In this document: positions 1 through 34,595 of the stretch, piece after piece
How positions within the stretch are numbered: position 1 is the stretch's first letter
How the letters are laid out: each line of letters begins with the position of its first letter
From: Abditibacteriaceae bacterium
Lineage (GTDB): Bacteria > Armatimonadota > Abditibacteriia > Abditibacteriales > Abditibacteriaceae
Direction: 5' to 3'
Length of the DNA stretch: 34,595 nucleotides
NCBI GenBank assembly: GCA_031372065.1
Contig: JANMKN010000133.1
Span: 1-34,595, forward strand
The notes under the pieces: model-generated
The model's database searches: none
Seen by the model: only the letters and a program-made list of their open reading frames with translations
What the model was told of the DNA's origin: nothing
Translations under genes and position numbers: made by a program

Positions 1-57
1 TGGTAGAGCATCACCTTGCCAAGGTGAGGGTCGCGAGTTCAAGTCTCGTCTTCCGCT
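1..57 (+). tRNA. tRNA-Gly(GCC), 5'-truncated by window edge; CCA not encoded
   Basis: D-loop TGGTAGAGC; anticodon stem TCACC/GGTGA with loop TTGCCAA (GCC at 18-20); T-arm GCGAG-TTCAAGT-CTCGT; acceptor 3' strand CTTCCGC plus discriminator T57, followed by TTC rather than CCA. Confidence 0.95.
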
Positions 58-96
58 TTCAAAAATCAGCCGCGCCGCGAGAAATCGCAGAGAATC

Positions 97-133
97 AAGC
101 CCCGCACACGCTCGTCGTGGCGGGTTTTTTTTT
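97..133 (+). terminator. Probable intrinsic terminator after tRNA
   Basis: CCCGC-ACACG...CGTG-GCGGG hairpin followed by a 9-T run. Confidence 0.75.
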
Positions 134-194
134 GATTCCAAGAAATTTCTGGCAGACAGTCAGGCGCTGAGAAACTATAAGGAAAATTCATCGT

Positions 195-1523
195 ATGAGC
201 ACGGTTCAAAGCAGCAATGTGCAATTAAGCAACGTGACCGTTGATAAAAAAGACGGTGGTCTGGTGACGTTGAACATCGAAGTCGCGCCCGAAACGGTGC
301 GCGCCGCGCGGCAGCGCGCCATCAAAGCATGGTCCAAGCGCTTGCGCGTGCCCGGTTTTCGGCCCGGCCACATTCCGGCCAACATCGTTGTGCGGCAGGT
401 CGGCGAAGAATCGCTGGCGCAAAGTGTCAGCGACGATTTGGTGCCGCAAATTTATCAGGAAGCTTTGCAGCAAACCTCGCTGGTGCCTCTGGAGCGCGCC
501 ACCGTAGACGAACTGCCTTTCGATGCTTTTGAAGGCGACAAACCTCTCACTCTCACGGCGCACGTCATTGTGCGTCCTGAAATTGATTTAGGCGCCCTCG
601 AAAACATTGAAATCAGCAAACCCAAAGTGGAAATCAGCGACGAAGACGTGGACGCAGGCCTTGAATCGCTGCGCAACGAACGCGCTCAACTGAACAACAT
701 CGAAGGACGCGGCGCACAAAACGGCGACGTTTTAACCGCGCTTTTGCAGGTTTACATTGATAGCGAGCCGCGTTCGGAGGAACCGGCCCCGCTGCGCGCG
801 TTTATATTAGGCGAAAGCGGCTTCACGCCGAATATTGATGAATATCTCGTCGGCGCCGAACTGGATGAAACGCGTAAGTTCACCATCACTTATCCCGAAG
901 ATTTTCAAGACGAAGAACTGGCTGGCAAAGAAGGCGAATTCGAAGTCAAAATTACTGCTCTCAAAGAGCGCATTTTGCCCGAACTCAACGATGAATTCGC
1001 GCAAGCCTCTGGTTCCGAAAACTTGGAAGGTCTGCGCGAACAAATGAAGCAGTTTTTAGCTTCGCGCGCCGAGCGAGAAACTACTGAAGCGATGCGCACC
1101 GAAGTGGTGCAAAAAGCCGTCGAAGGCGCCCGTTTGGAAGTGCCGAGCGAATTAGTGGGCCGTCGCGCGCACAATCGTTTCCATGCTTTTGAACACGAAT
1201 TGCAACACCGCGAAAGCACACTCGAAGATTATCTGACCGAAAATAATCAATCGCGTGAAGAGTTCGAGGCCACTTTAGCCGAAGAAATTGGCACAGAACT
1301 CCGTCAGGAATTGGTGCTGGACGAAATTGCGATGCGCCAAAATGTCGAAGTGACCATTGAAGAAATCGAAAATCACTATCGCATGATGTCGCAAGTTTTG
1401 CGGCAACCCATTGAGCAACTCATCAACGAAGTAGACGTGGAAACCGTGCGCGCCTCCATTCGTCAACGCAAAGCCATTGACTGGCTGATGGGTAACGCGA
1501 AAATTTCTGAGGAGACTGACTAA
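195..1523 (+). CDS. tig: Trigger factor
   Basis: Ribosome-binding loop VPGFRPGHIP, FKBP-like middle domain (FTITYPEDFQDEELAGKEGEFEVKI...LPELNDEFA), canonical position upstream of clpP-clpX. Confidence 0.96.
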   Translation: MSTVQSSNVQLSNVTVDKKDGGLVTLNIEVAPETVRAARQRAIKAWSKRLRVPGFRPGHIPANIVVRQVGEESLAQSVSDDLVPQIYQEALQQTSLVPLERATVDELPFDAFEGDKPLTLTAHVIVRPEIDLGALENIEISKPKVEISDEDVDAGLESLRNERAQLNNIEGRGAQNGDVLTALLQVYIDSEPRSEEPAPLRAFILGESGFTPNIDEYLVGAELDETRKFTITYPEDFQDEELAGKEGEFEVKITALKERILPELNDEFAQASGSENLEGLREQMKQFLASRAERETTEAMRTEVVQKAVEGARLEVPSELVGRRAHNRFHAFEHELQHRESTLEDYLTENNQSREEFEATLAEEIGTELRQELVLDEIAMRQNVEVTIEEIENHYRMMSQVLRQPIEQLINEVDVETVRASIRQRKAIDWLMGNAKISEETD

Positions 1524-1649
1524 TGGGGAATGGGGAGTGCGGAATGCGGAATTTTTGAGCCTATTACGCCCAGCATATTCTGATGTTTGTGCAGGGCGTA
1601 TCAATTATCGAACTCCCCATTCCGCACTCCCCATTCCCCATTCCGCATT
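1522..1649. repeat. Inverted pair of heptamer tandem-repeat tracts (AATGGGG/AATGCGG-type)
   Basis: 1522-1546 is a perfect 25-bp inverted repeat of 1618-1642; both arms are built of 7-nt units. Confidence 0.85.
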
Positions 1650-2237
1650 ATGCTTGTTCCTTACGTTGTCGAAGACACACCGCGCGGCGAGCGCGGTTAT
1701 GACATTTACTCGCGCTTGTTGAAAGAGCGCATCATTTTGATTCACGAACCAGTCACCGATCATCTCGCTTCGGTGGTGCAGGCGCAGCTTTTGTTTTTGG
1801 AAAGCGAGGACCCGGATCGTGACATCGAAATTTACATCAACAGCCCCGGAGGCAGCGTTTACGCGGGCAACGCGATTTACGATACGATGCAAGTCATCAA
1901 ACCCGAAATCGCCACCATTTGCACCGGCTACGCGGCCTCTTATGGTGCGGTTTTGCTGTGTGCGGGCGCCAAAGGCAAACGTTATGTCACGCCACACGCC
2001 CGCGTTATGATTCACCAGCCGTCGGGCGGCTTTGAAGGCATGGCAACCGACGCCGAAATTTCCTTGCGCGAAATGCTCAAGCAAAAAGAAGCGCTCAACA
2101 AAATCATCGCCAAACACACCGAACAACCCTATGAAAAAGTCGCCGCCGACGCCGAACGTGACTTTTGGATGGGCGCCGACGAAGCCATCGAATACGGTAT
2201 GGTAGACAAACTGTTGACCCGCGAACTGCGCGGATGA
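1650..2237 (+). CDS. clpP: ATP-dependent Clp protease proteolytic subunit
   Basis: MLVPYVVE...[25 protein letters not shown], catalytic Ser (AASYG), His (IHQPSGG), Asp (ERDFWM). Start set at ATG 1650 because the upstream extension is translated repeat. Confidence 0.97.
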
Positions 2238-2243
2238 AAAGGC

Positions 2244-2323
2244 AGTTTTGAATTAAGAGTTAGGAGTTTTGAGTTGAAGTAAATATCTTTAACTCAAAAC
2301 TCTTAGCTCTTAACTCTTTAACT
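2244..2323. repeat. Inverted pair of heptamer tracts (AGTTTTG/AACTCTT-type)
   Basis: 2254-2275 vs 2291-2312 inverted, 20/22 match, 7-nt periodic. Confidence 0.75.
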
Positions 2324-2341
2324 GTCCCGAAGGGACTTTCT

Positions 2342-3712
2342 ATGCCGATGTTTGGCGAAGACCGCGAAAATTTACGTTGCTCGTTTTGCGGCAAGCGGCG
2401 CGAGCAGGTCACAAATTTAATCGCTGGGCCGGGCGTTTATATTTGTGTGGATTGCGTTGATTTATGCAACGAAATCATTGGCCGCGCCGACGATCCTGAA
2501 ACGTCCGAAGCGCTTGAATCGCTGCGCGCTCTACCCAAGCCTAAAGAGATCGTGCAGGTGCTGGATTCTTACGTTATCGGCCAGGAACGCGCCAAGAAAA
2601 ATCTCGCCGTCGCGGTTTACAATCACTATAAGCGCATCGCCATGCAAGAAATTGGCGGGCGCGATGAAGTCGAACTCGAAAAAAGTAATATTTTATTAAT
2701 CGGCCCCACCGGTAGCGGTAAAACGCTGCTGGCGCGCACCTTGGCGCGAATGCTGAATGTGCCGTTTACCATCGCCGATGCCACAGCGCTTACTGAAGCT
2801 GGCTATGTCGGCGAAGATGTCGAAAATATTCTTTTAAAGTTGTATCAAGCCGCTGACGGCGACATCGAGGCGGTGCAGCGCGGCATCATTTACGTTGACG
2901 AGATTGATAAAATTTCGCGCAAAGGTGAAAATCCTTCGATTACGCGCGATGTTTCGGGCGAAGGCGTGCAACAGGGGCTTTTAAAAATTCTCGAAGGCAC
3001 TATCGCCAATATTCCGCCACAAGGCGGGCGCAAACATCCCAACGCCGAATATATTCAAATTGATACTTCCGGCATTTTATTTATTTGCGGCGGCTCGTTT
3101 GAAGGCTTGGACAAAATCATCGAACGCCGCACCCATGAAGTCAGTTTAGGCTTGCGCGCCACGCCGACCAGCAAAATCAAAGACTCTATGGAGCGTTCGC
3201 GTTTGCTACAACACGTCACGCCGGACGACCTTGTAAAGCACGGCTTCATCCCCGAATTAATCGGACGTTTGCCGGTTATCACCACGCTCGACCCGCTGGA
3301 TGAAGAAGCAATGGTTTCGATTTTGACCGAGCCGAAAAACGCGCTGACCAAGCAATACAACAAGATGCTGCAAGCCGATGGCGTCGAAGTGAAATTCACC
3401 ACCGAAGCGCTCAAACTCATCGCCCAACGCGCGATGGAACGCAGAACCGGCGCCCGCGCCTTGCGTTCGATTCTCGAAGAAACAATGATGAACGTGATGT
3501 TTGAAGTGCCTTCGATGCGTGGCATCGCGCAATGTTTGGTGGACGAAGAAACCATCCGCGATAAAAAAGACCCCAAACTTTTCACGCGCGAGGAAATGCT
3601 GCTCAAAGGCGAAGAACCGCGCGCAGAAAAGCGCACGCTCAACAAACCAACGCGCAAGCCCAAACCGGCACCCGAACCCGATATGGACGACGAACCGGCA
3701 GAAGCCGCGTAA
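2342..3712 (+). CDS. clpX: ATP-dependent Clp protease ATP-binding subunit ClpX
   Basis: C4 zinc finger CSFC...CVDC, Walker [45 protein letters not shown]. Confidence 0.98.
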
Positions 3713-3755
3713 AAAGAAGCCGCCTCTGAAAATTTTCAGAGGCGGCTTCTTTTTT
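3711..3755. terminator. Terminator, perfect 44-bp palindrome
   Basis: AAAAAGAAGCCGCCTCTGAAAA|TTTTCAGAGGCGGCTTCTTTTT immediately after the clpX stop. Confidence 0.9.
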
Positions 3756-3859
3756 GGCATATCTTTTCAAAATCCTCTGACATCGTCGGAAATCGCATAT
3801 AATATAGCGTTGTCTATTCATGGCTGACGCAGTTGTCAGATTTTCTTATTTCCTGCACC

Positions 3860-5905
3860 ATGAGCAACCATCAGCGAAAAACTTCATCTCCCCCAGCCAC
3901 AGCAGCGGCGCGGCAACAGCGTTGGGTGCCGTATCTTTTGCTGACCTGCCTCATGACTTTGTTCGCCCGCGTGCCGCATGAGGAAGGCTGGCATATTGCG
4001 GATTATCTTGATACTTTTGGTTTGGACGGCTGCTTTGTGCGGCGCGGCGCTTTGCCCACAGACTTTGTCGCCAACAAACTGGTGCCCACAAAAGATTTTC
4101 TGCTTATCGAGGTGCCGCATAATGCTCCGCCGGAATTAATACCGAAACTCCTACGCCAACTCAAGCCCGCTAAAGTTGTGGCGATTGATGTGATATTCGC
4201 CAATAAACGCGCTGAAATTCCTCCCGCACACTTACATCTCTTTGGCGCGGAGCCTGCGCGATGGCAACGTGAAGATAACCTGTTGGCTGCTGCTATCAAA
4301 GAAAGCGGCAATGTCATCATCGGTTGTTGGCCGAATACAAAGCGTGTGCCGGTGCCGGGGAAACTCAATAAAACCACCCCGCTGATTGAATGGCAGCATC
4401 CCCCCGATGTGATTTGGAACGCCGCACGCTGGCACGCCCATTTGCTCGTTGAACCTTCGCCAATAGATGGAAAAACACGCTCAGTTCATCTTTTTAAAGA
4501 CGTAAAATTCTCAGATACCAAAACTGCTCTGCAAATGCCCTCCTTGAGTTTGGCCGCCGCTGCCGCGTCGGAAAACTTGACGCAAAACCAACTTGGCCAT
4601 CTTAAAATTCAACGCAACCAACTGACGCTGGGAAACCACACCGTGTCCGTGCCCCAAGATGGCCTGATGACCATTGATTATTTGGGCGGACGCGAAGAAT
4701 TCGATAACAGCGCTATTCATTGGAACTACAGCTTCGCGATTGACGACATCGGCCCGGAAGATGTCGCCGGTAAAATTGTGTTTTTAGGACGCACCGATTT
4801 CACCGCGAAAGATGATTTCACTACGCCTTTTGACAATATGCCCGGTGTTCATGTCCATATGCACGCCGTTTCCACGCTACTGGGTTCGGAGCGGGCGCCA
4901 TCGGAGATTGCTTTTTGGCAAACATGGTTGATTGCCTTTGCTTGTTGCATTGTGTTGGTGCTGTCGCTGCAAAGGTTGTCTTTAATGGGCAGCCTCGCGG
5001 TGGGCCTTCTTTTGTGCGTTTTGATATTCCTGAGTTGCTACCAACTATTCATTGATTACCATCGTTATTTTCCCACCAGTGTGCCAGTTTTAGCGGTGAT
5101 TCTCACCTACAATGGCATAGCGCTTTTTGAATATGGGCGCACGCGCGCTGTGCTGGCCAAGTTTGTCGGGCGTGATTTCGTCCGCACTCTAATGCACCCA
5201 CTGCGCAGTCTGTCGCTTGGCGGACAATCCGAAGTTGCCACGGCGTTTTTCTGCGATTTGCGAGGCTTTAGCACGGCTTCAGAGCATCTGCCGTCCAGCA
5301 CTACAGAACCGCTCGTGACAGCCTACACCTCCACGGTTACCGAAGTCGCCATGCGTTTTGGCGGGCGCGTCATAGATTATTTTGGCGATGGTATTTTCAT
5401 TCTTTTTCAAGAATCCAGCAAAAAATCCGACGCGAACCATGCCGTTCGTGCCGTGCAAGCCGCAGTGCAAGCCCAAACCGCTCTGGCCAAGGTGTTAACC
5501 AATTGGACAAAACTGGCGGGCGTCGAACTGACATTCGCGGTGGGAATCAACTCAGGGGAAATGATTATCGGCGTGATTGGCTCTGAAGAACACATGAAAC
5601 TCGGCGCTGTTGGCGATACCGTCAATGTCGCAGCCCGCGTGCAGGGATTGACCAATCAATGCGATTATGGCATCCTTGTCACCAAAGAAACGCAAGATTT
5701 AATCGGTGACCAAATAGCGCTGACATCTTGCGGCCAATTCGCTGTCAAAGGGCGCCAACAGGAAGTCTGGCTTTTCGGCACAGGCCAAGTCAAACAAGCG
5801 ATGATTAAAACCGATGAGGTTGAAGCCAAAGCCGTAGATTCGATGAGCCTGATTAACCAAGCGCCCTCCGTGGAATTACGAGAGTTAAATAAACCTAATG
5901 TGTGA
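3860..5905 (+). CDS. CHASE2-domain class III nucleotidyl (adenylate/guanylate) cyclase
   Basis: N-terminal hydrophobic helix; CHASE2 motifs (AKVVAIDVIF, DNLLAAAIKESGNVI, GKIVFLG, TPFDNMPGVHVHMHAVSTLL); 3 TM helices; cyclase motifs FCDLRGFS, GDG, GINSGEMIIG, GDTVNVAAR, VKGR. ATG 3860 preferred over TTG 3833. Confidence 0.92.
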   Translation: MSNHQRKTSSPPATAAARQQRWVPYLLLTCLMTLFARVPHEEGWHIADYLDTFGLDGCFVRRGALPTDFVANKLVPTKDFLLIEVPHNAPPELIPKLLRQLKPAKVVAIDVIFANKRAEIPPAHLHLFGAEPARWQREDNLLAAAIKESGNVIIGCWPNTKRVPVPGKLNKTTPLIEWQHPPDVIWNAARWHAHLLVEPSPIDGKTRSVHLFKDVKFSDTKTALQMPSLSLAAAAASENLTQNQLGHLKIQRNQLTLGNHTVSVPQDGLMTIDYLGGREEFDNSAIHWNYSFAIDDIGPEDVAGKIVFLGRTDFTAKDDFTTPFDNMPGVHVHMHAVSTLLGSERAPSEIAFWQTWLIAFACCIVLVLSLQRLSLMGSLAVGLLLCVLIFLSCYQLFIDYHRYFPTSVPVLAVILTYNGIALFEYGRTRAVLAKFVGRDFVRTLMHPLRSLSLGGQSEVATAFFCDLRGFSTASEHLPSSTTEPLVTAYTSTVTEVAMRFGGRVIDYFGDGIFILFQESSKKSDANHAVRAVQAAVQAQTALAKVLTNWTKLAGVELTFAVGINSGEMIIGVIGSEEHMKLGAVGDTVNVAARVQGLTNQCDYGILVTKETQDLIGDQIALTSCGQFAVKGRQQEVWLFGTGQVKQAMIKTDEVEAKAVDSMSLINQAPSVELRELNKPNV

Positions 5906-5918
5906 ATAATCCATTTTA

Positions 5919-6105
5919 GGGCAAGCAAAAAAATGCACTTTCAGCCGAAGGCGTGCTTTGGCGGAAGGCAAAAAGACATTTTCAGCCGAAAATGTGTTTT
6001 GAGGCAAGCAAGAAACACATTTTCAGCTGAAAATGTGTTTTGAGGCAATCAAAAAAGGCATTTTCGGCTGAAAATGTCTTTTGAGGCCAAGCAAAAAAGG
6101 CATTA
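5919..6105. repeat. About 4.5 imperfect 41-bp tandem repeats, each with an internal palindrome
   Basis: Units in phase at 5935, 5976, 6017, 6058, 6100; core (A/G)CATTTTC(AGCCG/AGCTG/GGCTG)AAAATG(T). Confidence 0.85.
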
Positions 6106-6122
6106 CATTAACCTAAGTTGCT

Positions 6123-6260
6123 ACCTATAACCCACCCGTAAACGAGTGGGCTGAAAGGAATCAAAAGCCTCGTGAACGAGGCTGGACTTGCCATCTTTAG
6201 CCTCGTTTACGAGGCTTTTGAAAGGTCAGCCCATTGCTTTAGCGGTGGGCTGCAATAGGT
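6123..6260. repeat. Nested palindromic REP-like element
   Basis: 6161-6183 TCAAAAGCCTCGTGAACGAGGCT inverted vs 6199-6221 (22/23); outer CCCA...TGGG hairpins at both ends; ACCTAT/ATAGGT termini. Confidence 0.7.
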
Positions 6261-6290
6261 GACAACTTGGGTTACAGCAGGTTTAAACAG

Positions 6291-9200
6291 ATGAAATCTA
6301 AGCATTTTCGTTATTCTTACACAGTTTCGTTTCTCGTGGTTTTGGGCACCTTTGGCACTTCCGCGCAAGCGCGTTTGGTGGGCAAAGTGCGCGGCATCCA
6401 CCCGCCTGTCGAAATGCGTCTGGGGCAAAATGGCACATGGCAACCAGCCGCAGATCGTTCCAGTATGTTGCCGGGGCAATACATTCGCTCTGGTTCTACC
6501 GGCTCTGCGTCGCTGAATTTCACCAGTGGCACGCGCGTTGTGCTTAATGCGAAAACGCAAGTGTTTATCGAGGGCGACGACACAGCGGCCCAACCATTGG
6601 CCCTTCGCGTTTTTGGCGCGCTGTCGCAAATTGTGGTGCGCTCTAAAGGCCCGATGCAAATTCGCGCGGCGGCGGCCATCGCTGCGCCACGCGGCACTGA
6701 ATACATGGTGACGCTGACCGATGAAAACACCATGGTCTTAACCGTCGCCGAAGGTTCAGTGCATTTTTACAACGCGCAGGGCGAGCAAATTGTGGGCGTC
6801 AACCAGCAAAGCACCGCCAAAGTGGGTCAGGCGCCGACGCCGCCGATGGCCGTAGATGCGTCCGGCCTGATGCAATGGGCTTTCGCTGTGGACGCCTTGC
6901 CCGTCGAATTTGAAATGCCCTCGAATGCCAAAGGCGATGTGGCGACGCTACGCGCTGCCGCTAATGCCAATCCCAACAATGCCGCCGCGCAAATAGCGCT
7001 GGGGGAAACGCTGCGACAAAGCGGCGACGCCAATGGCGCTGTCGCCGCTTATCAAAAAGCGGTGCAACTGGCGCCAAATGACACCGCGCGCGTTGGTTTG
7101 GCCGTCGCTTTGTTGGCGCGCAATGATGTAACGGCGGCGGGCAATGCGTTAGCCGCGAATCCCAACAGCGCCTTGGAATTAGCCGCGCGAGGTCTGGTGC
7201 AACTGCGCGCCAACGACGTGAACGCCGCCGTGCAATCGCTGACAGCAGCCGCGCAGCGCGACCCGCAAATGGCACAGGCGCCTTCCCTGTTGGCCTTGGC
7301 GCATCTCACGCAGAACAAAACAAACGACGCCATCGCCGATGCTCGTCGCGCCGTGCAATTAGCGCCAAATTCCTCGCAGGCGCAATCGGCGCTGTCATTG
7401 GCCTTGTTTTATGCCGGACAAACAAAAGAAGCCTCGCGCGCGGCAGCGCGGGCCGTGCAACTCAACCCCGAATCGCCCTTTGCCTTGTTGGTGCAAGGTC
7501 AGGCGCTTTTGGCGCAGCATCAAACCGATGCAGCGCGCACGACTTTGCAGCAAGCCGAAGGACTGGCGCCGAATCTTCCGTTGATTCAGTCCAATTTAGC
7601 CGCCGCTTATAATCGCCTCGATATGCCGCAGCGCGCTGAAAAAGCCTATCGCCGCGTGCTGGAAAAATCACCCGATTCCGCCGCCGCACACGCCGGTTTG
7701 GGCGGCGTTCTTCTTTCGTCGGGACACCCTAAAGAAGCTTTAGCCGAACTGCAACGCGCCGTCGAATTGGAACCGAACAATGTCTTGGCCCGCGCCAATT
7801 TGGCGCTGTATAACATCGAAATGGGCGACTTCGCTGCCGCAAAACAGGGCGCTGCCACGCTCGGCGACGACCCGGCCAGCGGCTTATTGTATATTCGCCT
7901 CTCGGACGCCAGTTTGTTTCAGCAAAAACTGTTTGAGGCGCAGGAATTCGCGCGCAAAGCCGTGAAACTCTTGCCTGATTCGGCCCCGGCACATTATCAA
8001 CTGGGCCGCGTTTATCGTGAGCAAGAGCGCAGCGTGCAAGCCGAACAGGAATTCCGGCAGGCCGTCATTCTCGACCCGCAATTTGCCGAGGCGCGTTTTG
8101 CATTGGGCCTGGCACGCGAAGCCGCCGAAAGCGGCAAAGACTTTGGCCGCCCGCTTAGTGCCATCGCTTCCAATGCCAGCGGGCCGCGTCAGGCGCTGAA
8201 CATTCAAAACTTGCAAACACCGGGCGCCGAAGACCGCTTGCAAGCCGCCATTCAAGACCCGTCTGTGGTGCGTAATGCCTCGCGCGCCTTTGGCGACAAC
8301 CAAATCGAAGGCGGCATCGGCGAAAATAACACCAACAACATCGGCCTGTCACATTTGCAAGACATCAACAACCGGCGCGGCAGTTTCGGCGCTTCGGTTA
8401 GTCGCAGTCATACCGACGGCGTGTGGCCTACCGCTGGTTTGACGCAGGAAAATATCGGCATTTTTGCCGGCAGTAAAAAACCGGACACCCCATCGGGCTT
8501 CTTTGCCCTTGGTCAAGTCAATCGCACCCGATTTGGAGATGATTCGGGACCAACTGCCCTACCAGCGGGAATAGCATTCAATACCCAAAAAACCATCCCT
8601 TTTACGGTGTTAGGCTATAACGATCAGACCACCGAAGATCAGCGCACTCGTTTTCTGCTGGCCTTTGATAATCCTAAGCAAGACAGCCTTGCGCCGAATG
8701 GCAGTTTTCTTAACACCAAAGGGCGCAGTATTCATGGTGAATTTCGTCACGATTTGTCGGTGGGCACTAATCATAACCTCAGTTTGGGTGCCTCGTTAGG
8801 CACCCGGCGTTTTGATGTGGATTTCTTAGCCAAAACGCCTCCCGGCCTTCCTTTTCCTGATTTTCGCCTTAAAACAGACAATCGCGTGGAACAAGAAAGT
8901 CTTTATCTGCGCGATGCCTTTCGCCTCGCCTCAAAATTGTCTATCATGGCCGAAATTAAGATGGTGCGAGTAGAAAACCGAAATACCAAAACGGTATTTG
9001 CACCAAGTAACGCCGAAAAGGAAACCACAGCAGGAGTCCCCAATCTGGTTACCAATTATCGTTTAGGACGAGGCAGCGAATTACGTTTCCGGGCGCGCGG
9101 TTTGGTAGGTGGCGTGAACGATTTCGATTTGCTTGCTCCTACTGATGTCTTCCTTTATAGCTTTGAGGGAGTGCCTTCGTTGAAATTGAACTCGCGGGGC

Positions 9201-9758
9201 AGTTCGTATGAATTGGAACTTAGCCACCAACTGGGCAAAGGATCGTTTTTGCGGTTTGGCGCCTTTCAGCGTAATCTTGATGCGGTGACCTTGGATAGTG
9301 GAGAACCTATCACCGACACGAAATTTCGCTCGGTGCGGGCGCTTGTTGAAGGCTCCTTAACAGCATCAACCACTTATTTCATCGGCACCAATTTCAACGA
9401 CGCGAAGGGCCTTATTACCTTTGATGATGGCAGCGTTGACAACAATTATCAACTGACCCGTGTGCCCCGATTCAGTATGGAAACCGGCCTACAATTCTTA
9501 AATCACAAAGGTTGGTTTGTGCAGCCAACGATTGCCTATATTGGCTCGCGATTGCAACCCGGCGACGGCACACCGCGCGCTAAATTGGGCAGTTTTACTT
9601 TAGTGAATCTCCGCGTCGGAAAGCGTGCAGGATTGCGCTCGACGATTTTTATCGAAGCGGCCAACCTTACCAACCAAAATTACGTTGCGCCCGGTGGATT
9701 TCAAGGCGAACAACAACCGGGCCGACAATTTCGCGCAGGCATGGAGCGACGGTTTTAG
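6291..9758 (+). CDS. FecR-domain / TPR-repeat / outer-membrane beta-barrel (TonB-receptor-like) protein
   Basis: Signal peptide ending SAQA; FecR signature (IRSGSTGSASLNF...AAPRGTEYMV...VAEGSV); many TPRs (AYQKAVQLAP, RRAVQLAP, FRQAVILDP); C-terminal amphipathic strands, NLTNQNY...PGRQFRAGMERRF with terminal Phe. Confidence 0.85.
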   Translation: MKSKHFRYSYTVSFLVVLGTFGTSAQARLVGKVRGIHPPVEMRLGQNGTWQPAADRSSMLPGQYIRSGSTGSASLNFTSGTRVVLNAKTQVFIEGDDTAAQPLALRVFGALSQIVVRSKGPMQIRAAAAIAAPRGTEYMVTLTDENTMVLTVAEGSVHFYNAQGEQIVGVNQQSTAKVGQAPTPPMAVDASGLMQWAFAVDALPVEFEMPSNAKGDVATLRAAANANPNNAAAQIALGETLRQSGDANGAVAAYQKAVQLAPNDTARVGLAVALLARNDVTAAGNALAANPNSALELAARGLVQLRANDVNAAVQSLTAAAQRDPQMAQAPSLLALAHLTQNKTNDAIADARRAVQLAPNSSQAQSALSLALFYAGQTKEASRAAARAVQLNPESPFALLVQGQALLAQHQTDAARTTLQQAEGLAPNLPLIQSNLAAAYNRLDMPQRAEKAYRRVLEKSPDSAAAHAGLGGVLLSSGHPKEALAELQRAVELEPNNVLARANLALYNIEMGDFAAAKQGAATLGDDPASGLLYIRLSDASLFQQKLFEAQEFARKAVKLLPDSAPAHYQLGRVYREQERSVQAEQEFRQAVILDPQFAEARFALGLAREAAESGKDFGRPLSAIASNASGPRQALNIQNLQTPGAEDRLQAAIQDPSVVRNASRAFGDNQIEGGIGENNTNNIGLSHLQDINNRRGSFGASVSRSHTDGVWPTAGLTQENIGIFAGSKKPDTPSGFFALGQVNRTRFGDDSGPTALPAGIAFNTQKTIPFTVLGYNDQTTEDQRTRFLLAFDNPKQDSLAPNGSFLNTKGRSIHGEFRHDLSVGTNHNLSLGASLGTRRFDVDFLAKTPPGLPFPDFRLKTDNRVEQESLYLRDAFRLASKLSIMAEIKMVRVENRNTKTVFAPSNAEKETTAGVPNLVTNYRLGRGSELRFRARGLVGGVNDFDLLAPTDVFLYSFEGVPSLKLNSRGSSYELELSHQLGKGSFLRFGAFQRNLDAVTLDSGEPITDTKFRSVRALVEGSLTASTTYFIGTNFNDAKGLITFDDGSVDNNYQLTRVPRFSMETGLQFLNHKGWFVQPTIAYIGSRLQPGDGTPRAKLGSFTLVNLRVGKRAGLRSTIFIEAANLTNQNYVAPGGFQGEQQPGRQFRAGMERRF

Positions 9759-9879
9759 CCGAAAAAGCAAAGCGCTAATTACACCTTTACAAAATAGGCC
9801 AAAGTTCGTAAAATTCGGCAAGCAATCGAGAACATTCGTTCATTTCGATTGATAATCTGGATTTAAGAAAGGGTGCACA

Positions 9880-10350
9880 ATGGCAGAAGCACTTAAGGTG
9901 CAGTTCTCACACAATAAAATTGCTGTCAATGACCAAGTCGAAATCAAAGTGAAAGACTTAGACACGGGGCGTAAAGTGGCAACTACACCCGGCAAATGCA
10001 CGACCGCAGGAACAATTGAGATACCTGTTTCTCTTCCCAAGGCAGCGACCTACTTGATCCGGGTAATCAAAATTGAAGCTGAAGACTGGGCTGTCAAAGA
10101 CACGGAAAAAGAAAAGGATGTTGGCGCCGGAGCAACAGAAAATGTGCCCTTTGAGGTGAAGAAGCTGCGTAAACGTCCGAAAAAGGTCAATGCTGCTGAT
10201 CGTGACGAGGATGTCGAAATTCAATTGACCAAAGATGTCTTGACGGTCTGTTGTGCTCTGATTGACCAAAGGATTGCTTCTGGAAAGTCAATTGATGCGA
10301 TCCAAGACGAAATTCTGGATAAAATCACCAAACTGGTCGAAAGTGCTTGA
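9880..10350 (+). CDS. Hypothetical protein A: predicted beta-sandwich, basic linker, C-terminal helices
   Basis: 156-aa ORF with AAGGGT RBS-like site; alignable by eye to the N-terminal ~145 aa of 10790..11500. Confidence 0.75.
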   Translation: MAEALKVQFSHNKIAVNDQVEIKVKDLDTGRKVATTPGKCTTAGTIEIPVSLPKAATYLIRVIKIEAEDWAVKDTEKEKDVGAGATENVPFEVKKLRKRPKKVNAADRDEDVEIQLTKDVLTVCCALIDQRIASGKSIDAIQDEILDKITKLVESA

Positions 10351-10369
10351 CCTGTGAGAGGAATCTGAA

Positions 10370-10702
10370 ATGACCAAAGAAACGAATTCACAGACTGCTG
10401 ATCTCACATCGTTCTCCTACTTACAAGAGCAGGAAATTAACGTTGTTCCTGTTGCACTCATTAAACCGACACCGGATGAATTTGACATTCCGACACGTTA
10501 TAATGCGAAACCTATTCCATCTCTTGCAGATTTAACCGTTGAACCGGTGCAACAGTGGATTCAGTTACCAAACAGCACTCACCAACTATTACCGTTGGTA
10601 ATGGTTCTGTGTTCTGTGTGTTACAACCGCTACAATACACCGGGAACAAACTACTACATGAATCAAGCAGCCCTGAACACTTGCATGACCGGTTGCACCT
10701 AA
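10370..10702 (+). CDS. Hypothetical protein B: leader-like region plus C-terminal 36-aa four-Cys peptide
   Basis: GAGAGGA RBS; C-terminus PLVMVLCSVCYNRYNTPGTNYYMNQAALNTCMTGCT repeated in the next gene. Confidence 0.8.
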   Translation: MTKETNSQTADLTSFSYLQEQEINVVPVALIKPTPDEFDIPTRYNAKPIPSLADLTVEPVQQWIQLPNSTHQLLPLVMVLCSVCYNRYNTPGTNYYMNQAALNTCMTGCT

Positions 10703-10706
10703 AGCG
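10592..10706 (+). repeat. 115-bp direct repeat, copy 1
   Basis: Matches 11390-11504 (offset 798) with 5 mismatches. Confidence 0.97.
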
Positions 10707-10789
10707 TTGCCCGCAAAAGCAACCACGGATCATGAGTAGAACTTCCCTTTCAGGAACCCACAAAAACAAGACAGACAAAGGAGACATTC

Positions 10790-11500
10790 ATGCCGAAAAT
10801 CGAAGGTAACATCACAGGCGCGATAGGCACCAATGACGAGGTCATTGTCAGCTTGCGCGAAACGCCGGAAGGCGATGACCTCGCCTCAGTCATAACCGTC
10901 GGACCAAGTTCGTTTTCACTGGAAGCACCGGGAACCGGGAAGTATTTCGTTTGCGCTGACGAAAACATGGAAGAATGGGCGTTTGCCACAAATTCTGTGG
11001 AAGTAGACGCCTCAAACGGCAGCGTGCCGAGTATCACATTTGAGGCTGTTCAATTGGTGCCTGCCTCTATGGTGGTGAACGACGAGGTTGATCGGCAGTT
11101 CGTCATCCATCTTCTTGAAGTCTGTTTGCAAAACGCCGACAAGATGATGGACGAACGGGGCGTGCAGGAAGGTCGTCGGTTCATCCGCAACACGATCATG
11201 GAAGCACTCAGAAAAGATGCGGATGATATGCCCGAAAGCCCGCAAGAGCAGGAAACTCAGGCCAACGCTCCTCAACAACAGCACCAATGGCGTGATATGG
11301 ATGAGTTCTCAGATGTTGCACTGGTGGAAGAAGATGTGCAGCCATTCGACCAATGGCTTTTACTGCCGACAGGTGAGCGATTCGTCCGTCCGCTGGTAAT
11401 GGTTCTGTGTTCTGTGTGTTACAACCGCTACAATACACCGGGCACAGGCTATTACATGAATCAAGCAGCCCTGAACACTTGCATGACCGGTTGCACCTAA
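10790..11500 (+). CDS. Hypothetical fusion protein A'B' (homolog of A fused to homolog of B)
   Basis: AAGGAG RBS; N-terminal part aligns to A, C-terminal part aligns to B, last 36 aa 35/36 identical to B. Confidence 0.85.
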   Translation: MPKIEGNITGAIGTNDEVIVSLRETPEGDDLASVITVGPSSFSLEAPGTGKYFVCADENMEEWAFATNSVEVDASNGSVPSITFEAVQLVPASMVVNDEVDRQFVIHLLEVCLQNADKMMDERGVQEGRRFIRNTIMEALRKDADDMPESPQEQETQANAPQQQHQWRDMDEFSDVALVEEDVQPFDQWLLLPTGERFVRPLVMVLCSVCYNRYNTPGTGYYMNQAALNTCMTGCT

Positions 11501-11504
11501 AGCG
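11390..11504 (+). repeat. 115-bp direct repeat, copy 2
   Basis: Matches 10592-10706 with 5 mismatches. Confidence 0.97.
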
Positions 11505-11515
11505 GCGCCTCCACA

Positions 11516-11557
11516 AAAATGGCTCCTTCCAACGTGGAAGGAGCCGTTTCTTTTTTT
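11516..11557. terminator. Bidirectional intrinsic terminator
   Basis: GGCTCCTTCCA-ACG-TGGAAGGAGCC stem, A-run before and T-run after, between convergent genes. Confidence 0.85.
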
Positions 11558-11558
11558 A

Positions 11559-12557
11559 TCAGCTATATTGCAATAGCACTTTGCCGGTTCGTGCCTCGGC
11601 CATCGCCTGATAAGCGGCAGCCACTTCATCCAAGCCAAAATGATGCGTCACTAAATCGCCTATCGGCAAGCCGTTGCGATAAAGCGCCAGCATAGCAGGA
11701 TATTCGCCGAAGTGGTAAAACCACGAGCCAATCGCCGTAATATCGCGCCGGATGAAATCTTCGCTCGGTGAAAGTTCCAGCGGCCCTTGTTCGCCGTTGA
11801 AAACCACCGTGCCGCCTTTGCGCGCCGAAGAAAAACAAAGTTTGGCTGTTATTGGCGAACCAGCGGCTTCGATGCACACATCAGCGCCTTTGCCATCGGT
11901 CAAATCACGAATTACTGCGGGAATATCTACACCTTCATCAGCGGCAATAACCGCAGCCGCGCCTAATTGCTTTGCCAGTTCCAAACGCTGCGGCGCGCGG
12001 TCAATGCCGATAACAGTGCGACCCAAGAATGATTGCATCATCACGTTGCCCAGCCCGACCGGGCCAAGGCCAAAAACGGCGATAATGCGGTTTTCATCGC
12101 CCGCGATTTTGCGCGAGGTATGAAATGGCACGCCAAGTCCATCGCCGGTAATGAGAACACCAACATCCCACGGCACATCATCTGGCAAACGGTGGCAGGC
12201 CAACGCCGGAACGATGAAGTATTCGGCGTGCATCTGGCCGAAAAAGCGAAAGTTGTTGCACCAAGTGAATTGCCCGGCGCGGCAGAAATCGCAGTCGCCA
12301 CAGCCCGCAATGGCGCTCACGCCGACACGCTGCCCAAGGCTTAAATCCTCAACGCCTTCGCCGAGTTGGGCCACAATTCCGGCGGCTTCATGGCCCATAT
12401 TGCCGCCTTCCACCCCATTCTTGCGATAAGACCCCATTTCGCTGCCGCACAGCGCCGAAACGACAGTCTGAACCAGCACTTCGCCGCGTTTTGGCTTCGG
12501 TGTCGGCACGCTTTCCACAACCACTTCGCTGTTGCCCAAATGATGCGCAATTTTCAT
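11559..12557 (-). CDS. Zinc-dependent medium-chain dehydrogenase (threonine/polyol dehydrogenase-like)
   Basis: ALCGSE, GHEAAG, structural Zn CGDCDFCRAGQFTWC, Rossmann GLGPVG. Confidence 0.93.
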   Translation of the reverse strand: MKIAHHLGNSEVVVESVPTPKPKRGEVLVQTVVSALCGSEMGSYRKNGVEGGNMGHEAAGIVAQLGEGVEDLSLGQRVGVSAIAGCGDCDFCRAGQFTWCNNFRFFGQMHAEYFIVPALACHRLPDDVPWDVGVLITGDGLGVPFHTSRKIAGDENRIIAVFGLGPVGLGNVMMQSFLGRTVIGIDRAPQRLELAKQLGAAAVIAADEGVDIPAVIRDLTDGKGADVCIEAAGSPITAKLCFSSARKGGTVVFNGEQGPLELSPSEDFIRRDITAIGSWFYHFGEYPAMLALYRNGLPIGDLVTHHFGLDEVAAAYQAMAEARTGKVLLQYS

Positions 12558-12577
12558 GGGAATACTTTTTTACCTAA

Positions 12578-12733
12578 GAACCTGTCTGCGAATAGCCGCT
12601 ATCCGCTGCGCCGACGCCAAAAACAGCGTGAAAACGACGCTATTCCCGCTAAAAGTTGCGTCGTCGGGTGCCCCCTGGGCAGGATGCCGTTTTTTTGCAT
12701 CCGAAGGATTAGCGGCTATTCTCAGACGGTTTC
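12578..12733. mobile_element. Putative 156-bp MITE (IS5-like ends)
   Basis: Terminal inverted repeats GAACCTGTCTGCGAATAGCCGCTA vs revcomp GAAACCGTCTGAGAATAGCCGCTA (21/24), flanked by TAA/TTA. Confidence 0.6.
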
Positions 12734-12742
12734 TTACGATTT

Positions 12743-14122
12743 TCACAGCGGCGAGTTTACAGCGATTGATTTTGCGCGGCGTGATTTTGCCCGAAAAACC
12801 AAGCACAACATGAGCAGCACACAGGCTAAAATCATCCAGACGCCGGTTTTATAAAGTCCGTCGTTGCGGCGCGACGGCGCAATTTCGTTGAGGCCAATCT
12901 GTGCCCGTTCGCCGATTTCGTTTTGCACTTTCAAGCCGCCTGCCTGCATATTTCCGGTGATAATCGCGGCGCGCACATCCGGCTTCAAAACGACAGATGA
13001 AAGTTGACCGCTGAACGTGCAACCGCGCACTGTCAAAAAGCCTTGCGCGGCGCGAATCGCACCGTTTTTGGCACCCCCGAAAAACTGGCAATCACTGAAA
13101 TTGACATTCGTCAGCCCGTCCAACTGCGCGATGCCGCCGGGCGCTTCCCAAAAAGTGCAATTGAGAAATGTCGCCGCGCCGCCCGCCATCGGCGTCGTGA
13201 CGATTGTGAGGCCCGGCGGCCCGCCCGCTGCCATAAAAGTGCTGTTGGTAAATTGCACGCCGAGGCGTTGCAATTCATCAATTTGCACCGCTGTGCGGCA
13301 AACATCGGCGCCAACACCAACGAGTTGCGCGTTGGCCGCGCCCGACGGCGTGCGGATAAAATGAAAGCCGATTTTCGCGCCGAAAACAAAGCAACTCGTC
13401 ACCGATTGCCAGTCGCTACGACCAAAAATAAACGCTTCGAGGTGCGCCGTTGTGTAATCGGCAATTTTCAGGTCGGGATTGCCATCTTGCGGCGGGCGCG
13501 AGGCATGGCCGCTGCGATTCCAGTAATGCGGATTGAAATGCACGTTTTCAAGACGGCCAATATCCGTCGTCGAATCTATGAAAACGCCGCGTCGCAAAAC
13601 ACAACCGAAAACATTGCGCACCAAATGTAATTCACTGCCCGCGATATGGCCGATGCGAATGCCGTTGTAAGCGTTGACGAAAGTGATGTTTTCCACCGTA
13701 TTGTGCATTCCAACACCTTGAATGGCCCACGGATATGGCACGATGTGCGGCCATTTTTGCTGCGGCCACAACAGCGTAAAACCGCGCACGGCGCTGCTTT
13801 GCTGCAAAGTAATGGCAGGCGGCGCGTTTTCGTTGCCGCGTCCGCCCATTAAAAGCAGCGTCGTGCCTTTTTCATACGCGCCATGATGCGGCGCTTCCCA
13901 AGCGCCTTTAAAAGTAACTCCAGTAGGAATTTTTAGGCTGCCGCCAATTACATATTGTCCCGGCGGCAATGCCAGCGTGCCACCAATTTTGGAAAGAGAA
14001 TTTAAAGCAGTTTGCAAGGCTGAAGTGTCATCGTAAATTCCGTCGCCTCTGACGCCGATTGGTTTGGATGCAGCAAACGCCGGAAGGCTCAAAAACAAGC
14101 ACGCCAGCAGCAGAAATCTCAT
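12743..14122 (-). CDS. Exported right-handed beta-helix protein (pectate_lyase_3/GH28/GH55-like) with C-terminal membrane anchor
   Basis: Signal peptide (PAFA); GVRGDGIYDDTSALQTALN...GGTLALPPGQY motif; beta-helix periodicity; C-terminal hydrophobic helix plus basic tail. Confidence 0.8.
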   Translation of the reverse strand: MRFLLLACLFLSLPAFAASKPIGVRGDGIYDDTSALQTALNSLSKIGGTLALPPGQYVIGGSLKIPTGVTFKGAWEAPHHGAYEKGTTLLLMGGRGNENAPPAITLQQSSAVRGFTLLWPQQKWPHIVPYPWAIQGVGMHNTVENITFVNAYNGIRIGHIAGSELHLVRNVFGCVLRRGVFIDSTTDIGRLENVHFNPHYWNRSGHASRPPQDGNPDLKIADYTTAHLEAFIFGRSDWQSVTSCFVFGAKIGFHFIRTPSGAANAQLVGVGADVCRTAVQIDELQRLGVQFTNSTFMAAGGPPGLTIVTTPMAGGAATFLNCTFWEAPGGIAQLDGLTNVNFSDCQFFGGAKNGAIRAAQGFLTVRGCTFSGQLSSVVLKPDVRAAIITGNMQAGGLKVQNEIGERAQIGLNEIAPSRRNDGLYKTGVWMILACVLLMLCLVFRAKSRRAKSIAVNSPL

Positions 14123-14177
14123 GCCGCCCAGTTTAAATCATTATGATGTTAGGCCTACACTGGAATCGGCTGTATTA

Positions 14178-14388
14178 GAGCCTGTCTTCACGCGTGGAGA
14201 AATCTATTGGGAATATTGGACGAAAGTCGCGCTTCTGAGGAGGGAAAGAGATCACGACCCCTCAACCCATTCGCAGCGTTTCTACACTTTCCCCCTCAAT
14301 TTTCCTCGCGTTTTCGCCAAATCATCGTCTCTATGAGCGTTTGACCTCCCACTGGAGATGGTTTTCTTCAAAGCGTGAAGACAGACTC
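14178..14388. mobile_element. 211-bp MITE, IS5-family-like
   Basis: TIRs GAGCCTGTCTTCACGC / GCGTGAAGACAGACTC (15/16); direct TTA duplication at 14175-14177 and 14389-14391; no transposase. Confidence 0.75.
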
Positions 14389-14416
14389 TTAGACAAGAAA
14401 CGGAATAGGCAAATCA

Positions 14417-14590
14417 ATGAAAATTATCGTCATCGGTGCCAGCGGCCCTACCGGCGGCACTATTGGAAAAGCTGTGGCCAACGAACTGGCAAAGGAACAT
14501 GAAGTGGTTCGCGTGGCGCGCAACAGCGGCGATTATCGCGCCGATCTCACAGATGCAGATTCCATCAAAAAATTGTTTGAAAAGTCCTGA
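14417..14590 (+). pseudogene. Truncated short-chain dehydrogenase (N-terminal 57 aa only)
   Basis: Manual translation MKIIVIGASGPTGGTIGKAVANELAKEHEVVRVARNSGDYRADLTDADSIKKLFEKS*: start of an SDR Rossmann fold, no catalytic YxxxK continuation seen. Confidence 0.8.
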
Positions 14591-14640
14591 TTTTAGGACT
14601 TTTCTCACCTTCCCAGAATGTTATCGTAAAACGGGAAATA

Positions 14641-14810
14641 GCTGCGTGAGATTACTAAAACGATGCGTCAGAAGACCTATTCATGAGAATAGTTCATTGA
14701 TCAGGTGCGTATTCTTATTGTTTCTCTAATTAATCGAGTTCAGAGGCAGCGTTAGATGACCCAGACGATGCGTGAGATAACCCATTCATGAGAATAGTTC
14801 ATTAATCAGC
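14641..14810. repeat. Degenerate repeat tract with 21-bp phasing and a 105-bp-offset direct repeat
   Basis: (T/A)GCGT at 14643, 14664, 14706, 14748, 14769; ATTCATGAGAATAGTTCATT at 14679 and 14784. Confidence 0.7.
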
Positions 14811-15009
14811 ACAATATTCATATTCGATGCTTATGAATGGGCCTCAAAATGCCGCCCAGACTGTAAAATGGCACTAAAATGAGGCCTTTTGGCCTGACAG
14901 ATGACGGTTTTGCGACTTTTCAAACTGATTCTAAGCGATTAGTGCTGATTTTTATGCGCTTGCGCGTTAGAATAAGGGGCGCATTTCATTTTTCTCAAGG
15001 AGAACTTTT

Positions 15010-15735
15010 GTGAGCCAAATTGGTTACGACGACACACCTTTGATTCCCGGTTCGACGTTTAAAGTGCATGACAGCACGCGGACGCAACCGCGTGTGGTAA
15101 CGCCCGCCACGGGCAACAATGTGCCTTCCGATGCCATCGTTTTGTTCGATGGCGGCGATTTAGCGGGCTGGACAGGCAAAAACGACGAAGCCGCATGGAA
15201 AGTCGAAAACGGCTACATGGAAGTGGCACCCGGCACCGGCAACATTCGCACACGCGCTGAATTCGGCGATTGCCAGTTGCACCTCGAATGGGCCGCGCCG
15301 GAAGTTGTTAAAGGCGACAGTCAGGGACGTGGCAACAGCGGCGTATTTATGATGGGCCGTTATGAAATTCAGGTTTTGGACTGCTATCAAAACCCAACTT
15401 ATGCCGATGGCACAACGGGCGCCATTTACGGCGAATATCCGCCGCTGGTCAACGCTTGCCGCCCGCCCGGTGAATGGCAGACCTATGATATTATCTGGGT
15501 CGCGCCACGCTTCGACGGCGAAACTTTGGTCAGTCCGGCACGCGTAACGGTGATTCTCAACGGACTCGTTTTGCATCACGACATGGAATTGACTGGCCCG
15601 ACGACGCATCGCGCTGTCGAGGAATACAAAGCGCATCCGCTCACCGGCCCGCTGGAACTGCAAGATCACGGCGATTTGGTGCGCTTCCGCAACATCTGGT
15701 ATCGCCCGCTGCTCGATTACGACGAAGCGTTGTAA
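15010..15735 (+). CDS. DUF1080 / 3-keto-disaccharide hydrolase family protein
   Basis: PSDAIVLFDG, FGDCQLHLEW, GNSGVF, YEIQVLD, GEWQTYDI, LQDHGDLVRFRNIW; GTG start with AAGGAG RBS. Confidence 0.92.
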   Translation: MSQIGYDDTPLIPGSTFKVHDSTRTQPRVVTPATGNNVPSDAIVLFDGGDLAGWTGKNDEAAWKVENGYMEVAPGTGNIRTRAEFGDCQLHLEWAAPEVVKGDSQGRGNSGVFMMGRYEIQVLDCYQNPTYADGTTGAIYGEYPPLVNACRPPGEWQTYDIIWVAPRFDGETLVSPARVTVILNGLVLHHDMELTGPTTHRAVEEYKAHPLTGPLELQDHGDLVRFRNIWYRPLLDYDEAL

Positions 15736-15742
15736 ATAAACC

Positions 15743-15780
15743 CAAAAAGCGCCCGCACAGTTTTGTGCGGGCGCTTTTTG
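15743..15780. terminator. Bidirectional intrinsic terminator
   Basis: CAAAAAGCGCCCGCACA-GTTT-TGTGCGGGCGCTTTTTG between convergent genes. Confidence 0.9.
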
Positions 15781-15792
15781 CTTGTGATGAAA

Positions 15793-17133
15793 CTACTTCA
15801 GCGCATCCACGCGTACGCCAATAGTCAGCGGCTTTCCGGCGCGCACAATTCCCAAGTTCGCCGTGGTGCCGACGGGCAAAAGCTCAACAGCGCGTTGTAA
15901 TTCGCTGCTTTTGGTGACGATTGTTCCGTTAACGCTCTGCACCAAATCGCCGACTTTGAGTCCGGCGCGTTGAGCAGGCGTGTCGCCGCCGATTTCGGCA
16001 ATCACCACGCCACGCAAGGCGCGGTCAAGTTTGAATTCATCGGCCACATCATCATTCAGCGTCGCAATGGTAACGCCCATGTAACTACGCGTCACTTTGC
16101 CACTGTTGACTAATTGTTCGGCGATAATTTTGGCCTTATTTATCGGAATCGCGAAACCAATGCCGACATTGCCGCCGCTTTCGCTATAAATGGCGTTGTT
16201 GATGCCAATAACGCGCCCGTTGATGTCGCATAAAGGCCCGCCGGAGTTGCCGGGATTGATGGAAGCATCGGTTTGCAAATAATCGCCGTTGCCTTCGCGA
16301 CTGCTAAATGGCATCTCGCGTGCTTTGGCCGAAATTACGCCAACGGTCATGGTGTGTTCAAGACCAAACGGATTGCCAATCGCAATGGCCCAGTCGCCCA
16401 CTTCCACTTTTGAAGAATCGCCCAACTGCACACAGGGCAAATCGCGCGCATTGACTTTAAGAACGGCCACGTCGCTGCGCTCATCTACGCCAACGACTTG
16501 CGCATCCAATTCGTGTTCATCGTTCATGCGAACCGATACCATGCGCGCCCCGGAAACAACGTGCGCATTGGTCATAATATAACCATCAGCGCGAAAAACC
16601 AGACCCGAACCCAAACCGGAGGGCCGTCCTTGCGCGCCCCCTTGTTGCACTTCGCGCAAGATATCGCCTTTGGGAGCCAGCGACTTCGTTTCCGCCGACT
16701 TCGTTTCCGCTTCAAAGCGCTCGCGCAATTTTTGGCGTTGCGCTTTATTCGGCGCGAATCCATAATCGCGCTGAAACTGCTGCAAATACTGTGAAAAAGA
16801 AGCGCGTGGCCACGAATTGTTGCCGAAATTGCGGCGATTGGGGCGCCCGTTAAAATCTTGCGGCCCCCTGTCATTCTGCGGACGCGAACTTGATCTGCCG
16901 CGCCATGTCGTGATCGTCACCACAGCCGGTTCCACAGCGCGGCTGACCTGCGCGAATGCACTTTGAATCGCCATCGCGTCGCGCACCGGGTCATTCACGG
17001 CAAGCGGAGCCGGAGCGATAATCGGGGCCACAGTCGTTTCCACTACCGGCGCGGAAAACGCGGTGCCTCCAATCATCAAAATTGTGGCACAACAGATCAG
17101 AGTGTGCCGGAAAATCCCACCATTGTTTTTCAT
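15793..17133 (-). CDS. HtrA/DegP-family serine protease with one PDZ domain
   Basis: Signal peptide; GSG, TNAHVV (His), DVAVLKV (Asp), QTDASINPGNSGGPL (Ser), GIGFAIP; PDZ TPAQRAGLKVGD. Confidence 0.95.
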   Translation of the reverse strand: MKNNGGIFRHTLICCATILMIGGTAFSAPVVETTVAPIIAPAPLAVNDPVRDAMAIQSAFAQVSRAVEPAVVTITTWRGRSSSRPQNDRGPQDFNGRPNRRNFGNNSWPRASFSQYLQQFQRDYGFAPNKAQRQKLRERFEAETKSAETKSLAPKGDILREVQQGGAQGRPSGLGSGLVFRADGYIMTNAHVVSGARMVSVRMNDEHELDAQVVGVDERSDVAVLKVNARDLPCVQLGDSSKVEVGDWAIAIGNPFGLEHTMTVGVISAKAREMPFSSREGNGDYLQTDASINPGNSGGPLCDINGRVIGINNAIYSESGGNVGIGFAIPINKAKIIAEQLVNSGKVTRSYMGVTIATLNDDVADEFKLDRALRGVVIAEIGGDTPAQRAGLKVGDLVQSVNGTIVTKSSELQRAVELLPVGTTANLGIVRAGKPLTIGVRVDALK

Positions 17134-17160
17134 GCGTCTACGTCCTTTTGCGTCTTATAT

Positions 17161-17778
17161 TTAGGGAGTGCGTGGTTCCGCTTTCAACCCTTTTGCTTTG
17201 CGCGCCAAAGCAGTAAAAACCGTATGACGCGAAGTGTAACGATCAGCGTAACGCTGGCGCGTTTCCACTGGCAAATCGTAATATCCCTTTTGTCCTTGCG
17301 GCGGATAAAAAGGATTATAAATTTCGCGAAAAGCCTCCATTTTGTGGCGCTGCGCCTCGGTGAAGAATAAATCCGGCCTACCAGAACCCCGAAAAGGGCC
17401 TGATCCCATCAATTTTTCGATTTCGAGTTGCTGTTGCGGCGTCAAAATCTTCGATATTTTATCAAACAACTCGCGGGCGTCCTCTTCCACCAAAGGCCGC
17501 TTCGTCTGCCACGGTTTGACTGCCTCGCAAAGGCGTTGCGCCTGCTGATTTGATAGCGGAACTGGTTTGTCACGCGAGTTTTCCGCACTCATTTTTTCCA
17601 AAATCCCAACCGCCCCGATCAGCCAAGACAAGCGCGTTTTCGCGCTGCGTGGAAAACTTTGTTTTTCCCTGACAAACGGCCAACGATAGCCACCATCCGG
17701 TTTTGACAGCACGCTAACCGGCACAATAATGCCAACCGTCAACCCCACAGCGACCAATGTTTTCCGCATCGCGTTCAT
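17161..17778 (-). CDS. Hypothetical exported or membrane-anchored helical protein
   Basis: N-terminal hydrophobic segment; LSNQQA and ILTPQQ motifs, YNPF; start uncertain (17802/17778/17769). Confidence 0.7.
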   Translation of the reverse strand: MNAMRKTLVAVGLTVGIIVPVSVLSKPDGGYRWPFVREKQSFPRSAKTRLSWLIGAVGILEKMSAENSRDKPVPLSNQQAQRLCEAVKPWQTKRPLVEEDARELFDKISKILTPQQQLEIEKLMGSGPFRGSGRPDLFFTEAQRHKMEAFREIYNPFYPPQGQKGYYDLPVETRQRYADRYTSRHTVFTALARKAKGLKAEPRTP

Positions 17779-17810
17779 CAGATCACCCGCAATGAAATAC
17801 AAACCAAAAC

Positions 17811-17850
17811 AATTGTAGCGGCGCTCAATCAGGCAAGCGCCGCTACAATT
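17811..17850 (-). terminator. Hairpin, probable terminator on minus strand
   Basis: AATTGTAGCGGCGCT...AGCGCCGCTACAATT 15-bp stem followed by GTTTTGGTTT on the minus strand. Confidence 0.65.
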
Positions 17851-17893
17851 TGACTATCCAATCAATGAAATGCTTCGTTCAGGGTTCGGCAGA

Positions 17894-18742
17894 TCAGGCG
17901 CCGGCCCGTTCTGCGCCGCCGCGATTCCCGCCGCGATCTCCACCCCCGCGACCTCCACGGTCTCCGCCGCCGCGTCCTCCGCGATCTCCGCCGCCACGTC
18001 CACCTTGGTCACCGCCGCCGCGTCCGCCTTGACCGCCGCCGCGTCCGCCTTGATCGCCGCCACCAAAATCACGACCTCCAAAGCCACCGCCACGCCCCCC
18101 TTGATCGCCGCCGCCAAAGCCGCCACGCCCACCGAAGCCGCCACCACCAAAGCCACCGCCGCCGAAGCCGCCACCACCGAAGCCACCGCCGCCAAAACCG
18201 CCAGCATTAGCGCCGCCAAGACCGGCTACGGCCATTTCATCGCCGACGAGACTTAAGGTCGTTAATACAGCTTCAAGACGCGGCTGCTTGCGATAATTCA
18301 CCTTGGCATCCAGAGCATCCAAGGCGGTCTTGCGACGAGTAATTTCATCTTCCTGCGCGGCGCGATACTCATTCATCAACGCCGAAAGTTGCGCGGCTGG
18401 CGTTTCCTGAGCGCGCAAACCGTCCATCATTTTGCGGTTTTGCTCGCCCAGTTTATCCATTGCGCTGCTTTGCTCTCTGGCAAAAGCGATCACTTGGTCT
18501 TGCACCACTTTATCGGTAAAACCGGCGTTGGACATCATTAAGCGAATCGTCTGCTCACGGGCAAAATCGCGCACTTGGTCGGCCAACATTTGTCGTTGTT
18601 CCGGTGTTAATTGGCGATAATCCGGTTTGTCTGGGCCGCCCTGTCCACCAGCTTGCGCATGAGACGCCGTAGCGGTCATGCCCATTGCTGCGCCCGTAAG
18701 GAGCAGTGCCATCAATTGTTTGCGTGCATTTTTCTGTGTCAT
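17894..18742 (-). CDS. Exported helical protein (paralog 3) with long GGFGG/GGRGGGD low-complexity tail
   Basis: AGGAGG RBS before ATG 18742; signal peptide ending SHA; shared domain ending LDAKVNYRKQPRLEAVLTTLSLVGDE. Confidence 0.85.
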   Translation of the reverse strand: MTQKNARKQLMALLLTGAAMGMTATASHAQAGGQGGPDKPDYRQLTPEQRQMLADQVRDFAREQTIRLMMSNAGFTDKVVQDQVIAFAREQSSAMDKLGEQNRKMMDGLRAQETPAAQLSALMNEYRAAQEDEITRRKTALDALDAKVNYRKQPRLEAVLTTLSLVGDEMAVAGLGGANAGGFGGGGFGGGGFGGGGFGGGGFGGRGGFGGGDQGGRGGGFGGRDFGGGDQGGRGGGQGGRGGGDQGGRGGGDRGGRGGGDRGGRGGGDRGGNRGGAERAGA

Positions 18743-18780
18743 CGAAACCTCCTGCTGACTGTGAATGAAATTTCTCGTCT

Positions 18781-19464
18781 TCAATTTTGACGTCCCGCAT
18801 TGCCCTGTCCACCAGCGGCACCGCCGCCGGGGCCACCAGGGCCACCGCCAAAACCGCCGGGGCCACCGCCGCCAAACATCCGACCACCCATATTGCCCAT
18901 CGAGAGCGAGTCGTCGCCAACAAGGCCCAGCATGGTCAACATCATTTCAAGGCGCGGCTGCTTGGAGTAATTGATTTTCTTGTCCAAATCGGCGCGTGCT
19001 GCTTTGCGGCGCTCTTTTTCAGCGGCCACAGCATCCTGAAATTCTTTGAGCAAGCGCGCGACTTCGGTGTCGGGGACGCCCATTGTGCTGACGGCAGTTA
19101 CCAATTTGTCAGCCATTTCCTGAAGAGATTGCGTCGCCGCATCTTTTGCTCTGGAGAAAGTGATGACAGCCTCTTGTTGGGCTGCATTGTTAGCACCCGC
19201 CGTGCCCATAACGCCACGAATCATGCGCTCCTGCCTTGCGGCCTGTTGATCCTGAAAAAACTGCTGGCGTTGCTCTGGCGTCATGGTGCGAACATCGGGA
19301 CGGTTGCCACCGCCCGGATTTTGATTAGGCGGATTTTGCCCCTGACCACCGCCGACATTCGGCTGCGCTTCCGCCGTGCCCGGCACCAGTGCGCTCACGC
19401 CAAAAGCGGCGCCTAATGCCAGAACTTTCACTAACGGCTGTTCTTTTTTGCAAATCTCTTTCAT
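18781..19464 (-). CDS. Exported helical protein (paralog 2), Gly/Pro-rich tail
   Basis: Signal peptide ending AEA; MTPEQRQQ; LDKKINYSKQPRLEMMLTMLGLVGDD. Confidence 0.85.
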   Translation of the reverse strand: MKEICKKEQPLVKVLALGAAFGVSALVPGTAEAQPNVGGGQGQNPPNQNPGGGNRPDVRTMTPEQRQQFFQDQQAARQERMIRGVMGTAGANNAAQQEAVITFSRAKDAATQSLQEMADKLVTAVSTMGVPDTEVARLLKEFQDAVAAEKERRKAARADLDKKINYSKQPRLEMMLTMLGLVGDDSLSMGNMGGRMFGGGGPGGFGGGPGGPGGGAAGGQGNAGRQN

Positions 19465-19691
19465 AAAACCGGTTTCCTTTCAGGAAAAATCTAAAAATCG
19501 CTCTTGTTTGTAATTTGTAAATCACTCAATCCGGCGATCCTGTAGAGGGATCCTTCAGTTTGACCTAACCTGTGCCAGATCGAAACTACCGAAGGAGCGT
19601 AATTGGGCTTACTTAATAAAACTTCACAATGATAGCCCTTTTAGCGGCCACAACCGGCCTTACATAGGCGATTATCAAAGCAAAATACGCG

Positions 19692-20357
19692 CTATCGGCG
19701 AGAGTTGGAATCGCGTCCACGACGGCTGAATCCGCCAAAACTGCTGATGAGATACAGTGATTCATCGCCACCCAGTCCGTAGATTGCCAACACGGCGTCC
19801 AATTTGGGCTTTTTGGTGAAGCCAATTTTTGTATTCAAGTCTTTGCGTCCGTGATCGCGGCGCGTGCGGGCTGCTGTGATGGTTTTACGCAAATCGTATA
19901 GCAAGGCCCCAATTTGAGCCTCACTGGAGCCATCGGCCACGGCACCACGCAATTTGCCGCCTTTTTCGCGAATTGCGCGCCTATCGGCTTCAAGAATACG
20001 CTGCAAATCCACGGCGGCATCTTGCACATCATCCTGCGTGTAACCGGCGCGGCTCAAACCTTCGCGCAAACGATCTTCGGCAAACTTGCGCCAAAGTTGT
20101 TCTTTTTCTTGTGGCGTCATGTTCTCCTGCGCGCTGGGGCTGGGCCACGACGGGCGTGGCGAGTCTGTTAGATAAAATTGCGCTTCGTCTGGATATTGTT
20201 CGGCGTATTCGACCAGAGGTGATTTGCGCGGAGCAGCAAGCGTTTGCCAATGATACGGTTGTGCCCTGCGCATTCCGGTTTGAGAAATTGTGATGCCAGC
20301 CAGTCCAGCTGTAAAAACCGTAACTAAAATGGCAGTAGCCCATTTTTTTTGTTTCAT
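19692..20357 (-). CDS. Exported helical protein (paralog 1)
   Basis: GGAG RBS; N-terminal hydrophobic segment; MTPQEKEQ; LNTKIGFTKKPKLDAVLAIYGLGGDE. Confidence 0.85.
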   Translation of the reverse strand: MKQKKWATAILVTVFTAGLAGITISQTGMRRAQPYHWQTLAAPRKSPLVEYAEQYPDEAQFYLTDSPRPSWPSPSAQENMTPQEKEQLWRKFAEDRLREGLSRAGYTQDDVQDAAVDLQRILEADRRAIREKGGKLRGAVADGSSEAQIGALLYDLRKTITAARTRRDHGRKDLNTKIGFTKKPKLDAVLAIYGLGGDESLYLISSFGGFSRRGRDSNSRR

Positions 20358-20578
20358 GGTGCTTGCTCCAAATTGTTGAACACTGCTTTAACCCAGCGCT
20401 CCTTGCGGCGGGCTATGACAGCACGTTGCCCGCAAGGAGCGCCGGAGTGAGATTAGAACGAAAGAAAGCAGGCCGAGTTTTTCAGGAGGGCTTAAAGTTT
20501 TGTGAGGCTTTGTAAGCCCGTAGTTTGTAAGCCTGTATTCTGAGTGCCGTGATTAAAAAACGACCTTAACAAAAATAT

Positions 20579-21043
20579 TTAACTACCGAACAAACTCATG
20601 TCAAAGTGACTTTCGGTGTCGCCTAACAAGGTTTGAATGTAGGCGATTTGTCCGTGATGATGAATGGTGTCGGCCACAGCCATGCCCGCCACGATGACTT
20701 TCGGCAATTTAGCGAAGCGCATTTCCACCAATTCCTGCAACGACGCGGGATCAAGACCGCGCAGCAGGGCGGCATAGTTTGACGCCGATTCAATCAAGGC
20801 TTGCTTGGCGTCCTCGCGCGTTTGCGGATTTGCAATGGTGGCCTCGTCGGGATTCTGGCCGGTCAACATGGCACTGATACGCCCATGCGCCATCAGCAAA
20901 TGCCGCGCGACTTCCATCGCCGAATTTGCCGTCGGTGCCGGTTTCCAGTCAAGTTTGTCGTCGGGAATGAAATCGAGATTGTGGGCCAGATTGGCCGAAA
21001 AAAACTGAACCTGTCCTGCCAAACCTTCAAGGGGATGATGCAT
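20579..21043 (-). CDS. DinB/YfiT-like four-helix-bundle protein
   Basis: IPDDKLDWKPAPTANSAMEVARHL and HHHGQIAYIQTLLG; GGAGA RBS before ATG 21043. Confidence 0.85.
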   Translation of the reverse strand: MHHPLEGLAGQVQFFSANLAHNLDFIPDDKLDWKPAPTANSAMEVARHLLMAHGRISAMLTGQNPDEATIANPQTREDAKQALIESASNYAALLRGLDPASLQELVEMRFAKLPKVIVAGMAVADTIHHHGQIAYIQTLLGDTESHFDMSLFGS

Positions 21044-21079
21044 GGTGTTCTCCAAACAGAAATTTACGACTATTTCATT

Positions 21080-22105
21080 TTACTTGATGCGCCAGAGCGT
21101 GATGAAACCTTTGTCATCGCCGCCCGCCAACGTCGCCCCATCGGGCGCAAAGGTGAGAATTTTCAGGGCAGAGGACGAGACACGAGTATATAATTGCCGT
21201 TCAATATGCTTCGAGGGCCATTGCTGCAACTCTACCGCATTTGTTGCTATGTCATACCAGCAAACGTGTTCACGGCTAAAACAAAATGGCATGAAAGAGT
21301 GTTGTGAAGTATTGCTGGGTGCTGAGGCGCCATAAGAAAAAAACTCTCCGTTAGAATTCAAAACGGAAATCATATCTGATCCGATAAACGCAACAGATTT
21401 TTGATCTAACCAAAATTCAATGGCGAAAGGCGCCGTTTGGCAAATCTCGCCGCCCTGCCATTCAAAGGGCTTATTTCCAGCCTCAATTCTCCAAATTTGC
21501 AGAGAGTTTGCTATGTGATCTATATGCGAAGATTGCGCGCAAAACAGCGCGAGTTTTTTGTTATCTTTGGAAAATACGGCGACTTTCGGAATCCCTCGTG
21601 GGTCTTTCAAAAAGCCAATTCGTTGACCGTTTTGCACCGCATGAATCGCTACGCCACCGCGCGCCGCAATTGCAGCTATTTTGGCGTCGTCCGACACGGC
21701 CAAAACGCCGGATGGCAAAGCGGAAGAAAGTTCAACCCGTTTCCGCCAGTCCCAGCGATGCAATTTGCGCGCGATGTCTATGCCAACCAATTCATTGCCA
21801 TCGGCGGTGAATTTTAGCGTTTGTAACGTCGTTGAGATTTTAATCCAATAGTTGCCGTTGCCCTGAACCGACATCACATAGATTTCGGAAGGTGCCTGCC
21901 AAACCTGCGTATCTCCTGATGCAGCCGCCACATATTTTCCATCCGGCGACCATACTAAAGCAGTCACTCCGTTCCTCACTCGCCCCAAGACGCGCGGACG
22001 CCACGATAATTTGGCGCGCATAACAAAAAACAGCGCAACGGGAATCACAGCCAACAAGAAAATCGGCAGGTGTTTTTTGGCAAAATAACGGCGAAAAACG
22101 GACAT
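21080..22105 (-). CDS. WD40-repeat beta-propeller protein with N-terminal TM anchor
   Basis: VTALVWSPDGKYVAAASGD, LKFTADG, VFSKDNKKLA, LTFAPDGATLAGGDDKGFITLW. Confidence 0.85.
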   Translation of the reverse strand: MSVFRRYFAKKHLPIFLLAVIPVALFFVMRAKLSWRPRVLGRVRNGVTALVWSPDGKYVAAASGDTQVWQAPSEIYVMSVQGNGNYWIKISTTLQTLKFTADGNELVGIDIARKLHRWDWRKRVELSSALPSGVLAVSDDAKIAAIAARGGVAIHAVQNGQRIGFLKDPRGIPKVAVFSKDNKKLALFCAQSSHIDHIANSLQIWRIEAGNKPFEWQGGEICQTAPFAIEFWLDQKSVAFIGSDMISVLNSNGEFFSYGASAPSNTSQHSFMPFCFSREHVCWYDIATNAVELQQWPSKHIERQLYTRVSSSALKILTFAPDGATLAGGDDKGFITLWRIK

Positions 22106-22182
22106 TTAACGAGAATTTTAGCAAATACACCAGCGTTATTTACTCTCTACCTGCCCTTTCAAGGCGTCATAGACCTCACCAG

Positions 22183-22426
22183 AAAGCGATACGAATTATC
22201 GTGAAGTTAATACAAATTATCGCGAAGTCAATACGAATTATCGTGAAGTCGATACAAATTATCGCTAAGTCGATACAAATTATCGTGAAGTCAATACGAA
22301 TTATCGCTAAGGCGATACGAATTATCGCTAAGGCGATACGTCGGATGCCCAAGGCGATACGGCGGATGACCAAGGCGATACAGCGGATGACCAAAGCGAT
22401 ACGAATTATTGATAAAGCGATACGAA
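22183..22426. repeat. 21-bp tandem repeat, 11 full copies
   Basis: Consensus CGAATTATCGCTAAGGCGATA, units 22192-22422; copies 8-10 are a CGGCGGATGACC variant. Confidence 0.95.
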
Positions 22427-22431
22427 AAACC

Positions 22432-22466
22432 AAAAAAGCCGGACACCATTTTGGTGTCCAGCTTTT
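22432..22466 (-). terminator. Intrinsic terminator of Gfo/Idh/MocA gene
   Basis: AAAAAAGCCGGACACCA-TTT-TGGTGTCCAGCTTTT. Confidence 0.8.
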
Positions 22467-22484
22467 ACTTTGGCGAAAACGATT

Positions 22485-23828
22485 CTAAAGCGCGGGATTT
22501 TCCCAACCTTTGCGATAAGTGCGGCGCACATATTGGTTGGCTTCGGGCGTGTTGGGGAACTGCATTTTGGCGGCGTCCCATTGCAGTGTTGTTTTGGGAA
22601 AGCGCGAGGCCACAGTGCCCAGCAAAATCGCTTCGGTTAATGGCCCGGCATAATCGAAATTGGCGCCGGTTTTGGTCTTGCCTAAAATGGCGTCCACAAA
22701 CTGCTTCCAGTGATCGGTGCCATCCACTTTCATCAGCGATTTGCTATCAAGGCCATCGCCGATAAGCTGCGGCAATCCTATATGCGGCAGTAGCATGACG
22801 CCCTTGGTGCCGAGGAAAATGCTGCCTTGATCGGGAGTGCGATAGCGATCATCGTTGGGCGCCGCGTCTTTGGGCCGCGCTTGCGCTAAAATTTCGGCGG
22901 GCGGCTTTTGGTCGCCGTCATACCACGTCACATTAACTGTATTGCCTTCGGTGTAATCGGTGCCGGGGAAAACGTAATGCACCACAGCGTCCGTGGCCCA
23001 CGAATGTGCGTTTGGCGCGGCGCCTTCGCTGCGCACACTAACCGGCGCAGTCAAGGCCAACGCGTTAAAAACCGGATCATAAATATGGCAACCCATATCG
23101 CCAAACGTGCCGGTGCCGAAATCAATGCGCTTGCGCCAGTTGCTCGGATGATACCAGCCGTCGCCGATAAAAGGCCGCTCGGCACACACGCCAAGCCACA
23201 AATTCCAATCGAAATTGGCGGGCACAGCATCCACACGATTCGGCATCGCGCCGGTGTCGCCCCACTTTTTGTTGCTCCAAGTGTGGACTTCCTTCACCTT
23301 GCCGATGACGCCTTTTTGCACCGTTTCCACTGCCGTGCGGTAGTAAACGCTGTTGTGAATCTGGATGCCCATCTGCGTGACGAGTTTTTTCTCTCGCGCC
23401 ATTTCTGTCAGGCGCCGCGTTTCATAAAGGTCATGCGTCAGCGGCTTTTGCCCGTAAACGTGCAAACCGCGCTGCATCGCCGCCATCGCAATCGGCGCGT
23501 GCATATGGTCGGGCGTGGACACGTTTACCGAAGTGAGGTCTTTTTCTTTGTCCAGCAACTCGCGGAAGTCCTTATAAATGCGCGCTTCGGGAAACTTCTT
23601 GCGAAAATCCGCCGTGCGCGCGTCATCCACATCGCAGCCGGCCACGATTTTGACCGCCGGATGCTGCGAAATCGCATCGGAATCCGCCGCCGCCATGCCG
23701 TTGCAGCCAAAAGATGCATGGCGCACCACTTGATTCGGCGCCTGAGCCTGCGCCGAACGCATTAAATAAGGTGTGACCACCGCTCCGGCGGCCAATTGTT
23801 GCAGAAAAACTCGTCGTGATGTGGACAT
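22485..23828 (-). CDS. Tat-exported Gfo/Idh/MocA oxidoreductase
   Basis: Twin-arginine SRRVFL from ATG 23828; STPDHMHA, HVYGQKPL, GTGTFGDMGCH. Confidence 0.92.
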   Translation of the reverse strand: MSTSRRVFLQQLAAGAVVTPYLMRSAQAQAPNQVVRHASFGCNGMAAADSDAISQHPAVKIVAGCDVDDARTADFRKKFPEARIYKDFRELLDKEKDLTSVNVSTPDHMHAPIAMAAMQRGLHVYGQKPLTHDLYETRRLTEMAREKKLVTQMGIQIHNSVYYRTAVETVQKGVIGKVKEVHTWSNKKWGDTGAMPNRVDAVPANFDWNLWLGVCAERPFIGDGWYHPSNWRKRIDFGTGTFGDMGCHIYDPVFNALALTAPVSVRSEGAAPNAHSWATDAVVHYVFPGTDYTEGNTVNVTWYDGDQKPPAEILAQARPKDAAPNDDRYRTPDQGSIFLGTKGVMLLPHIGLPQLIGDGLDSKSLMKVDGTDHWKQFVDAILGKTKTGANFDYAGPLTEAILLGTVASRFPKTTLQWDAAKMQFPNTPEANQYVRRTYRKGWENPAL

Positions 23829-23902
23829 GATTGTTCTTAAAAGCAAAAGGGAATTTTCGTCTATCCTAAGAGTAAATTTCAGCAGCAATAGTTTCAAACG
23901 CC

Positions 23903-23947
23903 TTGACAGGATTTTTCATTCATCGTAAATTTACGATGAATGAAAAA
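23903..23947 (+). promoter_or_regulatory. Sigma70 promoter overlapped by a perfect 36-bp palindromic operator (putative ArsR site)
   Basis: TTGACA 23903-23908, 17-bp spacer, TAAATT 23926-23931; palindrome TTTTTCATTCATCGTAAA|TTTACGATGAATGAAAAA at 23912-23947. Confidence 0.85.
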
Positions 23948-24251
23948 GCGTTGTTGCGAAAACGAAAACGTGCTTTTGCCCGAAGCCACCGACGAGCAAA
24001 TCGCGCAATTATCAGCGGCTCTGGGCCATCCGGCGCGCGTGGCCATCGTGCGCCTTTTGAAGCAGCGCGAAACCTGCATTTGCGGCGAAATTGTCGAAGT
24101 GTTGCCCTTAGCGCAAAGCACTGTTTCGCAGCACTTGAAAGTTCTCAAAGCCGCCGGTTGGATTCAAGGCGAAGTAGACGGCCCGCGCACTTGTTACTGC
24201 CTCAATCCGCAGGCACTCGAACGCTTTCAATCGCTCATCAAAACACTGTAA
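23940..24251 (+). CDS. arsR: ArsR/SmtB-family metalloid-sensing repressor
   Basis: [31 protein letters not shown]; heads an arsenic-type operon. Confidence 0.9.
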
Positions 24252-24266
24252 AAAAATTTCGGCACT

Positions 24267-24288
24267 TTCATCGCAAAATTACGATTAA
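24267..24288 (+). promoter_or_regulatory. Second copy of putative ArsR operator
   Basis: TTCATCGCAAAATTACGATTAA, 19/22 identical to the core of the first operator. Confidence 0.7.
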
Positions 24289-24941
24289 TGAAACAAAAAT
24301 TGGCGGCAGAATTTTGGGGCACGTTTGCGCTGTTGTTCGCGGGAACCGGTGCGGTTGTCATCAACGAAGCGAGCGGCGCGGTGACGCACGTTGGCATCGC
24401 CATCACGTTTGGCCTTATCATCATGGCGATGATTTACACGCTCGGCGATGTGTCCGGCGCACATTTTAACCCGGCGGTGACGATTGCTTTTGCTTTTGCA
24501 AAACGCTTCGCGTGGCGCGAAGTCGGGCCGTATATTTTGGCGCAATGTGTGGGGGCACTCTTGGGCAGTGGCGTTTTGAAATTGCTGTTTCCCGACAGCA
24601 AAAATCTGGGCGCTACCCTGCCCGCCGGATCGAATTTCCAATCGTTCGTTTTGGAATTTTTGCTGACAGCGCTGCTCATGTTTGTGATTCTCAACGTTTC
24701 CACGGGTGCCAAGGAAAAAGGCATCACGGCGGGCATTGTTATCGGCTCGATTATCGGTTTGGAAGCGATGTTCGCCGGGCCGATTTGTGGCGCTTCGATG
24801 AATCCGGCGCGCTCTTTAGCGCCCGCGCTTTTGTCGGGAAACGTTTCCACGCTGTGGATTTATATTTTGGCGCCAATTTTCGGCGCACTGGCGGGTGTTT
24901 TGGCCTTGGGCACCGTGCGCGATGGCAAAACAACCGATTAA
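24288..24941 (+). CDS. MIP-family channel (AqpS-like arsenite channel)
   Basis: AEFWGT, SGAHFNPAVT and GASMNPARS NPA motifs; ars operon context. Confidence 0.92.
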   Translation: MKQKLAAEFWGTFALLFAGTGAVVINEASGAVTHVGIAITFGLIIMAMIYTLGDVSGAHFNPAVTIAFAFAKRFAWREVGPYILAQCVGALLGSGVLKLLFPDSKNLGATLPAGSNFQSFVLEFLLTALLMFVILNVSTGAKEKGITAGIVIGSIIGLEAMFAGPICGASMNPARSLAPALLSGNVSTLWIYILAPIFGALAGVLALGTVRDGKTTD

Positions 24942-24953
24942 AAAGGATTTAAC

Positions 24954-25412
24954 ATGAAATTGCATCAATTCAAAGCCTTGCTGGAAGCCAATCGCGACAA
25001 GCAATTCCGGCTTCAACTGCCGGACGAAAAAGACGTTCCGGTTTCGTTTCACATCACCGAAGTCGGCCAAGTGAACAAGACGTTCATTGACTGCGGCGGC
25101 AAGGTTCACAGCGTTCAAACCTGCCAACTGCAAGTCTGGCTTGGCCCGGACAGCGAACATCGCCTCGAAGCGGGCAAAATGGCCGACATTCTCAAAGTCG
25201 CGCAGAAAATTGTGCCCGATGACAATCTCGATTTGGAAATCGAATACGAAGACCAAATCATCTCACAATATCCCGTCGCCGGGTCGCAAATTACTGACGA
25301 GGCGGTCACGCTACGCTTGACCAGCAAACACACCGATTGTCTGGCGAAAGAACTTTGTCTCACGCCTGTTGGTGCCTCATCTTGTGGCTGCGGCCCGACG
25401 TGTTGCAGCTAA
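24954..25412 (+). CDS. DUF6428-like protein with Cys-rich C-terminus
   Basis: VPVSFHITEVG...FIDCGG...QVW...EIEY...KHTDCLAKELC...CGCGPTCC; family assignment from recall, not from a search. Confidence 0.75.
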   Translation: MKLHQFKALLEANRDKQFRLQLPDEKDVPVSFHITEVGQVNKTFIDCGGKVHSVQTCQLQVWLGPDSEHRLEAGKMADILKVAQKIVPDDNLDLEIEYEDQIISQYPVAGSQITDEAVTLRLTSKHTDCLAKELCLTPVGASSCGCGPTCCS

Positions 25413-25423
25413 AGGAAACGTTA

Positions 25424-25861
25424 ATGACCAAGAAAAAAGTTTTGTTCGTGTGCATTCACAATTCGGCGCGTTCGGTGATGGGCGCGGCCCTGCTTAATGA
25501 ACTTTGCGGTGACCAATTTGAAGCGGAAAGCGCTGGTTTAGAGCCGGGCAAACTCAATCCGCTGGCTATCCAAGTTCTCAAAGAAATCGGAATTGATGTA
25601 GCCGATTATCAGCCGCGTGCCGTATTTGATGTGATTAAATCGGGCGTGCTGTTCGCTAATGTTATCACGGTTTGCGACGAAACCAGCGCCGAGCGTTGCC
25701 CGATTTTTCCCGGCCCCACCGAGCGTTTGCATTGGAGTTTTGCCGACCCATCCGCTCTGCAAGGCACTTGGGAGGAAAAACTCGCGGGCACCCGCGAAAT
25801 TCGCGAGCAAATCAGGCAGCGCATCCAAACTGAATTTTGCCCGGCTAAGTGCCTTTTCTAA
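25424..25861 (+). CDS. arsC: Arsenate reductase, LMW-PTP fold
   Basis: VLFVCIHNSARS P-loop, SAG, TVCD...ERCPIFPG, HWSFADP; AAGGA RBS before ATG 25424. Confidence 0.9.
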   Translation: MTKKKVLFVCIHNSARSVMGAALLNELCGDQFEAESAGLEPGKLNPLAIQVLKEIGIDVADYQPRAVFDVIKSGVLFANVITVCDETSAERCPIFPGPTERLHWSFADPSALQGTWEEKLAGTREIREQIRQRIQTEFCPAKCLF

Positions 25862-25965
25862 GATGTAAAAGCGCGCGACCTTCTTTGTGTCAACGCGCTG
25901 CCACCACACCACATAAACTGCATAATCGGGATGCAGCGCGATTTAATAAAATAGCGAGAAAACCA

Positions 25966-26394
25966 ATGAACCAACCCGATAAACCACAAGAACGGCCACG
26001 CCACTGGATGCTTTTCGACGGCGACTGCGGAATGTGCCGTCGTTGCGCGCACTGGGTCATCCGCAACGATAGCAAAGGCAAATTCATCGGCGCGCCGTTT
26101 CAAAATACGCCGTCGCCGCCAATGACGCTTGAACTGAAAAAGGCCTGCGCATTCGCGGTTCACGTCGTCAAAAGCGATGGCGAAATTTTGCGCGGCGGCG
26201 TGGCGGCGATGTTCCTCATTCGCGAAATAGTGCCGCGTCCGTGGGGTTTTATACCGCGCCTTTTAGGGCAAGCGCCGTGGATTGTGCCTATCGAGATTGG
26301 CTATCAAATCATCGCACGAAATCGCCTGTTTTTCGCGCGATTTATTCTGCCGGATGAGCCAAAAGCGCCGCTGGAGCCGACCATCCATGAATAA
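25966..26394 (+). CDS. DCC1-like thiol-disulfide oxidoreductase (DUF393)
   Basis: LFDGDCGMC DxxCxxC motif; YQIIARNR. Confidence 0.88.
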   Translation: MNQPDKPQERPRHWMLFDGDCGMCRRCAHWVIRNDSKGKFIGAPFQNTPSPPMTLELKKACAFAVHVVKSDGEILRGGVAAMFLIREIVPRPWGFIPRLLGQAPWIVPIEIGYQIIARNRLFFARFILPDEPKAPLEPTIHE

Positions 26395-27106
26395 GCGCGA
26401 ACGCGTGGTGATGCGCTCGGCGTGGCACCATTTGTTGTTTTTGCATTGGGAGATCGAACCCGCGCTTTTGCAAGAAAAACTGCCGCCGGGTTTGCAACTC
26501 GATACTTTTAAGAATCGCGCTTATATTGGCCTTGTGCCGTTCACGATGACCGCCGTGCGCCCGCATGGTTTGCCGCATTTGCCGCCGCTTCGACGCTGGC
26601 ATGAAGACTTTCACGAAATCAATGTGCGAACCTATGTGCGACACGAAAAATATGGCCCCGGCGTGTGGTTTTTCTCGCTTGATGCTGCCAGCGCCCCGGC
26701 TGTTCTCGTGGCGCGCCACTGGTTCAAATTGCCTTATTTTTACGCGCGCATGAGTTTGCAAAAAAAAATAAATAAAATTCGCTACACCTCGCAGCGCAAT
26801 TGGCCGCAACCTACGCCCGCTGGATGCGAAATCGAATATCAAATTGAGGGTAAGGCCGCGCCCGCTGCGCCGGGCACTTTAGATTATTTTTTAGTCGAAC
26901 GCTATTTGCTGTATTCCTATTCGCGCAGCCAATTATTTGTGGGCCGCGTGCGCCACAAGCCTTATCAAATCCAACCGACAAAATTGCTTTCGATAAATGA
27001 AAATCTCATCGGCGCAGCGGGCATTTCGCGCCCGAATACCGCGCCGCTAATTCACTACGCACGCGGCGTGAAAGTAGATATTTTCAAGCTGCAACGCACA
27101 ACATGA
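26387..27106 (+). CDS. YqjF/DUF2071 family protein
   Basis: WHHLLFLHW, GLVPFTM, EINVRTYV, PGVWFFSLDA, LPY, FLVERY; overlaps the previous stop. Confidence 0.9.
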   Translation: MNKRERVVMRSAWHHLLFLHWEIEPALLQEKLPPGLQLDTFKNRAYIGLVPFTMTAVRPHGLPHLPPLRRWHEDFHEINVRTYVRHEKYGPGVWFFSLDAASAPAVLVARHWFKLPYFYARMSLQKKINKIRYTSQRNWPQPTPAGCEIEYQIEGKAAPAAPGTLDYFLVERYLLYSYSRSQLFVGRVRHKPYQIQPTKLLSINENLIGAAGISRPNTAPLIHYARGVKVDIFKLQRTT

Positions 27107-27184
27107 TGATGAGCATACCTTTGAATTGAACAGCGCCCCAACTTCATCTTGAATTGTCATACATATTCCCGTTAGAATCTCCGT

Positions 27185-29674
27185 ATGCTCCTGAATCCTT
27201 ATATTGCAGGCAACCCGATTAAAGGCGAGGTGGGCTTTTATGGCCGCGATGATATTTTTCGCTCAGTCATGCAGGTGCTACGCCACCCAAACAGCAACGC
27301 TCTTGTGCTATTTGGGCAACGGCGCATTGGAAAAACTTCGGTGCTGTTGCAACTCGAACGACAATTAGATGCAAACGGCGAATACACACCCGTTTACTTT
27401 GATCTTCAAGATAAAGCTGCAAAATCCTTAACCGAAGTGCTTTATGAATTAGCCCAGCGCATTGCGACTAAGGTCAATCAACCACTGCCTGATCGCAAGA
27501 GTTTTGATCAAGCAGGCGAATATTTTCGAAATACATTCCTCCCACTTGCCGCCGTAGCCGCTGCGCCGGGTGGAATTGTCCTGCTGTTTGATGAATTCGA
27601 TGTGCTGGACAGCCCAGATTCAGAACGCGCTGGTCAGGAATTTTTCCCTTATCTGCGCGATTGGATGTCGGCTATCCAACGGGTGAAATTTGTTTTCGTC
27701 ATAGGACGGCGCCCTGAAGACCTTTCTACGAAAACTATGTCCACGCTTAAAGGAGTTGGTGCGACTCGCGTTTCACTACTGGAGCGTAAAGCGGCTGAAG
27801 CTGTTGTGCGCCAATCCGAGCGAAATGGCAGTCTGCTTTGGAGTGATTCTGCTGTTGAAAAAGTATGGGAATGGACACAAGGCCATACCTATTTTACCCA
27901 ATTGTTATGCAGTGTAGCTTGGGAAAACGCCCAAGAAGAGGAAAGGATCGAGTTGGGAGTTCAAGCGGCTGATGTAGAAGGCGCAGTAGAACAAACAATG
28001 CAACAGGGAGCCAATGCTTTTCAGTGGATATGGAGCGGTCTGCCTCCGGCTGAACGCGTCGTGATGGGCGCTATGGCAGAATCCGAAGATGAGGTCATCA
28101 CACCAGATAACTTGGTCGAAATCCTCAACCGTAGTGGTGTCCGCCTAATGATGAGAGAACTGCAAATCGCGCCCGAAACACTCGCTAATTGGGAATTGCT
28201 GCGTCCTATTGACCAAGGTCATCGCTTTGTCGTGCCTTTTTTCCGTCTCTGGGTAAAACAACATTACCCCCTACGTCGGGTCAAAGAAGAACTTGATCGT
28301 ATTGATCCGTTAGCAGATAACTACTACAGAATCGGGCAGAGCCGGTATCGTTTTGGTCAATTGGAAGAATCCAGAAATGGCCTCGAAGAAGCTCTCAAGA
28401 TTAACCCAAATCATTTAGGCGCACGATTATTGCTGGGCCGCATCTTGCTGGAAACCCACCAGATTAATGAGGCTATCGCCGTCTTAGAAGAAGCTTTCCT
28501 ATATGATGCAGGAGCTGCCAGAAGTGATTTAGTGCGGGCCTTACTGATCGTGCTTGAGTTGGCACCAGTAGCGGAGCAATTAGCAATTTGTGAACGCATT
28601 TTGGGCATAGAACCGAATCAACCAATTGCACGGGATAAACGGCGTGCATTGCTCATGACAAGCCAACTACAAGAGGCCAACGAAAAAGAGTCGGCTGAAT
28701 TATGGGAGCAAGCAATTGTTGTTTATACGGCTCTCTTGGAGCAATATCCTGATGCTACAGAGTTGCAAGCTAAGATTGAACACGCTCAAAAAAACTCCGA
28801 ACTTGCACAATCCTACAATAAGGCACTGGGAGCATTGCAATCGGGCAACAAGGCCAATGCTAAACGACTGTTGGCTGGCGTGATCGCTCAACAACCGGAT
28901 TACAAAGAATCTGCACGCTATCTGCTTCGGACTACAACGGGTCACGATGTTGAACAAATAAAAGATGAAGTAGCATCCCTAAAAAAGGAAATACACAAGG
29001 GCAAGAAACTTTTGTCTCGCACGACGGAAGAGGCAGTAGGCAAAATCGATGAGTTGGAGAAACAAAATCACGAACTCAAAGAAGTGAATGAGAAACAGAA
29101 AACGTATGCAATGTCCCTCAAAAAGGAGATGGATACCAAAAATGAACTTTTGTCTCGCACAACAGAAGAGGCAGTGAGCAAAATCAATGAGTTGGAGAAA
29201 CAAAATCACGAACTTAAAGTGGTAGTTGCGAAGCAGAAAGAGTTGGAGAAACAAAATCACGAACTCAAAGCAATAATTGAAAAATACAAAACGACATCTA
29301 CTTCCTTCAAAGAGAAAGTAGATGCCAATAATGTAGCTTTGTCCCGCACCGCAAAAGAAGCGGAATTCAAAATCAACGAATTAGACAGACAAAAACAGGA
29401 ACTCACAGCGGCAATTGATACACACAACACAGGTTCAAATGGATGTGCGGGCTGCCTTAGCATGATACTTGGGCCTGCCTTGAGTTTTGGTGTTTATTAC
29501 GTTTATCCTAACCTCATCGGAGGAATTTATTCCTCTATAGCAATAGGTGTTGTAGCCTTCTTTATTTTTGCTGGTGTTATAGCCGGCATGGTTGAAGTGA
29601 AGATGCCTCCTGCTGACGGAGTGGAGGTTAAGAATGACAATGATCCGGCTGAAACAACGCAAAAAACGCCATGA
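27185..29674 (+). CDS. STAND-like P-loop ATPase + TPR + repeated coiled coil + 2 C-terminal TM helices
   Basis: NPYIAGNP..FYGR, Walker A GQRRIGKTS, Walker B LLFDEFD, TQGHTYFTQ, TPRs (EEALKINP, YTALLEQYP), heptad-rich region, two hydrophobic segments. Confidence 0.88.
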   Translation: MLLNPYIAGNPIKGEVGFYGRDDIFRSVMQVLRHPNSNALVLFGQRRIGKTSVLLQLERQLDANGEYTPVYFDLQDKAAKSLTEVLYELAQRIATKVNQPLPDRKSFDQAGEYFRNTFLPLAAVAAAPGGIVLLFDEFDVLDSPDSERAGQEFFPYLRDWMSAIQRVKFVFVIGRRPEDLSTKTMSTLKGVGATRVSLLERKAAEAVVRQSERNGSLLWSDSAVEKVWEWTQGHTYFTQLLCSVAWENAQEEERIELGVQAADVEGAVEQTMQQGANAFQWIWSGLPPAERVVMGAMAESEDEVITPDNLVEILNRSGVRLMMRELQIAPETLANWELLRPIDQGHRFVVPFFRLWVKQHYPLRRVKEELDRIDPLADNYYRIGQSRYRFGQLEESRNGLEEALKINPNHLGARLLLGRILLETHQINEAIAVLEEAFLYDAGAARSDLVRALLIVLELAPVAEQLAICERILGIEPNQPIARDKRRALLMTSQLQEANEKESAELWEQAIVVYTALLEQYPDATELQAKIEHAQKNSELAQSYNKALGALQSGNKANAKRLLAGVIAQQPDYKESARYLLRTTTGHDVEQIKDEVASLKKEIHKGKKLLSRTTEEAVGKIDELEKQNHELKEVNEKQKTYAMSLKKEMDTKNELLSRTTEEAVSKINELEKQNHELKVVVAKQKELEKQNHELKAIIEKYKTTSTSFKEKVDANNVALSRTAKEAEFKINELDRQKQELTAAIDTHNTGSNGCAGCLSMILGPALSFGVYYVYPNLIGGIYSSIAIGVVAFFIFAGVIAGMVEVKMPPADGVEVKNDNDPAETTQKTP
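28976..29420 (+). repeat. Intragenic 138-bp (46-aa) and 51-bp (17-aa) repeats
   Basis: SLKKE...LLSRTTEEAV.KI.ELEKQNHELK at 28976 and 29114; GAGTTGGAGAAACAAAATCACGAACT at 29051, 29189, 29240; third diverged unit SFKEK...LSRTAKEAEFKINEL. Confidence 0.9.
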
Positions 29675-30990
29675 GAATTAACATCAATCCCTTTATTTAC
29701 GGACCAGCCGTCAAACCGGCTGAGTTTTTAGGCCGCGAGCGAGAACTGCGCACCGTATTCTCACGTTTGGCAAACGGACAATCCGTCGCCATCGTTGGTG
29801 AGCCACATACTGGCAAAACTTCGTTGCTGCTCTACGTCATTGAAGAGACTCAAAGTGCTTGCGAGGGTAAATTCGACCGAGACGTGTTCAATTTACTTGA
29901 TGCTCAGGCAATGCGTGATGTGAAAACGCAGGCCGCTTTTTGGCAATGGGTTTTGGAGCCTCTGGGCGCGGCTTTGCAGGACGGAAATCTGCAATCACTG
30001 GACGATGTGAAGAATAACTATGCTGCGGCTAAGAAAAATGATTTTGGCACTTTTGTGCTGGAAAAGCTGTTTAAATCTCTTGGTGCTGCTGGTTCAAGAC
30101 TGTTCGTATTGCTGGACGAATTTGATGATTTCCTTTCTCATGAGGTATTGAACAAAGGGGAATTCTACGGCGGTTTGCGCTCTTTAGCTTCTCGGTGTGG
30201 TGGTCTGGTCTTAGTGTTAGCTGTGCGTCGTGATGTGAGCCAATTAAACAGCTTGACGCAGACCTATACCACTGGCTCTCCCTTCTTCAATATCTTTACA
30301 GATGTGCGGTTAAGTCCACTATCTCACAAAGCCATGAAAATTTTGTTGGATAAAGGAATAGATCGCTTTACGGCCAATGATCGTAACTTTGTAGCTGGCA
30401 TCAGCGGCAATCATCCTTATCTGGCACAAGCGGCGGCGGGTTTATTGTGGGAAGCCTACGACGAAGAATGCGAAACGAACCTTGAGCGTTTCGTTGCTAC
30501 AGGTCAAAGACTTCGTCAACAGGCAGAATCGCATTTTGCCGACACATGGCGTAATTGGTCGCATGACACCCGCAAAGCGGTCACGATGGTTGCTCTATCA
30601 CAAATCCCTCATCTCTTGCCCAGTCATGATTTTCTTGTGGAGGCATTGACCAAAGACCTGAACTCTTACCGCCGTGAACTGGAAAACCTGAAAAACCACG
30701 GTTTATTAGCAGAGAATGTAGAAATAGGCTGGATGGTCACGCAAGGCGCGTTTTTGTGGTGGCTATCTGATGAATTGTTGCGCACCGTGCGCAAAGATAC
30801 GGATTTCGAGGTCTGGCTGCGGGCACAAGAGTTAGATGGTGTGCTGACAAAAGACGAACGCGAACATTTGGCTCAGGCGTGGAAAAGTGTCAGTTCTGCC
30901 CTTGGCAAAGGTGCTACAGCCTTGATTGAGGCGGCAGCTAAAGGCGCGGCGGGAGCTATTTTCCCCGCACCCCCAAAGGCAAAGGATTGA
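29671..30990 (+). CDS. Second STAND-like P-loop ATPase, no recognisable sensor or effector domain
   Basis: NPFIYGPAV...FLGRERE, Walker A GEPHTGKTS, Walker B LLDEFD, SPFFNIF, SGNHPYLAQ; ATGA overlap with the upstream gene. Confidence 0.88.
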   Translation: MRININPFIYGPAVKPAEFLGRERELRTVFSRLANGQSVAIVGEPHTGKTSLLLYVIEETQSACEGKFDRDVFNLLDAQAMRDVKTQAAFWQWVLEPLGAALQDGNLQSLDDVKNNYAAAKKNDFGTFVLEKLFKSLGAAGSRLFVLLDEFDDFLSHEVLNKGEFYGGLRSLASRCGGLVLVLAVRRDVSQLNSLTQTYTTGSPFFNIFTDVRLSPLSHKAMKILLDKGIDRFTANDRNFVAGISGNHPYLAQAAAGLLWEAYDEECETNLERFVATGQRLRQQAESHFADTWRNWSHDTRKAVTMVALSQIPHLLPSHDFLVEALTKDLNSYRRELENLKNHGLLAENVEIGWMVTQGAFLWWLSDELLRTVRKDTDFEVWLRAQELDGVLTKDEREHLAQAWKSVSSALGKGATALIEAAAKGAAGAIFPAPPKAKD

Positions 30991-31205
30991 CAGGTCGCAA
31001 CCGGCGTAAAATTTTGTTTGACAAAGACAGGCAATTGAGCAACAATGAAATTTGGTTCGCGCAATGTAGTTCAATGGGGACAGATAAGTCCCGGATTAGG
31101 CCCGTGTTAGTAAAGGGCAGCGTCAGCCTTAACGGTGCAGCCCGTCCCGCTTAATCAGGGACTTTTCCGCAAAATCAACACATTTTCCACTTTTTGGCCT
31201 CGTCG

Positions 31206-31474
31206 CAGCCGTCGGGTGCCCAAAAAGTAAAGAAGTTGCGCACCTTTCAGCCGTCGGGCATCCAAAAAGTAGAGAAGTTGAACACCTTCCAGCCGTCGGG
31301 TGCCCAAAAAGTAAAGAAGTTGGGCACCTTTCAGCCGTCGGGCAGCCGAAAAGTAAAGAAGTTGGGCGCCTTCCAGCCGTCCGGTGCCCAAAACGTAGAG
31401 AAGTTAGGCACCCGACGGCTGGAAGATGCCCGAAAAGTAAAGAAGTTAGGCACCCGACGGCTGGAAGATACCCA
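31206..31474. repeat. 42-bp tandem array of hairpin units, core inverted in the last two copies
   Basis: CAGCCGTC at 31206, 31248, 31290, 31332, 31374; last two units carry CCCGACGGCTGGAAG (reverse complement) with the same AAAAGTAAAGAAGTT-type linker. Confidence 0.92.
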
Positions 31475-31540
31475 TATTTTGCAAAATTTGGTCGTTTGAC
31501 GGGCCATAGGCGGATTCAAGGCCCAAAAGGAGAGATTTAG

Positions 31541-32467
31541 ATGGGAAATAATCGTTTACCGCAAGACCGCGACAAGCTGTATCGCAAGTTAGATGAGGCC
31601 GCGCAAGGGGCCGAGGACAATGGCGCCACTATCGGATTGGTGCATAATACCGCCGCTCTTATTCGCGCTGACCGCACCGCGTTATTCAACGCCGAAAAAG
31701 CCGCCGATGACACCTATGCCGCGCTCGGCGCGGCCAAAACCGCGCTCAAAAACGCCGATAAAGCGCTCACCAAATGGATTCGCAAGACAGTATCGGTATT
31801 GAAACCTGTGCTCGGCGAAGCGGGCACGGCGTGGCTGCCGACAGGAATTGGCCCCAATTCACTCGACCCCGGCCCCAACCAAGCCGCGCGTTTTACGCAA
31901 GGCGAACGCTTAGTGCTGTATTTGACGGACAATGCCGCCCGCGAATCCGCCGCTACCACGCCGCCCGTCACCGCCGCGCACGGCGCTCTCTTGGTCGGCA
32001 ACGTCACAAGCGCCCGCGAAGCCCTAAAAACCGCGCGCCGCCTGCACCTCGCCGCCGCTGGCGCGCTGCAAATCGCCGATCATCAAGCGCGCAACCGTCT
32101 GCACGGTTTAATTGGCGAACTGACCCAACTTATCGGCCCCATCAACGACCTTTGGCACGATTTCGACCTCGAAGAGCCGGGCGTTTTGGGCAATCCCGAA
32201 GAACCCAGCGGACTCGAAGGCGAAACAGGTGCCCCCGGCGTGCTGATTCTCGATTGGGACGACGCCGCGCGCGCCGATTATTATCAAGTCTGGCTGCAAC
32301 TGGTCGGCACTGACACCGAACCGCATCGCATTCCCGAACAATTTCGCAACAGCGAAGCCATATTGCGCAACCTGCCTTCGGGCGCCACCGCCAAAATTTA
32401 CGTTATCGCCCTCAACGACCACGGCCAAAGCACTAAAAGCGACATCCTCGAAATCTTCGTGCCATAA
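31541..32467 (+). CDS. Hypothetical protein: N-terminal helical region plus C-terminal fibronectin type III domain
   Basis: AAGGAG RBS; FN3 pattern PEEPSGL...LILDWD...ADYYQVW...LRNLPSG...IYVIALNDHGQS; no signal peptide. Confidence 0.8.
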   Translation: MGNNRLPQDRDKLYRKLDEAAQGAEDNGATIGLVHNTAALIRADRTALFNAEKAADDTYAALGAAKTALKNADKALTKWIRKTVSVLKPVLGEAGTAWLPTGIGPNSLDPGPNQAARFTQGERLVLYLTDNAARESAATTPPVTAAHGALLVGNVTSAREALKTARRLHLAAAGALQIADHQARNRLHGLIGELTQLIGPINDLWHDFDLEEPGVLGNPEEPSGLEGETGAPGVLILDWDDAARADYYQVWLQLVGTDTEPHRIPEQFRNSEAILRNLPSGATAKIYVIALNDHGQSTKSDILEIFVP

Positions 32468-32475
32468 CACCATTT

Positions 32476-32501
32476 AGGGCGGCGCCATTTGGCGCCGCCC
32501 T
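32476..32501. terminator. GC-rich hairpin after FN3 gene (no clear U-tract)
   Basis: AGGGCGGCGCC-ATTT-GGCGCCGCCCT. Confidence 0.5.
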
Positions 32502-32534
32502 GACAATTGCCTTTTCCGCAAAAGGAAATTTATA

Positions 32535-33698
32535 ATGAAACAGTCTGTATCCAAACTGGCGCGAATTATCTGCGCTGCCGCTGTTGTGCTACCGTTGGTA
32601 TCGCCCCGTCCAGCTCTGGCGTATGGTGGGGATGGTCACTCTATCGTGGCCGACATTGCGTTGTTGGAATTGAGCCGTTCTAACACGGCATCCGACAAGA
32701 AAGTCATCGCTGCCGTGAATAAGCTGCTCAATGACAGCGGCGCGATGCCTCAACTGACATCAAATTCCAGTCCAGAGGACGTAGCGAAGGTGTGGGAGGC
32801 CGCCGCGCGTTGGGCCGATGATATTCGCCCGCCGATGCCCGGTCGAAGGGTGAATGCAGCGCGTAAAGACGCTTTGGGAGTAGGCTTTTTAGATAAGATC
32901 AAAGCGAAGTTTCCCCATGATAAAGAACACCACACTGACTGGCACTTTGTAGATGTGCCGTTCAATTTCCGTGGCGCGAACAGCCGACACCCGCTCTACT
33001 CGCGCAGTAACGTGTGGACTAAATCCGATGACCTCGTTCAAATGCTGCGCTTTTGTGCGCAAACTTTGCATGGCGACCCATCGCCAGACACATCGGTATC
33101 GCCAGTAGAACTCAGTAAACCCGAAGCCTTGCGGTTGATAATTCACTATGTCGGCGATTTGCATCAACCGCTGCACGTTGGTTGTGGCTATCCCATCGAG
33201 GAAAATGGCATGGTTGCCTTTAAAATCCCCCAAGGCCCGGACGCCGAGAATTTGGTGCCCAAGTCAGATCGTGGCGCGAATAAATGGTTCGTATCTTTAA
33301 AAACCATGCTGCCCAGCGAAACCTCTCCCGTAAAGCTGCACAGCTATTGGGACACGCACATAATCAATCTCATCCGTCGCCAAAACTCGAAAATTCAAAC
33401 CGCGCGACTTTTGGATGCTAAGTTGACACCTTTGCGGCGCAAATGGCTAACATTGAAGGGTGATTATCGCTTGTGGTCAGTGGCGTGGGCCAATGACTCA
33501 CTGCGCATAGCACCACAGGCTTATAAAGGTCTGGTCTTTCATCTGGGCAATAGCACCGAAGACGAAGAATCTACGGCTGAACTGCCGGAGACTTCCGCAC
33601 GGGCCTACGAGCGTCAAGCCACGAACCTGACACGCATTCAATTAGCAAAAGCCGGTTTTCGCTTGGCCGAAATTCTGCGCGCCACACTCGGCGCCTAA
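32535..33698 (+). CDS. Secreted S1/P1 nuclease
   Basis: Signal peptide ending ALA, mature YGGDGH, WADDIR, WHFVD, HYVGDLHQPLH, DRGAN, LHSYWD, QLAKAGFRLA. Confidence 0.93.
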   Translation: MKQSVSKLARIICAAAVVLPLVSPRPALAYGGDGHSIVADIALLELSRSNTASDKKVIAAVNKLLNDSGAMPQLTSNSSPEDVAKVWEAAARWADDIRPPMPGRRVNAARKDALGVGFLDKIKAKFPHDKEHHTDWHFVDVPFNFRGANSRHPLYSRSNVWTKSDDLVQMLRFCAQTLHGDPSPDTSVSPVELSKPEALRLIIHYVGDLHQPLHVGCGYPIEENGMVAFKIPQGPDAENLVPKSDRGANKWFVSLKTMLPSETSPVKLHSYWDTHIINLIRRQNSKIQTARLLDAKLTPLRRKWLTLKGDYRLWSVAWANDSLRIAPQAYKGLVFHLGNSTEDEESTAELPETSARAYERQATNLTRIQLAKAGFRLAEILRATLGA

Positions 33699-33780
33699 TC
33701 GCAACGAAACGATAGCCCCAACAACAACGAAGGTTCGTTCACGGTGTAACATCGGAATGAAGGGACAATAAAGGAGAATT

Positions 33781-34392
33781 ATGCCAGAACCAATGATTTT
33801 TTCGACGGAAGATTGGGGCGCCCAACCGCCTCACGGCCACTTTGCCACCAAACTGGCCGAAGGGATTGTGGTTCATAACACGCAGGGCGCCAACCGCGCG
33901 CCGGGCACCACCCTTGCCAAAGAAAAGCAAGCCGCCTTCGCCGTGGCGCGGCAAATTCAGCAAGACCACTTTCACAGGCACCCCCACCCCTTCGGTGACA
34001 CAGGGCAGCACTTCACCATTAGCCGGGGCGGTTTAATTTTGGAGGGACGACACGGCTCATTGGCAGCTGCCAAATCGGGTAAGGTCGTGCGCGGTGCCCA
34101 TGCCGATTCGCCGCACAATCGCGCTAATCAGGTGCTTTTTGGCATCGAAGTCGAAGGCGACAACCGCGTAGAAGTTGGCGGCGACCACGTCACAGACAAG
34201 CAGTTCAAAGCTTTGATTGAATTGTGCGCTTGGTTATCTTTCTGGGGCCACTTCGATAGCAGCCACATTCAACCCCATCTGGACGTTGAAGCCGGTCACA
34301 CCGATTGTCCCGGCCTTTTCGCCAATCGAATTCCAGATTTAATTGCAGCAGTTCATGACCGTAAAGTCGAAATCATCCAATCACATAATTAA
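33781..34392 (+). CDS. N-acetylmuramoyl-L-alanine amidase (Amidase_2/PGRP-like)
   Basis: DWGAQPP, IVVHNT, QHFTISRGGLILEGR, GAHA, GIEVEG, HLD...TDCPG; AAGGAG RBS. Confidence 0.9.
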   Translation: MPEPMIFSTEDWGAQPPHGHFATKLAEGIVVHNTQGANRAPGTTLAKEKQAAFAVARQIQQDHFHRHPHPFGDTGQHFTISRGGLILEGRHGSLAAAKSGKVVRGAHADSPHNRANQVLFGIEVEGDNRVEVGGDHVTDKQFKALIELCAWLSFWGHFDSSHIQPHLDVEAGHTDCPGLFANRIPDLIAAVHDRKVEIIQSHN

Positions 34393-34409
34393 CGGCGCGG
34401 CACAATAAA

Positions 34410-34453
34410 AAGCTACATAAATACAGATGATGTTTTTTGTATTTATGTAGCTT
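34410..34453. terminator. 16-bp-stem hairpin after amidase
   Basis: AAGCTACATAAATACA (34410-34425) / TGTATTTATGTAGCTT (34438-34453). Confidence 0.6.
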
Positions 34454-34458
34454 CAATA

Positions 34459-34595
34459 GTCCGTTACCCAAGTGAGGTTGCGTTTTTCCCCGCAGTCTGT
34501 CAGTCTCAAAGGATGCAAAAAACACATCTGAATTTGAGTGATGATGACCGTGAGTTTCTCCACGAATTGGTCAAGAAGACCAATCTGAGTGTCAA
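34459..34595 (+). mobile_element. Probable left end of an IS630-family element; transposase N-terminus from ATG 34513, cut by window edge
   Basis: MQKTHLNLSDDDREFLHELVKKTNLSV resembles the IS630 N-terminal L(S/T)xxxRxxLxxL pattern; putative end follows a TA dinucleotide (34457-34458). Confidence 0.55.

Follow-up and report, generated by a model that had tools for sequence, protein, structure and literature searches.

Four-cysteine tail proteins encoded behind NsrA-like receptor and CHASE2 cyclase genes: candidate allele-specific ligands of an outer-membrane sensor

Background

Among described systems, the one nearest to the locus treated here is the NsrA - CyaK/CyaD1/CyaD2 - Clr pathway of Sinorhizobium meliloti, reportedly set out by Garnerone in 2018. 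NsrA and CyaK are required for sensing a protease-sensitive protein signal; cell extracts supply such a signal in the form of a cytoplasmic protein, and ribosomal uL2 acts as one when purified (PMC7529298; PMC13001267). A comparable cluster has also been noted in Campylobacterota (PMC9239204). Proteins with a FecR-TPR-barrel architecture beside CHASE2 cyclases are common, with up to 8 matches per genome in the bacterial family sampled here, and a moonlighting ribosomal protein is the only signal for them in the literature consulted.

The window analysed here is the whole 34,595-nucleotide contig JANMKN010000133.1 of an Abditibacteriaceae bacterium (assembly GCA_031372065.1), whose genome, 94% complete, is designated G000. 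A sequence-only reading had singled out three small genes in it, called A, B and C below, as a split (A and B) and fused (C) module ending in a conserved four-cysteine peptide. That reading missed the NsrA-like receptor and the CHASE2 cyclase encoded upstream, which are most likely the functional partner of the tail proteins. We propose, as an evenly balanced judgement, that the four-cysteine tail is a self-made, allele-specific ligand of this receptor, and that both make up a ligand-receptor cassette feeding cyclic-nucleotide signalling.

Organisation of the locus

Table 1. Features of the receptor and tail-gene locus in the window
Feature	Position	Strand	Description
CHASE2 - class III nucleotide cyclase, CyaK-like	3833-5905	+	Pfam CHASE2 and Guanylate_cyc
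NsrA-like outer-membrane protein	6267-9758	+	Pfam FecR, TPR and TonB_dep_Rec_b-barrel
Sigma-70-like promoter match	9786-9814	+	10/12 positions; not above chance
Gene A	9880-10350	+	156 aa; prealbumin/CnaB-like beta-sandwich and helical hairpin, without tail or signal peptide
Gene B	10370-10702	+	110 aa; predicted disordered leader (1-80) and four-Cys tail
Repeat copy 1	10592-10718	+	B tail and bases past stop; 127 nt
Tail of B	10610-10699	+	CxxC-helix, TPGT loop, helix-CxxxC; predicted helical hairpin
Gene C	10790-11500	+	236 aa; beta-sandwich 1-88, helical hairpin 98-140, linker 147-204, tail 207-236
Repeat copy 2	11390-11516	+	tail of C; 127 nt
Terminator-like hairpin	11517-11549	+	15 pairs; T-runs on both strands

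The three open reading frames delimited in the sequence-only reading were recovered at the same positions on the plus strand (Table 1). Two of its negative statements also hold: a Kyte-Doolittle scan found no hydrophobic N-terminal stretch in A, B or C, and none of the three has a Pfam or NCBIfam match. A third is that no modifying enzyme or transporter is adjacent. No maturase was seen in the gene lists around the loci, but the statement overlooks an outer-membrane barrel gene, the end of which lies 121 nt before the start of A. The linker of C is predicted to be disordered and is acidic, and the complete C form (sandwich, hairpin, linker and tail) is also kept in G002 and G003. The terminator-like hairpin closes the A-B-C unit, a convergent alcohol dehydrogenase gene lying beyond it, and in a related strain (run X4, about 93% DNA identity) A is likewise found behind the receptor.

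The window cyclase matches S. meliloti cyaK at 27% over residues 387-642 (tblastn) and is probably an inner-membrane transducer with ATP or GTP as putative substrate. The window receptor aligns over 1057 columns (hhalign, probability 99.9, E 7.7e-32) with the product of the gene directly upstream of S. meliloti cyaK, which we take, from its position, to be nsrA. Four of the six HTH_Crp_2 (CRP-type) matches in G000 are over the cut-off. This genome also encodes a VKOR homologue, and a search of it for the DsbA family (PF01323, PF13462; controls matched) gave no match.

As for regulatory elements, the single sigma-70-like promoter match is at chance level (1.9 expected in shuffles), and no CRP-like site is common to the upstream regions compared. 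SOS control was considered for a GAAC-N4-GTTC site at 9830, a Gram-positive LexA box, and was rejected: the motif is not enriched in G000 (54 occurrences, against 40-74 with other spacers), and neither recA nor the lexA match is preceded by it. Elsewhere in G000, an intergenic palindrome, TGTGAAC-CATG-GTTCACA, recurs (C284:416, C284:18767 and C408:7409, with near matches at C282:13697 and C370:14350) and is probably a regulator site. The window also holds, at 27185-30990, two overlapping low-GC genes of STAND-type NTPases, one with TPRs, possibly an anti-phage system, and, at 24288-27106, aquaporin, DUF6428, LMW phosphatase/arsenate-reductase-like, DCC1-like and DUF2071 genes, a group that looks like an arsenic-resistance cluster.

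Relationship between A, B and C

The sequence-only reading had A and B aligning end to end with C, and proposed HHalign as a check of the A part. Residues 12-142 of C share 22% identity with A (BLASTP, pairwise E 8e-7), and A matches five close C sequences weakly (hhalign, probability 13.5, E 0.002). However, when only 13 distant family members are used to make an N-terminal profile, it matches A with E 5e-9, a score reached by 0 of 200 shuffles, and we therefore consider the homology real. On these profiles A is a distant paralogue of the front part of C. For B the alignment stands over the last 60 residues only (70% identity), with no demonstrated match to C for residues 1-50. Two motifs, QEQE and DEF, had been read as shared by B and C; neither is conserved in the four closest orthologues of C, although an exact 13-nt repeat does lie beneath QEQE.

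The tails themselves are encoded by a repeat whose two copies are 92% identical and extend beyond the stop codon. Over 37 codons the copies differ by 3 synonymous and 1 non-synonymous changes, whereas C and its G002 orthologue differ by 7 and 8, respectively, in the same comparison; such nearly identical tails on old paralogues suggest a recent gene conversion. Contigs of public runs (three runs of one study, one of which may be the source of the window itself) contain both left and both right repeat junctions as well as the middle piece from copy 1 to copy 2, and these pieces, none of which covers the whole stretch, support two tandem copies. No further copy of the repeat or tail was found in G000. 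A and B lie in different frames, B has its own ribosome-binding site, and stand-alone relatives of the B form exist (P0010 and P0012), which argues against A and B being a broken C. The proposed association of the A module with the tail is supported by the relatives, most of which have both fused and one of which (G001) has them split again.

The four-cysteine tail family and its predicted folds

A profile search of 1.84 billion representatives returned 16 matches, 13 of which are family members; P0008, P0013 and P0020 were discarded as unrelated repeat proteins. Scoring 8000 candidates with the tail profile gave 27 clusters, in all of which the tail is C-terminal. It is about 30 residues long. 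Cys 2, 3 and 4, one Thr and one Asn never vary; an R, Y, P, G and T seldom do, nor does the first Cys, which P0005 and P0011 have lost. What comes ahead of the tail is, in most members, a beta-sandwich with a helical hairpin, and in others the sandwich by itself, a short leader that is acidic and has a recurring LAD motif (the B type) or a signal-peptide-like stretch. The latter is present in 3 of the 27 members and in the G019 protein, suggesting that the tail is exported in some lineages; the other 24, those of the window among them, have no signal peptide. P0011, encoded on a 1.97-Mb contig, has three tail repeats with acidic spacers, and its two internal repeats retain only the inner Cys pair, a suggestive pattern as this is how a disulfide would behave.

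When 401 genomes of the phylum were searched with the tail profile, strong matches came from G262 and from each of the 4 genomes of the genus, and 4 further short, weak matches (E 0.001-0.007) were treated as noise. The viral contigs and plasmids searched contained no family member. Single-sequence searches of 40 relatives found no stand-alone A-type gene, the one in G001 being recognised through synteny. The tail is the mark of an unnamed family, in agreement with the earlier suggestion of an undescribed system with a conserved four-cysteine peptide.

In the AlphaFold2 model of B only the tail is ordered, with helices at 81-89 and 99-107 and a pLDDT above 90, and C is predicted to consist of the sandwich, the helical hairpin, the disordered linker and a tail hairpin (pLDDT 70-74). 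In these models the tail is a helix-loop-helix hairpin of about 30 residues, and the hairpin already supposed for it is therefore helical by prediction. The N-terminal sandwich, by profile and model comparison, is CnaB/SdrD-B/prealbumin-like: of the 14 members aligned, 8 match SdrD_B and 7 match CarboxypepD_reg, and its best Foldseek matches are minor pilins, UafA and SdrD. For the tail, which is very small for such comparisons, the best Foldseek E is 2.9 and the best VIA Z is 2.0, and an Atlas search gave no usable match. A rubredoxin or zinc-finger likeness was rejected, the PDB matches being partial only (E 0.05-2).

Linkage of tail genes to receptor loci

Receptor homologues were gathered within the bacterial family and by a barrel search of a sample of the phylum. 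A four-cysteine-tail gene lies behind 11 of the 14 close receptor loci that have downstream DNA (G000, G001, G002, G003, G012, G021, G023, G006, G019, G028, with two genes, and G266), the pattern used being four Cys and 50 residues, which shorter or two-Cys peptides escape. Five close loci ending at contig ends were left out. The 11 positive loci come from 11 genomes, 6 genera and 3 families, their flanks differ and both orientations occur; in G000 and G001 the tail gene comes after an A-type gene. Of the three loci without a tail gene, two are second copies, one in G012 and one in G021; the other is the second receptor of G266, behind which the sequence has a small gap. Among distant paralogues with at least 2 kb downstream, 0 of 23 have such a neighbour (4 more, without downstream DNA, were left out), three short, far-off ORFs flagged by the pattern being judged spurious. 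As a background, 23 of 5280 ORFs in G000 match the pattern. No P value is given for this linkage because kin are not independent. In a tree of 34 receptors (without those of G002, G019, G028 and G266), the 10 close ones form one clade with support 1.0, in which the two tail-less members are sisters.

The genomic context is known for 6 of the 27 tail clusters. G002 and G003 have the order cyclase, receptor, C, while in G001 cyclase and receptor are followed by an A-like gene with a frameshift and then by a tail gene with a signal peptide; a metagenome contig (L011) carries two tail genes in tandem, and the flanking genes differ among G001, G002, G003 and the metagenome loci. No cyclase match was found near the receptor in G006 and G266. 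Outside the TPGT type, the tails of G012, G021, G023, G006, G019, G028 and G266 do not score above shuffles on the TPGT core profile, and among them only those of G012 and G021 are tied to the family, via the N-terminal domain. G262 was left out, its receptor and its TPGT-type tail gene lying at contig ends without overlap; the tail gene has cold-shock and adenosyltransferase-like neighbours in common with the G012 and G023 loci.

Several loci show features of their own. The split A-like gene of G001 (L040:5950-6509) reflects either decay or a sequencing error, and the receptor gene of G002 (L005:6377-9884) is frameshifted in the assembly. In G266 (L134:4159-11704), a convergent Cys-tail gene separates two tandem genes of NsrA-like receptors, and none of the listed ORFs was recognised as a CHASE2 cyclase. 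A separate clade of receptor paralogues (G000:C171, L106 in G002, L087 and L088 in G003) is directly followed by genes of large secreted proteins, which share a Cys-containing stretch after the signal peptide and carry Calx-beta or Ig/cadherin repeats; this is a second receptor-neighbour pairing. At two sister receptors, L085 (G003:C157) and G000:C293, the space between receptor and cyclase is taken by convergent genes for small or secreted proteins, of 108 and 165 aa in G003 and of 412 aa in G000.

Co-variation of barrel and tail

In two independent trios of receptors, the identity of the barrel tracks the type of tail and not the rest of the receptor. In the first, the receptors of G000 and G001 are 72-74% identical in FecR and TPR and 42% in the barrel, and those of G000 and G003 are 61-62% and 55%, respectively, the switch in identity lying near residue 700-735; the G001 tail matches that of G000 at 15/30 positions and the G003 tail at 22/30. 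In the second, the TPR parts of G021, G023 and G012 are 74-77% alike, and the barrel is 58% identical between G021 and G023, whose tails are similar, and 36-37% to G012, whose tail differs. Over 45 pairs from 10 loci, tail identity correlates better with barrel identity (rank correlation, rho 0.59) than with TPR identity (0.24), values that are descriptive only, since kin are not independent. The G001-G002 pair fits poorly, with tails identical at 19/30 (63%) though the barrels are at 39%; the tails of G002 and G003 are also at 19/30, with a barrel identity of 60%. The joint variation suggests that barrel and tail gene are an exchangeable cassette, although it could also arise without contact, through joint recombination of adjoining genes.

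Discussion

Proposed mechanism

That relatives keep a tail gene behind the receptor, and that this gene changes along with the outer barrel, makes it likely that the tail is the sensor's own signal. Once released and oxidised, it would be stapled into a hairpin by an inner and probably an outer disulfide and would bind the outer face of the receptor barrel; the FecR-TPR part would then relay the signal to the CHASE2 cyclase, whose cyclic nucleotide may act via CRP-family regulators. Forms with a signal peptide would be secreted by Sec, and the signal-less A, B and C might reach the outside on lysis or by another route, release by lysis being in line with the response of NsrA to a cytoplasmic protein. 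The beta-sandwich and helical module would serve as carrier or scaffold for the tail, a role for A that fits the one case of G001, where the A-like gene is frameshifted and the tail has its own signal peptide. B and C may have been homogenised so that both display a tail fitting the local barrel allele. Export is the main gap of the ligand proposal, with no signal peptide on A, B and C and no C39 transporter in G000; the missing DsbA match (VKOR being present) and the three close receptors without a tail gene also count against it, as do the tails that stay off the TPGT core profile, the small number of clusters with known context, the poorly fitting G001-G002 pair and the receptors of G006 and G266, which have no cyclase match nearby.

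More tentatively, and as a scenario we would sooner doubt than adopt, these genes could form a kin-specific system of diderms. Cells would stock a cytoplasmic carrier with an allele-specific Cys tail, to be released on lysis, or secreted in those forms that have a signal peptide in place of the carrier, and a burst of cyclic nucleotide would follow only in relatives whose barrel allele matches; barrel and tail would be swapped as one cassette, giving pherotypes.

Alternative explanations

The alternative that survives best, though unlikely, is that the tail proteins are no diffusible signal but belong to the receptor as accessory subunits or blockers, plugging it in the periplasm or at the surface and so holding the barrel off or on. 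The same linkage and the same co-variation with the barrel would be expected, and signal-peptide forms would reach the periplasm; most forms, however, lack a signal peptide and could not meet a periplasmic site, the gene is absent at 3 of 14 close and all 23 distant receptors, and it is the barrel that varies and not the periplasmic TPR.

Export through an outer-membrane barrel is known from Slam/type XI and two-partner secretion, the SlipAM/DUF560 barrel being the mark of Slam. Somewhat less probable again is a reading in which the receptor barrel is an export pore and the tail proteins its cargo, the tail being the export signal of a small adhesin-like domain. The TPR and barrel architecture, a weak TPR_Slam match below the cut-off, the likeness of the N-terminal domain to CnaB/SdrD-B pilin and adhesin domains, and the other receptor clade with its large secreted Calx-beta or Ig proteins all speak for it. 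On the other hand, the FecR domain, the neighbouring CHASE2 cyclase and the NsrA homology point to sensing, no SlipAM/DUF560 is found among the Pfam matches at E up to 0.01, and the barrel fits a TonB-receptor-like model. Moreover, a signal-less cargo would need an inner-membrane step to reach an outer-membrane pore, and the signal-peptide forms carry little besides the tail.

The sequence-only reading had favoured B as a RiPP or bacteriocin precursor with A as its chaperone or immunity protein, to which we now give a slim chance. An acidic leader with its LAD motif ahead of a Cys/Tyr/Thr-rich end, the triple-core P0011 and the tandem copies in G000, L011 and G028 would suit such a precursor. 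The search for orphan YcaO and peptidase-ABC genes proposed at that time gave 0 YcaO and 0 C39 matches in G000 (controls matched in 5 and 7 of 14); among the 27 window proteins scanned with Pfam there is no radical SAM enzyme, while a LanC search of G000 gave 0 matches, as did its control search. With no maturase seen among the genes listed beside the loci and no conserved cleavage motif in the alignments, the precursor claim is not supported; the module of A is normally fused to the tail, which makes an immunity function of A unlikely, and the linkage to receptor and cyclase would be left unexplained.

Finally, a cytoplasmic metal-binding module (Zn or Fe), acting as output or redox partner of the cyclase pathway, is an equally poor candidate for the tail: CxxC plus C-x3/5-C, the lack of a signal peptide in most members and of a DsbA match in G000 would agree with it, but the first Cys is lost in P0005 and P0011, two repeats hold two Cys only, exported forms exist, co-variation is with the outer barrel and no metal-site family or fold was matched.

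Significance and comparison with known systems

If the ligand proposal and its extension to kin are true, these tails would give NsrA/CHASE2 receptors their first self-encoded ligands. A 30-residue candidate ligand that can be synthesised, and for which both fitting and non-fitting barrel alleles occur in nature, opens the question of what these receptors sense to direct test, and may bring to light a kin signalling by peptides that runs over an outer-membrane receptor and a cyclase. The receptor-cyclase pair is already of a known kind; no description of the tail family, the carrier module or the allelic link to the barrel was found in Pfam, NCBIfam, PDB or the literature searched, which covered few subscription papers.

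For its parts, the module resembles several known proteins. The N-terminal beta-sandwich of A and C is like CnaB/SdrD-B/prealbumin domains; unlike CnaB/SdrD-B proteins, C has a single such domain, lacks both a signal peptide and a wall anchor, and continues into a helical hairpin and a Cys tail. Glycocins such as sublancin and plant alpha-hairpinins are disulfide helix-loop-helix peptides, with which the tail would share, by prediction, two short helices and nested Cys pairs; it differs from them in its Cys spacing, its conserved TPGT loop and the absence of a glycosyltransferase or C39 transporter.

At the level of the whole system, the NsrA pathway has in common with the window a FecR-TPR-barrel homologue adjoining a CHASE2 cyclase, as well as the presence of CRP-family genes, and the signal known for it is likewise a protein. 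That protein, ribosomal uL2, is however foreign or universal, and no tail gene is annotated beside cyaK, whereas in the window the order is cyclase then receptor, and the receptor has a linked gene for a candidate ligand, which varies along with the barrel. Finally, agr and comQXPA are allelic peptide quorum-sensing cassettes (pherotypes) in which, as here, the gene for the peptide adjoins the sensing part of the receptor and the two vary as a block, while the signalling part is conserved. These cassettes use inner-membrane histidine kinases and short, enzyme-modified peptides in monoderms, whereas the system of the window would combine a barrel in the outer membrane with a cyclase and with a disulfide hairpin, predicted to be of 30 residues, on a carrier protein.
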